A DNA stretch of 64,000 nucleotides, taken from an uncultured virus (IMG/VR IMGVR_UViG_2562617116_000002) (Duplodnaviria; Heunggongvirae; Uroviricota; Caudoviricetes). This document shows, piece after piece, positions 1 to 64,000 of this stretch (positions are counted from its first letter, which is position 1; each line of letters starts with the position of its first letter). The DNA lies in IMG/VR virus record IMGVR_UViG_2562617116_000002, positions 1 through 64,000 of that record. The stretch is one strand, 5' to 3'. The position numbers and the translations under genes are program-made. The notes beneath the pieces were generated by a model. The model did no database searches, was not told the DNA's origin, and saw only the letters and a list, made by a program, of their open reading frames with translations.

Positions 1-783
1 CTATTCCGCTTGGAGGAACGTTTCGAACTCTGCCAATAGCCCAACGTTTTTAACGCGATTTTCACGTGCTTTTACTGTCCATGCGGCTTGACGGAAGCTA
101 GCGTATAGGTAGTCGTCAAAGCGTCTAATTTTCTGCTGTTTTCGTTTGAGAATCGCTGCGTGCCACGCTTCAACGAATGGTTCCGGATGTTCTTCGAGTA
201 TCAGCGTCGGATCTACGCTTGCCTTAGCCCGCAATAAGATGCCGTAGTATTTATAAATTTCGTCTGCTTCGAAGTAGCGCGCCATTGCGGAGTAGATTTC
301 GCTTGGTAACGCGTTTTTAAGACCGCAGGCCGGCACCGTATCTATTACGTGATTTTTTGAAGGATTAATAGAATGCGATGGTTCATTCGTAATTTTAGGC
401 GCTTCATCCGTTGGATCTGTTGGCTTTTCGGCATCCCCACGCGTGGTCATTGTCGACTGGTCAACCGGGAGAATGACGATGATATTGGCGCCGTGGCCTC
501 CGTTTATTTTCCGTGTTGTCGCGATCTTTTGAATGATCGAAAGTGATGCGAGTTTGTTGACGACACGGCGCGCAGTCTTGACGGACTTTCCGATGAGGTC
601 CGCGAGTGTTTCCGCTTTGAGATGCGCAGCGCCGGCGAATTTGACCGCATAGCGAGCGATCGTTTTTAGCGTCAGCCGGTCCGTGTCGTTTAATTCGTAT
701 GTATTGCGCTTGATGTGTTCGTAGACTGCCGTGTTGAGTTCGGCCGTCGAGTCGAACGTTTGATGTTCCGCTAAGTAATGCAT
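1..783 (-). CDS. Helix-turn-helix protein, replication-initiator-like
   Basis: Likely ATG at 783 after GGAG; wHTH 'LKAETLADLIGKSVKTARRVVNKL', low-complexity linker, helical C-terminal domain. Confidence 0.6.
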   Translation of the reverse strand: MHYLAEHQTFDSTAELNTAVYEHIKRNTYELNDTDRLTLKTIARYAVKFAGAAHLKAETLADLIGKSVKTARRVVNKLASLSIIQKIATTRKINGGHGANIIVILPVDQSTMTTRGDAEKPTDPTDEAPKITNEPSHSINPSKNHVIDTVPACGLKNALPSEIYSAMARYFEADEIYKYYGILLRAKASVDPTLILEEHPEPFVEAWHAAILKRKQQKIRRFDDYLYASFRQAAWTVKARENRVKNVGLLAEFETFLQAE

Positions 784-914
784 CTTTATCACTCCATAAC
801 GAGATGTCGTTATCACGAGTATAAATAACTCCATCACACTATGTCAACATTTTTATTTACTCGATGTGCATATATCGTTATAATAGGATTAATATCAAAA
901 GGAGGCGATATGGT

Positions 915-1127
915 TTGCAACTTTACGTTAAACTTGACGAAATCCTACGAGAGCGTGGGTGGAGTGGAAAAGTATTAGCAGAGAATTCAGGAGTGAGCGA
1001 AAACAGGATAAGCGAAATTAGGGGGAATCAACGAACTACAATTAATCGTGAACACATCGCTAAGATTATGAAAGCGCTGGATATCACAGACATGAATGAA
1101 CTATTCGAGATTCGCGAGGGGGAATAG
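915..1127 (+). CDS. Xre/Cro-family HTH regulator
   Basis: AAAGGAGG then TTG at 915; 'LAENSGVSENRISEI' HTH; divergent SigA-like promoters in 818-884. Confidence 0.85.
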   Translation: MQLYVKLDEILRERGWSGKVLAENSGVSENRISEIRGNQRTTINREHIAKIMKALDITDMNELFEIREGE

Positions 1128-1129
1128 TA

Positions 1130-2131
1130 ATGATTAAAGGGGAATCTGTTTTCAAGGGAGAAGTTGATGTAAAACACCTATTTAAACAAGGGGAAGACGG
1201 TGATGTGATGGCTGTTGTCTTCTCTGGATTCAGCACAGAAGGAAAGCCGCCTCTATATAACTACATACGAACGTTAGAAGGATTTACCTGTAGCACTTTG
1301 TTTATTTTAGATGATTTCGGTTGCCGCGGCAGTTACTATCTATGTAAACAAAGAGACTTTTCAATTGAGCGATCAGTAATTTCACTTATCAATAAAATAG
1401 CTGAAGAAAAGGGAATAAAAAAGATTATTTCATGCGGGTCAAGTAAAGGCGGCTATGCTTCTTTGTATTATGCCATCAAATACGGATTTGATGCGGCAAT
1501 ATGCGGGTCTCCGCAGTATTATTTAGGAGATTACCTTATTAGTACAAAAAACCAGTCTATGAATGAGGTCGCAAAATTTATGTCCGGCGGATGTTTTCAA
1601 AATGATAAACTATTTTTAAACAGTATCCTCCGAGATGTTATACTCAATTCCCAAAATAAACCCGAACTTTACATCCATTTAGGTGAGGGCGAAATACATT
1701 ATACTCATCACGTTAAACCAATGATTGAAGATCTTAAATCCTCTGGAAGAGAGTACAAGTTGGATTTAGGTCCTTATAGCTCCCATGCAGAAGTCGCAAA
1801 GTTTTTCCCTGAGTTCCTAAGAAAAAATATATCCAGGAAACTTAATAGCCCCTATGTTATATTTGAAGAGCAAGCAAAATCAGATATATATAAGGGAGCC
1901 TCCTGCTTATTCCAAGTCAACAAGGATCGCGAAGGGGATTTATATGCGTGGTATATTTATAAAGACGGAGAAATAATAGAGCGAAGAATGTATGAAGAGT
2001 CCCCAGAAACGTTAGTGAATTTTCATGATACTGGTGAATATATGGTTAAGGCTTTTGTCCGCAATAAGCACAAACGAAAAACATCATTAAAAAGTAGTTC
2101 TTTCCAGGTAAAAGAAGCCCCATCCGGTTAA
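1130..2131 (+). CDS. Alpha/beta-hydrolase (Asp2-like) with C-terminal Y_Y_Y-like beta domain; moron
   Basis: Nucleophile elbow GSSKGG, late His (SSHAE); C-terminal 'YAWYIYKDGE...GEYMVKAFVR'; AT-rich. Confidence 0.6.
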   Translation: MIKGESVFKGEVDVKHLFKQGEDGDVMAVVFSGFSTEGKPPLYNYIRTLEGFTCSTLFILDDFGCRGSYYLCKQRDFSIERSVISLINKIAEEKGIKKIISCGSSKGGYASLYYAIKYGFDAAICGSPQYYLGDYLISTKNQSMNEVAKFMSGGCFQNDKLFLNSILRDVILNSQNKPELYIHLGEGEIHYTHHVKPMIEDLKSSGREYKLDLGPYSSHAEVAKFFPEFLRKNISRKLNSPYVIFEEQAKSDIYKGASCLFQVNKDREGDLYAWYIYKDGEIIERRMYEESPETLVNFHDTGEYMVKAFVRNKHKRKTSLKSSSFQVKEAPSG

Positions 2132-2143
2132 GGACGGGGTTTT
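2113..2143. terminator. Probable bidirectional terminator
   Basis: AAGCCCCATCC-GGTTAA-GGACGGGGTTTTT between convergent genes. Confidence 0.7.
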
Positions 2144-2144
2144 A

Positions 2145-2465
2145 CTAACTCGCCTTATTCTTTTTGTTCGGTTTCACCCAATCAACCGCGATATTTTGTC
2201 TACAACGTTTGCAACTATCGTTTATTTTTCCAGTCGTAACGAAATTTCTATCAAAACCACAATTAGGGCAGGTATACTTGGCGCCACCTAATGCCACCGC
2301 GAAAAAAGGGAGGCTAAATAGTGCAAGACCGAATCCAGGTAGTATTCCGATAATCGTAATTACTAAAATTGCCGAAATTAACATAAGAAAAATACCGATA
2401 AATAAACTGGTTATTCTCATAAGTCCAAAACGCTTTTTTGCTACAGTGACGGTTTTAAACTCCAA
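2145..2465 (-). CDS. Two-TM membrane protein with C-terminal zinc ribbon
   Basis: Hydrophobic hairpin followed by CPNC...CKRC. Confidence 0.7.
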   Translation of the reverse strand: MEFKTVTVAKKRFGLMRITSLFIGIFLMLISAILVITIIGILPGFGLALFSLPFFAVALGGAKYTCPNCGFDRNFVTTGKINDSCKRCRQNIAVDWVKPNKKNKAS

Positions 2466-2586
2466 AATAAATCCCCCAATCTTTATCGTTAGTAAAATTA
2501 TACTCTATCGGAAGTCCTTACCGCAATCTCATTATGTAACACGAGCACCTACGCTTTTATACGTAGGCGCCCGCCAAAAGTTCCGC

Positions 2587-2933
2587 TTACTTAGTAGTTC
2601 CTTCACGTTTCACACCGATCTCGAAAAGACCAGTCGCAGCGAGGCCCGCAAAGCCGCCGGCCCACAGCCGCAATATAAGTTCGAGGTCCGTAAACGGATA
2701 TGCTACCGCTCCGAGTACGATCCCCAAAGCGAAGCTTACCGCCGGTACGATGTTGGTCGGCATGTTGACCGTTTTCTTAACGAGTTGAACTAGNCCGCTC
2801 CGAGTACGATCCCCAAAGCGAAGCTTACCGCCGGTACGATGTTGGTCGGCATGTTGACCGTTTTCTTAACGAGTTGAACTAGCGCCGTAAGGATAGGCGC
2901 CAATACAGTCGCGAACAATAGTACTTCTTCCAT
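2587..2933 (-). CDS. Holin (85 aa once the 89-nt assembly duplication is removed)
   Basis: MEEVLLFATVLAPILTALVQLVKK...GLAATGLFEIGVKREGTTK; three hydrophobic segments; follows the lysin; absent from the ORF track because of the N junction. Confidence 0.85.
2706..2882. repeat. 88-bp exact duplication around N at 2794 (assembly overlap)
   Basis: 2706-2793 is identical to 2795-2882. Confidence 0.9.
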
Positions 2934-2954
2934 TTATATCGTCTCCCTTTTCGA

Positions 2955-3692
2955 TTAGTTTACGGAATAGCCTTCTTTTTTCAACGCCGCAGCAAGTTTC
3001 GCTTTCGTTTTCGGTCCATAGATTCCATCGGCTGCGAGTCCGTGCATCAACTGGAACCGTTTGACTGCGTCTTTCGTCTTCGGTCCGTAATAGCCGTCGA
3101 TTCCGTTATTCTTTGCGCCTTTGTCCGGATAGAAATAAACAGCCGCGCAAGCCTCCTGAATCTGACGGACGGCAGTTCCGTGCATCATCGGTTTTTTGTA
3201 TTTGTAAATTCCACCCGGCAGCGTGAACGTCTTTTTAGACGATCCAGATTTTTTCGGACCTGAAGACGCAGGTTTTGACACCGATTTTTTACCGAAAGTG
3301 TCCGTTCCATATCCTTTGTAGTTGAATTGAAGATGCGGCTTATCTACGAATCCTTTCCAGTCTCCGCCCCATTCAAAGCCGAGCTTCTTCGCGTAAGCAA
3401 CTGCTTTTTTGACGTCCCCAGATCCGTACCCGTTCCACAACGTCTTCTTACCGTCAACCGGTACAAAGTCAAGCGCCTGGCCTACGAGGTGATACGACTT
3501 CATCGTCTGTGACGCACCTTTTGCTACATTCTCCCGTTGTTGCGCTTCCGTCCTGATAGTTTCGTAGATCAACAGATCGATCTTATTGGCGATCAGATAG
3601 TCGTACCACTTGAGCGCAGCCGCTTTCGTGTTATCGGCCAACTTCGCGATATTCTCCCTGTTCCGTGAATCATACGTAGGTTTCCATGCCAT
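2955..3692 (-). CDS. Endolysin: M15C L-Ala-D-Glu peptidase with C-terminal peptidoglycan-binding domain
   Basis: 'SYHLVGQALD' and 'WGGDW..FVDKPHLQ' motifs; 'DGYYGPKT...DGIYGPKT'; start MAWKP after AAGGGAG. Confidence 0.9.
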   Translation of the reverse strand: MAWKPTYDSRNRENIAKLADNTKAAALKWYDYLIANKIDLLIYETIRTEAQQRENVAKGASQTMKSYHLVGQALDFVPVDGKKTLWNGYGSGDVKKAVAYAKKLGFEWGGDWKGFVDKPHLQFNYKGYGTDTFGKKSVSKPASSGPKKSGSSKKTFTLPGGIYKYKKPMMHGTAVRQIQEACAAVYFYPDKGAKNNGIDGYYGPKTKDAVKRFQLMHGLAADGIYGPKTKAKLAAALKKEGYSVN

Positions 3693-3758
3693 GCAATCGT
3701 CTCCCTTTTTGTTAATTTTGCGTATATAAAAAACCCGCCGGACTCTCACCGAACGGGC

Positions 3759-4022
3759 TCATAAAAATAGCGCAATTCCCGAGATCGTCAATCCAACGAT
3801 CGTGAGAATTACGCCCCATAACCATTTCGTATTTGCTTTCATATCAGAGATATCCGCTTGGCTCTCTTTCGCGAGTATCAACGCCTCGTCGGCCTTTTCA
3901 TACGCTCGATCTGCCGTATGTTTTACTTCGTTGAAATAATCGACCTTCGTATCGATACGCACAAGCCATTCGCGAATGTCGGCTATCTTATCGTTTAATT
4001 CGTTGTTCGATGGTTCGCCCAA
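3759..4022 (-). CDS. XhlA-like lysis protein
   Basis: Coiled coil followed by 'NTKWLWG' and a C-terminal TM helix; position before the lysin. Confidence 0.75.
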   Translation of the reverse strand: MGEPSNNELNDKIADIREWLVRIDTKVDYFNEVKHTADRAYEKADEALILAKESQADISDMKANTKWLWGVILTIVGLTISGIALFL

Positions 4023-4034
4023 TGATTACGCCTC

Positions 4035-5900
4035 CTATCCGTTTAACCATGCGCGAGTTGTTCTGATCATCGTGGATCGTCCAGACCATCCTGACTTAAA
4101 TTTCAGGTAAAAGTTTCGAGCTTTATACGTAGGAATACCGAGATCGACGTTTATCTGCGCAAAGTTTGTTTTATCTTTCACAGTGGGGATTACCACTTCG
4201 GCGACTATTTTATCCAGCCCATCAGATACATCAAACTCTTCAAGTCTAACGTAAGTATTAAGGGTGGGATCTGTTTCCGAGTAATGCAGGATAGCTCCAA
4301 CGTTTATATTTAAAAACCGAGCATCATGCGAAATATATAGAACCTCCGCGTTCGTGTATGATGTGGAAGATGTCCTGTAATAACCCCCCGTATATTCAAC
4401 ATCTGTCGTGTTAAAAAAGGGCTTTTCTTGGATCGCTAAGTTAAAAGCGAACTTTCCGTTATTAACAAGGACCGCGCCGTCCGGCCTCTCGATCGATACG
4501 GCGCCTTTCGCAACGTATAAGCCACGCGAATCTAACCGAACAAACTTATTACGATCCGCCTCGTTTATCGCGATCAAGTAGTTTCCGTCCCAATAAAAAA
4601 GATCACCGTTACCGATGATCTGAATATTGTTCGTTTTTATTTGTCCGGCTGTCAAAACGCTTGTGACGACGCCGTCAGCGGTGATCGCTTCTTTAAACGT
4701 CTTGCCTCCGTCAGTCGTTACGCCTAATCCGCTCGACCTCAGCGCAACGAAACGGTTTGGGTCGTTTGGATCTCGCGCGATAATTCCCATGCCTTCCGGA
4801 TATTCAAGTTGCGTTAACGAGTTATTAAGCGCCTCGGTTGCGCGCTGCACCGCTTCATCATACACGTTGTAGCGAAGCTTTCCGGAATTCCCATCGTATA
4901 TCTTGTCGAGCAACTGTTTCGAATACGAAATAACGGACTTTGCGAACGTTTTTAACGTCGAAGCAAGCGTAATCCTCGGCGCCTTATTCGATTCCGGGTA
5001 TTCTTCTATCTCCATTACGCGAAGATTCAGCTTTATGTCTAGCGGCTCGTAGATCGTCGGAACAGTATCGCCTAGACCCGGTTTAGCTACCGTATAGCCT
5101 GCGTTTTTCAATTCGACGAAATCAAGTTCGATCGTAATTTCCGGCTTATCCTGGAGCTTCGCTTTTAAATAACGCTCCAAAGTCGCTTTATGCGTGATCG
5201 TCTCGTTCGTATAAATCGGCGCGTGGCGAATTCCGTAAAGTCCAGCAAGAGGCGACGTATACTCCGCTGTGACCATCGGATTACCTTCGTTGTCCTTTTT
5301 CCCCTCTCCGCGAATATACGTTGATAGATTCGAGCTGTCGACCGTTTTCCTAAATGTTTTGACGTTGTGGTTATATCGGAATTGAAAATCGGGTGAGCTT
5401 CCGATCTGTTTCCTAATACGTACATCTCGCCCAACAATTTCGTACTCAGCTTCGAACCTATCAAGAGCGTGTGTGAATAACGAAATGCAGTTGTCGTTTC
5501 CGAAATTCTCGAACTCTGCCGTGTCGAATGAATCGATAACGCTAAACGTCCAACCCGTGTCGCGAAAGATAAAATCGAGAATAACATTGATTGATTTAAC
5601 GCCATCCTTTAGCGTGTCGTATCGAAATTCGTCAATGAGATCGAAGAAAACATGCGGAGCCGTTACGGTTTTAACCGGTGTGACTCCGACTAGTTGATCC
5701 ACGCACTGCTTAATTCGATAGTCAATTCCGTTGTATGTTATGACGGATTCCTCTTCGACAAGATCGAAAGCATGTGCGTTATGATCTGTTTTCGGCAATA
5801 AAAAAGACAGTGAAATATCGCCGTTCACTGTCCGTTTTATCGCTAGGTTTGTATAGCCGGTCAGCACTTCGGAAGACCCGGTTATATTCTTTATCTTCAT
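4035..5900 (-). CDS. Tal-type tail protein (prophage tail endopeptidase family)
   Basis: 'DFQFRYNHNV', 'TYIRGEGK', 'EYTSPLA..YGIRHA', 'AITADGV' motifs. Confidence 0.85.
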   Translation of the reverse strand: MKIKNITGSSEVLTGYTNLAIKRTVNGDISLSFLLPKTDHNAHAFDLVEEESVITYNGIDYRIKQCVDQLVGVTPVKTVTAPHVFFDLIDEFRYDTLKDGVKSINVILDFIFRDTGWTFSVIDSFDTAEFENFGNDNCISLFTHALDRFEAEYEIVGRDVRIRKQIGSSPDFQFRYNHNVKTFRKTVDSSNLSTYIRGEGKKDNEGNPMVTAEYTSPLAGLYGIRHAPIYTNETITHKATLERYLKAKLQDKPEITIELDFVELKNAGYTVAKPGLGDTVPTIYEPLDIKLNLRVMEIEEYPESNKAPRITLASTLKTFAKSVISYSKQLLDKIYDGNSGKLRYNVYDEAVQRATEALNNSLTQLEYPEGMGIIARDPNDPNRFVALRSSGLGVTTDGGKTFKEAITADGVVTSVLTAGQIKTNNIQIIGNGDLFYWDGNYLIAINEADRNKFVRLDSRGLYVAKGAVSIERPDGAVLVNNGKFAFNLAIQEKPFFNTTDVEYTGGYYRTSSTSYTNAEVLYISHDARFLNINVGAILHYSETDPTLNTYVRLEEFDVSDGLDKIVAEVVIPTVKDKTNFAQINVDLGIPTYKARNFYLKFKSGWSGRSTMIRTTRAWLNG

Positions 5901-8545
5901 TCGGTGCCCTCCTCGTAAACCTCTCCGGTAATTGCTGCGTACTGCTCACGGCTAATTTTCGAAAGAGTAACGTAATTAGCGACCTGTTCTTTCGTATATT
6001 TTCCGTTCGAGTAAAGAATACGAATGTTCTTAAACCACCAATCCGGATCGCTTTGATCTGCGAGGTATAAAAGTAAATCAGCGTTTTGCGAAAGCGCAAC
6101 TGATCCAGATGAATCCGGCGTGAGTTTGTTAACTTTTGCGGTCAGGACCTGAACCTGTGCGTAAAGCTCTTGAACCGATTTAATCAGCAACCCGATGAAC
6201 TCTTCATATCGAAGTCCGTAAATAAATTCGCCTGTTTCATTTCCTTCCTCGTCATAAGCCGGAGTCTTAGAAATTGGCGCAAAGTCATCAGTAGAGATGC
6301 CGAAGCTATTAACGACTTCCTCGACCTCTTGCGCAATTAGGCCGTGATGGGTGCGTCCGGAATGGCCGTCTTTGTGCTTATAGGACACCGGGTGAAGTTT
6401 ATTGATGAATGAAAGGCCGAGTGTTTCATCTTGGATATCTTGTTTATAATTACGGTCAGAGGTTGAGATAGTCCCGGATGCGACGAATATACTCGCCCAA
6501 CGCACGGCACTAATTCCGATCGATTCTTTGTTATCTATTTTCGGGTTCAAGAATCCTAAAATCTCTTTGTTTTTAGTTTTCCACCCGTCAATTTGATCAA
6601 CCGGCCATGTTCCATCAAGATATTTATTTTCGACTATCTCACACACAGGAGTTCCTATGGTAGCGTCTGTCGGGGTGTCTAATCGAATCCCTCGACCTAT
6701 ATTAATAAATCTATTTCTAACAATCGCGATCCTGTTAGTGTTTGGATGCCCGTAAACCCCGTAATTTGCGTTTCCTGAGCCGTTAAAGACATTATTGTGA
6801 ATTTCTACCCCGCAAACATAGGATTCAATGCGAACAGGTTTTGCTGAACTACCTGACATGTTGTTTACGATGTTGCCAGATATCTCGATTCCAGTTTCTC
6901 CGGTGAATTGATTTGTTGAGTTGCGCGAAATATATATACCCTGATTTACGTTGGTGATTGTGTTATTCGAGAAAAGAGCTCCGATCCATTTAAACTGTTG
7001 CCCTTCGTTTTCCCCATCGATTACTCTGATCCCATCTTTAAATCCCGATATTGTATTACCATCGACGATACAATCTCTCGCCCATCCTTCGAATAGTGCC
7101 AGCCCATGACTAGATGTGTCAGAAGCTCCGGTTAACATATTGCCTCTAATGAGCGATGATCTTGTTCGGATTGAAACCCCATTTAATTGGCATTCAGTAA
7201 AGATGTTTCCGGTCACAGTAACTTTGTACGTTCCTCCATGACTAGTCATCGGATTCTGCGTAGATCCTTTCGATCCGCAGAGATTTACGTAACAGTTAAG
7301 TGAAGGAGTTTCCCCGGATTTATATGTGATATCAAACGGTTGAGTCCCATTCTCTGCATATGACTGAAAGAACCCACAATCTTGCGAAGACACTGCTTTA
7401 AACGCATTCCTGTAATAAATATCGGCAGGCTCCGTTGTGGTGTCGTAGTATATTCGACTACCACTGTCGCCACAAGCAAGAGAGGTTTCAAACGTAATAA
7501 ATGACCCATCCGATACACTATAAGCTGTGTTGTTTCTTGTATAGCAATGGTTAGCGTATTTGACACTGATAAATCTTGAAGCCGTGCCCGTGAAATTAAG
7601 TCCTTCGATAATTACGTTTTCAATGGGCGTTACCTTCTGAATTGTCGTTGTTGCCCGCGCCGTCGAAGACGTTTCGTTTGCGCCGTCGGTCCGATAATCC
7701 GGGAATAGAAGCCCCGCTGTGATTTCGAAAGAAGTCGATGACGTTACCGTTTTTACTCGGGCATACTCTCCGAAATAACATCCCGGGGCACTAGGCGTTG
7801 CATACCCTAAACGCCAATTTTCTCCTGCGTCAGAAGAAAGAGCGTCCCGTTGCGATTTTATCCGTACTAAATCACCGACATTAAGTCCGTGATCAGTGGT
7901 TGTCTGTATTGTCTTGCTGCCCATCGTTAAGTTAGCTGCAATCGGAATCTCTTCTCCAATAGAACCTTCGACTACAATAGCGTATCCGCCGTTTACCTCA
8001 ATCTTCACAGCAGGATCGCTCGTGATCCGTACGTTACTTTTCGCATATATAGGCGCTGTTAACTTAACATCCTTCGAAATGTGAACGTTGCCAAGTCCGT
8101 TCTGAGACGCGTACTCAATCGCTTTATTGATGGCCGCAGCATCTGTATCGCCTTCTTCTTTGAAGTCCAGCGCGTTAAGACTAAGAGATTGGACCGATGA
8201 TTGAGTCGACATGACTTCGACTTGGTTAGCGTCGATACGCTCTTTTAGCGTTGAGTATTCTTTTCCGTTATAGTCAACGCGAGCTTGTGCGGTTTCGGGG
8301 TCGATAGAACCTTCGAGCACAACTCCGTTAAATTGCTCCTGAACATTTTTCGCAACACGTTCGGCATCGCCTGCGGTGGTTAACGCCTGACCAGCCGTAG
8401 TCTTTGCGGCCTTCGCTTCCGAAAGCGCCTCGTCCATTTGCGCCTTTGATGCCGATACGTCTCCGTTCATAGCCCGGAAATTTTCGTTTATCGTGTTCCG
8501 AAATTCGCGGTCTAATGGCGCTTTTACGTCTTTAATATTCGCCAT
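5897..8545 (-). CDS. Tail spike/receptor-binding protein: beta-helix, S74 intramolecular chaperone, C-terminal XkdX-like segment
   Basis: Pectin-lyase-like repeats; 'SDRNYKQDI' and 'HHGLIAQEV'; terminal 'YSNGKYTKEQVANYV...ISREQYAAITGE'. Confidence 0.8.
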   Translation of the reverse strand: MANIKDVKAPLDREFRNTINENFRAMNGDVSASKAQMDEALSEAKAAKTTAGQALTTAGDAERVAKNVQEQFNGVVLEGSIDPETAQARVDYNGKEYSTLKERIDANQVEVMSTQSSVQSLSLNALDFKEEGDTDAAAINKAIEYASQNGLGNVHISKDVKLTAPIYAKSNVRITSDPAVKIEVNGGYAIVVEGSIGEEIPIAANLTMGSKTIQTTTDHGLNVGDLVRIKSQRDALSSDAGENWRLGYATPSAPGCYFGEYARVKTVTSSTSFEITAGLLFPDYRTDGANETSSTARATTTIQKVTPIENVIIEGLNFTGTASRFISVKYANHCYTRNNTAYSVSDGSFITFETSLACGDSGSRIYYDTTTEPADIYYRNAFKAVSSQDCGFFQSYAENGTQPFDITYKSGETPSLNCYVNLCGSKGSTQNPMTSHGGTYKVTVTGNIFTECQLNGVSIRTRSSLIRGNMLTGASDTSSHGLALFEGWARDCIVDGNTISGFKDGIRVIDGENEGQQFKWIGALFSNNTITNVNQGIYISRNSTNQFTGETGIEISGNIVNNMSGSSAKPVRIESYVCGVEIHNNVFNGSGNANYGVYGHPNTNRIAIVRNRFINIGRGIRLDTPTDATIGTPVCEIVENKYLDGTWPVDQIDGWKTKNKEILGFLNPKIDNKESIGISAVRWASIFVASGTISTSDRNYKQDIQDETLGLSFINKLHPVSYKHKDGHSGRTHHGLIAQEVEEVVNSFGISTDDFAPISKTPAYDEEGNETGEFIYGLRYEEFIGLLIKSVQELYAQVQVLTAKVNKLTPDSSGSVALSQNADLLLYLADQSDPDWWFKNIRILYSNGKYTKEQVANYVTLSKISREQYAAITGEVYEEGTE

Positions 8546-8566
8546 ACATCCGCCTCCCTTCCGTGT

Positions 8567-9388
8567 TTATAAATAATAAAAGCGAAAGTCGAACGAGACT
8601 TCCGCTATTTCTTCGCCAGATACTTGTATACTGTTCCATCCGGGAGCAAGCGTAATAAGACCGTAATTCGTTTTATCGGTCAATGACGTCGCGCTTCTCA
8701 CCGTCCGTGTGCCGTCGATGACGATCGGCAACGTCGTGTTCATACTCCCGGTATATGTCCATTGGTCTTGCGTCGTTGCGTTATACAATCCGATTGAAAC
8801 TTTCGAGATATTCTTCTTTGACTTAATCGTAATTTTCAGCGGCTTGTTTCGAGGATCGACCGTTGCATCTCCTGCGTTATAAATCTGGAAGGCCTTCGAT
8901 GTATGAACGTACTGGTAATCCTCCGCAAAAAGGCCGTTTCCGAATCCCCACAAGTTTACATCCGTTGTGAAGTTCGAAAGAGATGTGCCGACTGACTCCG
9001 CGTAAGGGCTGGCGCTAATAAACGGTACCTCAATAAAGCCGTAAATGCGTTGCTGATCCGGCGAAAACTTTCCGTCAACTTTAGCGAGCCAACGACGCCA
9101 AGGTTCCCGCGAATCGATAATATAAAAGGATTCTTTCGATTGAAATATCCGATAAACTTCGTTTCTTAACAACGGATAATCGTAATAGTCTACCGCCTTA
9201 AAATAAAAGGACCCCGTCATTGTTCGAGGTCCATACGTTGTTCCGACGTCTATAGCCCCATCCATGCCTTCTACCGTTTCAGTTGCGTTAATTGCCTCGG
9301 GTGAATCGATGACGAAATCACGCGTAACTATTCCGTGTTCGGACAGGACGTATTTATCTCCATTTAGTCTTTCGATTGTTAAATCCAT
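8567..9388 (-). CDS. Distal tail protein (Dit)
   Basis: Follows the tape measure gene; 'PYAESVG', 'IYNAGD..VDP', 'LAPGWN..FDFRFYYL'. Confidence 0.85.
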   Translation of the reverse strand: MDLTIERLNGDKYVLSEHGIVTRDFVIDSPEAINATETVEGMDGAIDVGTTYGPRTMTGSFYFKAVDYYDYPLLRNEVYRIFQSKESFYIIDSREPWRRWLAKVDGKFSPDQQRIYGFIEVPFISASPYAESVGTSLSNFTTDVNLWGFGNGLFAEDYQYVHTSKAFQIYNAGDATVDPRNKPLKITIKSKKNISKVSIGLYNATTQDQWTYTGSMNTTLPIVIDGTRTVRSATSLTDKTNYGLITLAPGWNSIQVSGEEIAEVSFDFRFYYL

Positions 9389-9395
9389 TCGTTAA

Positions 9396-12300
9396 TCACC
9401 CACCTTTGACGCCGCTAATGCGTTGCTGAATGCGGAAATCTTCGTTAAATTTGCTTTGGATCAGATCGTACATCTTCTCCGCATCTTCTCTCGACCCATT
9501 TCCGCTATAATTAAGCGTAATATTAATCGGAGAAACGGAGTTATTTCCTGATGAATAATCGTCTCTAGAAAAACTTAACGGTACGCTTCGGTTATACGCT
9601 GCGTCAACCGTATATGAGTAGTCCTGCGCATCAAACAGAGCTGCGTTTGCCATCTCGTCGGCTGCCGCTCTTACTGCGCCGATATTTCGTTCGATACCGA
9701 CCGCAAGACCCATCGGCAGGAATTTACCGATTTCATCGCGGAATACACGTGACGGCGAGTGGATTCCAAGCAGCGACTTAAAGTTGCCCGTAAGGCTGTC
9801 TACGAATCCACCAACTTTTTGGCCGATCCAATCTTTCATGGAATTTATTCCGTCCCAAAGCCCCCGGATCAAGTCGGCCCCCGCCTTGAATAGCTCCTCT
9901 TTATTATCCAAAATGGTCTGACCAAGCTTTACGACGAGTTCAAGGCCCATCTGTAATAGTTGAGGTAAGATTTGAATTATGCCATCAATTAAAGCCAAGA
10001 GGATCCTTACCCCGGCCTCAATAATCTTCGGCAAATTTTCAATCAACGCTCCGGCAAGAGCAACGATTAATTTTAGAGCTGCCTCAATGAGGGTAGGCAA
10101 CATCTTGATAATGCCGTCAATTAAGGCTAATAAAAGTTTTATCCCTGCATCAATAATTTTCGGTAAATTTTCGATTAACGCTTGCGCCACAGTGACGATT
10201 AGGTAAATCGCCATTTCGATTAGCTGTGGAAGGATCTGGATGATCCCGTTAATCAAACTAGTTAAAATCTGAATCCCGGCGTCAATAATCGTTGGTAAAT
10301 TTTCAAGGATCGCATTTGCAAGCGCGAGTATTAGCTGCAACGCCGCTTCAATTAATTGCGGAAGAACCTGGATAATTCCAGAAATTAACGCATTTAAAAT
10401 TTGTATTCCGGCCTGTATAATCATTGGCATAAGCGTTACGATCGTATTAATCAGCGTCGTCAGCATCGTTGTGGCCGCTTGGATGATCTGCGGTAGCGCC
10501 TCGACTATTCCTTGGATCAGTGAAGTCAAGATCATAATACCGGCGCCGATCAGCGCAGGCAATAAAGTAACGATCGCTTGAACTAACGAATTGATAATCT
10601 GAGTTACCGCCGTTAGAATACTCGGCAACGCTTGAGTAAATCCGTTCAACAAACCTTGTATGATCTGAATGCCCGCTTGTAAAATTATAGGTAGATTCGT
10701 GACGATCATATTGACGAAAGAATTCACAATATTAACCGCAGTATTGAGAATCTTCGGCATATTCTGCTGAATGCCTTGCGCTATTGCCGGGAGGTATTTC
10801 GAACCCGCAACGATCAATCCCGGAATACCACCGACTATGATTCCGATGATATTCGGAATGAATTCCGCGAACCCTGAGAAATCTCCGTTAAAGGCGTCAG
10901 ATATTGCCTTTTTCAAATCCTCGAATGCGCCTCGGATAATTGCGACTCCTTTGACGACGACATTCGCAACAGAAGGCGGCAGGAGATTGTGTAACGCGAT
11001 TGAGCCTTTCGTGAAGTCGCCAGTTAGCGTTTCTGCGAGTCCTTTGAACAGTTTCGTTAGTTTATCGACCGTCGGCGATACTTTCCGGCTGATTGCGTTT
11101 CCTAGGGCCGTCACCTTTTCGCGAATAACATCGCTGTGTTTGTAGGCGTAGGCAAAGGCGATTCCGAGCGCGATGACTGCGGCTGATATTAAAGCGAATT
11201 GGCCCATCGTTAGAAGCAGCGCACCTCGAGTCATTCCGAGCACCCTTGCGAATGCGGTAAGCCCTGTGGATATTGCTCCGATAGAGGAGATAACTGAACC
11301 CACAAATATTAAAAGAACGCCAAATACCGCACCAAGTCCGGCCACTACTGCCACTGATGCCGCTGCGTACGTAATAAATTTCTGCATACCGGGAGAAAGG
11401 TTGTTAAATCCGTCGACTACTTTCTGTGCGAATCCAACGAGTGCGGAAAGCGCCGGTATGAGCGCGTTACCTATCGCAATTTGTGCCGTTTCGGTCGCGC
11501 CGCTTAATTCCTCGATCTGTCCTCTTAAGTTATTCATTTTCTCCGCAGCTACTTCCGCAGCCGTAACTTTCGACATCGACTTCCACATGGCATTCGCGCC
11601 TTTTGCGCCTTCTTTCATCATAATGTTCGCTGCACGGATCGCATCTGTACCGAACATTGTTTTCAAAGCCGCCTGTTGCTGCTCTTTTGTTAATCCTTTT
11701 AATTTATCCTGTAAAATCTGCGCTATTTCTGCAAAGGACTTCAAGTTTCCTTTGGCGTCATAGAAAATACTAGATCCGTCTTTTGTGATTAGGCCGAGGT
11801 CTAACATCTGCCCATAAGCCGCTTCTGATGCCGGAGTTAAATTCAACAGCATTGTTTTGAGCGATGTACCGGCATCGGACCCTTTCAACCCGTTCTGTGC
11901 GAATACCGCTAACGCCGTAGACGTATCTTTAAATGACAGGCCGACCCCGGAAGCAACAGCCGAAACCATCGAAAGGCCGTATTTCAATTCGTGCACGTCG
12001 GTCGCCGAAGCGTTAGCTGCCCCCGCAAGCATATTCGCCGCATCAGTAACGGACAGATTGTCGTTTCTGAACGCATTAAGCGCAGTCGATGCGATTTCCG
12101 CCGCTTCAGAAAGGTCCAGCTCGCCCGCTGTTGCTAAGTCTAGTGCACCGGCTAATCCACCGTTTAAGATATCCGCAGTAGATACACCGGCCTTCATGAG
12201 CTCCTCGATGCCTTGACCGGCTTCTAACGAGCTGTACTTCGTCTTAGCTCCGAGTTCTACCGCTAAGTCCGTCAGTTTCTTCATTTCGCTGCCGGTTGCG

Positions 12301-12536
12301 CCAGAAACGGCCTTAACGTTGGACATTTGCTGCTCAAAATCCATCGCTTTATTGACCGCCATTCCTAGACCACCGCCGACTCCCGCCGCTATAGCTCCGA
12401 ACCCTAACGCGATATTCTGACCCATGTTCGACAGTCGTGAACCGAAATCTTCGAGCCGACTCTGAGCTTGGTTGAGTTCACGCGTCAGATCGGAGATTGT
12501 AGCTCCTATTCGGACGGTAATATTATGGTCCGCCAT
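9396..12536 (-). CDS. Tape measure protein (TP901 type)
   Basis: 1046 aa; 'FEQQMSNVKAVSGAT', amphipathic repeats, 'LGIHSPSRVF'. Confidence 0.95.
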   Translation of the reverse strand: MADHNITVRIGATISDLTRELNQAQSRLEDFGSRLSNMGQNIALGFGAIAAGVGGGLGMAVNKAMDFEQQMSNVKAVSGATGSEMKKLTDLAVELGAKTKYSSLEAGQGIEELMKAGVSTADILNGGLAGALDLATAGELDLSEAAEIASTALNAFRNDNLSVTDAANMLAGAANASATDVHELKYGLSMVSAVASGVGLSFKDTSTALAVFAQNGLKGSDAGTSLKTMLLNLTPASEAAYGQMLDLGLITKDGSSIFYDAKGNLKSFAEIAQILQDKLKGLTKEQQQAALKTMFGTDAIRAANIMMKEGAKGANAMWKSMSKVTAAEVAAEKMNNLRGQIEELSGATETAQIAIGNALIPALSALVGFAQKVVDGFNNLSPGMQKFITYAAASVAVVAGLGAVFGVLLIFVGSVISSIGAISTGLTAFARVLGMTRGALLLTMGQFALISAAVIALGIAFAYAYKHSDVIREKVTALGNAISRKVSPTVDKLTKLFKGLAETLTGDFTKGSIALHNLLPPSVANVVVKGVAIIRGAFEDLKKAISDAFNGDFSGFAEFIPNIIGIIVGGIPGLIVAGSKYLPAIAQGIQQNMPKILNTAVNIVNSFVNMIVTNLPIILQAGIQIIQGLLNGFTQALPSILTAVTQIINSLVQAIVTLLPALIGAGIMILTSLIQGIVEALPQIIQAATTMLTTLINTIVTLMPMIIQAGIQILNALISGIIQVLPQLIEAALQLILALANAILENLPTIIDAGIQILTSLINGIIQILPQLIEMAIYLIVTVAQALIENLPKIIDAGIKLLLALIDGIIKMLPTLIEAALKLIVALAGALIENLPKIIEAGVRILLALIDGIIQILPQLLQMGLELVVKLGQTILDNKEELFKAGADLIRGLWDGINSMKDWIGQKVGGFVDSLTGNFKSLLGIHSPSRVFRDEIGKFLPMGLAVGIERNIGAVRAAADEMANAALFDAQDYSYTVDAAYNRSVPLSFSRDDYSSGNNSVSPINITLNYSGNGSREDAEKMYDLIQSKFNEDFRIQQRISGVKGG

Positions 12537-12551
12537 TTAGTACCTCCTTTC

Positions 12552-12935
12552 TTATTTGATTTCAAACTGTGACAACCATTCGTTGGCTTTCTGCTGCTTT
12601 TCGAACAAGTCTTCGGCTTTCTGGTTCGCTATGTCCTCTTGATTCGGCCTTTTGAATAGGTCGCTGAGTTTAACGCGTTTCTTCGAATTACTTGCTTTTG
12701 CGTTCATCATCGCAAGCATGGCGTATTCTTCGAGCCGATCATATTTACGCTCATTGTCCGCTTCTAACAGAATGTAGAATTCTCGTGGCGTGAGTTTCCG
12801 AATTTCATCCGGTGTTTTGCCGAGAATACGCCAGCCGAAGCTAAAGGCTTTTTCTACTTCAGAAAGTCCGCCAGCATCTCCGTTGCTTGAGGGTCCTTCT
12901 TCAGAAGCTTCTCGACTGTTTTCTTGTAGAAAAAA
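12552..12935 (-). CDS. Tail assembly chaperone, -1 frameshift extension (GT-like part)
   Basis: Frame open from the slippery TTTTTTC (12929-12935) to TAA at 12552; 'EIRKLTPREF'; no own RBS. Confidence 0.75.
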   Translation of the reverse strand, partial: FFLQENSREASEEGPSSNGDAGGLSEVEKAFSFGWRILGKTPDEIRKLTPREFYILLEADNERKYDRLEEYAMLAMMNAKASNSKKRVKLSDLFKRPNQEDIANQKAEDLFEKQQKANEWLSQFEIK

Positions 12936-13219
12936 CTCTTAGAAACTACCTCGTTTGAAAGCTTCATAATTTCGTCCATATCGAGCTTTTCTTCCGAAAT
13001 CGCAGCTTCGATTGCCTCGCGAATCTTTTTAATCGAGAAATTCTTTCCGGTATGGAACAGACCCGCGTGGATGATATTCGGGAATGCTTCGAGATCCCCC
13101 ATCAGCGCTTTTCCGATCAATTCGAATGAGCCGCCTTTGTAGAGTCCGTTTAAGTATTCAACACTTGCGTATGTTAGCTTGAGTTCGTATTCATTTCCTT
13201 CGATTTCAAAACGTGCCAT
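12854..13219 (-). CDS. Tail assembly chaperone
   Basis: AGGAGG then MARFEIEGNEYELKL; between major tail and tape measure genes. Confidence 0.85.
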   Translation of the reverse strand: MARFEIEGNEYELKLTYASVEYLNGLYKGGSFELIGKALMGDLEAFPNIIHAGLFHTGKNFSIKKIREAIEAAISEEKLDMDEIMKLSNEVVSKSFFYKKTVEKLLKKDPQATEMLADFLK

Positions 13220-13275
13220 ATTCCAATTCCTCCTATAGAAAAAGGACGCCCGCAAGGCGCCCCGTTAATTTTTAA

Positions 13276-13530
13276 TTAGGATGCTGTTGTACGAGTAACG
13301 ATCTCGCTCATAGGCGATTCTCCGGCCGCATTGACTGCCGTTACGTTAACCGTTAGTTGTGTATCCGCTGCAATTCCCGTCAATGTATGTGAAGTTGTGG
13401 TCACTTCTGCGTCTAATTTCTTCTCAACGCCACGATACACTTTATATGATGTCGCCCCATCTACCGGGTCCCAGCTAACTGTCACGCTATCGACCGTAGC
13501 TGTGTACGATAGATTTTGGGGCGCGCTAGG
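13276..13530 (-). CDS. Fibronectin type III domain, +1 frameshift extension of the major tail protein
   Basis: 'PSAPQNL...SVTVSWDPVDGATSYKVY...VTAVNAAGES'; entered at CCC TAG. Confidence 0.85.
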   Translation of the reverse strand, partial: PSAPQNLSYTATVDSVTVSWDPVDGATSYKVYRGVEKKLDAEVTTTSHTLTGIAADTQLTVNVTAVNAAGESPMSEIVTRTTAS

Positions 13531-13984
13531 GAGTAGCTGGGGTATCCGAGCTAGGCGCACCCGCCGGAATTTCAGTCAGTGTTTGTTCGGTAAGTTCACC
13601 GTTTAGCGATCCCTCAAGTGAGTAAGTCGCGAAGTCTCCGTTACTAAACTCGCGCTCGAAAGAAGAAATCATGTACATCCCGACTTCCGCTTCCTTGGTA
13701 CGAGTATCAACCTCGTAAATTTTTACGAATTCTTTGTTTCGGATTTTCTTTTTCATCGCTTTAACGAAAGGATCGCCTTGTGTAATTACGCCTTCGAAGG
13801 ATACCGATCTAGTGACTTTTCCGTAGTCACTTCCGGTCTTATCCTTCGTATCAAGATCGATAGAATCGGCTTCATCACTAGTCGAACCACTCGTTTGGTT
13901 AAACGGCCGAACAAGTTTTTCTCCGTTGCCATCATCGATGACGACCACGAATAAAAATTCTTCACCGCGATATTCTACTGCCAA
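13526..13984 (-). CDS. Major tail tube protein
   Basis: 'PFNQTSGS...DSIDLDTKDK'; position; ends CCC TAG. Confidence 0.85.
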   Translation of the reverse strand: MAVEYRGEEFLFVVVIDDGNGEKLVRPFNQTSGSTSDEADSIDLDTKDKTGSDYGKVTRSVSFEGVITQGDPFVKAMKKKIRNKEFVKIYEVDTRTKEAEVGMYMISSFEREFSNGDFATYSLEGSLNGELTEQTLTEIPAGAPSSDTPATP

Positions 13985-14001
13985 ATTAAATCCCCCTTTA
14001 T

Positions 14002-14442
14002 TTAATAAGCCTGGTATGTCGAGTCTACTTCGATATCAAAGAAGACCCGATGATAGCTCGTTTTGTCCGATAAATCCTCGGCCGATATAGGTGTCTCGGC
14101 CGTCATATCCACGCAAAAAAGCCCGAGCTCTTTGCTCGGGTCATTCGTATCTATTAATTGGAAGCGATCGAACAGGAAAATCCTCCGGACTGTCTCCTGA
14201 ATAGCCGCTCGTTCTGTCGCTGAATTAGCGTAAACTCCGACTTGAAAGTGGTAGATCGTCCGAACTGTTTCACGTAATTTCGCAAGCATCGACGTATTGT
14301 CTTGCATTTGTTCGATCGTAATGAACGGTCTCGTTTCCGGCAAAGTAACGCCGTCATAAATCCAAACGACTTTATAGCCGGTCTTTTCCGCCAGATGCTG
14401 CTTAATCGAATATTGTAAATCGATCTGTTTCGTAATAATCAC
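14002..14442 (-). CDS. Tail terminator/completion protein
   Basis: Position; 'PFITIEQ', 'FQVGVY'; start uncertain (GTG or ATT near 14440). Confidence 0.65.
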   Translation of the reverse strand: MIITKQIDLQYSIKQHLAEKTGYKVVWIYDGVTLPETRPFITIEQMQDNTSMLAKLRETVRTIYHFQVGVYANSATERAAIQETVRRIFLFDRFQLIDTNDPSKELGLFCVDMTAETPISAEDLSDKTSYHRVFFDIEVDSTYQAY

Positions 14443-14795
14443 CGCCCTAACTGACGGACAAGGCTGTTTATTTTCTCCGTATACGGCAGCTCGTTGTTCC
14501 ATACGGATTTTCGGATGAACGCCTTATGCGTTTTATTTGTGTATTCTTGAATCTTCGCGTAATCTTCGTCCGAACCGTACTCCCACGTTGTCTGGTCGAT
14601 TTCTTCCGGACTTGAGACGATAGAATTACGAAGCCTACCGGTCTTAACCGGAGCATAATCCGCAGATTCATTCGCCATCTTTCGTGTGTATGCCTCGGTC
14701 GTGTTGCCGATATCGCGTACAAGACCTTCGTACTCCAAGGCGCGAACAACTCGGTTAACGCCCTCTATATCGATACGAACCCTTCCGTTCCTCAC
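14439..14795 (-). CDS. HK97 gp10-like tail completion protein
   Basis: 'APVKTGRLRNSI', 'YAKIQEY'. Confidence 0.8.
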   Translation of the reverse strand: MRNGRVRIDIEGVNRVVRALEYEGLVRDIGNTTEAYTRKMANESADYAPVKTGRLRNSIVSSPEEIDQTTWEYGSDEDYAKIQEYTNKTHKAFIRKSVWNNELPYTEKINSLVRQLGR

Positions 14796-15181
14796 GTTAT
14801 CCTCCTCCCAACGAACTCCGCATGATTCCGTTCGCCGATTCCTTTCTTATCTTTCGAAAGGACCTCGTAGTCTTTTCCATCATAGATAACGCGTTTGATA
14901 TTCTCGTAAATATCCGCAATCAGTTCAATAGCGACAGAGAACCAGATGTCTCCGCCCTCTACTTCGATACTATCCAGCAGTTGCCGATCGATCTTGACCT
15001 GCGAACTGATTTCTGTAACTACAGACGAGACCTTAATCTCGTCATATACCGGTTTCTTCTCGTCAGTAATCGGATCGTTGGTGAATCCCGCCTCATAAAT
15101 TACCGTAATCTCATGCGTCCGCCCTCCGATCATGTCTCCACGCGCTTGTTTCATAAACGCAATATCATACGAATCAATCAC
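14792..15181 (-). CDS. Head-tail joining (stopper) protein
   Basis: Position and size. Confidence 0.6.
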   Translation of the reverse strand: MIDSYDIAFMKQARGDMIGGRTHEITVIYEAGFTNDPITDEKKPVYDEIKVSSVVTEISSQVKIDRQLLDSIEVEGGDIWFSVAIELIADIYENIKRVIYDGKDYEVLSKDKKGIGERNHAEFVGRRIT

Positions 15182-15196
15182 GCAGCCACCGCCTTT

Positions 15197-16006
15197 CTAA
15201 AGGTATTTCGGATCGATTTCATACGTCAGATATCCGGTGCAATTAATGTGCATCATGTAGATTTCGGAATCGGTCGGTTTGTATAGGCCGGGTCCCATTC
15301 CGTAACGATCTTCGAGTTCGAGCTGAGTACATCGGTGGTCCGGGCGGTTTGCCTTCCCGCGATGAACCCGAACCGCCTTAACGACTTCGCTTTGTTGCGC
15401 AGAATAAGCTGTAGCGACACGATGCGCCGTATTCCCTTCCGTCACAACTAAACGCCGTATCTTCCACGCATCATTGTCGTAGACTTTTCGCACGTTGGCG
15501 CTGATCGTATTAACCGAATCTCCCCGGATAATTCCGGACCGAATTACCTTCGTAAGCTCGGCACGCTGATCGCCGGCAAAGTTCCAAACACGATCGGACA
15601 AAACGAGATCATCGGCTCCTAGACGATTAACCATGTACCGTAGTACGTTTTTGTTGATCTTATCGAAAGCAACACCGGAGATCGCCGCGGCACCCACAAC
15701 GTCCGATAGTGATTTCTTGATCCCGTCGTTAGTAAATGATGCCGTCTCCGAGATGACTTGGCTTAACGCATCCATGCCGGTATCCCGTACGAGTTTTTCT
15801 ATCGACTCAAGCTCGCGAAGTAGTTTGTTCAAGCGCTGCTTCTTAATAGTTCCATCGCTGCCGCTGTACTCCGAGAGCATGTCGATAATTTCTAATCGAA
15901 TCCGGCCGATCTCCTTAATCGCAAACTCCTGTTGCTCTGCGTTAAACTTCCGATATTCCATCGATACCTTTTTAAGCTGCCGTTCTAGTTCCGCCTGCTT
16001 ACTCAT
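15197..16006 (-). CDS. Minor head protein (SPP1 gp7/MuF-like)
   Basis: 'LSDRVW', 'RLVVTEGNTA', C-terminal 'HINC'. Confidence 0.75.
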   Translation of the reverse strand: MSKQAELERQLKKVSMEYRKFNAEQQEFAIKEIGRIRLEIIDMLSEYSGSDGTIKKQRLNKLLRELESIEKLVRDTGMDALSQVISETASFTNDGIKKSLSDVVGAAAISGVAFDKINKNVLRYMVNRLGADDLVLSDRVWNFAGDQRAELTKVIRSGIIRGDSVNTISANVRKVYDNDAWKIRRLVVTEGNTAHRVATAYSAQQSEVVKAVRVHRGKANRPDHRCTQLELEDRYGMGPGLYKPTDSEIYMMHINCTGYLTYEIDPKYL

Positions 16007-16341
16007 CGCCCGTCCGCCCTTGGCGCGAAGCTTTGATTCGTCAGTAATCGGAGTTGCTTACGGAAATCTTTCTTCGCGTCTTTCGCAAGCTGCGAGTAAT
16101 TCGCAAAGATATTCGTCTTGTCGATCGTTTCCTCACCATCTCCGAAACTAAAAAACCGAGCTGCTTCCGACGCAATCGTTTCATAGGCGATTCCGAGTGC
16201 GCAAAACAACACGGCATTTTCATGTTCTTCCGGATTTAGGCCGCTTTCTTTAACAGCTTCGGCAGTCCATGCGGCGATGTCATCCGCTGTGACGCCCGGC
16301 ACTCGTGATAAACGCGTTCTTAGTCGATCTTCAACCGCCAC
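16003..16341 (-). CDS. Head-tail adaptor
   Basis: Position; GGAGG then GTG; helical protein with 'FSFGDGEETID'. Confidence 0.6.
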   Translation of the reverse strand: MAVEDRLRTRLSRVPGVTADDIAAWTAEAVKESGLNPEEHENAVLFCALGIAYETIASEAARFFSFGDGEETIDKTNIFANYSQLAKDAKKDFRKQLRLLTNQSFAPRADGR

Positions 16342-16355
16342 ATGAATCACCTCCG

Positions 16356-16547
16356 TTATTTTTTCGGTTTAGCCGCTGTTTTCGGCTTTGCTGCCGGTTT
16401 ATCCACGCGTTGAATGAATGGATCGCATTTATCGAGCGCTGCGATTTCCTTTTCAACGTTCGTTTTATAAACGCCGTATCCGTTAAAGACGATGTATAGA
16501 CCGTCTCTGATAAATTCGTAGTTTGGTAGCGTCTTATATTCCGCCAT
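16356..16547 (-). CDS. Small virion-associated hypothetical protein
   Basis: 63 aa, Lys/Ala/Pro-rich tail, follows capsid genes. Confidence 0.6.
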   Translation of the reverse strand: MAEYKTLPNYEFIRDGLYIVFNGYGVYKTNVEKEIAALDKCDPFIQRVDKPAAKPKTAAKPKK

Positions 16548-16963
16548 CAGGACATCAACCCTGCCGTTTTGAGTTTCGCAAGCAATGCGTTAAAATCGGC
16601 CTTCAAACCGTCGACGTCTGCTGCGGTGCTGTTCGCTTGCGTAGCCGCTTTTGTTGCGGTTAGTTTCCCGTCCAAGGCCGATTTAACATCGTCGCCTAGT
16701 TTCGTCATGGTCACCGCTTTGGCGCCGAGGTTGTTCTCTTGCACGCTTCCCGTTCCGATGTTCCGGTTTTGTACGGAGCCGTCGCCGATATTGCGATTCA
16801 GAACCGAATTGTCAGCGAGTTTTTCATTCGTAATTGATTTGTCGGGAATCTCTACGCTGCCTTCGGATTGTAATAGACTTTGGATAATTTCTCCTAGTTT
16901 TAGATCGTTTGCAGCCGGTGAGATCATATTCAATCGTTGTACATCTTCTTTACTTAAAGCCAT
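16547..16963 (-). CDS. Head fibre/decoration protein
   Basis: 10-aa repeats (GSVQNRNIG); C-terminal 'DFNALLAKLKTAGLM'. Confidence 0.75.
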   Translation of the reverse strand: MALSKEDVQRLNMISPAANDLKLGEIIQSLLQSEGSVEIPDKSITNEKLADNSVLNRNIGDGSVQNRNIGTGSVQENNLGAKAVTMTKLGDDVKSALDGKLTATKAATQANSTAADVDGLKADFNALLAKLKTAGLMS

Positions 16964-17015
16964 TTACGGCCTCACCCCTTTCAAAATAAAAAGAGGCCCC
17001 GAAAGGCCTCGTTGA

Positions 17016-18140
17016 TTAGGAAACTGTTTTAGAGATTCCAGAAAGAATTGCGACTGATTCTTTTGCGTTTTTGATTTCGAAACCAAGTTCTCCACGGATT
17101 ACGCGAGCGAAGTAGTCAGCGCCCGGCTCTGTAGCATCTTGGTCGTAAATTGAAGTAAGGTAACGAGCTTTGATGTTGTCAAGGTTAAGCAAGACAGCAC
17201 GATCTTTCGGCATGTTTTGATCGACAACAACTTGAGAAACTGCGCCCCCAGGAAGATCACTCATGAAGGACATGATTTGATAACCGACTTGACCTTCTCC
17301 GCGAGTTGTACGGATAGTGTCGCCTGCAAGTTTAGTAATTTGACGAGAAACGTTCGGAGCACAAAGGATTGTGTTTACACGGCCTCCGCGTTTGAACGTT
17401 TCTTCGATAGCATCATTCAAACCCTTAGCAGTAATTTCTTTACCGCCGAAATCCGTTGACGCGGAACCTTGCTCTTGAGCAAAAGCGAATAAACCGCCGG
17501 AAGTGCGTGGTTGTTGATCAGATCCTTGGTATTTCCGACCGTAAATAAGAGAGTTATTGATCTCGCGAACCATCTCTTGTAGACGCAAGTTAACTTGGTA
17601 GTCCAGTTCGTCAGCAACTCCGTAAGTATTTACTTGTTGTTGCGTACGAGAAACGGAAGCGTAACGAGTGAAAATTTGAGAGTAGTTGAACGATACGATA
17701 CGGTCGTTGATTTCGTTCTTTCTAAATACGGACTCACCTTCTGGACGCGGACGAGAAATAACTTTCAGGTCGGCGCCTGCTTCGATAGCTTCCGGAGTAG
17801 TTGCGTCGTATCCACGTTGAACCGTAATTTTTTCGGCTGCTTCATCGACTTTAGTTACGCGCATTACTTCTAGGCCGTTTTGAACAAGCGCATTTTCGGT
17901 AAATTTGCGCGCCTCTCCTTCGCCTAATTCGATCTCCGTTGCGTCCGCTGCGGCAGCAGTTTTTACAACGGCCGTATCGCTGTTGAGGTAATCGTTCTGC
18001 CATTCGAATTTAGTTTGCGATAGAGCATCTCCCGTTCCGATCAGGCCGAAAAGAACCGGTGCCTTTGTAAGAATTAAATCTACGTTCGCCTGCATGTCGC
18101 GAACTTGTTGCTGGAAATCATACGATTGTGCAACTGCCAT
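17016..18140 (-). CDS. Major capsid protein
   Basis: 374 aa after scaffold; 'NYSQIF', 'R.SGGL', 'GELGFEIKN'. Confidence 0.85.
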   Translation of the reverse strand: MAVAQSYDFQQQVRDMQANVDLILTKAPVLFGLIGTGDALSQTKFEWQNDYLNSDTAVVKTAAAADATEIELGEGEARKFTENALVQNGLEVMRVTKVDEAAEKITVQRGYDATTPEAIEAGADLKVISRPRPEGESVFRKNEINDRIVSFNYSQIFTRYASVSRTQQQVNTYGVADELDYQVNLRLQEMVREINNSLIYGRKYQGSDQQPRTSGGLFAFAQEQGSASTDFGGKEITAKGLNDAIEETFKRGGRVNTILCAPNVSRQITKLAGDTIRTTRGEGQVGYQIMSFMSDLPGGAVSQVVVDQNMPKDRAVLLNLDNIKARYLTSIYDQDATEPGADYFARVIRGELGFEIKNAKESVAILSGISKTVS

Positions 18141-18197
18141 GTGTAAATCCCCCTAATAATTTTTTGTAATTAAAAAAGCCGCCATAGGGCGACTGAA

Positions 18198-18923
18198 TTA
18201 CCGTTTGTTTTTTAACTCCCGAAGTTCGTTGTACAGCTTCGTTACTTTTCCGAGATATCGCGGATTCTTTAGCGCTAATTTTTTCGTCTCTTCTAGCTCG
18301 TTCTCTTTTGCGACAATCTCCGTTTGGGTGTTGCTCTTGGCCGGGTTGCTTCCGCCAGATGCGTCGGCTCCGATCGGTTGTTTAAACATCCACGGGCTTG
18401 ATTCCTTAAACGCTGCGACCACTTCTTCGGCTCCTTTTACGTTTCCATCTTCGTCAATTTCGACCGCAGACTTATCGAGTAGCGCGAGCACTTGGTTCGG
18501 ATCGTTTGCGTTAAGAGATCGAGCGATTGCGCGAAGCTCCGTATTGATGATTCGTTGATTGGCTGATTCTTGCGCTTTTTTGGCCGCCTCCGCTGCTTCT
18601 TCCGCCTTCTTGGCCGCTTCTTCTTTTTCGGCTCGCAGGCGCTCAGCTTCGGACATTTCCGCTTTCTTGCGTTCCTCTTCGGCCTTTTCTAACTCTTCGA
18701 GGCGTTTCGCTTTTTCTTCGAGCTCGGCTTGCTTCTTTTTCTCGCGCTCAAGACGCTTGTTAAGAATTTCGTCGAGTTCAGCCTGTGTGAACGTCTTTTC
18801 CGGTGTCTTCGGTTGCTCTGTCGGTTTTGGTTCCGGCTCCCCAGCCGTAGGTTGAGCGTTAGGATCTTCCGGTTCTGTTTGTTCCGCAAAAAATTGTAGG
18901 TTTAAAGGTAATAATTTCGGCAT
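18198..18923 (-). CDS. Capsid scaffolding protein
   Basis: N-terminal 'LNLQFFAE' (Prp cleavage-type motif), 'KTFTQAELD', coiled coil. Confidence 0.9.
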   Translation of the reverse strand: MPKLLPLNLQFFAEQTEPEDPNAQPTAGEPEPKPTEQPKTPEKTFTQAELDEILNKRLEREKKKQAELEEKAKRLEELEKAEEERKKAEMSEAERLRAEKEEAAKKAEEAAEAAKKAQESANQRIINTELRAIARSLNANDPNQVLALLDKSAVEIDEDGNVKGAEEVVAAFKESSPWMFKQPIGADASGGSNPAKSNTQTEIVAKENELEETKKLALKNPRYLGKVTKLYNELRELKNKR

Positions 18924-19016
18924 ATCGTACCTCCACGTTTAAAGTCCGAGTAGACTGTAGATTACGAATAACAACATCCGGCAGTTTACCGACAATACCG
19001 TAGGTCAAGAGCGTTG

Positions 19017-20558
19017 TTATTCGTTCGATGTTGGTTCTGGTTCAGCTTTGTAAGGGTCTCCTACCTGTTTTTTTAGGTTTCTTTCTTGTAAAATCTCCAT
19101 GAATTTGACTTCCGCATTCTCTTTTCCGCTTCGAGTGATCGCTCCTTTAACCGATTCCAACTCGTAGGCAATTTCTTCGCCTAGCTGCTCGACAAGGGCT
19201 TTTTGATCCTCCGGTAATGGAAGTCCAAACACGATCTTACTTCCGTAATTGCTATCAACTTTCGCAAGCCATTCTTTCTCATATTTAAAGCGTGGATGTT
19301 CTTGGCGGGCTTTCATATAACGCAGAATGTATTCGTTCAACGTCTGTAGCCGCGACTGCCAAACGATCCATGCTCGCTGAGTTTTAGAAATGATCGATGA
19401 GTAAAGCATCTTCAATGCGAGGTCATTTATGCCTCCGGTATTAAGATCTGCGGTATTAACCATTGGAACCTCGCTTATCTCGTGAAGGCGCTTCTGTAGA
19501 CGGTCGAGATACGCCTCGATCGCCTCTTTAAATTTAAAGCCGCTTTCGAGTTTCTTTGCGTCAGGCTCTCCGATTTCTTTATTCGTTTCGCCAAGGTCCC
19601 AAATGGCTCCCGGCGCAATCTTAAACGGATTTTTCGGATCGTACTCGACGTTTGTTAAGAGAGTGATCGCGAACATTTCGAATCTCAGTGCGTCCGAGTA
19701 GTCGGATAGCTTCCGGTCAATCTCGTCGGCCGTTTCGATAAGCTTTTCAAGTTCGCTGAAGCCGCTTGTCTGCCCCGAAAGTTTCTCCGTTGGAATGTGT
19801 ACGACCGGAATAAAGTCGAGACCCATCGATTTTCTTTCGACTCGTTTCTCGACAAGACTGAGCCCGTCATCGTAGATCGCTTCTTCGATCTCACAGTCGT
19901 AGTTTCCGGTATCTTCATCGCCGTTCCAGACGAGATAATACGAAAGTTTCCAAAGCTTCGTCTGTTCTTCGTCCAACCACGCAACGAAATGAACTTCGTC
20001 AAGTTGATCGACATCCCATTCGTTATGAACTGCGATAACTTCGGTCGACGGATGCCACAGTATTTTGATTTCTCCGCGGCGTGTATCGTAGTGCAGACGA
20101 GCATAAACGCCGGTTCGGCTGATTGCGCGATCCTTTGCTGCTGCGAGTAGTTTTTCGTGCATCCGATTCTCTTCCCAAACCCACGTCAGCAAGCGTTCTT
20201 TCGCCTTTGCCCGGCTGTTTTCTTCCTCTTGTAGTGGACTTGGCGTGTATCCCGGCTTAATCATGTCCGCAGGATCGTCGAGAACGTCCGGAGGAACGGT
20301 CACTTTCGGTTCCTTCTCGAATTGCCAGGCCGCAGTCGAATCGATTAGCTTCCGGGGGTAGTTCATCGTAAGCTGCGTCGGTTCATAATCGATTTCTTTC
20401 GGCTTAACGTAGTCGGTCCAAACGTTCAGATCGCCTTCGTAGCGTCGGTAAAGCTTGATTTCGTCAACAATGCGCTGAAATTCTTTCGATCCAAGCGCTT
20501 CTTCCATTGGAAGGACGAATTGAAACGGGTTGATAAAATTTCGGTCAATAATTACGAT
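19017..20558 (-). CDS. Portal protein (SPP1 gp6-like); probable ATC start at 20558
   Basis: Follows terL; AAAGGAGG-N8-ATC is in frame with ATG 20507 and immediately preceded by TAA. Confidence 0.85.
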   Translation of the reverse strand: MVIIDRNFINPFQFVLPMEEALGSKEFQRIVDEIKLYRRYEGDLNVWTDYVKPKEIDYEPTQLTMNYPRKLIDSTAAWQFEKEPKVTVPPDVLDDPADMIKPGYTPSPLQEEENSRAKAKERLLTWVWEENRMHEKLLAAAKDRAISRTGVYARLHYDTRRGEIKILWHPSTEVIAVHNEWDVDQLDEVHFVAWLDEEQTKLWKLSYYLVWNGDEDTGNYDCEIEEAIYDDGLSLVEKRVERKSMGLDFIPVVHIPTEKLSGQTSGFSELEKLIETADEIDRKLSDYSDALRFEMFAITLLTNVEYDPKNPFKIAPGAIWDLGETNKEIGEPDAKKLESGFKFKEAIEAYLDRLQKRLHEISEVPMVNTADLNTGGINDLALKMLYSSIISKTQRAWIVWQSRLQTLNEYILRYMKARQEHPRFKYEKEWLAKVDSNYGSKIVFGLPLPEDQKALVEQLGEEIAYELESVKGAITRSGKENAEVKFMEILQERNLKKQVGDPYKAEPEPTSNE

Positions 20559-20573
20559 TTAAAACGCCTCCTT

Positions 20574-22325
20574 TCAGTAACGGTAATTTCCAACATTGCC
20601 GCCTTTTCTTCTACGCGACTTCACAACGGCCGAAACCGCCATCTCTAACGCATCGATAACGTCATCGTGGGCGCCCGTGCCGTACTGCTCGAATTGCTCA
20701 AGCAAAAGCGCATGCTTCCGATCGAATTGGATTGTTCCGTTTTCGATCGAAGGTAATAGCGCCTCGATACGGAGCTCTTTTCGGCTGCGGTGCTTTACTT
20801 TTTTGACGCGAGTGTCTGCCGGATAGCCTGCGTGTGTAAGCTGTTTTTTCAGCTCATCGACGAAAAATTCTTGCGCCGCCTGAGCTTCTGCCGCAATTAT
20901 GGTCGGCTGAAACTTGACGACCTTCCCGACAATGACCTTTAAGAATTCGTCCGGCTTTAATCGTTGGCCGAACGTGTCTATAACATAAATAGAGCCGCTA
21001 ACCTTATCGGCAGCGACGATCGCAATTGCGGAATAGTCTCCGCGTTCTTTCCCCATCGCGAAGTCTACCGCGAGAGAAACGTCATACTTCATATAGTCGA
21101 TATTTCCGTTGTGATACGTGAATTTTTCCGGGTTAAAGATCATCGATTCCTCATCGATCGGGTTGTTCATGTACTCCGTATTGAACGCTTTGGAGCCGTT
21201 ATCCCATTTCCAGCGCATCAACTTAAACAGCGGCTGAACGTCCGGCCACAAAACTTTGCTTCCGCGTAAGAGCTCATCCTCGTTTTCCTTGTAAAACCGC
21301 TCTGCATCCGCAAGTCGATTCGGATTATCGCGATCAATATAAATAAGCCGGCACTTTTCCCAAAGATCTAGGCGTTCCGGCTGTTTGATGATGGCGCGAT
21401 AGACTTTCGTTACGAAGTCGGATCGTTTGTAAAGAACGTGCATCAACAACGAATCCATATGGACGGTCGTTCCCATGTAAACGAAGGCTGTCCGCTTTCC
21501 TTTCGGATCTCCTAACGGCATTACAGTCTGCGAAAACCAGTCGCGAAGGTTCGATCGCTGTTCCGGCGTACTTGCGTTTCCGCCCGGCCGTGCATCCTCT
21601 AAGTCGTCGCAAATAATGAGATCCGGCCGCGTTCCGTTCCAGTTACGTCCACGAAGCGCCTGACCGGTCGAAGCCGCCTGAACGAGCGCTAACTGTTTCC
21701 GGCTGTCTCCGTCTGGATGCCACGCGATAAATGATTCCGAGTTGTCGATGATGTTCGCTTGGTCTTGCGGCGACAATAATGGTCCAAAGTCTTCGCGCAG
21801 CTTCTTGTTGAACTTAAGCTGATTCCGAATCCATTCCATATTGGCTTTTGAAACCGACGGCGTCTCCGAAATAATGATCGTGTATTTCCGTTTTCGATAA
21901 ACGATCTCGTGAACCGGAAAGGCTTTCGAAAGATACGTCGACTTGGCGTGTGAACGTGGCGCCGCTGCCGCAATCTTTTCGTTAACTCTTTCGGTAGATA
22001 CTACGTTCATAATGTCGCAGATCTCTACGTGGAAGGCCGGCGCTTCGCTTACATCCGTAACATCGAACCCATCCCAGTTTCCGTCATTGTCCGGGTTGCG
22101 TGCGTCCGAGAAGTATTCGATAGAAAATTCGAGCAAGTTCCCCTCGCAACGATGAATCCGTTTAAGACGCTCAAGTTCGGTCGCTTTTTCGTAATAGTCG
22201 GCGATCTCTGACGCAGGAATGTCATCACCGTAAGTTTCGTCGAGCGCGTTCAGGTATTCGATTAATACGCTGATGAGCTCTCCACGTTCACCCCGATTCA
22301 GCCAACGACCATCAACCCATGCGAT
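20574..22325 (-). CDS. terL: Terminase large subunit; probable ATC start at 22325
   Basis: Walker A 'APRSHAKST', Walker B 'IICDDLE', nuclease 'VDFA', 'HDDVIDA'; frame open up to AAAGGAGG-N8-ATC GCA TGG. Confidence 0.9.
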   Translation of the reverse strand: MAWVDGRWLNRGERGELISVLIEYLNALDETYGDDIPASEIADYYEKATELERLKRIHRCEGNLLEFSIEYFSDARNPDNDGNWDGFDVTDVSEAPAFHVEICDIMNVVSTERVNEKIAAAAPRSHAKSTYLSKAFPVHEIVYRKRKYTIIISETPSVSKANMEWIRNQLKFNKKLREDFGPLLSPQDQANIIDNSESFIAWHPDGDSRKQLALVQAASTGQALRGRNWNGTRPDLIICDDLEDARPGGNASTPEQRSNLRDWFSQTVMPLGDPKGKRTAFVYMGTTVHMDSLLMHVLYKRSDFVTKVYRAIIKQPERLDLWEKCRLIYIDRDNPNRLADAERFYKENEDELLRGSKVLWPDVQPLFKLMRWKWDNGSKAFNTEYMNNPIDEESMIFNPEKFTYHNGNIDYMKYDVSLAVDFAMGKERGDYSAIAIVAADKVSGSIYVIDTFGQRLKPDEFLKVIVGKVVKFQPTIIAAEAQAAQEFFVDELKKQLTHAGYPADTRVKKVKHRSRKELRIEALLPSIENGTIQFDRKHALLLEQFEQYGTGAHDDVIDALEMAVSAVVKSRRRKGGNVGNYRY

Positions 22326-22414
22326 AAAGATCGCCTCCTTTCATTTTTCGTATTGACTTTCGTTATCTTTTTCGTTAATATGAGTGTAACAAAATCATTT
22401 TTATATTACGGAGA

Positions 22415-22972
22415 GTGAGCGAAATGGCAAACGAAGTTTTTCCGATTAAATCAAAACGCGATTACAACAAGTTTATAAATGCGTTGAAACCTGGCCGTGA
22501 TCGAAACCTAGGCCAATTAGGCACTGCGTTCGGCCTGCGTATCAGCGACTTGTTAAAGTTTAAAATCGGAGAGCTTCGTGGCCATAAGTCGATCACGATT
22601 TGGGAGAAGAAACGGAAGAAAAAGCGTGTGATCACGTTCAGCCCTTCCGTTCTCAAAATCGTTAACCAACTCGAAGGCGATGACGACGATTACGTATTCG
22701 CCAGTCGGCAAGGTGGCGGCAAGCCGATCACCCGCGTTCAGGCATATCGTATCTTAAACGATGCAGCCAAACGGGCCGGAATTTACGAAAAGATCGGCGG
22801 CATCGGTACGCACTCGCTCCGTAAGACGTTTGGTTACCGCCTATATGAAAACGGCGTTGATATTACGCGCATCATGTCGATACTCAACCACTCAAGCGAG
22901 CGCGAGACGTTGAGATATATCGGGATTACAGCCGACGAGATATCGGAAGCTTACGAAAGCATCGAGGTTTAG
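22415..22972 (+). CDS. Small tyrosine recombinase (catalytic domain only)
   Basis: 'GLRISD', 'HSLRKTF', 'LNHSS..ETLRYI'; own TTGACT-N18-TAATAT promoter near 22354-22383. Confidence 0.9.
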   Translation: MSEMANEVFPIKSKRDYNKFINALKPGRDRNLGQLGTAFGLRISDLLKFKIGELRGHKSITIWEKKRKKKRVITFSPSVLKIVNQLEGDDDDYVFASRQGGGKPITRVQAYRILNDAAKRAGIYEKIGGIGTHSLRKTFGYRLYENGVDITRIMSILNHSSERETLRYIGITADEISEAYESIEV

Positions 22973-22992
22973 GACTTCGGTGCTTTTTTTGT

Positions 22993-23517
22993 TTACAGAA
23001 GCGAAACCCATTTCGTTTGCCTCGTAGGATGATCGTCTGTATATCCGAGATTATTGACGACTTCGCGTTCCCACTCCTTCTCCTGATCCGTTTTAAGTTC
23101 GCTATACGCAAGGATAACTGTCGTTGGCCGCGTTCCTTTAAACTGCCATCCAACTGCCGCTTGGCCTACGTATAGCGCCTGAAATCGAGTTCGATCGCTG
23201 TTTAGCGAGCGTAGCGCGCCTTCTAGCATTTGTGCCTGTCCGGGAGTATCTACGACTATAACAACGTACTCTATTTCGCTCCCTATTCGTCCGTAATATA
23301 CATCCTCAACGTTTGGCATTTCTCGAATATGTTGCTGCGAACTTTCTAATTCGGCCAGCGCTTTAGTCGCCGCCTTTGCCTCGCGTTGAATCGCCTTCAG
23401 TCCGGTTATCGCGTCGGATACATCAACGTCGATCTTGACGCTGATTCTGTCCGCAGCATTGTCCGTTTCGTACATCTGATTCGATCCCATTTCGATTGAT
23501 TCGCGTTTGTCCGCCAT
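22993..23517 (-). CDS. Hypothetical phage protein
   Basis: AAAGGAG RBS, 174-aa ORF, ends at a bidirectional terminator (22958-22990). Confidence 0.7.
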   Translation of the reverse strand: MADKRESIEMGSNQMYETDNAADRISVKIDVDVSDAITGLKAIQREAKAATKALAELESSQQHIREMPNVEDVYYGRIGSEIEYVVIVVDTPGQAQMLEGALRSLNSDRTRFQALYVGQAAVGWQFKGTRPTTVILAYSELKTDQEKEWEREVVNNLGYTDDHPTRQTKWVSLL

Positions 23518-23565
23518 TCACATCGTCTCCTTTTTCGTTATTTAAGACGGCAAAACCGTCTCTTA

Positions 23566-23637
23566 CAGGGGCGACAGGGATCGAACCTGCCCACGCGGTT
23601 TTGGAGACCGCATCGCCACCGAGGAACATGCGCCCCT
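23566..23637 (-). tRNA. tRNA-Trp(CCA), atypical D arm, CCA end not encoded
   Basis: Acceptor AGGGGCG/CGCCCCT+G; anticodon arm GCGGT-CTCCAAA-ACCGC; T arm GCAGG-TTCGATC-CCTGT. Confidence 0.85.
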
Positions 23638-23639
23638 AG

Positions 23640-23885
23640 GATCGCCTGCGCACCGGAAGGCTCGGAAGCACATTCCGGAAAGACCCGTAGGCAACGCAAG
23701 CACAAAAAGAGAGACCCTTATTCGGATCGCCCTCGTTCTGATTGCGTTATTAACACCCGCCGCCTCAAGGTAGGGCAGCGTGGTTTTTCGGAAGGTAAGA
23801 CCGAAAATAACCCTTCCGCGCGGATATGGGAGCGTTGATCAGGCGCTCAAACACCATTCCGCTTATTTTGCGAGTTGTCTCGCTA
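23640..23885 (-). ncRNA. Candidate structured non-coding RNA upstream of tRNA-Trp
   Basis: At least five consecutive hairpins, no credible ORF. Confidence 0.4.
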
Positions 23886-23992
23886 CCCGGAAAATTTGCA
23901 CGAAATTAGCGTCTCTAACCGTTCCCCTACCGAATACTCTCGTCGGAGACTGAAACGTCTAATTTCGTGTGATTTGCGCGTGAAAATCGTTA

Positions 23993-24145
23993 TTATCCTT
24001 TAGCTCGAATAGTTAGCGTCGTATCTCGTTCGTAAAACTCATCATCAATGTCTGTGTCTACGGAAAAATTAACGCAATTCTGTTCGATTAGCCTTTCGAA
24101 TACTTTTCGCAAATCCGCTTTCTCTTCTTCAGTTAGTTTCGCCAT
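23993..24145 (-). CDS. Small acidic hypothetical protein (50 aa)
   Basis: AAAAGGAG then MAKLTEEEKADLRKVFERLIEQ... Confidence 0.65.
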   Translation of the reverse strand: MAKLTEEEKADLRKVFERLIEQNCVNFSVDTDIDDEFYERDTTLTIRAKG

Positions 24146-24282
24146 GTTATCGTCTCCTTTTCGTAGGTCAAAGTGATTTTTTGATATGCGCGTTTAAGGT
24201 GCGTCTGGAGCCGCGGATTTTGTTTTTCCCTCCCCGGCCCCCTCCTTCGTTGTGTATCCGGTATTCATTCGTTTGTATATCG

Positions 24283-24311
24283 AGTGTAACACTATCGGAT
24301 TCTGTTACACT
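24283..24311. promoter_or_regulatory. Candidate tyrosine-recombinase core site
   Basis: AGTGTAACA-N11-TGTTACACT perfect inverted repeat; 17-bp direct repeats nearby at 24331 and 24402. Confidence 0.5.
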
Positions 24312-24584
24312 GACGTTCATCGCAATCGTTGTCATATCAACGTTCATTCGTTGTTGTATTGCGCTATGTATTTCGTTTTATTTATGCAGCGTATAAACCG
24401 CGTCATATCAACGTTCATATATTCGGTAGGATCAGCGCGATATGTATAAGATAGTGCATAAACGGATGGGCTTTCGTCAAAGTGATCGGAGGGTCGCGCG
24501 CCAGGAGGTTTCAGCTGATAGAATACTATCCGTCGTCACCCCTCGTAAACCCTCCGCATCCTACTCGTTTCCTATATACTGCGC

Positions 24585-24977
24585 CTAATGTTCGGCATCC
24601 TTACGCAACGCTCTCATACGCTCTATCTGCGCCTTCATCTCGTCTATGTCCGTATCGCTGCCGTTCTTATTCTCTACGACAACATTATCCGTAAGCATAC
24701 TATGCGCCTGCAATAACGTCCTGAACATCGCAGCGTTTCCGTCGTTAATGATATGATCCGGTATGGAGTCCATTACTTCCGGTAAACGATCGAGAGTGTT
24801 CCGCATAATCTGACGCTTTAGTTCGTCATTAAACGAATCATTCTGCCGCCATTCATATAACGTCTGCCTACTTACGCCTACTTCTTCGGCAATCTGATCG
24901 TAAGTCATTCCGCCTCTTTTCGGCTGTGCTAAAATCGTTATGGCTGCGATCTGTTTTTCGCTAAGTTTCCGGGCCAA
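24585..24977 (-). CDS. terS: Terminase small subunit (HTH type)
   Basis: 'TYDQIAEEVGVSRQTLYEWR...F'; first gene of the late cluster; AAAGGAGG then TTG. Confidence 0.75.
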   Translation of the reverse strand: MARKLSEKQIAAITILAQPKRGGMTYDQIAEEVGVSRQTLYEWRQNDSFNDELKRQIMRNTLDRLPEVMDSIPDHIINDGNAAMFRTLLQAHSMLTDNVVVENKNGSDTDIDEMKAQIERMRALRKDAEH

Positions 24978-25318
24978 TTTTCCGCCCTCCTTTCCGTTAA
25001 GTTTACGTAGCTTTACGTCCTTCTACTACGTATAGACAACTACGGATATGAAAGTTGATATATTATCGTTATATTAACGCTATCCTTTCGTATGTTTTAA
25101 ATACTAGCGTCCACTCCGTCGCTAACGCTCCTCCGTGTCCGCGGATATTATTAAGACCTATCGCGATACAATTATTTATACAATATACATGATTGCGTTT
25201 CTGCGGGACGGAGTGAAACGTAGTTCCCGCTAGTCTTCGGATTCAGAAGACTAAGAAGTGATTGCGGACTGAAAATCGCTGTATCCCTTGCGGCTGTAAG
25301 CACGAACCCTATTTTCGG

Positions 25319-25370
25319 TTGTGCGAATAAAGTCGTGTTTTTGGCCGATTTGTGCGAATAAGATCGTGTT
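25319..25370. repeat. Two 21-bp direct repeats, 31-bp period (iteron-like)
   Basis: TTGTGCGAATAAAGTCGTGTT and TTGTGCGAATAAGATCGTGTT. Confidence 0.8.
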
Positions 25371-25500
25371 CATTATCAATTACGTTATTCTAATTGAGAA
25401 TATGTAGGTAATCATCCGACTTCTCGCCGTCATATCAACCGTATTATTATTCACATTAACGTATAAATATACGATATCAACACGAAGAAAAAGACGCCAA

Positions 25501-25719
25501 TCATTCGTCAGCGTCTTCGTCTAGGTCGATAAGCTCTCGTATATCCGATATATTCAACGCGGTTGCAATCCGGCTAAGGTGGTCGAGCTGCACCCGTTCC
25601 TTAATCCCGCGACACAGTTCGCTGATGGCAGACGGCCTTATTCCGGTTAGCTCTGCGAGTTCCTTCTGCGTCATATTCTTCCGATCAAGTAGCTCGGCTA
25701 TCTTTAATTTAACGATCAT
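25501..25719 (-). CDS. Xre-family HTH repressor
   Basis: 'MTQKELAELTGIRPSAISEL'. Confidence 0.9.
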   Translation of the reverse strand: MIVKLKIAELLDRKNMTQKELAELTGIRPSAISELCRGIKERVQLDHLSRIATALNISDIRELIDLDEDADE

Positions 25720-25770
25720 TTGCCGGCACCTCCTGCGAATATTATAACGTAAAAACGATATTTTTGTAAA

Positions 25771-25806
25771 TAACGCATTGACGTTATAACGTTTATGCGT
25801 TATAAT
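25771..25806 (+). promoter_or_regulatory. SigA promoter embedded in a 32-bp palindromic operator
   Basis: TTGACG(25778)-N17-TATAAT(25801); TAACGCATtgACGTTATAACGTttATGCGTTA. Confidence 0.85.
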
Positions 25807-25833
25807 TAAGGTAACGAAAGGAGGTGAACGTAA

Positions 25834-25980
25834 TTGATTGACACCGTAATGAAGCTTTCGGCAATCATCGCAACTTGGCTCGGAATTCTAAAAATCGTCT
25901 TAGAAATCCGCAAGATGCGAAAAGACGCCGAAAGTAAAGAGCGACGGCCTCCTACCACGAAGCACCGTCGCCGAACATAA
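25834..25980 (+). CDS. 48-aa single-TM peptide with basic tail
   Basis: AAAGGAGG then TTG; MIDTVMKLSAIIATWLGILKIVLEIRKMRKDAESKERRPPTTKHRRRT. Confidence 0.75.
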   Translation: MIDTVMKLSAIIATWLGILKIVLEIRKMRKDAESKERRPPTTKHRRRT

Positions 25981-26024
25981 GCTACGAGGGGCATTTCGCC
26001 CCTTGTCAATCAATTATAACACGA

Positions 26025-26189
26025 ATGAAACGAATTGATACCACGGAAATTTTGTTAATCGTCGTCTTGCTCGCCTGGATTGCGGATATGAACTTCGGCC
26101 GGCTGTCCGTCCTGGACTACGTCGGCCTCGGATCAGCGATCGTTTTCATCGCGCTTCTATTCTTTAGATCGGGGAGGAATCGGAAATGA
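26025..26189 (+). CDS. 54-aa two-TM membrane protein
   Basis: MKRIDTTEILLIVVLLAWIAD...LGSAIVFIALLFFRSGRNRK; ATGA overlap with the next gene. Confidence 0.65.
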   Translation: MKRIDTTEILLIVVLLAWIADMNFGRLSVLDYVGLGSAIVFIALLFFRSGRNRK

Positions 26190-26383
26190 CACTTTATATA
26201 AAACGTTTGTGGTCGGACACACCGCCATTAAGACCGCAGCAGGCCGATCAGATTCTCGATCTATATCAGCGCCCTGTTGCGACGTTTGAGGACTGTAGCC
26301 GAGCGTATCAGATTGGTATGCAAACAGCGCTGACCTGTCTCGGCTATCTAATCGCAACCAAACACGGAGGTCATGACGAATGA
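26186..26383 (+). CDS. Hypothetical protein
   Basis: GGGAGG RBS, translationally coupled. Confidence 0.65.
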   Translation: MTLYIKRLWSDTPPLRPQQADQILDLYQRPVATFEDCSRAYQIGMQTALTCLGYLIATKHGGHDE

Positions 26384-26562
26384 AGAACGTAAAATCAGTA
26401 TTCTTTGAAAACGCTGTAATTCCGGTGGAAGAGCTCCGCGAATGCCATCATTGTGACGAGGATAACTCCGTAGAATGGTATGCGGAAGATGTTCCGCAAG
26501 GCTACGTATGGAGCACGTACTGCCACGCTTGTCGAGAAGACGATTCCGGGTACGAATTTTAA
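26380..26562 (+). CDS. Small acidic zinc-ribbon protein
   Basis: CHHC...CHAC; GGAGG RBS. Confidence 0.65.
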   Translation: MKNVKSVFFENAVIPVEELRECHHCDEDNSVEWYAEDVPQGYVWSTYCHACREDDSGYEF

Positions 26563-26580
26563 TCATATATTGCGGAGGTA

Positions 26581-26919
26581 ATGACGATGAATAAAACGAA
26601 ACTTTTAACGGCCATCCTCGGCCTATCAATCGCAGGCAACGCGGCTCTCGGAATCTACGCCGCCAAATTAAACGAAGACGTCGATATTGCTTATCGCGTG
26701 GCTGACGACATGGCCGCCGAAGCTAAGGACGCCCAGGAAACGGTTGAACGCGAATATATCGTTGAAGGGAAGGACTACGCGGTATCAGCGGACGACGGCG
26801 GCTTCTCTTTCGATCCGGCAGCCACAGACGCAAAGCCAGGCGATCGGATTAGCGTGACTTTTACGGAGGATCAATACGAAAATGGCAGCGGATTTAAGAC
26901 GATTAAGGTTATCGAATAA
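26581..26919 (+). CDS. Membrane-anchored or secreted protein
   Basis: N-terminal hydrophobic helix, small beta domain. Confidence 0.7.
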   Translation: MTMNKTKLLTAILGLSIAGNAALGIYAAKLNEDVDIAYRVADDMAAEAKDAQETVEREYIVEGKDYAVSADDGGFSFDPAATDAKPGDRISVTFTEDQYENGSGFKTIKVIE

Positions 26920-27031
26920 CACACGAAATCAGGCGTTAAGCGGCCGCCGATACCTAATATACCCGTAATACTTTCCGGCGGCTCATACGCTTTAATTTCG
27001 TGGTAAAATCATTGAAAGGAGACGATGCGGA

Positions 27032-27184
27032 ATGTCGATCAATAAAACGCGTGGCTTTCTTTACGGATTATCCCGCCTGCTTGGCGATGTAAATGCGGTC
27101 AAGAAAGGAACCGTAGGAAAACGGATCGTACGAAGGGCAGCCGGGAAGCAAACCGGAAAAGCCCTGCGCAAACTATTTAAATGA
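27032..27184 (+). CDS. 50-aa basic protein
   Basis: AAAGGAG RBS; MSINKTRGFLYGLSRLLGDVNAVKKGTVGKRIVRR... Confidence 0.7.
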   Translation: MSINKTRGFLYGLSRLLGDVNAVKKGTVGKRIVRRAAGKQTGKALRKLFK

Positions 27185-27273
27185 CGGAATAATTTACCGC
27201 AACCGAATCGCTTTGTCTCGGCGGACTCTTACTATATCATTATAGTAACTACGCTGAAACGAGGTGATTCTTT

Positions 27274-28083
27274 TTGTTTATTTCGCCCATGCTGCTTGAA
27301 TCCGCAAAGGAGCCGTTTAACTCTGACGACTATATCACGGAAACCAAATTCGATGGCATCCGTCTGATCGCGTCTAGGAATAACGGTTTAATCCGCCTCT
27401 ACACTCGCCACAACAACGAAGTCACCTCTAAATTTCCGGAACTATTAACGCTCGACATACCGGACGGCACCATATTAGACGGCGAGCTTATCGTACCTGG
27501 TCCGACAGGCGCTGGCGATTTCGAGGCCGTCATGGAACGGTTCCAGTCGCGAAAAAGTTATCATCCGATAGTGTTTTGCGTTTTTGATGTCCTGCGGATA
27601 GAAGGCGTTTCGGTTACGTCCAAGCCGCTAAGTGAACGAAAAGAATTGCTGGCCGGTCTAAAAATCGATCATCCTAACGTTAAAGTAGTCGAAGGCGTTC
27701 GCGGCCATGCTACGGATTATTTCGAATTAGTCCGCGAAAATAAGATCGAGGGAATCGTTATGAAGCGGGCAGACGCTCCATATACGGAAAATAAGCGGTC
27801 GGATCGCTGGCTGAAGATCGTAAACTACGAATATACTGACGTTTTGATTACGGGATTGCGCAAGGAAGACAATGCGTTGCTGCTTTCATACCTGGACGGC
27901 CAGTATGCCGGCGTGATGGAATTTATGCCGTATGGTGAGCGGCGGAAGCTACATGCGGATAGAGTAATCGTGGAGGAAACGGAGAGGTATGCCTATATCG
28001 AGCCGATTGGGTGCCGCGTTAAGCACCGGTTCAAGACGAAAAACGGCTTGCTTCGGATTCCTTCGTTCCATGAATGGCGTTGA
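27274..28083 (+). CDS. ATP-dependent DNA ligase
   Basis: 'ETKFDGIR', 'LDGEL', 'VFDVL', 'EGIVMK', 'WLKI'. Confidence 0.92.
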   Translation: MFISPMLLESAKEPFNSDDYITETKFDGIRLIASRNNGLIRLYTRHNNEVTSKFPELLTLDIPDGTILDGELIVPGPTGAGDFEAVMERFQSRKSYHPIVFCVFDVLRIEGVSVTSKPLSERKELLAGLKIDHPNVKVVEGVRGHATDYFELVRENKIEGIVMKRADAPYTENKRSDRWLKIVNYEYTDVLITGLRKEDNALLLSYLDGQYAGVMEFMPYGERRKLHADRVIVEETERYAYIEPIGCRVKHRFKTKNGLLRIPSFHEWR

Positions 28084-28130
28084 ATGTGTCGGTCATTTAT
28101 CGTATTCTAATAGTCGGAGGTCGAGAACGA

Positions 28131-28304
28131 ATGGATTACGAAACAAAAGGCTATGATACGACGATTGTATACGATTATAAAGAGTATCCGGACGTCCACT
28201 ACGGGCGCTGCGATAACTGCGACTATACGCTGTTCAAAAGTTCGGTGAAGGACGGAATTTTCCTACGCGAGTGCCGTCGTTGCGGTATGAAGAAGAGCAT
28301 ATAA
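28131..28304 (+). CDS. Small zinc-ribbon protein
   Basis: GGAGG then MDYETK; CDNC...CRRC. Confidence 0.65.
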   Translation: MDYETKGYDTTIVYDYKEYPDVHYGRCDNCDYTLFKSSVKDGIFLRECRRCGMKKSI

Positions 28305-28343
28305 AAAAGAAAGGCGCCAATTACGGCGCCCTTTTCCATCCAT

Positions 28344-29144
28344 CTACAGCTTCTTCACGTTAAACATCGCAAGCAGCGTCTTATCCGGCGTCTTGGATTG
28401 TCGATAAAACACGTTAGGATTAAACGTATATCGTTCCGGTTCGCTGCCGACCTTTATTCGCGCGACAACGAACTCTCCGTCGAATTTCATCTGCTTCAGT
28501 CGGCGGCCAAGCGTATCAGGCGTTACTCCGATCGCCGCCGCAAGCTCTTTCTTATTGAACCATCGGATATGCTTCGGATTCTTTTCGAATGGATTTTCGC
28601 AAAGAGCGTTAGTTTCGTAATGGACGAACGGCAGCATTCGGTAGATCAGACCGATGTCCGTCGCCTTCACTTCGCTGTACACCTTCTTGATCTTCGCGGT
28701 ATAGAGCTTAACGACGTATTGGCTTCCGAAGTTACCTTTGAAATGATAGCGTTCGTTCACCGAATAGGCGCCGTTTTCTTCCCGGATAATGTCGTGCGCA
28801 GTACAGGCGCTTAGGAAATCGTAGAACGTTCGCGGCTTTTTCACGAGCTGTAGAACGGACATCATATCCGCTGTAGTCATCGGAGTTTTATTACGGCTAG
28901 ATTTAACGAGAACACCGTTGTAGTCAACGTAGCATTGCAGCAGCATTAAATAGCCGCATTGTGCCGTTGTGAGAGCGTCATAGACTTCGTGAATATTAGA
29001 CATATTCGCATTGGAAAAGTCTCGCCTGTCCACCGCCTGCTTTTGTTGCTCCCGGAAGGCTTCGTCCTGGTTCCGATGTCTAAGCGTGTAGTCTGTCGAT
29101 AGATCTTCGCCTGTTTCTGCGTTTACTACTCGTAATCTTTTCAA
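28344..29144 (-). CDS. RepL-like tandem winged-helix protein
   Basis: Two wHTH units ending 'YSVNERYHFKG' and 'YTFNPNVFYR'. Confidence 0.6.
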   Translation of the reverse strand: MKRLRVVNAETGEDLSTDYTLRHRNQDEAFREQQKQAVDRRDFSNANMSNIHEVYDALTTAQCGYLMLLQCYVDYNGVLVKSSRNKTPMTTADMMSVLQLVKKPRTFYDFLSACTAHDIIREENGAYSVNERYHFKGNFGSQYVVKLYTAKIKKVYSEVKATDIGLIYRMLPFVHYETNALCENPFEKNPKHIRWFNKKELAAAIGVTPDTLGRRLKQMKFDGEFVVARIKVGSEPERYTFNPNVFYRQSKTPDKTLLAMFNVKKL

Positions 29145-29275
29145 AATATCGTCTCCTTTTTCGCATAATAAAAGAGCGCGGATGTGGCGCCCTCATAACG
29201 TATAGACAGCTAAACGGGTAAAAGTATCGGGGTTGGCGAGAAATTTTTTGGATATTGAACTTTCAGGGTGAAACT

Positions 29276-30069
29276 TTATTCATATTTAGATAAATCGTCT
29301 TCAACTTGTATCTGGTCGAGACGCTTATTAATTATTTCTATATACTCTTTTTCGGTCTCGAATCCAATCCACTTGCGATTATTTAATTCACAAGCTACTG
29401 CTGTTGTTCCGCTGCCTAAACAGTTATCAAGTACCGTATCACCTTCGTTGGTGTAAGTCTTGATAAGGTATTCAAATAATTCAACTGGTTTCTGTGTCGG
29501 ATGCAAACCTGTATCATTTTTAAACTCCAAAAGGCTGTTCGGATAACCTGTTTTTGTTTGTTTGTACGAGTCTTTCAATCCTGGTCTATCACCGCCATAA
29601 TTAGCTCTCATTGTTTTGTTGTTTTTTACTGTTTTATCTATTTCCAATAGACCTTGTGGAAAGTACCTCATTTTGTTTTTGGAATTTGTAGGAATTCCGC
29701 CTTTACTGAAAACTAAAACATTTTCGTGCTTCTTCATCGGTTTGTTTTTTGCGTCAAACGCCCCCCAACTATACTTTTAATCCATATCCACTCATATTTA
29801 AAAAGTTCTATTTTGCTATTAACCAACTGACTTGTAAAAGGTTGAGAAGCTGTTAAGACTATTGCTCCGTTGTCTTTTATGATGCGTTCGTATTGATCCC
29901 AAAGCGGTTCAAAGGGGATTATAGTATCCCACTTACAAGCGGTCGTTCCATATGGTAAATCACACAAAATCATATCCACGCTCCCGGCGGGAATTAATTT
30001 CATACCCTCTAGACAATCCATTTGATATGCTCTATTTAACTCTAAACTTCCCAATAACTCTTTCCCCAC
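29276..30069 (-). pseudogene. Beta-class N6A/N4C DNA methyltransferase frameshifted at a G6 tract
   Basis: 'DLPY' in the 5' ORF; 'HPTQKP' and 'DNCLGSGTT' in the 3' ORF; one extra G at 29761-29766 joins them. Confidence 0.85.
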
Positions 30070-30289
30070 TTAATCACTCCTGTATTTGTTTAATTTACTT
30101 TTTAAGACTACTTTCACGATTTTCATAATGGTCTTTATAACATTCCATCATATCTTCAAACACCGTATATTCATCCGTGCATTCTGAACAAATACATAGG
30201 TCAAAACTACTATCATTATAATCTCCTATACTAACTCTCCTTCACCCTCATAGTTCAAGAAACTACTTATCTATTAAACTGCAAATTAT

Positions 30290-30799
30290 TTACTGTTTTA
30301 CCTTGTTAGGTGCATACCCAATTTTTTCGCCGGTTGCGATATTGACCGTAAATTGTCCCGGCGTTTTTCCTTTTACAAAATCGTTATAACGGTTCCTTCG
30401 CTCTTTATTTCGCGCCCTGGCCGCCCTATCAACGAACTTTTCCTCATATGAAGAGCGTTTTCTTCGCGTCGGAACTTTGTAATTCCGGCCATCCGCTCCA
30501 TACTCTTCAGCAAGTTTTTCGGAAGCTTCCGACTTGATGCGCTCTTCTCGTTGTGTCTCGCTCATGATCGGGTACTCTTCGCGAGCCATTTTATCCGGGT
30601 GTGGGTTCGTTAGCTCTTCGTAGATTACAAGATTCGCCATACGTTCAAGCGCGATAGAATCTGGATGCTCTCCAACGGCATCAAAGTAAGCGTCGGCCAG
30701 CGCAGTAATTTCCTCGATACGTTGAATGCGGTCCAGCTCTCCGGACTTTGTTCGTTGGTACATATCCGTAATCATTTCGTGCAATAGCGCTTTATCCAT
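30290..30799 (-). CDS. Hypothetical protein coupled to the sigma region-4 gene
   Basis: GGGAGG then MDKALL; overlaps the upstream stop. Confidence 0.7.
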   Translation of the reverse strand: MDKALLHEMITDMYQRTKSGELDRIQRIEEITALADAYFDAVGEHPDSIALERMANLVIYEELTNPHPDKMAREEYPIMSETQREERIKSEASEKLAEEYGADGRNYKVPTRRKRSSYEEKFVDRAARARNKERRNRYNDFVKGKTPGQFTVNIATGEKIGYAPNKVKQ

Positions 30800-31181
30800 T
30801 AATTCGTCCTCCCGTCGAGTATCCTTCGCCATGTCCCGCCCAATAGTAGTAAATATCCGCAATTGAATCGGCTGCACGATTTATCAGATGATTAATCGAA
30901 TCCTTGCCAACTCCCATCTGTTTCCCCGCCTCGACTTGCGTCAGATCTTCGAAATATACGAGCCGGATGGCATCGCGCTGCCTATCAGTTAGATCCGCAA
31001 GCTCAATCGCATTGTGCAGATCCAGCAGCACTTCGGCAGCTTCGTATTCTCCGAGTCGTTTGCGGCTGACGAACTTCGGATAATCGGAGAGCAGCGTTTT
31101 AACACCCTCCGCATTGTCTAGCGCATATGTCGCTTCAAATTCGCGATCCTTTCGGTGTAGATCGACTTTGACTGATCCCAT
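30792..31181 (-). CDS. Sigma-70 region-4 HTH protein (probable late activator)
   Basis: 'LTDRQRDAIRLVYFEDLTQVEAGKQMGV'. Confidence 0.8.
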   Translation of the reverse strand: MGSVKVDLHRKDREFEATYALDNAEGVKTLLSDYPKFVSRKRLGEYEAAEVLLDLHNAIELADLTDRQRDAIRLVYFEDLTQVEAGKQMGVGKDSINHLINRAADSIADIYYYWAGHGEGYSTGGRING

Positions 31182-31358
31182 TAAACCGCCTCCAATTCGT
31201 TGTTTTGTCCTTGCGCCTTAGGAATCGCATTATCAAACGATATAGTTGCGAAAGAATTTTTTCGTTAATAACTTCGTTAACAATTCGTACATCTCTGTTG
31301 ACTATCGGTAACTAATCCGGATATACTGAACGTAAATACTTTCGTAAGGAGATTCGTT

Positions 31359-31745
31359 ATGACACTTACGTGGATTCCAAACGACTTTGAGCGCAATACC
31401 AAAGCGTATATAACAATAGAAAAGCAACGACGTTTATTTATTTCGGCCGGTGCGCGGCGCGTCATCGGACTGCCTACTGACGGACCGTTTTATTTATCCG
31501 TCGCATATGACGCGGCAGAAAAGCGCATTGTTGTTGGCAAACCTGAACTCGTTAACCAGCCGGACGCCAAACCGTTCAAGTTCGATAAACGCGGTAATGT
31601 TTCGGCATGGCCGTTCTTGCGTAAGATCGGCATTAATATCGATAAGCTTCCGCAACGATACTATTTGATTGGCGATGGCGAGGCGTCTAAACAGCCGTAT
31701 CTGGCCTATCCGAAGCACACATTCGCGTTTCAGTTAGACGAGTAG
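31359..31745 (+). CDS. Lone plus-strand gene, possible tandem AbrB/MraZ-like fold
   Basis: TTGACT-N18-TATACT promoter (31299-31328), AAGGAG RBS; 'ITIEKQRRLFIS' and 'FKFDKRGNVS'. Confidence 0.6.
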   Translation: MTLTWIPNDFERNTKAYITIEKQRRLFISAGARRVIGLPTDGPFYLSVAYDAAEKRIVVGKPELVNQPDAKPFKFDKRGNVSAWPFLRKIGINIDKLPQRYYLIGDGEASKQPYLAYPKHTFAFQLDE

Positions 31746-32294
31746 CTCCGCCATAATCTCGTCCAGCTTCTCGTATAACTCTTCCGGCTTGCCTGTGTTC
31801 TCAATTTCGTAATCAACTTCGAAACTATTGACGGCAAGCTCGGTCGGATGCTCCAAGTCGGCAAGATCGAATTGATCGCCGGCTTTTTTAGCGCGTTCAA
31901 TACGGATCTCGGCCGGTGCTGTTATGCGGATAAATACGAAGCCTTCGTCCTTCAATCGCTTGTATTCGTTAGGCTGGCGGCAATCATCGATGATCACGCG
32001 ATTCTTTAGCGCCGTATTGCCGCAGTCGCAAGGGTGGCGGTCGAGATAAGCGGCTATTTTCGGCATGAGATCGTCGATCCATACGTCCTCTCCGAAGGCT
32101 TCCCGCGCCCACTGCCCGAACTTCTGATAATGAGCGCGTGGCTTCGGATTTCTCGGAACATGAGGAAAAGCGCGGTGGAATGCGTCCTTTAGTTCGTCGC
32201 CAAATGCGAACGGCTGGAAATCGTAGTGCAGCGAGATGTATGACGCCGCGAGCGACTTGCCTGCGCGAAGTGGTGCGGTGAGGGCGATCTTCAT
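31734..32294 (-). CDS. Deoxynucleoside monophosphate kinase
   Basis: 'ALTAPLRAGKS', 'FGDELK', 'IIDDCRQPNE', 'HPTE'. Confidence 0.85.
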   Translation of the reverse strand: MKIALTAPLRAGKSLAASYISLHYDFQPFAFGDELKDAFHRAFPHVPRNPKPRAHYQKFGQWAREAFGEDVWIDDLMPKIAAYLDRHPCDCGNTALKNRVIIDDCRQPNEYKRLKDEGFVFIRITAPAEIRIERAKKAGDQFDLADLEHPTELAVNSFEVDYEIENTGKPEELYEKLDEIMAELLV

Positions 32295-33355
32295 TGGCGT
32301 TCCTCCTTGGTTGCTCCGGAGATATATTCGATCTCGTGCGTAGCAAATTCGCCCACCTTAGCGTTGATGCGAACGGACATAACTCCGTGCAACTTCTTAC
32401 CGTCCTGATAAACTTCGAACCTTCCAGGTTTCCGACAAATAAATACTAGAGGAGCGTCTGTCGCCGGAAAGCTTTCTTCTATATCCGCTTCCAGGTGCGC
32501 CACCTTTCCGTCCGTTTCCTTTGCGGCATATTTCAGCGCCTCCAATTCTTCGCCGTGCCTCCGGTTGTCTTTGTGCAGCGTGTCGATCTCGTCTTTCATA
32601 CGCTTCATTTCTTCGTACACATAACTGCCCATCTCCTCGTTCTCCGCGCGATCATGTTCGACTTTTTCTTCTAACGCAGCGATATCGTGGCGGATGTCCG
32701 AATCGGCATTCCGCAGCTCAGCGATTCTTCCCGGCCCCATTTCGTTCCATCCGAGATCTTCCTTGATCCGTTTATTCTCGCGTTCCAATTCCGCAACACG
32801 TGTCGCCAGGTTAGCGATAACGTCGATCGGGTCGGATGGCTGCGGCTCTTCTTCGGAGGATTCGACCGGGATGAGGACGAGATATTCGGATCGCTTTACC
32901 CACCCCATCGGAGACGCGTCGATATCTTCTTCGCTGAACACCTCGGTTACTGTCGCTATTTTACCGATATCTCCATCTACGGCTAGGCCATCATCAGGCG
33001 CAATTATGACGATCTTTTCGTCCACTTCCGCCTTTCGATCGACCATTTCGTAGCGCTCTCCGTCAATGTGGACGATATTGGTCGGTTCGAGGACGTGGTA
33101 TTCGCGATCATATAAGGCAATCAATTGCCCATTTACGAGAATAGATTCCGCATAATAACCGAATCTTGAGTCGTCTTTTACAAATCGACTGACAAACGCC
33201 ATATCACCGTTCCTATATTCGGATTGACAGTCTGCCTCAACAATAACAATTCTTTCGCCCTCTATCGCCTTCCTATCGACTTCAACATATTCGCGTTTGA
33301 TTCCGCCAAGCGATTCGTCAGCCAATACGTGGATTTTTTCGTTAGTTTTCGTCAT
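32291..33355 (-). CDS. Hypothetical protein with repeated SH3-like units and a coiled coil
   Basis: Two 'VDRKA..(G/D)E.IVI' units. Confidence 0.7.
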   Translation of the reverse strand: MTKTNEKIHVLADESLGGIKREYVEVDRKAIEGERIVIVEADCQSEYRNGDMAFVSRFVKDDSRFGYYAESILVNGQLIALYDREYHVLEPTNIVHIDGERYEMVDRKAEVDEKIVIIAPDDGLAVDGDIGKIATVTEVFSEEDIDASPMGWVKRSEYLVLIPVESSEEEPQPSDPIDVIANLATRVAELERENKRIKEDLGWNEMGPGRIAELRNADSDIRHDIAALEEKVEHDRAENEEMGSYVYEEMKRMKDEIDTLHKDNRRHGEELEALKYAAKETDGKVAHLEADIEESFPATDAPLVFICRKPGRFEVYQDGKKLHGVMSVRINAKVGEFATHEIEYISGATKEERQ

Positions 33356-33571
33356 TTATTCCGCCTCCTTAAAAGGTGCTTCTGGGATATCATCCGGAAT
33401 TTTTGGCGCAGTGTATTTGCAGAAGATCGTTGCTTTGTCGGATTCTAGTGCGTAGGGATGAACCATTTTAGCGGGTACTGTCGCGACGAACGTCCATCCT
33501 TTATCGATTCTTCTGGCAATCGACTCTTTATCGGCATACTCACGTGTAATAACAACATCAAATTCGAGCAT
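33356..33571 (-). CDS. Hypothetical protein
   Basis: GGAGG RBS, within operon. Confidence 0.6.
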   Translation of the reverse strand: MLEFDVVITREYADKESIARRIDKGWTFVATVPAKMVHPYALESDKATIFCKYTAPKIPDDIPEAPFKEAE

Positions 33572-33853
33572 TTATTCGTCCTCCCATACGTAATGTAACG
33601 GGTTATATCCGGACCAGGTATCGCCTAATACTGCGGATACCTTTGCAACTGTTTCCGGATCTATTTCCACCTTTCGGATTTCGCCCTCTTTGACTTCGCC
33701 GTAAATTTCGTTGTGTTTACCGAGGATTTCTCCAAAATCGATCACCTCTCCGATTAAATCAGCGACTTTCGCTTCTGTCGCAACGAAAAGCCCTTCTACA
33801 ACTCCGTAACCGAATCTCCATCCGAATTTCCACAAGTATTTAGTTTCGTCCAT
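33572..33853 (-). CDS. Hypothetical protein
   Basis: GGGAGG RBS; 'FGEILGKH.E', 'SGYNPL'. Confidence 0.7.
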   Translation of the reverse strand: MDETKYLWKFGWRFGYGVVEGLFVATEAKVADLIGEVIDFGEILGKHNEIYGEVKEGEIRKVEIDPETVAKVSAVLGDTWSGYNPLHYVWEDE

Positions 33854-33870
33854 ATCCGATCGCCCTCCCG

Positions 33871-34419
33871 TTATTTAATAACCCGCAAGTCTACCGACTG
33901 CCGACCGAACTGTACCGCGTCGGCTTCATTTGCGACCAATAGATCGAGACGTGCGCCTTTAATCGCGCCTCCCGTGTCGATCGCCTTCGCCCGAAAGCTC
34001 GAACCGTCAGCGAGCCGGACTTCAACCGTAGAGCCAAGCGCAATCACAGACGGATCGACCGCTATGACGCGTGTGCCTTCGTAATAGATCGAATGGCTGA
34101 CGTCGACTCCCGTTTTTGTGATGCCGGTGCAGCCTTCCGCACAGAATGCCGTGTAAGCTGTCGCGGTGAAAGTCCGCCATGCTGACGTCTTAGTGACGGT
34201 CGGATTCTTCGCTTTCTTCAACGCCTTGACTTCGTCCTCAAGCGCCTGTATCTTCGCGTCCTTTTTCGTTATCTCTTTCGTTAATTCTCTGTTGCGCGAT
34301 TCAGCCGATTGGATGGCGGCCTGCTCTGGCGTTATCCTTGGCGGTTCTGGCGGCTGATCTGCCGGACAGTGGCCGGAGAATAGCTGCGCTGTTAGCGTGA
34401 AATTCGTTAGGATACCGAT
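33871..34419 (-). CDS. 3D-domain (MltA-like) cell-wall protein; probable ATC start
   Basis: 'ATAY', 'IAVDPSVIALGS', 'DTGGAIKG..LD'; GGAGG-N7-ATC at 34419. Confidence 0.85.
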   Translation of the reverse strand: MGILTNFTLTAQLFSGHCPADQPPEPPRITPEQAAIQSAESRNRELTKEITKKDAKIQALEDEVKALKKAKNPTVTKTSAWRTFTATAYTAFCAEGCTGITKTGVDVSHSIYYEGTRVIAVDPSVIALGSTVEVRLADGSSFRAKAIDTGGAIKGARLDLLVANEADAVQFGRQSVDLRVIK

Positions 34420-34421
34420 GC

Positions 34422-35117
34422 TTACACCTCCGTTTTGACCAATTCGCAAATGCTGACGGGAAATTTCGGTTTGACTAACTCGTAGACAGCTTTCGCGTAC
34501 TCTTGAATTTCGACTTGACTATCGTGTGCCAGGCGTTGGTTTAGGAAATGCGCGACCGATTGAAGCGATGCCGTCCAGTAGTAGCGTACGTACATTCCGT
34601 AAGCCGGAAGGAATAGACGCGCTTGTTCGGCGCAAACACCCGATTTCATTGCCCGTTCATATAAACGCTCACCGAATGCAACGAAATCGAGTAGATCTTG
34701 CGTGGCTATTTTGCCTTGGCTTTCCGGCAGTGTTTCGCCGCTTCCTTGCTTCGAATTTTCCGGGGCAGAGCGCCATTCATCCGCCTGTGGAATGTAAAAC
34801 ATAGGCTCTTCGGTAACATAGCGCCGACTCGATTCGTTCCAAGCGTCCATTGTGTGATCGGACCCGACAATATATTTCCAGTGCTGGCGCGCAACCATCA
34901 GCGGAGCATAGATTTCGAATTGAACCGTCGCATGACGGAACGGCGACGTATGCCCTTCCCGCGCAAGGAATTTAATAAGCCGGATGTCCTTTTCGGATAG
35001 TTCGGTAGATTCCTTGTCGTAGGAAACGCGGGCTGAGTTCACGACGGAAAGGTCGGAGCCCATTGCGTTTGTTAGGCGGACATAGCCGTGGTCGAGCACG
35101 TCAATTTTGTCGTTCAT
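34422..35117 (-). CDS. thyX: FAD-dependent thymidylate synthase
   Basis: 'HTSPFRH', 'NESSRRY', 'EQARLFLP', 'HDSQVEI'. Confidence 0.93.
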   Translation of the reverse strand: MNDKIDVLDHGYVRLTNAMGSDLSVVNSARVSYDKESTELSEKDIRLIKFLAREGHTSPFRHATVQFEIYAPLMVARQHWKYIVGSDHTMDAWNESSRRYVTEEPMFYIPQADEWRSAPENSKQGSGETLPESQGKIATQDLLDFVAFGERLYERAMKSGVCAEQARLFLPAYGMYVRYYWTASLQSVAHFLNQRLAHDSQVEIQEYAKAVYELVKPKFPVSICELVKTEV

Positions 35118-35252
35118 TTAATCGTCCTCCTATATCTCCGATTTTGCTTCGAGAGCTTCCAATAATATTTCACTAATTACGCTTTCTTCTAGGGAAGTAG
35201 TTCCGTCTAGTACTTCACGACAAATTCGTATTATTTCGTTAAGGCTATCCAA

Positions 35253-35816
35253 TTATTTCGCCCCCTTTACCCCGCTACTCCCGAATCCACCCGCACCTCG
35301 ATCGCTATCGCCCAACTCGGTTACTTCCGTAAATGCCGCCTGCTCAACCGACTTAATTACGGCCTGGGCGATGCGATCTCCTTTGCGGATGAGATATGTT
35401 CCGATAGGCATCCATCGAAAGTTTTCCGGCGCTCCCTCGATCGTATCGAACAACGCACCCTCTACCGTTCGGTAGCAAGTGTCAGTTCTAACGGTGTAAT
35501 TAACCGAAAAACGCTCGATTTTATGCTCCTTCTGCTCAATATTATCGACAATCACTCCGACTTCTCCCCGATAGCCCGCGTCAACTGTACCGAGCTGAAC
35601 GCGAAGCTTCGTCTTCAGCGTAATGCCGGAGCGTGGTCGGATCTGCATTTCGTAGCCTTCCGGAATCTCGAACGCTAGCCCCGTTTTGACTAGCGCAGTT
35701 TCTCCCGGCTCGATAATGACGTCTTCTGTCGCAACCAGGTCGAAGCAGGCGTCTGAAGCGTGAGCATATTGCGGAATTTGTGCATCGGGTGACAGGCGTT
35801 TAATATTTACGTTCAT
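35253..35816 (-). CDS. dut: Trimeric dUTPase
   Basis: 'PRSG', 'GTVDAGYRGE', 'GDRIAQ', 'RGAGGFGSSG'. Confidence 0.95.
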   Translation of the reverse strand: MNVNIKRLSPDAQIPQYAHASDACFDLVATEDVIIEPGETALVKTGLAFEIPEGYEMQIRPRSGITLKTKLRVQLGTVDAGYRGEVGVIVDNIEQKEHKIERFSVNYTVRTDTCYRTVEGALFDTIEGAPENFRWMPIGTYLIRKGDRIAQAVIKSVEQAAFTEVTELGDSDRGAGGFGSSGVKGAK

Positions 35817-35834
35817 TCGAAAACCTCCTCGTTA

Positions 35835-35863
35835 ATAACTGCGCATATACTTTCATAATGGCA
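35835..35863 (-). promoter_or_regulatory. Putative phage-sigma promoter (dut)
   Basis: TGCC-N16-CGCAGTTAT directly before the GAGGAGG RBS. Confidence 0.6.
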
Positions 35864-35865
35864 AA

Positions 35866-36834
35866 TTAGTCGAAATAGAAATCGTCATCCTGAAGCGCTT
35901 CGACCGTCGCCTTCTTGTATCCGTTACCCTTTTGACTGAAGAAGTCCATCGATTTCGTCTTCGTACTCAGCCCGTTCAGCACGATCGGATTTACCGTTTC
36001 ATCTTCGAAATACGGATCGAATCCGAGATTCATCAACGCCTTGTTTCCGTTGTATCGCACGAACTTCTTAACGTCGTGAGTCAGTCCGACCTGATCGTAA
36101 AGATCTTCGGTGTACGCGGCCTCATTCTCGTAGAGTTCCGCAAGCAATTCGACGGCAAAGTCGCGCAATTCGATCTGTACGCCCGGTGACTGGCGATTGT
36201 AAATTTCCTGCGCAAGCAATCCGACATAGACGCCGTGGATCGCCTCGTCGCGGATAATGAGATTAATGATCTCGCCGCTGTTCATCAGCTTTCCTTGGCC
36301 GTAGAAATATAACGGATAATAAAATCCGCTGTAGAAAAGGAAACTTTCGAGGTAGACCGACGCAACCATCGCCTTGTATAACGAAATGTCATCGCCAGCC
36401 TCAATCGCGTTATATAGGCCGCCAATGATTTCGGCTTTCCGCTGCAAGTAGCGATTCGTCTTCACCCATTCGAACAGTTCCGTGATTTTCTCCGTTGGCG
36501 CAAGCGTCATGAAGATGTTCGAATAGGATTTCGCATGGACTGCGTTTTCCATCATCGCCATAAAATTTAGGACGGCTTTACGTTGGTGGCCGGATACCTG
36601 GGCGGCAATTAGCGGCATACCTTCGTTCCCTTGCTCCGTGTCGAGTAGCGTTAAACCCGCGAGCACTTTCATATACGTATCCTGTTCGTTGGCTCCGAGA
36701 TATTTCCACGTTAGGATGTCGCCATTTAGCGAAATCTCTTCCGGAAGCCAAAACTGCTTAACGTTCTGTTCGTAAAACATCTGCGTGAATCCGTCGTCGT
36801 GTTGCGACCAGTTAGCCGCTGTATATTGCGTCAA
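35866..36834 (-). CDS. nrdF: Class Ib ribonucleotide reductase beta subunit
   Basis: 'FWLPEEI', 'ENAVHAKSY', 'RDEAIHG'. Confidence 0.97.
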
Positions 36835-36949
36835 TTATTCGTCCTCCTTTTCATCCTCCGAATATAATCTTTTTGCCATTCAGTAAATCTAACGCCTAGG
36901 TACCGCTCTAAGAATTCGACCATATCCATTCGATCGACCTCCTCTCTGT

Positions 36950-38329
36950 TTAAACGACACACGACAAGCAGCCTTCCTGTCCTGTATCTTTAGTTCGCGC
37001 ATAGTACAGCGTCTTGATCCCTTTGTGATGCGCGTAAAGGTCAATTCGGTTAAGATCGCGTGTCGTCATCGTATCTTTTAAGAACAGCGTAAATGAGATG
37101 CCCTGATCGACATGTTGCTGGATCGTCGCGATCATATCGACAACTTTGAACATATCCATGTCGTACGCTTCCTTATAGAAGAACCAATTCTTTGCGCTAA
37201 GCCCCGGCATCGGATAATACGTCTTGGAATTTCCGTATGTCCTTTCCTCAATCCGCTCCATAATCGGCATGACCGACGCCGTTGCCGACTGAACGTACGA
37301 AATAGATCCCGTCGGTGCAATCGCGAGTCTGTACGAATGGTAGAGTCCGTATTTTCGTACGTTATCCTCCAGCCGAACCCAATCGATGCGTTCCGGAATT
37401 TCAACGCCTTCAAACATCTTCGCGACCTTCTCCGTTTTAGGAAGGAAATCTCCTGCGACGTACTTATCGAAGTAGCTTCCGTCCGCATACGTTGATCCTT
37501 CGAATCCCTCGAACGTGCTGCCGGTTTCCTTCGCAAGCTCCATCGACCGCACCAGCGACCAATAATTGACGAGCGCAAAGAATACGTTAGCGAAGTCGCG
37601 AGCCTCTTCCGATTCATAAGCGATCCCATTCTGCGCAAGATATCCGTGTAGATTCATCGCGCCAAGTCCGATCGAACGCATCTGACGGTTAGCCTTAGCG
37701 ACTGCCGGCGCGTTCTTAATATTCGTTGATTCTGATACGACCGTCAGCGAATCGACTGCGAGCTTAACTGTTTGCTCGATCGACTTATTCGCCATGACGT
37801 TCGCAATGTTCAGCGATCCGAGATTGCACGAGATGTCGAGGCCGATTGCGTCCTCTTCGCCGTAGTCGGTGTACTCCGATACTTTGGACGCCTGAAGCAC
37901 CTCCGAACACAAATTCGAAAATTTAACCTTCGAAATGTGATTCAGCGCATGCGCCGCGTTTACGTTATCTTCGAACATTAGATATGGGTACCCCGATTCG
38001 GACCGTAGAATCGCAAGCTTTTCGAGCAGCTGTCGCGGGTTGATTTTATCTTTCCGAACGTTCGGATTCTCGACGAGCTTGTCGTACATTTCTCCGATAT
38101 CCATTTCGTCAAGATGCTCGCCGTATTCCTTATAGACCGTATGTGGATAGAAAACGTATGCGTCCCGGTCTTCACGAGCCAGTTCGATGAATTTATCCGG
38201 AATGACTACGCCGATCGATAGCGTCTTGACCCGAACATCTTCATCTGCGCTGATCTTCTTCGTATCCAGGAACGCGTCAATGTCCGCATGGAATACGTTA
38301 AGATACGCTGCACCGGCTCCCTGTCTTTG
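36950..38329 (-). CDS. nrdE: Class Ib RNR alpha subunit, exon 2
   Basis: Begins QRQGAGAAYLN; 'SNLCSE', 'APTGSISY', 'TLYY', terminal CLSC. Confidence 0.93.
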   Translation of the reverse strand, partial: QRQGAGAAYLNVFHADIDAFLDTKKISADEDVRVKTLSIGVVIPDKFIELAREDRDAYVFYPHTVYKEYGEHLDEMDIGEMYDKLVENPNVRKDKINPRQLLEKLAILRSESGYPYLMFEDNVNAAHALNHISKVKFSNLCSEVLQASKVSEYTDYGEEDAIGLDISCNLGSLNIANVMANKSIEQTVKLAVDSLTVVSESTNIKNAPAVAKANRQMRSIGLGAMNLHGYLAQNGIAYESEEARDFANVFFALVNYWSLVRSMELAKETGSTFEGFEGSTYADGSYFDKYVAGDFLPKTEKVAKMFEGVEIPERIDWVRLEDNVRKYGLYHSYRLAIAPTGSISYVQSATASVMPIMERIEERTYGNSKTYYPMPGLSAKNWFFYKEAYDMDMFKVVDMIATIQQHVDQGISFTLFLKDTMTTRDLNRIDLYAHHKGIKTLYYARTKDTGQEGCLSCVV

Positions 38330-39266
38330 CAGACCATTCGGACGTGTTCGCTACGCACGCCCCGCCTTTCGGCTGCTCCGTGTTACCACGAAGATTAGAC
38401 TATATCTTCGCCCACGTGGGGCGCCTCCTGTTTCGACTGCCAATCGCTTGCAGCCTACGGCTTTCACCTAGTCGTTGCACGTTCAAGACGTTTTATCGAG
38501 ATGTTTCCATCTATGCCGCCAACAGATCTTCTCGACTATCGATTTACTCGCGTATGAGTGAGCTTTTCGTATTTCCGAAACGCTCTTACCGCTTTGATAT
38601 TCTTGCAATATAGATCTCGCTTGTTGTTCGGTGATTTTGGATGACGGATGACTTTCACCGACGCAAAGCAACCCGTGTTTTGAGGCGTGCTGAGCATTCT
38701 CTTTTGGTGTCACCCACTCCAGATTATCGATGCTAGGGTTTGACTTATCCCCGTCAATATGATTTACTTGCGGTAGATTGTTCGGGTTGGGTATAAAGTG
38801 AAGAGCTACTAAACGGTGAACCCGTCTGCCAACAGCTTTACCGTCTCTGTAGAGAGTTACTTTGACGTACCCTTCTCGATCTTTCTTTGTTTTGACCAAA
38901 GTCATACGTCTTAAATTAACAACTCGACTATGGTTGGTGATTCCGTAATCAGGAAAACCTTCTATAGGAACCAACTCTTCTCCATCTTCCAGAACGAAGG
39001 GTATTTTCGTCTTCCGTAGCCCCATCTTCATTACCCGATGATTTATTGCTTCTCTTGAAACCCCTAACACCTCACCGATTTCTCTAGCGCTCATTTTGTA
39101 GTAATTCTCGCGAATAAAATCCTCATCGATATCCAATTTGTTATGCGGTCGTCTTGCTTCGCTCATGATCGTCCTCCTTTAGTAGTTTTTGGCCCTACCG
39201 CTTTGAGGAGTTCCCATGAATTAAAGAGGTTTTCGATCGCCATTGCTGACGAAAGGGGCCAATTCA
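38330..39266 (-). ncRNA. Group I intron (937 nt) in nrdE
   Basis: Exon ends in U (ATG GGT), paired with GCCC (P1); R 'GCAACGACUA' and S 'AAGAUAUAGUCU'; terminal G; splicing restores DQMG|QRQG. Confidence 0.92.
38483..39166 (-). CDS. Intron-encoded HNH homing endonuclease (I-HmuI-like core)
   Basis: 'VHRLVA..FIPNP..LPQVNHIDGDKSN...NLEWVT..EN..H'. Confidence 0.92.
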   Translation of the reverse strand: MSEARRPHNKLDIDEDFIRENYYKMSAREIGEVLGVSREAINHRVMKMGLRKTKIPFVLEDGEELVPIEGFPDYGITNHSRVVNLRRMTLVKTKKDREGYVKVTLYRDGKAVGRRVHRLVALHFIPNPNNLPQVNHIDGDKSNPSIDNLEWVTPKENAQHASKHGLLCVGESHPSSKITEQQARSILQEYQSGKSVSEIRKAHSYASKSIVEKICWRHRWKHLDKTS

Positions 39267-39986
39267 ACCCATTTGATCCGCATACCGGAACGCATTGTCG
39301 AGCAGCTTCATGACGCCGACGACGCCTTTCGTCGAATTCTCAACGCCCTTGATCGCTTCGCCTTTCGCCCTGATTTTCGATAGATTAAGCGAGACGCCAC
39401 CGCCAAGTTTCGAAAGCTGCATCGCCATGTCTACCGCGCGACTGATATCGTTCAGAGAGTCGCCGACTTCGAGAAGGAAGCACGATACGAGTTCGCCGCG
39501 TCGCTTCCGTCCGGCATTTAAGAACGTCGGCGTGGCCGGTTGATATTCCTGACGGATCATCATTTCCGCAAACTCGACCGCCTTGGCTGCGTCTCCTTTC
39601 GCGAAGAATAGCGCACAGATGGCGATTCGGTCTTCGTAGCGTTCGAGGATCTTCTTCTTATCGTTCGTCTTCAGCGCGTAATCGTTATAAAACTTGAACG
39701 CACTCATAAACGAAGGGAAACGGAACTTTTTCGCGTAGGCTGCCTTGTAGACCGCTTTGATTTCGTCGAACGTATACGGCTCGAAGACTTCGCGTTCGTA
39801 ATAGTCGTTCTCGATCAGATAGTCGAGCTTTTCGCGCAGATCATGGAAAAATACCGTATTCTGATTCACGTAATCTATGAAATAACTGCGGACGGCTTCG
39901 GCATCCTTTTCGAATTGAAATCCGCCGTTTTTCCGTATCATAATTTCGTTATTAAGTTCGATATACTTCGCGTGTTTATTCGTCAA
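39267..39986 (-). CDS. nrdE: Class Ib RNR alpha subunit, exon 1
   Basis: 'PATPTFLNAG', 'LVSCF', 'SKLGGG'. Confidence 0.95.
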
Positions 39987-40332
39987 TAGCTCTCACCCTT
40001 TCCGTAAATATCCGTATATCTTCCGCCGTGCCCGCCAACTCGAACTTGTGAACGATTGGCACTCCGTATTCTTCCGCAATCAGATCCGCCGCCTTTGCGA
40101 AGTTACTCCCCCAATTCTTGTTCCCCGACGCAGCCACGCCCGCCATTAAATCGCCATTGTCTGCGAGGAAGTCCCAAACGGTGCCGGCAACCTGGCCGAA
40201 TCCGTAAGTTCCCGTTACCAACACGAACGGTTCCGTCAGCATCATATCCGCCTTGATTTCGACCGCAGGAAGGCCGGTCTTGGCTACGAATCGGCGGACG
40301 TTGCCGGCCAGCGAGTAATAGGCGATTAGCAT
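39976..40332 (-). CDS. nrdI: Flavodoxin NrdI
   Basis: 'YYSLAGNVRRFV', 'SGNKNWG', 'KFELAG'. Confidence 0.92.
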   Translation of the reverse strand: MLIAYYSLAGNVRRFVAKTGLPAVEIKADMMLTEPFVLVTGTYGFGQVAGTVWDFLADNGDLMAGVAASGNKNWGSNFAKAADLIAEEYGVPIVHKFELAGTAEDIRIFTERVRAIDE

Positions 40333-40471
40333 AACGACGCCACCAGCACTCCGATAGGAATTGCGTACATAATTAGGACAATAATTTTCGCAAGTCTTTC
40401 CGCTTTTGTTTTCGTTTCCTCTACGAGTGCCAGCAGCGTAAAAAGTAATAGGCACGCTATCGCAACGTATG

Positions 40472-40672
40472 TCATTCGATCGACTCCTTCCGTTTTAATT
40501 CCGCCTCTATTTCGTCTTTTCGCGCCTGAATCCGGTCACGCTCGTTTTTCAATTCGCTCAGCTTCGTGTCGTGCCGGCTGATTGCGTAATCAACATCGAT
40601 AAGTTGTTCGTCAAGCCATCGCAAGGACTGCCGTAACTGTGCGGCCGGGACGCCGTAGCATTCGTAGGTCAT
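40472..40672 (-). CDS. Coiled-coil hypothetical protein
   Basis: Coupled ORF in operon. Confidence 0.6.
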   Translation of the reverse strand: MTYECYGVPAAQLRQSLRWLDEQLIDVDYAISRHDTKLSELKNERDRIQARKDEIEAELKRKESIE

Positions 40673-40926
40673 TGTGTTTCCTCCTCTACGTCCTTTTGAA
40701 CGCGTTTATGTTCGCGGTATGCCTTTTGTAGCCGGACAGCGCTGCCACAGATAACTACCGCCACCATGAAGACTGCTATGATACTTATAACGACCCAAAC
40801 AATCACACCAATAACCGGAATCGCGAGTAGAAAATTAGTGACAAAATATCCGATACATCCTCCCGCGACACTCAGACCGATTAGCGCAACGATCGTTAGG
40901 GCTTCGATAAGTCGCTGCTTAAACAT
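40669..40926 (-). CDS. Small membrane protein
   Basis: Two TM segments. Confidence 0.6.
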   Translation of the reverse strand: MFKQRLIEALTIVALIGLSVAGGCIGYFVTNFLLAIPVIGVIVWVVISIIAVFMVAVVICGSAVRLQKAYREHKRVQKDVEEETQ

Positions 40927-40930
40927 TCGA

Positions 40931-41296
40931 TCACTTCCCTCCGATCGTGTCGAGGATTTCCTTGATTGCGTAGTATTCCGGATTGATTAGCGCTTTGATA
41001 CCTTCTGAGATCGCGAAAATACCGAACCCTCCCGGAAGAATCACTGACAGACCGACAATGATCACCAATAAACCCCACTCGACATCCCAAGCCCCGCAGT
41101 CTGATTCGTACGCTTTTACAGCAATCTTCGTAATTATGACTCCCGCGACCACTGCGATCATTAGAAAAACGGCTCCGATAATCGCATCAGTCACACCGTT
41201 AGCAAACGCCTGCTTAACGAGAACTCCGTATACGTGCTCGGCCGCGACCCCGAGCTTTTCCGCCAGCTTATCGATATACTCCATCGCTTTATCCAT
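40931..41296 (-). CDS. Membrane protein
   Basis: 'LAEKLGVAAEHVY', two TM segments, 'NPEYYAI'. Confidence 0.7.
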   Translation of the reverse strand: MDKAMEYIDKLAEKLGVAAEHVYGVLVKQAFANGVTDAIIGAVFLMIAVVAGVIITKIAVKAYESDCGAWDVEWGLLVIIVGLSVILPGGFGIFAISEGIKALINPEYYAIKEILDTIGGK

Positions 41297-41301
41297 TCGA
41301 A

Positions 41302-41820
41302 TCACTCCTTCGGCTTAATAATCTTCTCGCGAATCAGATACGTAAGCGCCACCGCACAGGCATCGCTATGATCGTCTGTTGCGAATTTGTGGTCGGCCGA
41401 CAAACCGAGCCATTCGCGAACGCTCTCGGCAACTTGCGGCTTCTTTGCGTTTCCGTTTCCGGTGACCGTCTTCTTAACGTTTGCCGGCGTAACATGGACG
41501 TCGACTTCGTATCCGTATCGGTGAAGCGCCCGTTCGACGGACGACCATGTTCCGTGAATCTTATTGTTCTGCGCATAGTTGCGGCTTGGCGGCCATATCT
41601 CCCGAACGATTACGTCGAACGGCTGATTATCGCGAACAAATAGTAGCGTAAATGCTTCGATCTCCTCATACCGCAATGGCTGATCGGTTGATGCGGACGT
41701 TTTAAAGTGAGCGGATTTTATTAGGCGAGCTTTTCCGCCCTTTGCTTCGATGATTGCGAATCCTGGCGATGTTAACGAAAGGTCAAGGCCGAGGATTCGG
41801 ATAGGCTTGGCGCTACTCAT
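41302..41820 (-). CDS. RuvC-like Holliday junction resolvase
   Basis: 'ILGLDLS', 'VKKTVTGNGNAKK', 'DDHSDA'. Confidence 0.88.
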   Translation of the reverse strand: MSSAKPIRILGLDLSLTSPGFAIIEAKGGKARLIKSAHFKTSASTDQPLRYEEIEAFTLLFVRDNQPFDVIVREIWPPSRNYAQNNKIHGTWSSVERALHRYGYEVDVHVTPANVKKTVTGNGNAKKPQVAESVREWLGLSADHKFATDDHSDACAVALTYLIREKIIKPKE

Positions 41821-42856
41821 CAGCCCGCACTCTTTCGATAAATTCGAGCGCCTCAACGTACTGCCGTTTCGTAGATTCGTATACGTTCGATCTCCGTACC
41901 TGCGACACTTTTGCGCGAAGCTCCGCCAGTTCTTCGTCCGTCAGCGACTTCGCAATAGCCGTCTTGTATCCGTTAAACGTCCATCCGTTCAGATCCAACG
42001 GTAAAGGCGTTCCCTTCTCGACAGACTTGCGAATCTCTACGAATCTATCGAATAGCTGCTCGACCTCTTCCTCCGTAATTTCGATGCCGAACGCCCGCAT
42101 GTCCGGCGACTTTTCGAATTCCCCTTCCGGATACACCCACGACTTCTTAGACGCGTTTACGTAAAGGATAACGTATAGGTCGACGCCATACATCGGACCG
42201 TAGGCGACGCATTGCTTGACGTGCTTTTCTTCCGGCTGCCGCATCGAATGGAGGGACGTCTTTGCGGCGGTCGTCTGCTTCGATTTGATTTCGAGACCGA
42301 CGCGCAACACCTCGCCGTCTTCCGTTACGTAGCGCATGATGCCGTCGCACGTTCCGTAAAGGTTGAACGAGTATCCGCGATGTGTGACCGGATGATTCCT
42401 TTTCGCGAAATCCTCGAACATCGGCGTGCCGTCTTCGTTCTTTTCGAAGCTGAACGGACAGGGGCGGCCGGTCTTCTTCTCGAAGTGTTTCTCCATGAAG
42501 AGAATGTCGCGCTGGATTACGTCACCGATCGCTGTACCAATCCGAGTCCACCGTCCTTGATACGGAGGCTTTTTCGTTTCGTCTCTCGGAGATCCGATCG
42601 CTTTATGGTAAAGCTCGCGCGGGCAAGCGTTAGCAGATGACGGTGAGAAATACGGCTTCTTCGGAAATACTTTCGGAGCATTGGCGTACCATTTATGGAT
42701 CTGCGCGTCCAGGGCGTTATCCCACGTCTCCGGCAGCGAGTGCCATTCGTTTAGATATTCGACCAACTCATCCGCAATCTGCTGCGCGTATGTGGTCGGT
42801 TCTTTTAATTGTGCCCGCAGTGAATTTGCGGCTGATCTTCCGTTTGAATTCGTCAA
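41813..42856 (-). CDS. PD-(D/E)XK (Cas4-like) exonuclease
   Basis: 'SPSS..CPR', 'GT..GD', 'GTCDG', 'LEIKS', 'Q..AY'. Confidence 0.75.
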   Translation of the reverse strand: MTNSNGRSAANSLRAQLKEPTTYAQQIADELVEYLNEWHSLPETWDNALDAQIHKWYANAPKVFPKKPYFSPSSANACPRELYHKAIGSPRDETKKPPYQGRWTRIGTAIGDVIQRDILFMEKHFEKKTGRPCPFSFEKNEDGTPMFEDFAKRNHPVTHRGYSFNLYGTCDGIMRYVTEDGEVLRVGLEIKSKQTTAAKTSLHSMRQPEEKHVKQCVAYGPMYGVDLYVILYVNASKKSWVYPEGEFEKSPDMRAFGIEITEEEVEQLFDRFVEIRKSVEKGTPLPLDLNGWTFNGYKTAIAKSLTDEELAELRAKVSQVRRSNVYESTKRQYVEALEFIERVRADE

Positions 42857-43561
42857 TTAATCACGTCCTTTCATTGCGCGATCAATAATTCCGCCTAATT
42901 TAAAGAACATTTCATGGTCTTCCGGGAAAGCGCGCAGCAATCGCATTAGGTCGGTATTATCTAACGCCACTAGATGGACCGTTCTAACGACTGCGTTTTT
43001 AGGCGTGAATTTTAACGGGCGATCTACGGAATCTTGGATGATGTTTAAGAATCCGTTATATTCTTTAGAGACATGCGGAAGATATCGCTTGAATACCTCA
43101 ATCGTCGCCTCTACGTCGTTTAGCGCCCGGTGGTGGCCGTTCAATTCGATATTGTTGCGCTTAACCACGTCCTTCAAGCTCGCTGATAACTCCGGCTCCA
43201 CAAAACGAACCATAGCTCGCGTACAATGAAAGTATTCGGGTTCGATCCCGCCTCGACTAATAAACGAAAGATCGAACGGAGCGTTTTGCGCAACTACGAT
43301 AGAATCGCCGATAAACTCTCGTAAACTATCAAGTGCTTCGGTTTCGATCGGAGCGCCTTCGAGATCCTCCGCAGTGATGCCGGTTAATTTCGTGATAAAT
43401 TCCGGCAGTTCCCGGCCTTCCTCGAGCGCAACCATTGTGTGAAAGCGATCAATTTCGTCGAACCAGTCATCGATTTTAATCGCGCCGATTTCGATGATCT
43501 GATCGTTTTGATAATCGAGTCCTGTCGTTTCCAAGTCGAGCACAACGTATTTCTTTCCCAT
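42857..43561 (-). CDS. DEDDh 3'-5' exonuclease (DnaQ-like)
   Basis: 'DLETTG', 'AQNAPFD', 'HRALND'. Confidence 0.9.
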   Translation of the reverse strand: MGKKYVVLDLETTGLDYQNDQIIEIGAIKIDDWFDEIDRFHTMVALEEGRELPEFITKLTGITAEDLEGAPIETEALDSLREFIGDSIVVAQNAPFDLSFISRGGIEPEYFHCTRAMVRFVEPELSASLKDVVKRNNIELNGHHRALNDVEATIEVFKRYLPHVSKEYNGFLNIIQDSVDRPLKFTPKNAVVRTVHLVALDNTDLMRLLRAFPEDHEMFFKLGGIIDRAMKGRD

Positions 43562-46392
43562 TAAACCGCCTCCTTAGGTTTTCCGTTCTCAAAGTCCCAA
43601 TCGTTTGGGCTATATTCATCCATCCAACACGGCTCGATTACTGTGTCGCAAGCTAACGGAAGAACTAGCGTGAATGTATTCGTCATGATGTCGTCTAATA
43701 AATCCGTTGCTTCTTTCGTTAACTGGTCGTTTGGTGTAGCGAACTTCAATTCGTCGTGCAGTGTCAGCGGAAACTCCCACCCGCGCTCAAGCACACATTC
43801 GTAGTGAGCACGGATCATACACATCTGAAGGATATTCGCGCCCGATCCTTGAATCGTATGGTTAAACGCAGCGCGCTCACATCCGCCTGTAAATCGCATC
43901 AGATCCCAAAATTCAGAGCGCTCTTCCCACCGTAATTTATTGGTTTTCTTGCCGAGCTCCGGGTCGTTCTTGTCTTTGATGCCGCACTTGCGCATAAGCT
44001 GGCATAGCCGTTTGTATTTCTCGACGTACCCCGGAAAACGGCGCTTCTGTTTGAAGATTGTAGCAGTCCATCCGTGCTTACGTAGGTGAGCGAATGTGGC
44101 TTCGACCATCCCTTTGAATCCCGGCAATATTTCGTCAAACTTTCCGTAGGCGACTTTCGCCTGCTCTTCGTCAATCCCGAAAGGAATAACGCCTTTGTAA
44201 AACATATCGAATGCCTGACCGTACCCGATTGCGAGGAACATCTGCTTCATCGCTTTCCGGTAAGCCGGTACTGCGTCTGGTGTTCCTTTGACGGATTTAT
44301 AGTACGCCTCCGTACAGATCTCCTTCGGAACATCGAACAGGATTGCGGCAAACTCAACGTACGGATCGAGTCCCTTTCGATACATATCCGCGAATATCTC
44401 GTCGTCAAACTCGGTTGCCATTCTGTGCGCCTGAATCCGCGGTTCTATCGATGATAAGTCGGAGCCTAAGAACGTAAATCCTTCCGGCGGCTTGAACGCC
44501 ATCCGCACACGCTGCCCTTTTTCGGTACGAGATGGGATGTTCTGGATATTCCGGCCTTTTTCCGTCTTTTTCTCCGCTTCTACCAGCTTCCGCATGTGAT
44601 CAACGAAGTTGTTGTCGTTAATGTCTTCGCGATAGAGGTCGTTTTCTTTTCCTTTATACTTTTTCGAACTGTAGCGACCAGTCGATACGGTTTGTAGTTG
44701 CGTATGGAGACGGCCGTCAGCATCTTTCACGTAAGGAATCCGGTTGATGAACGTTCCTAATAACGTCGTCAACTCCGAGAATGTTGCTAACGGTTTGAGT
44801 CGCGCATCTTCCTTGAAGTAAAGCGCCAGGACGTCCTTGCTGACAGCCCGCGTTTTCTTCTTATCGATAATCTTCGTTTTGTCCTCGATCCCGATTACGT
44901 CGTAAATTAAATACTGAAGATGTTGGTCCGAATCGAGATTGAATTCGTGAATGTAATCCGGTGCGTTTTGCGGAATGGCCGGCGCAAGAGGCTCCGTTTT
45001 GTACTTTCGGATACGCTCTTTTAATTGCGCATATTTCTTCGTTGCCGGGTTTGCCCGCTTGATCTCCGCCTCACACTTCGCAAGCATCTCCTGTTGTTTT
45101 GCGATCTGCTTTTCGCGGTTTTCTTGCCATGCTTTGATCTTGTCGCCTTTTAAGTGCATCGACATTTTATAGAGGAAGTCGTCGTCGATACCGTATGCTT
45201 GGTGAATGTCATCGATCGCTTTTTGCAACTGCGGCTCATATTCATTTTTCAATCGCAAGAGTTCATCGTCATCGATCACGAATCCAGTTCGCTCGATCGT
45301 CGTATTGACTTCGTATAAATATTGCCGGATCTCAAAGTATGGATAATACAAGTCGTCGATCTTCAGCATCATATCGATCTGCCAGCGCGTAAGAAGCCAA
45401 CCTTTCTCAACGTCCTTAATCGCGTATATGCCGACGATCTCGGGCGAGTACACCATCGGAGAGCCTTTCCCGAAAAGGTCCTCGAATGTGAAATCGTCTA
45501 AGTGGTCCGCCCCGATGTACTTTTTGTACTTCGTGACGAGTTCTTTCAAGCCCATCGAAGGCTCATGCTCGTTCATAAGCTGCGCGGCATCTAACGAGTC
45601 ATATCGGAACCCCTTCGGCTCCAATCCGTCATTCAGAAACATCGAGTAGTCAAAGGGCGTATTATGAAACGCTTTGATATGGCGCGCGTCTTCGATAAAA
45701 GCTCGACAGATATCCAACGCAGCAGACCGCGAACATTGTTCTTCGTCAGTCAAGTGTCCGTAAGCAACGTAATAACCTTCGTTAAGACACGGTAGCCAAA
45801 ACGAATATCCGCCTGACATATCGATGCGTGTATCTGTCCCGGAAGTCTCCGTATCCCATTCGGTGAACGACATCGCGAGAGGAATTTCGATTCCACGCTC
45901 AGCTAACTTCCGTCGGATGTGCGTATTGTTAAATAGATCGAACACTTTCCGAAACCACGGATCGTGCTGCTGCGCTTGGACTTCCTGACGCAATCGTTCG
46001 ATCATGGGCGCCAGGTCTTCGTCTTTGGTGATTACGAAATAGTTATCCGGCTTTGTCTTTAACGTCTCCTGAATGCGTTCGTGCCGCTTGGCTTCGTTTT
46101 CCTTCACGAGTATCTGACGGCCAAGTCCGCATGCTTCAGTCTTCGTAAACTTTCCGGATTTAGTACGGACTAGACTGCCATCTTTAAACGACCGGAGAGC
46201 TGCGTTAAATTCCCGCTTTTCCTTGTCGTTAAATTTGCACGTCCTGGCGAGACGGTCGAACGCTTCTTCTAACGTCTCCTCTCGCTTTGCACTTTGCTTC
46301 CGCTTGGCTGTTTCGGCAACTTTTTCGTTTTTAACTTCGTCATTTTTAGGCGTCAAAGCGCTAAGATTCAACCGTAGATTGCCGAGTTCCAT
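43561..46392 (-). CDS. Family A DNA polymerase
   Basis: 'DTETSG'; 'TGRYSS'; motif A 'DLSSIEPR'; motif B 'KQMFLAIGYG'; motif C 'HDE'. Confidence 0.93.
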   Translation of the reverse strand: MELGNLRLNLSALTPKNDEVKNEKVAETAKRKQSAKREETLEEAFDRLARTCKFNDKEKREFNAALRSFKDGSLVRTKSGKFTKTEACGLGRQILVKENEAKRHERIQETLKTKPDNYFVITKDEDLAPMIERLRQEVQAQQHDPWFRKVFDLFNNTHIRRKLAERGIEIPLAMSFTEWDTETSGTDTRIDMSGGYSFWLPCLNEGYYVAYGHLTDEEQCSRSAALDICRAFIEDARHIKAFHNTPFDYSMFLNDGLEPKGFRYDSLDAAQLMNEHEPSMGLKELVTKYKKYIGADHLDDFTFEDLFGKGSPMVYSPEIVGIYAIKDVEKGWLLTRWQIDMMLKIDDLYYPYFEIRQYLYEVNTTIERTGFVIDDDELLRLKNEYEPQLQKAIDDIHQAYGIDDDFLYKMSMHLKGDKIKAWQENREKQIAKQQEMLAKCEAEIKRANPATKKYAQLKERIRKYKTEPLAPAIPQNAPDYIHEFNLDSDQHLQYLIYDVIGIEDKTKIIDKKKTRAVSKDVLALYFKEDARLKPLATFSELTTLLGTFINRIPYVKDADGRLHTQLQTVSTGRYSSKKYKGKENDLYREDINDNNFVDHMRKLVEAEKKTEKGRNIQNIPSRTEKGQRVRMAFKPPEGFTFLGSDLSSIEPRIQAHRMATEFDDEIFADMYRKGLDPYVEFAAILFDVPKEICTEAYYKSVKGTPDAVPAYRKAMKQMFLAIGYGQAFDMFYKGVIPFGIDEEQAKVAYGKFDEILPGFKGMVEATFAHLRKHGWTATIFKQKRRFPGYVEKYKRLCQLMRKCGIKDKNDPELGKKTNKLRWEERSEFWDLMRFTGGCERAAFNHTIQGSGANILQMCMIRAHYECVLERGWEFPLTLHDELKFATPNDQLTKEATDLLDDIMTNTFTLVLPLACDTVIEPCWMDEYSPNDWDFENGKPKEAV

Positions 46393-46417
46393 TCGCATCC
46401 TCCTTCCGCTTACGACG

Positions 46418-46597
46418 TCATAAATCTTCGCGACTTACGTACTTCCGCTTGTATTCCGCTCCATTATCTGCATACCAATCCGACCAGCAAGCGTTGTCGC
46501 AAAAGTACCGGTCGAAGAGCGAATCGTATGTTGCGGATCGCCCTTCGTTTAATACCCGGTTACATGAGGCGCAGATGGCGGCAGGTTTTGCGTCCAC
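46418..46597 (-). CDS. 59-aa Cys-rich zinc-binding protein
   Basis: GTG start; CASC...FCDNAC. Confidence 0.6.
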   Translation of the reverse strand: MDAKPAAICASCNRVLNEGRSATYDSLFDRYFCDNACWSDWYADNGAEYKRKYVSREDL

Positions 46598-47893
46598 TTA
46601 CTCGTCGCCCTTTCGATCGAACCGCGCTTCGACAGGCGTTACGAGGTTCAGGAGCTCAGGTTTTAGAAAATAAGACGTTCTATGACCTCCGTAATCGATC
46701 GCCTCAACTTCCGGATTTCCTTTATCTCCGAAACCGACAATTTCTCCGATTCCGCTATTTTCGAACCAGTTCCGATCATCGTACGCAACGACGTCACCTT
46801 CCTTATACTCGCCAACCTCGCGTCCGATTGCGGCCCATTTTTCGATCTCTGCGGCCTCTTCTTCCGGTAGGAGTTCGAGCTGATCAGGCGTTGCGTATCC
46901 GTAATAACAACCGCATTCAATCTGGATTTTCTTTTCAGCGTCACCATGATAGTAATCGTTATGGATTACGGTGTAGACTTTTCCGTTTTCGAAACCTAAT
47001 AACGGATATACGCCGCCGCCCGATTTCAGCCGAACTTTAGCGCCTTTCTTAAACTTTGCGCGAGCTACCGCGTCTTTTGCTTCGGCAACTTCTTCGTCAG
47101 TGGCGCGGACGATATAGTCCGGTGTCTTCTTTGTGTACCCGTATTTAATTCCTGCGACAGACTTAATGCGAAAATCACAGTCATCTTCTCCGTAACTATT
47201 TTCGATGATTTCCACGATGTCTCCATTACTAAAACCAGCCATACAACTCTGAGTAGCGTTAACCACCTTCGCATAATCACCGACTTTCAGGTGCTCAGGC
47301 TTCGGTTCGACGGCGCTGACTTTACGGTAGACTTCGAATACTTCGCCATGGGTATCAAAATCGTCCCCTTCGTCATCGTAGATGATCGGATCCCCGCAAT
47401 CATCTACGAACTCAATCTCGTAAAACTTCCCTGCGGTTAGATATTCGAATGAAGCTTCGTCAAACTTAACGAAATCGCCCGCTTTCGCCTCGCTCTTGGC
47501 AATCCGTACGTATTCCGTCTTGGCTTCGCCTTTTAACGCAGCAACGTCGGATTTTAATGCCGCGATATCCTTTTCGTTTGTGCTGACGCGATCTTCTAAT
47601 GACGGATGGGATGCGGAGACTTTGCGGAAAGCGATACCATCGCCATTCCTCTGAGTAACTGTAGCGCTACCTAAAAATCTTGTCGGAATAAAAATAGCGC
47701 CCGTCTGATGCTTTTCGGTGAGGTAAAATTCGCCAGACTCTCCGCCAATAACCATGTGTCCTTCCGTTAATAGGAATAGATCGCCCTCCTGAACGGGACT
47801 TTCCGTCTTCACATACTCCGCTCCACCATACGCAACCTTCGTAATTTCACCGTTCACCATATCGAGAGTTTTAACGCCTTCTAATTTCGCCAT
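46598..47893 (-). CDS. Hypothetical protein with repeated SH3-like units
   Basis: Repeats '(K/A)..GD(F/Y).K', 431 aa, strong RBS. Confidence 0.75.
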   Translation of the reverse strand: MAKLEGVKTLDMVNGEITKVAYGGAEYVKTESPVQEGDLFLLTEGHMVIGGESGEFYLTEKHQTGAIFIPTRFLGSATVTQRNGDGIAFRKVSASHPSLEDRVSTNEKDIAALKSDVAALKGEAKTEYVRIAKSEAKAGDFVKFDEASFEYLTAGKFYEIEFVDDCGDPIIYDDEGDDFDTHGEVFEVYRKVSAVEPKPEHLKVGDYAKVVNATQSCMAGFSNGDIVEIIENSYGEDDCDFRIKSVAGIKYGYTKKTPDYIVRATDEEVAEAKDAVARAKFKKGAKVRLKSGGGVYPLLGFENGKVYTVIHNDYYHGDAEKKIQIECGCYYGYATPDQLELLPEEEAAEIEKWAAIGREVGEYKEGDVVAYDDRNWFENSGIGEIVGFGDKGNPEVEAIDYGGHRTSYFLKPELLNLVTPVEARFDRKGDE

Positions 47894-47933
47894 CGAATCG
47901 TCCTCCTTTTATTGACCGTCCGACCCGGTAAGG

Positions 47934-48368
47934 TCAAACCGCCTCCGCTTCGTTATTTTCCGCAAAATCTTCCCGCATGAAATTCAGATCCATTTCGACC
48001 CAACGCTTGCCTTCCCGTTCTGACGGCCCCCAATAGTCCGTAATGCCGCGGTTCTCGAACATCCAGACGCGAGGGAATTTGCCCTCACCGATTAGCACTC
48101 CGATGAAGAAGTCGGCATCTTCCGCCGTGTATGGCTGTCCGTCTCCTTTGCGTCCGCTTACCGTTAAGTAGCCGCGTTTTTCCGTACGGTCCCGGATCGT
48201 CTTAACCTGGAACGTCTTCCATTCGCCAGTGCCCGGATCTTTTGCGCTGATATCGAACGGTTCTTCTGTGTCCGCTGTTGATACCGCCTGCCACCCGCTA
48301 GCCATTAAAGCTGCGCGGGCGATCAGTTCGGAATACTTGCCGATAGTTTCCTTGAGATGCGCCATCAC
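47934..48368 (-). CDS. PD-(D/E)XK endonuclease, free-standing
   Basis: 'G..SE', 'PFD', 'QVK', 'Y..EDADF'. Confidence 0.65.
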   Translation of the reverse strand: MMAHLKETIGKYSELIARAALMASGWQAVSTADTEEPFDISAKDPGTGEWKTFQVKTIRDRTEKRGYLTVSGRKGDGQPYTAEDADFFIGVLIGEGKFPRVWMFENRGITDYWGPSEREGKRWVEMDLNFMREDFAENNEAEAV

Positions 48369-48542
48369 TCCGCCTCCAATAACTTGTATAGTCTAGCCGT
48401 CTCTAAAAGCAACACGCCGCATGTTAAGTTTAAAACTCCGACTACAATATCTTCGTAAAGCATTCGACCAGCTGCTAAACCGAAAAATATAATCGCGAGT
48501 ACAATTCGAGTTTGATACATTCAAGCGTCCCCCTTCGTTTTA

Positions 48543-49298
48543 TTAAAACGGTAGATCATCGTCGTTGATTTCTTCGTTAGGTTTTTCGTTATTGGATTCC
48601 GATACTGGTGGCAGTTTATCGCGATCAATCTTCGCTTCCTCATCCGCTTCATGCAGTAGTTTAACGATGTCGGCCTCTTCACGGAAGTTAGCGAGTTCTT
48701 CATACTCGTAGTCGATTCCGATGAACTTTTTCGCTTCCTCAAGCTGTTCCGGAGAGGCATCGCCAGATTCTAACGAGAACGACTTGTCGACTTGTTTGAT
48801 ATGAACGGCTTCACCGACGAGAGTGTAGTCCGGATTAAACTTGCGACCCATCTTTTCGGCTTTGTCATAGTCCGCGATCAAGTTGTTAATGTGGAACTCT
48901 TTCGTATCGATCACGCGATATGTTTTGTATTCGAGATCATAAACCGGAATCATCGCGTACAGCTTACGAGGCGCACCGACTAAGCAAGACGGGCAAGCGT
49001 CAGGGTTCGGTTTCTTAAATGCGCTTTGATCAGCACGGATTCCTTTCGGAGAGTGCAGGCACGTATGCTTTCGGAAGTGGTAGATCGTCCTCTGCCCGTT
49101 AAATGTGCTTTGCTCATGCACATAGTACGCAAACCAGTCGTCTGGATCAGCGAGAATAACGAATGTGCGTCCTTCCGCGTTTACTTCTCCGTGTTTACCC
49201 ATACGGACATAACGAGTGACACCTTCCGGGAACTCCCCGCCTGATTGCGCTGCCTCACGCTGTTCCTCGCGTTGCTTCAAAGTATCTCTTAGACTCAT
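48543..49298 (-). CDS. Single-stranded DNA-binding protein (gp32-like, zinc site)
   Basis: H..C...CPSC; acidic tail ending DDDLPF. Confidence 0.75.
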   Translation of the reverse strand: MSLRDTLKQREEQREAAQSGGEFPEGVTRYVRMGKHGEVNAEGRTFVILADPDDWFAYYVHEQSTFNGQRTIYHFRKHTCLHSPKGIRADQSAFKKPNPDACPSCLVGAPRKLYAMIPVYDLEYKTYRVIDTKEFHINNLIADYDKAEKMGRKFNPDYTLVGEAVHIKQVDKSFSLESGDASPEQLEEAKKFIGIDYEYEELANFREEADIVKLLHEADEEAKIDRDKLPPVSESNNEKPNEEINDDDLPF

Positions 49299-49545
49299 TC
49301 GATTTCCCCCTACGTTTTAATTTTGAGGCTTTTAGCCCTCGCAAAATGCCGGTAACTGCGTCCGAAACGCCGCCAGCGCTAAGCCGTAGCGACGCGACTC
49401 TGTTACTTAACGTCCGCCCCGACATTCTCCGAGCGCCGGGCCGCATATCCGCCGCCCTCATTCGCCTTCTTCGCGATTAACTTCGTAAATAAGTCGGCCA
49501 ATTACAAGCGCGGCAATCACCGCAAATATTTCGAACAACCATGCG

Positions 49546-50058
49546 TTAGACATAGGCGGCGACTCCTTTTTCCTTATCGGCTAATTCCGAGCGTTTGGCC
49601 GCAAGATCGCTATATTCGGATTTCAAAACGGAAATCTTTTCGTCAATACTTGCGATAACCTTATTCGAACGTGCCTTTGCGCGATTTAATTCGAGCTGCG
49701 CAATTTCGAGGTTCTTTTCCGCAAGCTGGACGTTAAGTGCGCGAGTCTCGCGTTTGATACGACGGATCATTGCGTTTGCTTTGCGCCGTAAAGCCGTCTT
49801 CATTTCGTCAGGGATTGCGTCGAGTGGTTCGGGCATTTTGTAAACGGTCACGATTTTATTTTTATATACGATAAATCGAACTCTGCTCTTGTGGTGATCG
49901 TATACTTCCTGCCGACCGCCTCGTTTATCCGGATTGCTTCCGACATAGACTGCCGTCTGCATTAATTGAACGAGGTGATTAGGAGCGACTGACCGCAAGA
50001 CACCGAGACGTTCGACTGCGCGATCAATAGCGTGCTTTGTGACTTCGTATTGTTTCAT
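49546..50058 (-). CDS. Hypothetical protein (RelE-like N-terminus, coiled coil)
   Basis: 'VTKHAIDRAVER...IVTVY'. Confidence 0.6.
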   Translation of the reverse strand: MKQYEVTKHAIDRAVERLGVLRSVAPNHLVQLMQTAVYVGSNPDKRGGRQEVYDHHKSRVRFIVYKNKIVTVYKMPEPLDAIPDEMKTALRRKANAMIRRIKRETRALNVQLAEKNLEIAQLELNRAKARSNKVIASIDEKISVLKSEYSDLAAKRSELADKEKGVAAYV

Positions 50059-50207
50059 CCGACGCGCACCGCCTTTATCGATTGTGGTCGGTAGTAGTCC
50101 GCCGGATCTTCGTCGGCCGGCCATGCGCCTTGATATAAAATTTCGGTAAGTTTGCGCGGATCTAGCGCTGGATACGTATTGGAATCGGAAATTTTGGGGA
50201 TATTCAT
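50055..50207 (-). CDS. 50-aa hypothetical protein
   Basis: GGAGG RBS; ATGA coupling to the next gene. Confidence 0.6.
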   Translation of the reverse strand: MNIPKISDSNTYPALDPRKLTEILYQGAWPADEDPADYYRPQSIKAVRVG

Positions 50208-50341
50208 AGTACGTTCGCCTCCATATTATTTAGGTAAAACGTACTAGATCGGAAGGTGTGTTCGCATTCTGTTCGCTTGTCTTTTGACATGAGAACGGTT
50301 ATCATGAGGATGTGGCTACGCCTCCCGAGGCTAGTTACGTT

Positions 50342-50977
50342 TTATACAGCAAGATAAACACTAATATCGCCGTGCTGTGATGCGTCATAGTTTTTCGCAA
50401 GTTTGCGAATCTCACGTGTTACGGTGTAGTGGTGAACACCTAGCTTACGTCCAATTTGCCGGGCGCTAGGTTGTTCGGGTGAAAGATGTTCTTTAACGAT
50501 TGCCGTCGTTAAAGCATCTGAGTTATTCGTTAGGGCCTCGATAAGTTGCCGCTTATCGTGGTCCGTTTTTATTTCGCCTGATACTCGATCAACTACATAA
50601 GATTCTAAATCGAAATCCGATGCAGATTCGAATGTTGCCGCATTCTCCTCCGCGGTCGTGTCTAACGGAATTGATCGCTTAACATATGTCCCATTCTTTT
50701 TCCTGGTAACATCGATCGCAGCTCTTGCTAAGTGTAGTTTGAAGTGGCTAACAACATCGGTTGATTTTTGCTTGTCGAAGTTCTTTGCACACCACCAAAC
50801 TCGTTCGTTTAATTCACTTACAATTTCATCCCGCAATACCGCGCTTGTTCTTGAGTATTTCCTCGCGATATTTGAAACCATAGATTTGAAATGATCAAAT
50901 ATGTTTCGGAATGATTGGCTGCTCCCTGTGGTCTGGAACTCATCAATCAGCTTTATTAAGTTTTTTTCGTGTTCCAA
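50342..50977 (-). CDS. Phage sigma-70-family sigma factor
   Basis: Region 2-like 'FKSMVSNIARKY...DEIVSELNERVWWCAKNFD'; region 4 HTH 'SARQIGRKLGVHHYTVTR'. Confidence 0.75.
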   Translation of the reverse strand: MEHEKNLIKLIDEFQTTGSSQSFRNIFDHFKSMVSNIARKYSRTSAVLRDEIVSELNERVWWCAKNFDKQKSTDVVSHFKLHLARAAIDVTRKKNGTYVKRSIPLDTTAEENAATFESASDFDLESYVVDRVSGEIKTDHDKRQLIEALTNNSDALTTAIVKEHLSPEQPSARQIGRKLGVHHYTVTREIRKLAKNYDASQHGDISVYLAV

Positions 50978-50998
50978 CTATCATTTCCCCTTTCAATA

Positions 50999-51030
50999 AT
51001 AACTGCGAATCTTGGATAAAGATTGGCACA
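50999..51030 (-). promoter_or_regulatory. Putative phage-sigma promoter (sigma gene, autoregulatory)
   Basis: TGTGCC-N17-CGCAGTTAT, 22 nt before the TTG. Confidence 0.6.
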
Positions 51031-51105
51031 TGTTTTTTTATTTTTTTTATAAGTTTTTCTTCCATGACCATATATTAGCATGATTTGATATTGAATTTTC
51101 TGAAA

Positions 51106-51139
51106 GTGAACAAGGTTTTGAAATACTACTTTTGTTCAC
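51106..51139. promoter_or_regulatory. Candidate AimR operator
   Basis: GTGAACAA-N18-TTGTTCAC downstream of the aimP terminator and upstream of an extended -10 (TGcTAATAT). Confidence 0.6.
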
Positions 51140-51158
51140 ACGTTTAAACAAAATGGAT

Positions 51159-51187
51159 AAATAAAAGCCGCCCTAAATGGGCGACCT
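51159..51187 (-). terminator. aimP terminator
   Basis: GGTCGCCC-ATTTA-GGGCGGCT followed by TTTATTT. Confidence 0.8.
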
Positions 51188-51191
51188 TGTC

Positions 51192-51320
51192 CTAACCTCC
51201 TATGATATTAATTGCAAGTTCTTTCTGCTGTTCTACTCCGCCACCATTAATTGATTTAAGCGCTAACCCTCCTGCCACAACTACTCCCAACACTAAAGCA
51301 ACTGATAAAATCTTTTTCAA
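51192..51320 (-). CDS. aimP: Arbitrium pro-peptide; predicted mature peptide INIIGG
   Basis: AAAGGAGAGG then TTG; MKKILSVALVLGVVVAGGLALKSINGGGVEQQKELAINIIGG; signal peptide; overlaps the aimR 3' end. Confidence 0.85.
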   Translation of the reverse strand: MKKILSVALVLGVVVAGGLALKSINGGGVEQQKELAINIIGG

Positions 51321-52485
51321 ATAAAACCTCTCCTTTTGGATTACCTTTACTTAGATTAGCAAGAGATTTAACAAACTCGGAATTTTCCCCCGCGTTGATC
51401 AAATCCCTCACAATAATAACTGCGAAATAAAGATTGGAATTGGCAACGAAATAGTGAAATTTTTTATACAAACTTTCAACTTTTTTTCCTTCCATACTTC
51501 TAAGGTAATCCAATAAATCGAGATCGCCGACTTTTTTAACATTTTTCTCTGCTTCAGAAAAGGAGATTTTTCCTTCTTTATAGCGCTGAACTGATAAAAC
51601 TGATTCGTGATCATCTTTATCTAATTCAATAGACAGGAGAAGTTTCCCCATACTCAGGTTATATTCTGAAACCTCCATTATTAACTCTGAATTAGTTTCC
51701 GCGGCCGTAGCGCAACTCTTCTCAAGGAAAAAAAGACATTTTTTGGGGCTTTTAATTAGATAAGACATACCTAACACATAATAGGCATCTGATTCAGCTC
51801 TTTTGTTGATATTAGATTGCAGAATAATACTAGCGTAGTGCCTAGCCTCTTCTAAGTTGTTCAAAAACAAATTCGCGACGGAAAGTACCTCCGATAGACG
51901 AAACAGATAGCATTCCTTTAAGAACAGCCGTGTCTTGTCGCTCAAAGATTTAATTTCGGCCTCGATATCAGCTGCCTTATCTATTAAGTAGGAGAATTGA
52001 CGTTTGTGTAGTAGAACGATGCATTTGTAGATATTCAAGAGAATTTTTAAAGAAGCATCACTGATGTTTTTTAAGGCAGACAGCGCGTCGCCCATTTGGT
52101 GAAATTTTGTTTCGCCAGTCATATAACTGTATATAAAAGAGTAAACCTTCACATACTGACCAATAACTCCTTTTGTTGTCCTGTGTTTGGTTAACAATTG
52201 GTTTAATAGTCCAACATCACGTGTTACAGCAGCATACTCAAATGTGTTTTTAATACAATCATCTGTTCTCATTTTAAGGCACCACTGACGCATTTTGCTT
52301 TTATAATTTTTAGGATCTACAAGAAGAATTAGGCGCAATACATTTCTAAAAGTTAACTCCCTCTGTCCGCTTTTTAGGTAATAAACCTGTCTTGTAGAAA
52401 TATTTAAAAAGTCCGCAACTTTTTTGTCATCCAAGTCATCTCTGTCTTCAATTTTATTAAATAAGAACTCCCTTACACCTTCCAT
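51256..52485 (-). CDS. aimR: Arbitrium receptor (HTH plus TPR, RRNPP family), 409 aa
   Basis: N-terminal HTH, 'FEYAA..R...LL..L', TPR 'SDAYYVLGMSYL'; followed by the secreted peptide gene. Confidence 0.85.
   Translation of the reverse strand: MEGVREFLFNKIEDRDDLDDKKVADFLNISTRQVYYLKSGQRELTFRNVLRLILLVDPKNYKSKMRQWCLKMRTDDCIKNTFEYAAVTRDVGLLNQLLTKHRTTKGVIGQYVKVYSFIYSYMTGETKFHQMGDALSALKNISDASLKILLNIYKCIVLLHKRQFSYLIDKAADIEAEIKSLSDKTRLFLKECYLFRLSEVLSVANLFLNNLEEARHYASIILQSNINKRAESDAYYVLGMSYLIKSPKKCLFFLEKSCATAAETNSELIMEVSEYNLSMGKLLLSIELDKDDHESVLSVQRYKEGKISFSEAEKNVKKVGDLDLLDYLRSMEGKKVESLYKKFHYFVANSNLYFAVIIVRDLINAGENSEFVKSLANLSKGNPKGEVLFEKDFISCFSVGSSCGRRVSA
51416..51445 (-). promoter_or_regulatory. Putative phage-sigma promoter for aimP inside aimR
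   Basis: TGCC-N17-CGCAGTTAT about 95 bp upstream of the aimP start. Confidence 0.55.
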
Positions 52486-52510
52486 GTAATTCACCCCGAT
52501 TAAATAATGA

Positions 52511-52574
52511 ATGACTTTTATTCCCTGATTAAGTATAATTGAATTATAACGAAAATGTTTATACGTGTAAACAT
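52511..52574. promoter_or_regulatory. Face-to-face SigA promoters (aimR and xre) with a palindromic operator
   Basis: Plus ATGACT-N17-TATAAT; minus TTTACA-N17-TATAAT; ATGTTTA-N6-TAAACAT at 52555-52574. Confidence 0.65.
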
Positions 52575-52594
52575 ATTTTTTAGGAGGATTTTCA

Positions 52595-52816
52595 ATGGTT
52601 GATTTTTCGCCTTTATTCGATACTTTAAGAGAAAAAGGAATGAAACTGAGTGATTTGAGACAAGTTATCAGTTCCAGGACGCAAGCTAGTATTAAAGAAA
52701 ACCACTTACAAAAAAATCTCAAAATGTATATAGGTACCCTGGAAAAAATCTGCTTATTCCTAGAGGTGCCCGTTGAGAAAGTCATTAAAATAGTTCCTGA
52801 TAACGTAGAAAAATAA
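52595..52816 (+). CDS. Xre/Cro-family HTH regulator
   Basis: TAGGAGG RBS; 'TLEKICLFLEVPVEKVI'. Confidence 0.8.
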   Translation: MVDFSPLFDTLREKGMKLSDLRQVISSRTQASIKENHLQKNLKMYIGTLEKICLFLEVPVEKVIKIVPDNVEK

Positions 52817-52862
52817 CGATATTTAAGCTATAATTTCCCCGTGAAGCAAAAGCTTTGCGGAG

Positions 52863-53090
52863 GTGTTTAATACGGTTAAGTATCGTCGAGGTAAATGTTT
52901 ACTTCGCGACCGACTCCGTGAAGCTGGAATGAACCAAGCGCAGCTCGCCGATAGGTCTGGCGTTAAAGAATCGCATGTATCCGGTTATGTACACGGAACA
53001 AAACGGATGAACCTTGATACTGCGAAAACTTTTTCGGTAATTCTAAACTGCCGCATGGACGACCTGTACGAATGGATCGTCGAGGAATAA
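52863..53090 (+). CDS. Xre/Cro-family HTH regulator
   Basis: 'MNQAQLADRSGVKESHVSGY...DDLYEW'. Confidence 0.85.
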   Translation: MFNTVKYRRGKCLLRDRLREAGMNQAQLADRSGVKESHVSGYVHGTKRMNLDTAKTFSVILNCRMDDLYEWIVEE

Positions 53091-53113
53091 CCGGTAGTCG
53101 GTCGCTGACGGGA

Positions 53114-54127
53114 TTAAGTGTCGCCCGTCAACGAAAAACTTACCCGTTTAGGTAACTTCACCCGCCACCTCTTAACGTCCTCCGCACGCTCATACACCGC
53201 CTTCAACTCCGCTCTCCCTCTCGCAAGCAAAAATTCATTCGCATCCTTCCCTTCCGTAATATATCCGTGTGCCAGTCCGACTTTCCCGTATAAATAACGC
53301 TCGACCTCCGCCCGCAGCTTCTCGCCGGCCTTATCGTTATCCGTCACGATGGTTACGTGTTCGATCGGAGACTGGATGATAATGTCCGCCTTCTTTTGGT
53401 TGAACGAAGATCCTCCGGTCCCGATCGCCGGCACTCCCGCCGTCATCCACGATTGCGCATCGATCTCCGCCTCGCATAAGACAACGCGGTTCAGCCGCCT
53501 GTCATATACGACATTCATTCCGTAAACAAGGTCCCGTATCGGCCATCCGCCTTTGACGTACCAGAACGCCTTACCCCGGGTTGACCGATACTTTACGTTG
53601 GCGAGCCGTCCGTTCGGCAGCCGCCAGGGCAACGCAACCGCACCGCCAACCATTCCTACACCCATTAGACGCTGGACCGCCGGCATGATGCCGCGCTTGT
53701 TTAAATAATCGTTAGGCCCCGCAACCACGCCGCCGAGAATCGATTCGCTTAGAGGTTCGCGATTCTTTGCGATCTTCAGCTTCGGCAGCCTGAGCGTTAA
53801 TTTACCGTCATCTGATTCCGGCGCATACGCATCGATCAGGTATTCGATCGTCTCCTCTTCGGTTTCTTCGCGCAAGAACGCCAGCAACTTAACGAAGCCA
53901 CCCCGTGCATACTCTGCGTCATAATAGCCGCTATCGCCCCAATAGCCGGCCTTTGCGGATGCCGTGTCGTCAAGATATACGTAAAAACTTGGCGTCCGGT
54001 CATATCGGAAAGGGCTTGCGGCCAGGAGTCGCTCATCCGTCCAAGTCGGCCGCGTCCATTCGAATTGTTCGAGTTCATATCGTATGTCAACGTCGACCTG
54101 ACGGCCATTTAACGTTAAAATCGGCAC
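53114..54127 (-). CDS. DNA primase (TOPRIM)
   Basis: 'CEAEIDA', 'DNDKAG', 'KDANE'. Confidence 0.88.
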   Translation of the reverse strand: MPILTLNGRQVDVDIRYELEQFEWTRPTWTDERLLAASPFRYDRTPSFYVYLDDTASAKAGYWGDSGYYDAEYARGGFVKLLAFLREETEEETIEYLIDAYAPESDDGKLTLRLPKLKIAKNREPLSESILGGVVAGPNDYLNKRGIMPAVQRLMGVGMVGGAVALPWRLPNGRLANVKYRSTRGKAFWYVKGGWPIRDLVYGMNVVYDRRLNRVVLCEAEIDAQSWMTAGVPAIGTGGSSFNQKKADIIIQSPIEHVTIVTDNDKAGEKLRAEVERYLYGKVGLAHGYITEGKDANEFLLARGRAELKAVYERAEDVKRWRVKLPKRVSFSLTGDT

Positions 54128-54272
54128 TTTCGTATCACTCCTTTCGTCCTAATTAGGCCGGATTGTTCTATATATTACGCCCTGATTTCGAAAAATTCCA
54201 TCGTATTTTGTCGAAAGTATTCAGAATTCCCCCGGTAAATGTTTACAATATCAACCGCTATTTTCCACCGTC

Positions 54273-55616
54273 TTAGAAATCGAATTGATCCGCAGCATCT
54301 TCGCCTTTCGGAAATTCTCGCAAAACACCGTAGTCGAATAGCGCAACTAGCTCGAGCATGAAATCTTCGCCACCATTCCGGCCTTTCTCGATCCCGATTC
54401 CGGCTATTCCCTCTTTCGATACCGAATCAAAGCCGATCAAATTCGTCGCGATATCTAACAGACGAGAGGTGGTTTTTACCTTTTCGCGAGTAGGAATTCG
54501 TAGCTCCCTCACGCCGTCTTCGCTAACCTCTTTTTTATCTACGGTCGCCTGAACGGTGTAAAATCCAACTACGTCATAATCACCCACTATATTTTCGAAA
54601 CGTGTTGCAGCGTACTCGGCTGCGCCCCCTGCTGTTTTATTTACGTTCTTTCCGTAAACATCTGAAAGTCCATAGAATGGATCAAGAAAAACGGCGTCAA
54701 TTTTTCCTGTACTCAGCTCCCGTTCAAGATCCGCTAATGACCGCGTCAACTCTCTTCCGCTTTTCCCTTGGAAATAAAGTGTTCCAGGGTAGTACGAATC
54801 GAGTAACTCCAAGACTTCGAAGAACTTTTCCCGAACAACATCATCCAGTTTTCCCGATAAAATAGCTTTGTTTGGTATGCCTACCTTCCGTCCGAGCTCG
54901 TCAATCAATACCTCGTCAACCGCTGTCGCAATTGAAATAAGACGGGAAATAAACGTGTATTCTTTAACTTCGAATGATTTAACGAGACAGTTTGCACCTT
55001 GGCGCAGTAATGAATCGAGAATTCGACAGACTAGGTATGTTTTACCGCGCCCTGACTCGCCCATGATTCCATAAATATCGCCTGTAAACCACCCCGATAT
55101 CTCATTATCAAGAGTAGGAAAAGGCGTCTTATAAATCCGGAATGACTTGCCTTCTTCGCGCTTTTTATACTCGTCTCTAAACGATTCTTTAATTTCACTC
55201 AACGTCCGACCGATAGAACTACGAACGTTTGTTCTTATTTTAAGACTTTCGACTTTTTCCGTCAACCACGAAAATAATTCTTCCGGATTATCTTGCGCTT
55301 GACTAAACCGGTCCGGAAGCTCCTTTTCCGCGATATCAACGAACTCTCGCAACGCAGCCTGTTTCCGTAGTTTTTCCGCAAGGTAATCGTAATTGGCATC
55401 GATATTAAAATCCGGCTGGAAGTCCGGCACCTCATTCGCAACCATCTCGGCCGTCGGCGCCTGGCCTCCGTGTTTCTCCGCATATTCCGTGATGTATCGG
55501 AGTGCTTTGCGTTCGCCTTCCGTTGGTAAGTCCTCGGCGGTAATATTAAAGCGCAGCAGCGCGTTCGGATCGTTCTGTTCGATTACTTTCGATAGCATTA
55601 AAACACCGTAGTTCAT
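54273..55616 (-). CDS. DnaB-like replicative helicase
   Basis: 'GESGRGKT', 'VFLD', 'KGRNG'. Confidence 0.88.
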   Translation of the reverse strand: MNYGVLMLSKVIEQNDPNALLRFNITAEDLPTEGERKALRYITEYAEKHGGQAPTAEMVANEVPDFQPDFNIDANYDYLAEKLRKQAALREFVDIAEKELPDRFSQAQDNPEELFSWLTEKVESLKIRTNVRSSIGRTLSEIKESFRDEYKKREEGKSFRIYKTPFPTLDNEISGWFTGDIYGIMGESGRGKTYLVCRILDSLLRQGANCLVKSFEVKEYTFISRLISIATAVDEVLIDELGRKVGIPNKAILSGKLDDVVREKFFEVLELLDSYYPGTLYFQGKSGRELTRSLADLERELSTGKIDAVFLDPFYGLSDVYGKNVNKTAGGAAEYAATRFENIVGDYDVVGFYTVQATVDKKEVSEDGVRELRIPTREKVKTTSRLLDIATNLIGFDSVSKEGIAGIGIEKGRNGGEDFMLELVALFDYGVLREFPKGEDAADQFDF

Positions 55617-55816
55617 CCGCGATCCCTCCTCTTCTTCTCGATATAAATGACTCTCACGCCTCTTTTCCGCTGTTCTGCGATTTCGATACTTATACGGAAG
55701 TAGTCGGCTGCCTCACCGAACATACCCGAAATGTAATCCGCAGCAACACCGATGTAGTAGAACGCCCAATCCAGCGCAGCAAACGTCCACTTTAACGGAT
55801 AGAGTAGGCGGTACAT
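55613..55816 (-). CDS. Hypothetical protein
   Basis: Coupled ORF. Confidence 0.55.
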   Translation of the reverse strand: MYRLLYPLKWTFAALDWAFYYIGVAADYISGMFGEAADYFRISIEIAEQRKRGVRVIYIEKKRRDRG

Positions 55817-56148
55817 TATTCCGACGCCTCCAACTCATAGAGCCGCTGAAAAGATTGGATAACGCGTGCTCCTGACTCATAAAGTTCGACGGCGGGTGCG
55901 TCAAGTTTGAACGCGGGCTTATCGTCAATCAAAATAACCTTATTTCCGTTTTCATCTACCTTAATCTGACCGCGTTCCTTAGCTTCATCAAATGTTAAGC
56001 CGAAATGATCAAACGCCCTTTGAAATTCCGAATACATCCATCCTTGAACTTTTTTAGAAAATTCATCAAATAGTGCGCCATCACTCTTTCTCTCATTTTC
56101 AATATCCTTGAAATACTGTTTAAGTCTCGGACTTAGTTTATAAGTCAC
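55816..56148 (-). CDS. Hypothetical protein
   Basis: Coupled ORF, GGGAGG RBS. Confidence 0.6.
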   Translation of the reverse strand: MTYKLSPRLKQYFKDIENERKSDGALFDEFSKKVQGWMYSEFQRAFDHFGLTFDEAKERGQIKVDENGNKVILIDDKPAFKLDAPAVELYESGARVIQSFQRLYELEASE

Positions 56149-56648
56149 TACCGCTCGACCTCCCGCTTTAATTTCGCCTTCGCCTCGTCCTGCTTCGCCT
56201 TGTATTCCTCGTCGCCGTACATCGCTTCCAAACGCTTGTAATCGTTATATTCATCGAGCAGCTCATCGATTTTCTTCGTCTTGTCTTTCGCCATTTCACT
56301 CCCCGCCTTTTCTAGTCTTTCGCTAAGCTTAGCTATGGTATCGGCACTCGGTAATTCCGGAAGAAATTCCGCAAAGTGAAACGCCGTTCCCTCTGGCTTC
56401 GGATAGTTTTCGTAATCAACTCCGTCAAGATATTCGTCAACAAACTGACTCCGGCAGACTAGACGGATATCGTTCGCATCAGCGAGAATCCATTCGCCGT
56501 GTATTGCGTCTGTCAGATCGAACTCAACGTAAGTAGAGACGCCGGTATCATCCGTTTCCTCAATGTCCCGACGCGCATCCACGAAGAAAATGCGGTCAGG
56601 GTAGCCGTCTACTGCGACTAGGTCTCCGAAAGCGATGTCCGTTTTCAT
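56148..56648 (-). CDS. Hypothetical protein
   Basis: Coupled ORF; C-terminal 'IDELLDEYND'. Confidence 0.7.
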   Translation of the reverse strand: MKTDIAFGDLVAVDGYPDRIFFVDARRDIEETDDTGVSTYVEFDLTDAIHGEWILADANDIRLVCRSQFVDEYLDGVDYENYPKPEGTAFHFAEFLPELPSADTIAKLSERLEKAGSEMAKDKTKKIDELLDEYNDYKRLEAMYGDEEYKAKQDEAKAKLKREVER

Positions 56649-57472
56649 CTCCGCAGCCCCCTTTTCGATTCGCCTTCGAATTCAATCACGCGACATAGGT
56701 CACGGACCCGATCCGCTAGTCTTCCTTCACCGAATACGTCGGCTATATCGTACGGCTTATTCGCGGGTACACGTTTTCTCGGTTCGACGTCGGATTTCAA
56801 CGGAATATTGCTCGTATATATTGTCGGTAATTGGTTCGTAACTCTCGCGTTAATTATTCCGTGCAGATCGCCGCGAAATCCGTCTGATGGGCTCCGAACG
56901 CCTATATCGTCTAGTACCACAAAGGGCGCCGTTTTAGCCGCTTCTAACGCGTGATAATAACGGGTGGCCGCCTGCTCTGCGACTGAGTCCGGAACGCGCG
57001 GTCGATTGAATTCGTTATAGTCGTTCTGCCATTCGTTCACATCGAGGAAATAGGCCGGGCGCAGTGACGGCGTTAAACCTCTCCGCAAAGATCCGCTGTA
57101 ATGGACGCGCAGCCATTCGTTAAGGAGCGCCGCCGCTGTCGTCGTCTTGCCGGTTCCGGAGTTCGCGCTGTAGAGATACAACGACTTGATCCGGTCAGCC
57201 GGTTCGATATAGCCTTCCGTTTGCTCGAATTGGCGTTCGAACGTCTTGACGTAGTTTTCAACCGATTTATATACCGCAGGCTGATCCGCTCTGGCCGGAG
57301 AGTTGGCGAGCGTTGTCAGTCGATATTCTCGCGGTAAGTCTGCCGCCGCAGACCGGCCGCCGTTGCCAGACGCGCCATGCATTCCGATAAAAAACGTACA
57401 GTGTTGCGTGCAAGATGCCGTGCCGGCCGCTTTACATCCGTTAGCCAGGACGCAGTTTCTTTCGTTAGTCAA
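56645..57472 (-). CDS. DnaC/IstB-like helicase loader ATPase
   Basis: 'SGTGKTT', 'VLDDIG', 'TIYTSN', 'RLADRV', 'GESKR'. Confidence 0.9.
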   Translation of the reverse strand: MTNERNCVLANGCKAAGTASCTQHCTFFIGMHGASGNGGRSAAADLPREYRLTTLANSPARADQPAVYKSVENYVKTFERQFEQTEGYIEPADRIKSLYLYSANSGTGKTTTAAALLNEWLRVHYSGSLRRGLTPSLRPAYFLDVNEWQNDYNEFNRPRVPDSVAEQAATRYYHALEAAKTAPFVVLDDIGVRSPSDGFRGDLHGIINARVTNQLPTIYTSNIPLKSDVEPRKRVPANKPYDIADVFGEGRLADRVRDLCRVIEFEGESKRGLRR

Positions 57473-57622
57473 TCACGATCACCTCCTACTTTTCTCGGAT
57501 AATAAACTCCGCTCTAATTTCTTCAAAATTAACTAATATCTTTCCGCGTACAGGTGCATAACCTTTTCGTGTGAGCCACTGCGCCATAGCTTCGATCATT
57601 TCGTCTTTATTCATCGTATACT

Positions 57623-58639
57623 TTAAAGCCATTCGCCCACCTCCGTACGGCTGTCATCGATGATTTTTAATGTACGTTTAGGCGCCCAAGTGTTGTTATG
57701 ATCGTACACCCGGTCGTCTTCTATCTTAACCACGAGATATTCATCGATCACTTCGCCATTATGAATTAGCTTTACAGCGTCTCCCACACGAACCTCAGTC
57801 GGCTGCGGTGCGTTCAGATATTCGTCAGGCACTTCGAGTCCAAGTGCGCGATGGAGAGCGATAGCCTTTCCGATATGTTCGTTGAAGCAGTCGTCCGGGG
57901 CGGCCTTGGCGATCCCTCTTGCGTAGACTTTGCTCGTATTAGCACCACGCAATAATGCTACAACAGTTCGTTTTTGGTTGTTTACAATAAACTCCGCAGT
58001 ACAAATGTAGGGGTTATAGAAATTATCAGCGTCTGGCACTTCGTAGAAATTGCGATTTTTCAACTCATTGATATCAGCCTTCGCCTGCTCAACGATTTCA
58101 TCCCGGCGTTCTTGTGCAGTCTTTTCAACCGGTGCCGTCGCCGTTAACTCACGTCGCGCATCTTCGAACCCTTTTGCGTAAGCAGCTAGCCGCAATTCCT
58201 CGATCGCCTCTCTCGCATTTTCTACCGCAGTATCATATCGTTCCACTTCGTCAGCCTCCCCGTTTTTAACTTCGTTATTGACGATGACTTCGTATTCTGA
58301 AGTCCAGAATACAAACCCTGCGTCAGTTACAATGTGTTCGTTATTATCGCTCGACGCACTTACGTATTTATGAACCTTGTGAATTTGTCCGTTGTTATAC
58401 GTACCCAATTCAGCATTAACAATCAGAATTCGCTCGCCAACTTTGGCCGGACGCTTTTCTGTGACGATAAGTTCGGCGTCTTCTTTTCGTATTACTGCTA
58501 AACTACCGTCTTTTTCTCTTGTTTTGTACGTAAAATCACCCTCTCTTTCGAACTCAAACATCCGACCGATCTTATTTATATACCAATACGAAGGTTCTCC
58601 CGCCTTCAAAATCCGCACATACTTTTTCGTTTTGGTCAT
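57623..58639 (-). CDS. Hypothetical protein
   Basis: GGAGG then MTKTKK; 'GIAKAAPDDCFN.HIGKAIAL.RALG'. Confidence 0.7.
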   Translation of the reverse strand: MTKTKKYVRILKAGEPSYWYINKIGRMFEFEREGDFTYKTREKDGSLAVIRKEDAELIVTEKRPAKVGERILIVNAELGTYNNGQIHKVHKYVSASSDNNEHIVTDAGFVFWTSEYEVIVNNEVKNGEADEVERYDTAVENAREAIEELRLAAYAKGFEDARRELTATAPVEKTAQERRDEIVEQAKADINELKNRNFYEVPDADNFYNPYICTAEFIVNNQKRTVVALLRGANTSKVYARGIAKAAPDDCFNEHIGKAIALHRALGLEVPDEYLNAPQPTEVRVGDAVKLIHNGEVIDEYLVVKIEDDRVYDHNNTWAPKRTLKIIDDSRTEVGEWL

Positions 58640-58653
58640 CGCAATCCCTCCGT

Positions 58654-59037
58654 TTAATAAAAGTCGTCGCCGATTTCCGCCTGCTGCTCCCGCCTTTGTT
58701 GCGCCGCTTCTTCGTCCCTGATTTCCGCCACTGCCCGCTGCAAATTCCGCCCCATATACGTCTGCATAAATCCGAAGCTGATGCCCGGCCATTCTGCCGT
58801 CGGCCGGTATTCCGCAAAGCACAGATCTATGAAGCGCTTCGTTACTTCCGGGCCGTATTCGCCTGGCTTCCGCTTCGTCCCGACCCATCGACCGAGCATT
58901 CCCGCTTCCGCCTTCCAAGGTTCGCGAGTAGGCATCGGAACGTAAGGGACACCGTACAGCCGCTCATGCTCCGCTTTTAAGTACGATTGAAAGTCGCGCA
59001 CATTCCACTTGGATACCGATTTATCTATCGTCGGCAT
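58654..59037 (-). CDS. Hypothetical protein, possibly replication-associated
   Basis: Start MPTIDK; lies upstream of the loader. Confidence 0.6.
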   Translation of the reverse strand: MPTIDKSVSKWNVRDFQSYLKAEHERLYGVPYVPMPTREPWKAEAGMLGRWVGTKRKPGEYGPEVTKRFIDLCFAEYRPTAEWPGISFGFMQTYMGRNLQRAVAEIRDEEAAQQRREQQAEIGDDFY

Positions 59038-59449
59038 TTTCGTCACCCATTTCGTTAAGAATCGCATAATAATCGTATTCTTGCGCATAGGCTTCGTAGA
59101 GATCGATTTTACGCCGCAAGTCCGAAATTTCCTCCGCCATGTGATCCTTTTCCGCTAACAACGATTCAACAATTGGTCGGTCGGCAATCGGACACATTCT
59201 CGCTATATCCGACGCAAGCTCCGCAATGTGATCGAGTAAAGCCGGAATGTCTTGGCGAGCGTTTGCGATGAATTCTGCGTCTTCTTTCGTTACTGCCGCC
59301 GCAACGCCGTCCCAATGTGTTTTTACCCAATAGCGAAGATTTTCGTTTCCCGGCCACTCACAATCATCTGCGGCCCAATAGCTCTCCGTTGCCGCTTCCG
59401 TACGCTGACGGATCGCTTCGAGTTCGTCTTTCGTTAGTTTAGAAGTCAT
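59021..59449 (-). CDS. Ead/Ea22-like hypothetical protein
   Basis: 'LEAIRQR.EAAT..W...DAEFIANAR.DIPALL'. Confidence 0.65.
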   Translation of the reverse strand: MTSKLTKDELEAIRQRTEAATESYWAADDCEWPGNENLRYWVKTHWDGVAAAVTKEDAEFIANARQDIPALLDHIAELASDIARMCPIADRPIVESLLAEKDHMAEEISDLRRKIDLYEAYAQEYDYYAILNEMGDENADDR

Positions 59450-59474
59450 ATTTTTCGTCACCTTCTTCGTATAT

Positions 59475-59726
59475 TTAATCGTTATCAATTGGTTCAGCCA
59501 CTACGGACACGCCGTCAACACGCCTTTCGGAAAACTCGTGGTCTATTCCCATAATATCCACGTTGCCTCTGTAAGTGTAATAACTATAATCAATCGATTT
59601 GACGCGCTGTCCATACTTTCTCAAATCAGCGTTGACAATTCTCCTGAATTCGGAAAGATCGTAAGACACTAGATCAGAGCCACTAATCCGCTTTAAATCG
59701 GAAAATTCATAAACCATTCTCATCAC
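59475..59726 (-). CDS. Hypothetical protein
   Basis: Coupled ORF. Confidence 0.55.
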   Translation of the reverse strand: MMRMVYEFSDLKRISGSDLVSYDLSEFRRIVNADLRKYGQRVKSIDYSYYTYRGNVDIMGIDHEFSERRVDGVSVVAEPIDND

Positions 59727-60100
59727 GCATTCACCCCTTCGATTTTGATTCCGAGACTATCGAGTGTATTTCGGACTCCTTCCGCAACGCCTGATGTGTA
59801 AAAATCGTCCTTACTGCGAGGCATGGATTGCTCATGTCGCTGGTAATTGGCCGCGTAATACTCCCGCACCTTCTCCTCCGGCGTCTTTTCGACTTCATAT
59901 CCGTTGATTAATGCGGCTGCGAGAGTTAACATATCCATTTTGTCAAGCTCGCATATGCTATAGCCCCAAGTCGACGGTCGGCCCGATAAAACGTCGGCGT
60001 GACTCGCTAATATCCAGTCGTCGCCGTGCCCCCATCGCCTTACCTGTTCGATCGCCCCCGCCTGCTCCTTCGTAATTAACGGCCTTTTAATTTCGCTCAT
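59723..60100 (-). CDS. Hypothetical phage protein
   Basis: 'ALINGYEVEK' motif; AAAGGAGG RBS. Confidence 0.7.
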   Translation of the reverse strand: MSEIKRPLITKEQAGAIEQVRRWGHGDDWILASHADVLSGRPSTWGYSICELDKMDMLTLAAALINGYEVEKTPEEKVREYYAANYQRHEQSMPRSKDDFYTSGVAEGVRNTLDSLGIKIEGVNA

Positions 60101-60432
60101 CTTAGCGCCTCCTTTGCGTGTAAATTTATTTCGTATAACTCAGTAATCGGAACTAAATCGACTGATTCTTCGGGAATCTCCGACTTCGATTCGATTAATT
60201 TCAGAGCCTTCTTCAGCCGCTCGTTTTCCGCAATCAATCCGGCAAGGGCACAACGTAGGTCTGCGATTTCTTTAGTTTCCGGAAACAGATCGAACGTCGT
60301 CAACTCACGCTCTGATCCGTCTTCCTCCTTGATAAAAACGCCGCCCTCTCCCGGAGCAACCTCCCGCACCTCAATGCCGAGTTCCTTAGCGACCTTGATA
60401 ATGTGGTCTATATCGAATTTTGGAACGATCAT
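60097..60432 (-). CDS. Hypothetical protein
   Basis: GGAGG RBS. Confidence 0.65.
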   Translation of the reverse strand: MIVPKFDIDHIIKVAKELGIEVREVAPGEGGVFIKEEDGSERELTTFDLFPETKEIADLRCALAGLIAENERLKKALKLIESKSEIPEESVDLVPITELYEINLHAKEALR

Positions 60433-60471
60433 TTTAACGCCTCCATTCCGTGTATTTTCGCCCTTCCAACG

Positions 60472-60813
60472 TCAGCCCTTACGATTACCCTCGAGCGTCA
60501 GCAAAGCCGCTAATTCCCCGCGAAATTCCCGTATAATTCGTGCGAGTTCTTCCAGCGTCTTGGCGTCGGATAATTTAATCCGCCGATCTATGACGAACTC
60601 GATTGCGCGGTCAATCGATGAGAAGTACGCGACCTCCCGCCAACGTGCGATTGGTGACGGATCAAGATCGGGATTTTCGGCTAGCCGCTTCGGCCAGTTC
60701 GGCGCTTTCGTTGGATCGGTGAAATAGCGTTCATTGACGATGATATTGCGTTCGTCTGACGTGAGTTTGTAATCGGGGGAAATCGGGATTTCAATCGGCA
60801 TGATTTTCGTCAT
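60472..60813 (-). CDS. Hypothetical phage protein
   Basis: AAGGAG RBS; 'YKLTSD..N'. Confidence 0.65.
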   Translation of the reverse strand: MTKIMPIEIPISPDYKLTSDERNIIVNERYFTDPTKAPNWPKRLAENPDLDPSPIARWREVAYFSSIDRAIEFVIDRRIKLSDAKTLEELARIIREFRGELAALLTLEGNRKG

Positions 60814-60821
60814 CTCCTTCG

Positions 60822-61307
60822 TTATCTGTTTTTAAAAACTTCGGTTACTGCACCGTTCTTATAGAAGATTCGAGCATCGGGCGTCGTCCATCCGTATTCG
60901 TCCGCTAGGAATTGAGCGTACTGTTCGACATTTTCGAAGGATACCTTTCCGGAGTAACTTCGGAATATATAATCGGACCAAGTTGGCGCAGTGTGGATCG
61001 GGTAATTACCGTATCGCGCCTTCCATTCCTCCTCTTTTTCAGGCGAAGCTATATTCGAGTAAACCCCTGCTTCCCATCCTTTTTTGTTAATACGATCTAA
61101 ATCGACTGGGTCTGCGATTCCCCAACGATCTCCACAACAGTCGCAGTCAATACCTTCGCTTACTCCGTTCCAATAGACGCCAAGGCCTTCTGCAATTGTG
61201 TCCGCTTCTTCGTAAGAATTCGCCTCAATGAAGATCCGGTGACAAAGTTTATCATTCGTAAGGAAAGACCCACCGCTATTGTTCTGTGTATATTCGTAAA
61301 AAGCCAT
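60822..61307 (-). CDS. Hypothetical phage protein
   Basis: 'FYEYTQNNSGG...CDCCGDRW'. Confidence 0.7.
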   Translation of the reverse strand: MAFYEYTQNNSGGSFLTNDKLCHRIFIEANSYEEADTIAEGLGVYWNGVSEGIDCDCCGDRWGIADPVDLDRINKKGWEAGVYSNIASPEKEEEWKARYGNYPIHTAPTWSDYIFRSYSGKVSFENVEQYAQFLADEYGWTTPDARIFYKNGAVTEVFKNR

Positions 61308-61477
61308 ACTATCGTACTCCCTTCGTTATTATTAAAACCTAGCAATCGTTCGCATACGCTCACTCTTGCAGATGTTATTAATCGCGATATATCTTTTATT
61401 AAAAATATCCGCGCGAATGTATATGAGCGCTATTATTAGTTTAGATAAATAAGTATAGTTAAATGAGTTTAGTTCGT

Positions 61478-61537
61478 CTTCAAACTGTGAAGTAGGTCAC
61501 TTCAAGTCATGAAGGGGGTTACTATCGTTTTTTGAAG
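61478..61537. repeat. Palindromic iteron-like sites, 22-bp period
   Basis: CTTCA-N5-TGAAG at 61478 and 61500, partial third copy at 61522-61537; AT-rich tract adjacent. Confidence 0.65.
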
Positions 61538-61871
61538 TGCCGGAGTAAAACCACTCCGCCGGCTCCCACAACGTATACTCATTCGACGTCTGCCCGTTCT
61601 CTGTTTTGCGCTCGGTAATATCGATTAATTCGAGTTCCTTTAGTCGACGCAATGCTGCCCGAACTGTATTCGAAGAGCATCGACATTTGTCTGCGATAGT
61701 CTGTACGCTTGGATGCGATTTCTTACTCGTGTTGTCTGCGTAAAAACACAAGATCGAATATACGAGTTTCTGTATCGGCTTATCTAAATACGTCTCGTCT
61801 TCGAGGACCGCTTTCGTAACGCGGACGAACCTGTGGTCGTGGAAATCAATCGGTCGCTTTTCGTTTGTCAT
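61497..61871 (-). CDS. Winged-HTH protein (replication initiator N-terminal type)
   Basis: 'KLVY..L..YA...SHPS..TIA..C.CS..TV..AL..L...I...R...SNEY'. Confidence 0.8.
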   Translation of the reverse strand: MTNEKRPIDFHDHRFVRVTKAVLEDETYLDKPIQKLVYSILCFYADNTSKKSHPSVQTIADKCRCSSNTVRAALRRLKELELIDITERKTENGQTSNEYTLWEPAEWFYSGTSKNDSNPLHDLK

Positions 61872-61878
61872 TCGTTTA

Positions 61879-62310
61879 TCACCCCGCAATCTCTTTCGTA
61901 ATGATCTCCGGAAATTCTAAGTGGTCATCGAAAAATAACCGGCCATTTGCGCCTACAAAAGCGTTGCTTCCGACCGTATTCGAATACCTCAGCGTAATGC
62001 TTCTCTTATGCGGAAGATCCCGCCAAACTAGATACGCCGTTTTTCCGGAGTAAAAGTCGTGTAGCGCGAGGATGTCGAAATCCTCTTTGCTGTAATGCTT
62101 ACTAGATGCACTCGGCCGGGTGATATCAAATTTAACCTTTTCGCCGTCTTCTGAACGCGCGCTTTTCACCTGAACCCGATATGCCTTTCCGTCTTTCTCA
62201 ACGAGCATGTCACATTCCGTATTCCCCATCGTAGGCAAGTACGGCTCGTAGCCCTTCAATATAAGATCGCTTACTACGAGCATTTCCGCCGCTGCTCCCG
62301 TAATCCTCAT
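61879..62310 (-). CDS. PD-(D/E)XK endonuclease (I-Ssp6803I-like)
   Basis: 'GAAAE', 'CDML', 'RVQVK', 'Y...DFD'; start uncertain. Confidence 0.7.
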   Translation of the reverse strand: MRITGAAAEMLVVSDLILKGYEPYLPTMGNTECDMLVEKDGKAYRVQVKSARSEDGEKVKFDITRPSASSKHYSKEDFDILALHDFYSGKTAYLVWRDLPHKRSITLRYSNTVGSNAFVGANGRLFFDDHLEFPEIITKEIAG

Positions 62311-62361
62311 TCTCGGTAATATGACAACCGCCTCCTTTGCGTTAGTAACTCCCCGCTGTAG

Positions 62362-62640
62362 CCTTCACAAGATAATACCCGCGACTTTTCAAAACCGCAC
62401 AATAAATCCGGAAATTTTTCCGTCTTCACTTATACAACCCCACAAGTAACGCCGTTTTTGGGACATCGACTCCGAGAAAATTATTTTCCGCCTTCACTTA
62501 TAACTGCGCAACGACTTTCCGAAATGGACACCGTTTTTAAAATTTCGCTGTCATAGATAACTGCGAAGTCATTTCCGGAATGGCACACGTTTTTCTGCGT
62601 TCATTATTAGTTGCGTATAAAGTTTCCGGATCGGACAGCG
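62362..62640 (-). promoter_or_regulatory. Tandem array of 3 clear and 2 degenerate phage-sigma promoter-like units
   Basis: Units at 62500-62530, 62557-62587, 62607-62637; weaker at 62431-62465 and 62372-62401. Confidence 0.65.
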
Positions 62641-62648
62641 TTTTAGAC

Positions 62649-62677
62649 AAAAAAATAACCCGGCCAATCGGCCGAGT
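62649..62677 (-). terminator. Integrase terminator
   Basis: ACTCGGCC-GATT-GGCCGGGT followed by TATTTTTTT. Confidence 0.8.
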
Positions 62678-63736
62678 CTATTTGCGTCGCGTTTTTCGTT
62701 CCTTATTAAGTTTTCCAGTTATTTGTGCTAGAGGAGAATGTTTTTTATGTTGGGCTTTTAGCGACTGCTTTGACAAGTGAGTATATCGTTTCACCATTCG
62801 CATATCTGCGTGACCTAGAAGGGCTTGTAGGTGTCTTATATCTCCGCCATCCTCTAAAAACATCGTAGCGCCTGTGTGTCTTATCAGGTGTGGATGTACT
62901 CGTTTCTTTATGCCCGCTTTCTCCGCATAAGTATTTAGTCGCTGTCTGAAATGGTTTGTTGTCATTTTTTCTCCATAGTTTGTTAGGAAGACATAGTCAC
63001 TATCAAAATCCTCATTTTCCTTAATTAATTCTTTTAAGAGGTTCATCGTCCTTTTTTCTAACGGGACAAATCTCCCTTTCCGTGTTTTGACGTCCCACGC
63101 GCTAAGATACACTGTGTCAGATGAGAAATCGACATTGTCCTCAGTTAACGACAATATCTCACCGACACGTGTCATCGAGTCGATTAAACAGGTTAACGCA
63201 ACATAATCGCGAAACCCTACATACGAACGTTGATCCGGAATGGAAAGTAATTTCCGCATTTCATCCGGAGATAAGATATTGACCATCTCTTCCGGATCTG
63301 TCACCAATTTCGTCTCTTCGAAAGGATTTTCAGCCGCAGACCCTGCTTTTATACAAAAACGAAAAAACGTCCGCATAGTTTTTATGTAGTCGTTAACCGA
63401 TTTCGGGGAGAGTCCGGGCGTCTTATGTTCGTCCTTCTTAAATTTATGGCCGTCGAATTTTACGCGCTCATGCAGGAGCCACGATACGAATCCGCGCGCA
63501 AAGTCAACGTCGATATCTCGTATATCATCGCCTACACCGACCATCTTCGCGTACTCAAGTAAATAACGACAGGCACGCATATACCGATCTATTGTTTCGG
63601 GAGCCCTATTTTCCGCTCTCTTTGCGTCGCATAGTTTTTCAAACATCGTTGTTATCGAATAAATACCACTGCGTTTAGTCTTCGTTAAAGACCTTCCGTT
63701 TTTAACTCGCTTCCCCTTCCGTCGTTCTGAATGCAT
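62678..63736 (-). CDS. int: Tyrosine integrase
   Basis: 'TRVGE', 'HLIRHT', 'LGHAD...KRY'; adjacent to the tRNA att site. Confidence 0.93.
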   Translation of the reverse strand: MHSERRKGKRVKNGRSLTKTKRSGIYSITTMFEKLCDAKRAENRAPETIDRYMRACRYLLEYAKMVGVGDDIRDIDVDFARGFVSWLLHERVKFDGHKFKKDEHKTPGLSPKSVNDYIKTMRTFFRFCIKAGSAAENPFEETKLVTDPEEMVNILSPDEMRKLLSIPDQRSYVGFRDYVALTCLIDSMTRVGEILSLTEDNVDFSSDTVYLSAWDVKTRKGRFVPLEKRTMNLLKELIKENEDFDSDYVFLTNYGEKMTTNHFRQRLNTYAEKAGIKKRVHPHLIRHTGATMFLEDGGDIRHLQALLGHADMRMVKRYTHLSKQSLKAQHKKHSPLAQITGKLNKERKTRRK

Positions 63737-63783
63737 GAAAAAACCGCCTCCTAAATTCGTTTAGAAGACGATTGATAATCGAT

Positions 63784-63854
63784 GCGCTACACTGTCGGAT
63801 TTAGGTGCGTTACACTGCGATTAGTCATCGTGTAAGTCACCGTTTAGTCATCGT
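63784..63854. repeat. Integrase-proximal repeats (candidate arm/core-type sites)
   Basis: GCG(C/T)TACACTG at 63784 and 63807; T(T/A)AGTCA(T/C)CGT at 63821, 63833, 63844. Confidence 0.65.
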
Positions 63855-63880
63855 TGATATAGCGCTGTTTATTCGCAAGA

Positions 63881-63922
63881 TGGAGCATAGCGGGCTCGAA
63901 CCGCTGACCTCTACACTGCCAG
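63881..63922 (-). tRNA. 3' half of tRNA-Ala(GGC), probable att core; truncated by the N junction
   Basis: CTGGCAG TGTAG AGGTC AGCGG TTCGAGC CCGCT ATGCTCC A. Confidence 0.85.
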
Positions 63923-64000
63923 NCCGCCTCCTAAATTCGTTTAGGAGACGATTGATAATCGATGCGCTACACTGTCGGATTTAGGTGCGTTACACTGCGA

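What the first reader, a model, noticed from the sequence alone, without database searches (positions are those of the whole stretch)
50342..52485. Arbitrium wired to a phage sigma factor that appears to drive both itself and aimP
Seen: the minus-strand motif TGCC-N16/17-CGCAGTTAT lies 22 nt upstream of the sigma gene (50999-51028). It also lies inside the 3' end of aimR about 95 bp upstream of aimP (51416-51445), before dut (35835-35863) and in an array before the early operon. Known: AimR activates lytic genes and is inhibited by AimP, and host phr genes use an alternative-sigma (SigH) promoter inside the upstream rap gene. Inference: AimR turns on the sigma gene, sigma amplifies itself and opens the replication operons, and sigma also transcribes aimP. 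Peptide output would then report lytic commitment rather than mere infection. I do not know of this feedback architecture being described.
Basis: partly seen in the sequence, partly recalled or inferred. Interest (0 to 1): 0.88.

Follow-up and report, generated by a model that had tools for sequence, protein, structure and literature searches.

The report
Arbitrium cassette wired to phage sigma
A temperate Bacillus phage places its peptide-signalling genes directly in front of its own sigma factor gene, and a promoter-like element shared with that gene and the replication operons is also kept inside the receptor gene just ahead of the signal-peptide gene.

Summary
A bipartite element (GTGyCC or TGCCA, then 15-16 nt, then yGCA-GTTAT-like) lies on the coding strand before the sigma gene, before dut, in an array before the early replication operon, and inside the 3' end of aimR 95 nt before aimP. 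Seven diverged relatives (AimR 45-55%, sigma 47-58% identical) all keep aimR-aimP directly upstream of the sigma gene, and all keep both copies.

The aimR-internal copy is not a by-product of coding. Given the peptide, the codons used give near-maximal motif scores (P 0.0001-0.005 in each of 6 lineages). Its lineage-specific variants track those of the sigma-upstream copy (P = 3/5040).

Two more distant phages of the same gene order, Mgbh1 and KLEB27-1, each carry a different bipartite element at the same positions, and a third (G045) has its own at the sigma gene at least. This points to a phage-encoded reader.

The protein folds as a sigma-70/ECF-like factor. A conserved terminator, a 32-bp inverted repeat and an extended -10 lie between aimP and the sigma gene.

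No transcription data exist, so every regulatory arrow is inferred. I found no description of a sigma factor as arbitrium output. Verdict: new variant of a known kind, testable in cultured phages.

The parts
52543..52571 (-). SigA-type promoter of aimR-aimP (TTTACA, 17 nt, TATAAT)
   Evidence: Consensus scan, 11 of 12 matches. Function inferred.
51256..52485 (-). aimR, arbitrium peptide receptor (409 aa)
   Evidence: Pfam AimR 9.6e-23. NCBIfam lysogeny_AimR 3.3e-59, 200.8 bits against a cut-off of 70.
51414..51447 (-). Class-A bipartite element inside the aimR 3' end, 95 nt before aimP: the proposed sigma-dependent aimP promoter
   Evidence: Scores 28.7 bits with a matrix built without any aimR site and ranks 2nd in the window. 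Synonymous resampling P=0.00078. Conserved in 7 of 7 lineages.
51192..51320 (-). aimP, 42-aa propeptide, TTG start, overlaps the aimR 3' end, ends AINIIGG
   Evidence: ORF and translation. The C-terminal pentapeptide varies between lineages (NIIGG, NAIGG, NKIGG, NQLGG), read from the alignment.
51164..51188 (-). Intrinsic terminator after aimP
   Evidence: Terminator scan: 10 pairs, of which 6 G-C, plus a T-run. A hairpin plus T-run is present at this place in all 7 lineages, with different stem sequences.
51107..51138 (.). Inverted repeat TGAACAA-N18-TTGTTCA, the probable AimR operator
   Evidence: GAACA...TTGTTC is invariant in 7 lineages. It is the only such repeat in the window. Its size and place match the 31-bp palindromic SPbeta AimR site downstream of aimP (PMC6536502, passages seen). 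Binding not tested.
51072..51080 (-). Extended -10-like TGCTAATAT (proposed AimR-dependent promoter P1 of the sigma gene)
   Evidence: TG.TA.TAT is invariant in 7 lineages. No -35 match was found by the scan. Inferred.
50997..51030 (-). Class-A bipartite element 21 nt before the sigma start codon (proposed autoregulated promoter P2)
   Evidence: Both boxes are conserved while the spacer varies in 7 lineages. Spacing between the boxes is fixed at 16 nt.
50342..50977 (-). Phage sigma-70-family (ECF-like) factor, 211 aa, TTG start
   Evidence: Sigma70_r2 26.7 bits against a cut-off of 24. TIGR02937 6e-08 but below its cut-off. AlphaFold model with two helical domains, mean pLDDT 72. Nearly all of the listed Foldseek PDB hits are sigma factors, with weak E-values.
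62498..62638 (-). Three tandem class-A elements before the early (replication) operon
   Evidence: 22.3-27.7 bits for two copies and 14.7-15.4 for the middle one with the first matrix. Aligned. Equivalent arrays follow the integrase in G001, G003, G004 and G005.
62346..62468 (-). Two degenerate copies, the last resembling the sigma-upstream element of the distant lineage G045
   Evidence: Alignment, sequence, comparison.
35833..35865 (-). Class-A element 18 nt before dut (dUTPase, then thyX)
   Evidence: 22.1 bits. dUTPase 1.8e-24. Thy1 1.4e-34. Equivalent sites in G002 and G003.
52595..53090 (+). Two small HTH genes (73 and 75 aa) divergent from aimR. Candidate repressor or Cro-like pair.
   Evidence: HTH_26 and HTH_3. 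PHROG transcriptional repressor or regulator families for the second gene. Role not tested.

Best explanation
The window is a roughly 65-kb temperate siphophage of the Bacillus subtilis group in which the arbitrium module controls a phage sigma factor instead of a small AimX.

Proposed circuit:
1. A near-consensus SigA promoter transcribes aimR-aimP, and transcription stops at a terminator.
2. Peptide-free AimR binds the 32-bp inverted repeat just downstream and allows expression of the sigma gene. It does this either by activating the -35-less extended -10 promoter or by letting transcription pass the terminator.
3. The ECF-like sigma recognises the class-A element (GTGyCC/TGCCA, 15-16 nt, yGCA-GTTAT). 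This element sits before its own gene (positive autoregulation), in tandem before the early replication operon, and before the dut-thyX block.
4. A further class-A element written into the codons of the aimR 3' end gives a sigma-dependent aimP transcript. Cells that have switched the sigma on therefore make extra peptide. This closes a loop: AimR to sigma to AimP, which inhibits AimR.

Shown here: the anatomy, its conservation, nucleotide-level selection on the internal copy, co-variation of the copies, and the sigma fold. Inferred: who binds what, every transcript start, and the direction of each arrow.
For: Linkage. aimR lies directly upstream of the sigma homologue in 15 of 15 viral loci, 2 of 2 genome loci and 3 of 3 metagenome loci. 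Phage phi18-2 has the same gene order.

The element behaves like a regulon mark. A matrix built only from the 7 sigma-upstream sites ranks the aimR-internal site 1st or 2nd genome-wide in 5 of 6 complete genomes, and tied for first in the sixth (G005). With a matrix of 29 non-aimR sites there are 38 hits of at least 18 bits on the coding strand of the 6 genomes, 0 on the other strand, and 0 in reversed-sequence controls. The 6 untrained aimR-internal sites score 25-31 bits and rank 1-5.

The match is not a coding by-product. Elsewhere in aimR only 10 of 91 invariant-residue codons keep their third base. Resampling synonymous codons gives P = 0.00078, 0.00132, 0.00042, 0.00012, 0.00492 and 0.00022 in the six lineages.

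Co-variation. Lineage-specific variants (CGCAGT, TGCAGT, CGCAAC, CGCATC; GTCC against TGCC or GGCC) are shared by the two copies of one phage. Summed Hamming distance is 19 against a permutation mean of 34.3, P = 3/5040.

Mgbh1 has no arbitrium and a distant sigma homologue (tblastn 3e-12). It has a different bipartite element at its sigma gene, after polA and at the early operon (25, 25, 24 and 19 of 25 positions). KLEB27-1 has its own element before the gene at the sigma position, at the early operon start and before the dut block (26, 22 and 22 of 26, next best 17). G045 has yet another.

Not SigA-like. No class-A site is called by the sigma-70 consensus scan.

Sigma identity.

AimR control is supported by the conserved terminator, inverted repeat and extended -10, and by the geometry of the SPbeta operator. 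Conserved promoters in front of ECF sigma genes are usually their own targets; this is established knowledge that I recall, not a result of a call.
Against: There is no transcript-start, binding or expression evidence. The four runs laid were contigs at low depth.

Sigma identity is modest by sequence. Pfam is just above its cut-off, NCBIfam is below its cut-off, the best PDB sequence hit is 1e-4, and Foldseek TM-scores are 0.25-0.42.

The element is about 45 nt long including a conserved stretch after the -10-like box, which is longer than a sigma needs. In the early and dut copies the spacer carries a conserved CGGAAAGT-like box that the sigma-upstream and aimR copies lack. A second protein may therefore be involved.

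Within one genome several -10 variants coexist, so co-variation of the two copies cannot be due to sigma specificity alone.

The internal copy is absent in KLEB27-1 (best 15 of 26, background level) and unconvincing in G045 (P = 0.03, and at another place in aimR).

A second sigma-like protein, with region 4 only, is encoded at 30792-31181.

If the early operon depends on the phage sigma, another route must start the sigma gene. The proposed P1 has no tested activity.
Confidence: 0.58

Rival explanations
1. The class-A element is read by something other than the 211-aa sigma. Candidates are a phage DNA-binding protein (one of the small HTH proteins, or the region-4-only protein at 30792-31181) acting as activator or repressor at host-polymerase promoters, or a host alternative sigma. 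The sigma gene would then be just one more member of that regulon.
For: The element is long, and the early and dut copies carry a conserved, partly palindromic box (TTCCGGAA-like) in the spacer. This is typical of an operator. Several candidate regulators are encoded. No call links the sigma protein physically to the element.
Against: The whole element is asymmetric and is found on the coding strand only: 38 hits against 0. It has two boxes at fixed 15-16 nt spacing and lies directly before ribosome-binding sites. It changes completely between phages whose hosts are all listed as Bacillus, which a conserved host sigma would not explain. It always precedes the gene at the sigma position. From recall only, it matches no known B. 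subtilis sigma consensus.
Confidence: 0.2
2. The aimR-internal element is a working promoter, but its purpose is not aimP. Its transcripts pass the aimP terminator when AimR is active and so feed the sigma gene, giving an AimR-gated positive loop. Extra peptide would be a side effect.
For: AimR of SPbeta-type phages is described as an anti-terminator (Introduction of PMC13220667, passage seen). Here a terminator sits between aimP and the inverted repeat. The internal and sigma-upstream copies share lineage-specific variants.
Against: The inverted repeat lies downstream of the terminator, not before it, and the sigma gene already has its own copy 21 nt from its start. Any transcript from the internal site must contain aimP with its strong ribosome-binding site. 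Peptide output therefore rises either way.
Confidence: 0.1
3. The copies are replication or packaging repeats (iterons) or relics of recombination between modules, and the aimR-internal copy is carried along by gene conversion without a function of its own.
For: There are tandem copies next to replication-initiator genes: the DnaD-like gene at 61497-61889 and the array at 62346-62638. The arbitrium cassette has 35% G+C in a 47-50% phage, so it was acquired as a module. Concerted evolution could mimic co-variation.
Against: Single copies sit at a fixed short distance before the start codons of the sigma gene (16-20 nt after the 13-nt box) and dut in several lineages. The array periods are irregular: 50, 57, 65 and 64 nt. 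Conversion would have to respect the reading frame of aimR in 7 lineages while the spacer codons differ. Synonymous positions are near-optimal for the matrix in 6 of 6 lineages.
Confidence: 0.07
4. The match inside aimR is a coincidence of a conserved peptide (V-S/A-x-S-N-L-Y/F-F/Y-A-V-I-I) and codon bias.
For: The peptide is among the best conserved in AimR of this clade. In the distant lineage G045 a partial match elsewhere in aimR is largely dictated by the peptide: null mean 18.4 of 27, observed 21.
Against: Resampling that keeps the peptide and the gene's codon usage gives P 0.0001-0.005 in 6 of 6 lineages, and in three of them the observed score equals the maximum seen. Rare codons are used at the motif: GTG for Val in 6 of 7 lineages against 1-4 GTG among 17-27 Val codons per gene, and TCC for Ser in 5 of 5. 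Residue changes V/T/S follow the sigma-upstream variant.
Confidence: 0.05

Closest known systems
SPbeta/phi3T arbitrium (AimR-AimP-AimX)
   Same: An AimR-family receptor, an overlapping downstream aimP propeptide ending xxxGG, and a widely spaced palindrome downstream of aimP before the regulated gene.
   Different: The regulated gene is a 211-aa sigma-70-family protein in the same orientation. It is not a short AimX peptide or RNA. The signal gene also has a second, non-SigA-like promoter element inside aimR. In the papers I read, three AimX mechanisms are listed and none is a sigma (Discussion of 10.1101/2025.11.23.689978).
Extended arbitrium module AimX-AimC-AimL (Kabel et al. 2025 preprint)
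   Same: Arbitrium controls entry into the early replication operon. Small HTH genes lie next to the module.
   Different: That module is defined by a small HTH gene immediately downstream of the arbitrium genes in the opposite direction, followed by a second HTH gene (Results section read). Here the downstream gene is the co-directional sigma, and the two HTH genes lie upstream of aimR. This locus would fall in their 'generic RP' class.
rap-phr cassettes with an internal phr promoter
   Same: [quoted passage not shown] That this promoter depends on SigH is recalled from McQuade et al. 2001, which I did not see.
   Different: Here the proposed alternative sigma is encoded by the phage itself and would be the output of the same signalling system. 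The peptide promoter would thus be inside the loop it controls.
Autoregulated ECF sigma factors and phage sigma cascades (for example SPO1 gp28); recalled, not searched
   Same: A small two-domain sigma with a conserved bipartite promoter before its own gene and before a set of operons.
   Different: No anti-sigma gene is evident next to it. The trigger would be a peptide-sensing receptor. It is not a member of a curated ECF family (below the NCBIfam cut-off).

Membership tests
Arbitrium system | AimR-family TPR receptor with N-terminal HTH | tested here: met
   Pfam PF22871 9.6e-23. NCBIfam NF038310 200.8 bits against a cut-off of 70.
Arbitrium system | Short secreted propeptide gene directly downstream of aimR, with the mature peptide at the C-terminus | tested here: met
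   42-aa ORF with a hydrophobic N-terminus ending AINIIGG. The C-terminal pentapeptide differs between lineages. Secretion and processing were not tested.
Arbitrium system | AimR operator downstream of aimP, and peptide-sensitive expression of the next gene | tested here: inconclusive
   A conserved 32-bp inverted repeat lies between aimP and the sigma gene in 7 of 7 lineages and is unique in the window. Binding and peptide response cannot be tested with these tools.
Extended arbitrium (AimX-AimC-AimL) | Small HTH gene immediately downstream of aimP in the opposite direction, followed by a divergent second HTH gene | tested here: not met
   The gene after aimP is the co-directional 211-aa sigma. 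The HTH pair lies upstream of aimR. The definition was read.
SPbeta-like arbitrium | Short aimX (peptide or RNA) after the AimR site, within an SPbeta-type genome | tested here: not met
   No conserved short ORF lies between aimP and the sigma gene: the A-rich stretch has indels between lineages. The genome is a roughly 65-kb siphophage with polA, nrd and dut, syntenic with phi18-2 and Mgbh1. sroDEF was not searched.
Sigma-70 family (ECF-like, groups 3/4) | Region 2 domain | tested here: met
   PF04542 26.7 bits against a cut-off of 24, residues 27-95. PDB profile hits to the sigma region 2 of SigB-type, FliA and ECF factors, best 1.1e-4.
Sigma-70 family (ECF-like, groups 3/4) | Region 4 helix-turn-helix, and the overall two-domain fold | tested here: met
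   HTH hits at residues 167-192 are below their cut-offs. The model has helical domains at 2-95 and 139-210 joined by a low-confidence linker. Nearly all listed Foldseek PDB hits are sigma factors, but the scores are weak (E 2.6e-4 and worse, TM 0.25-0.42).
Sigma-70 family (ECF-like, groups 3/4) | Passes a curated family threshold for ECF sigma factors | tested here: not met
   TIGR02937 32.5 bits against a cut-off of 42.9. No PHROG family matches.
Sigma-70 family (ECF-like, groups 3/4) | Binds core RNA polymerase and directs initiation at a cognate promoter | not testable with these tools
   Only indirect evidence: a conserved bipartite element lies before its own gene and before three operon starts.

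The most novel reading that the evidence does not exclude
Arbitrium here has a fourth kind of output: a phage ECF-like sigma that acts as the master switch of the lytic programme, covering itself, replication and nucleotide metabolism. The phage has also written that sigma's promoter into the coding sequence of aimR. Signal production is thereby driven by the outcome of the decision. The peptide then reports how many cells have committed to lysis, not how many were infected, and it feeds back negatively on the switch.
Probability: 0.45. Interest if true: 0.8.

Novelty: new variant of a known kind. Interest (0 to 1): 0.72.

Why it matters
How arbitrium reaches the lytic genes is known for only a few designs. 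A 2025 preprint lists three AimX mechanisms and leaves a class of systems without recognised neighbours.

A sigma factor as the direct output would be a simple and readable design, because one promoter type marks the whole regulon. A signal gene placed under that sigma changes what the signal measures and adds a feedback loop. Both matter for models of phage decision-making.

The internal promoter is also a clear case of regulatory sequence maintained inside a coding region by selection on synonymous sites and on residue choice.

The family includes cultured temperate phages of B. subtilis: 268TH002 and 268TH007 (whole text of PMC9476937 read, which mentions neither arbitrium nor the sigma), and phi18-2. 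Every step can therefore be tested at the bench.

Tried and rejected
Transcript evidence. The look-up of sequencing runs gave 21 rows, all kept as Logan contigs. Laying X1, X2, X4 and X18 gave low-depth contig pieces and no table of starts or ends. Nothing can be said about expression.

Literature gap. Stokar-Avihail et al. 2019, the survey of arbitrium contexts, is not held. It may describe this context and I could not check. The supplements of the 2025 preprint are closed and may list these loci.

Tandem Repeats Finder on the early array returned 0 rows.

Homology of KLEB27-1 gp51 (annotated as a sigma by its depositors) to this sigma family: BLASTP E 0.87, hhalign probability 0.2%, no Pfam hit. 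It is only a positional analogue. The G045 and Mgbh1 homologues also have no Pfam hit on their own.

An aimR-internal copy in distant lineages. In G045 there is a 21-of-27 match in the middle of aimR, but the peptide alone gives 18.4 on average (P = 0.03). At the equivalent 3' position only an 8-nt identity was seen by eye. In KLEB27-1 the best match is 15 of 26. Neither counts as support.

Co-variation between the region-4 helix and the -35-like box. The window and L014 have divergent helices and use GCC instead of TCC at the sigma and aimR copies. However, GCC copies also occur in every other genome. I left this as a hint.

The class-A matrix finds nothing of at least 14 bits in the G045 region.

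A possible short ORF starting after the extended -10 (50943-51071) is not conserved in length or frame.

The genus-wide genome search added only one new lineage: 3 of 49 genomes had a match, and two of those were already known.

The structure tool was not ready and accepted the job.
Full report
What is there.

The window is almost entirely one temperate siphophage read on the minus strand. In order it carries:
- an integrase (62678-63736);
- an early operon with a PD-(D/E)XK protein, a DnaD-like initiator, a helicase and a Toprim primase;
- two small HTH genes on the plus strand;
- aimR, aimP and a 211-aa sigma-like gene;
- an SSB-like protein, DNA polymerase I and nrdIEF;
- dut and thyX;
- a region-4-only sigma-like protein;
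- terminase, portal and structural genes.

The record is an IMG/VR provirus of 67,579 bases. The nearest named relatives are the temperate B. subtilis phages phi18-2, 268TH002 and 268TH007, which have the same gene order. The sigma family is found only in the B. subtilis group. The aimR-aimP stretch has 35% G+C against 47-50% around it.

The observation.

The exact 9-mer CGCAGTTAT occurs seven times, always on the coding strand. The stated positions and distances are correct.

The element is better described as two boxes. The first is GTGTCC or TGCCA. The second, 15-16 nt later, is yGCA followed by GTTAT-like letters. A further conserved stretch follows it and coincides with the ribosome-binding site where a gene follows directly. 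Before the early operon there are three good copies and two degenerate ones.

Is the sigma a sigma?

Pfam region 2 is just above its cut-off. The NCBIfam ECF superfamily model matches at 6e-08 but below its cut-off. A family profile finds sigma region 2 of several solved sigma factors, best 1.1e-4. An AlphaFold model built from 27 sequences has two helical domains with a disordered linker and mean pLDDT 72. Nearly all of the listed Foldseek hits in the PDB are sigma factors (SigB, SigH, sigma-32, ECF SigK/E/W/L/H, sigma-S, WhiG, SigI), but the scores are weak: E 2.6e-4 at best and TM 0.25-0.42. I accept it as a divergent sigma-70-family protein of ECF-like size.

Conservation.

All 15 viral loci that encode a sigma homologue have aimR just upstream. 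So do the 2 genome loci and the 3 metagenome loci.

Seven lineages were compared. They differ by 42-53% in the sigma and 45-55% in AimR. Upstream of the sigma gene the two boxes are kept, the 16-nt spacer is free, and the start codon is TTG throughout. Between aimP and the sigma gene every lineage also keeps:
- a terminator hairpin, with different stem sequences;
- the repeat GAACA...TTGTTC;
- TG.TA.TAT.

The repeat is unique in the window. It resembles in size and place the 31-bp palindromic AimR site of SPbeta (passages of PMC6536502). aimR itself has a near-consensus SigA-type promoter.

The copy inside aimR.

A matrix made from the seven sigma-upstream sites alone ranks the aimR-internal site first or second in five of six complete genomes, and tied for first in the sixth. 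I then made a matrix from 29 sites that excludes all aimR sites. With it the six genomes have 38 hits of at least 18 bits on the coding strand, none on the other strand, and none in reversed controls. The six aimR sites score 25-31 bits.

Third codon positions in aimR are otherwise saturated: 10 of 91 are invariant. Keeping the peptide and drawing synonymous codons by the gene's own usage, the real sequence is matched or beaten in only 0.01-0.5% of 50,000 draws in each of six lineages. In three lineages it equals the best draw. Rare codons (GTG, TCC, C-ending Phe/Tyr) are used exactly where the boxes need them.

The residue after the invariant Ala changes V, T, S in step with the variant of the sigma-upstream box. 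In lineage L012 a TTT codon matches a T in the sigma-upstream copy. Pairing each phage's two copies gives the smallest possible summed distance, 19 against a mean of 34.3, P = 3/5040.

Who reads the element?

There is no direct evidence. Four indirect arguments point to the phage sigma:
- The element always precedes the sigma gene.
- It is asymmetric, strand-specific and bipartite with fixed spacing.
- The sigma-70 consensus scan does not call it.
- It is replaced by quite different bipartite elements at the same genome positions in more distant phages of the same gene order.

For the last point, Mgbh1 has no arbitrium and a distant sigma homologue. Its element lies at the sigma gene, after polA and at the early operon. 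KLEB27-1 has an AimR of 31% identity, an aimP-like ORF, and a gene annotated as sigma that is not detectably related. Its element lies before that gene, at the early operon start and before the dut block. G045 has an element at the sigma gene, plus a second, weaker match (21 of 27) that I did not assign to a gene. A conserved host factor would not explain such turnover.

Three points count against a simple picture. The element is long. The early and dut copies carry an extra CGGAAAGT-like box in the spacer. Several -10 variants coexist in one genome. A second protein may take part.

Limits of the aimP wiring.

aimP is co-transcribed with aimR anyway, so the internal element can only add to its expression. 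In KLEB27-1 no internal copy exists. In G045 the only candidate is weak and lies elsewhere in aimR. The feature is therefore specific to the class-A clade.

Comparison with what is known.

My searches were: arbitrium with sigma factor and aimP; arbitrium, AimR and sigma; arbitrium and phage-encoded sigma; AimR and ECF; and AimR and anti-terminator. Where I opened the hits they were reagent suppliers or unrelated host sigmas; the rest I judged from the listings only, including the three hits, which I did not open. None appeared from title or abstract to describe a sigma factor as arbitrium output.

The 2025 preprint on arbitrium outputs does not contain the word sigma. It lists three AimX mechanisms (Discussion) and defines the majority architecture by a downstream opposite-strand HTH gene (Results), which this locus lacks. 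The genome announcement of 268TH002/007 mentions neither arbitrium nor the sigma (whole text). The 2019 survey by Stokar-Avihail et al. was not available.

The nearest functional parallel is rap-phr, where phr is sometimes driven by a promoter inside rap (legend seen). The SigH dependence of that promoter is recalled.

Verdict.

It is a new variant of arbitrium and is directly testable in cultured phages.

Noticed in passing
window 36950-39986 (-): nrdE is in two pieces: the N-terminal part at 39264-39986 and the barrel at 36950-38104. A 227-aa ORF (38483-39166) lies between them. In phi18-2 the equivalent ORF is annotated as an HNH endonuclease. It looks like an intron or homing-endonuclease insertion.
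   Followed up: no
window 30792-31181 (-): A 129-aa protein with sigma-70 region 4 only (2.3e-10) lies at the end of the nucleotide-metabolism block and before the packaging genes. Equivalents in phi18-2 and KLEB27-1 are annotated as sigma factors. It is probably a late-gene activator. No class-A element lies before the late genes.
   Followed up: partly
window 51000-53000: aimR-aimP and the adjacent HTH gene have 35% G+C against 47-54% in the flanks. Mgbh1 has the same gene order without aimR-aimP. The cassette therefore looks inserted in front of a pre-existing sigma gene.
   Followed up: partly
window 62500-62640 and 35840-35860; G001-G005 equivalents: The spacers of the early-operon and dut copies carry a conserved CGGAAAGT-like box, partly palindromic (TTCCGGAA). 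The sigma-upstream and aimR-internal copies lack it. It may be an operator that separates two promoter subclasses.
   Followed up: no
window 22415-22972 (+): A second, short tyrosine-recombinase ORF (185 aa, 7.3e-26) sits on the opposite strand near the terminase. The announcement of 268TH002/007 also notes two such genes.
   Followed up: no
L016 and L019 (B. halotolerans contig), and L008: In L016/L019 the sigma homologue is broken: it matches only from residue 83, and the genome search shows two pieces with a TAA between them. Both class-A copies are intact there. In L008 aimR is in three pieces. These look like decaying prophages.
   Followed up: no
G002 (L025-L028) 43381 and 52508: Two identical 22-bit class-A-like sites lie 9 kb apart in one provirus. 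This suggests a duplicated segment.
   Followed up: no
window 29276-29737 (-) and 27274-28083 (+): An N6/N4 DNA methylase fragment and an ATP-dependent DNA ligase on the opposite strand lie between the metabolic and packaging blocks.
   Followed up: no
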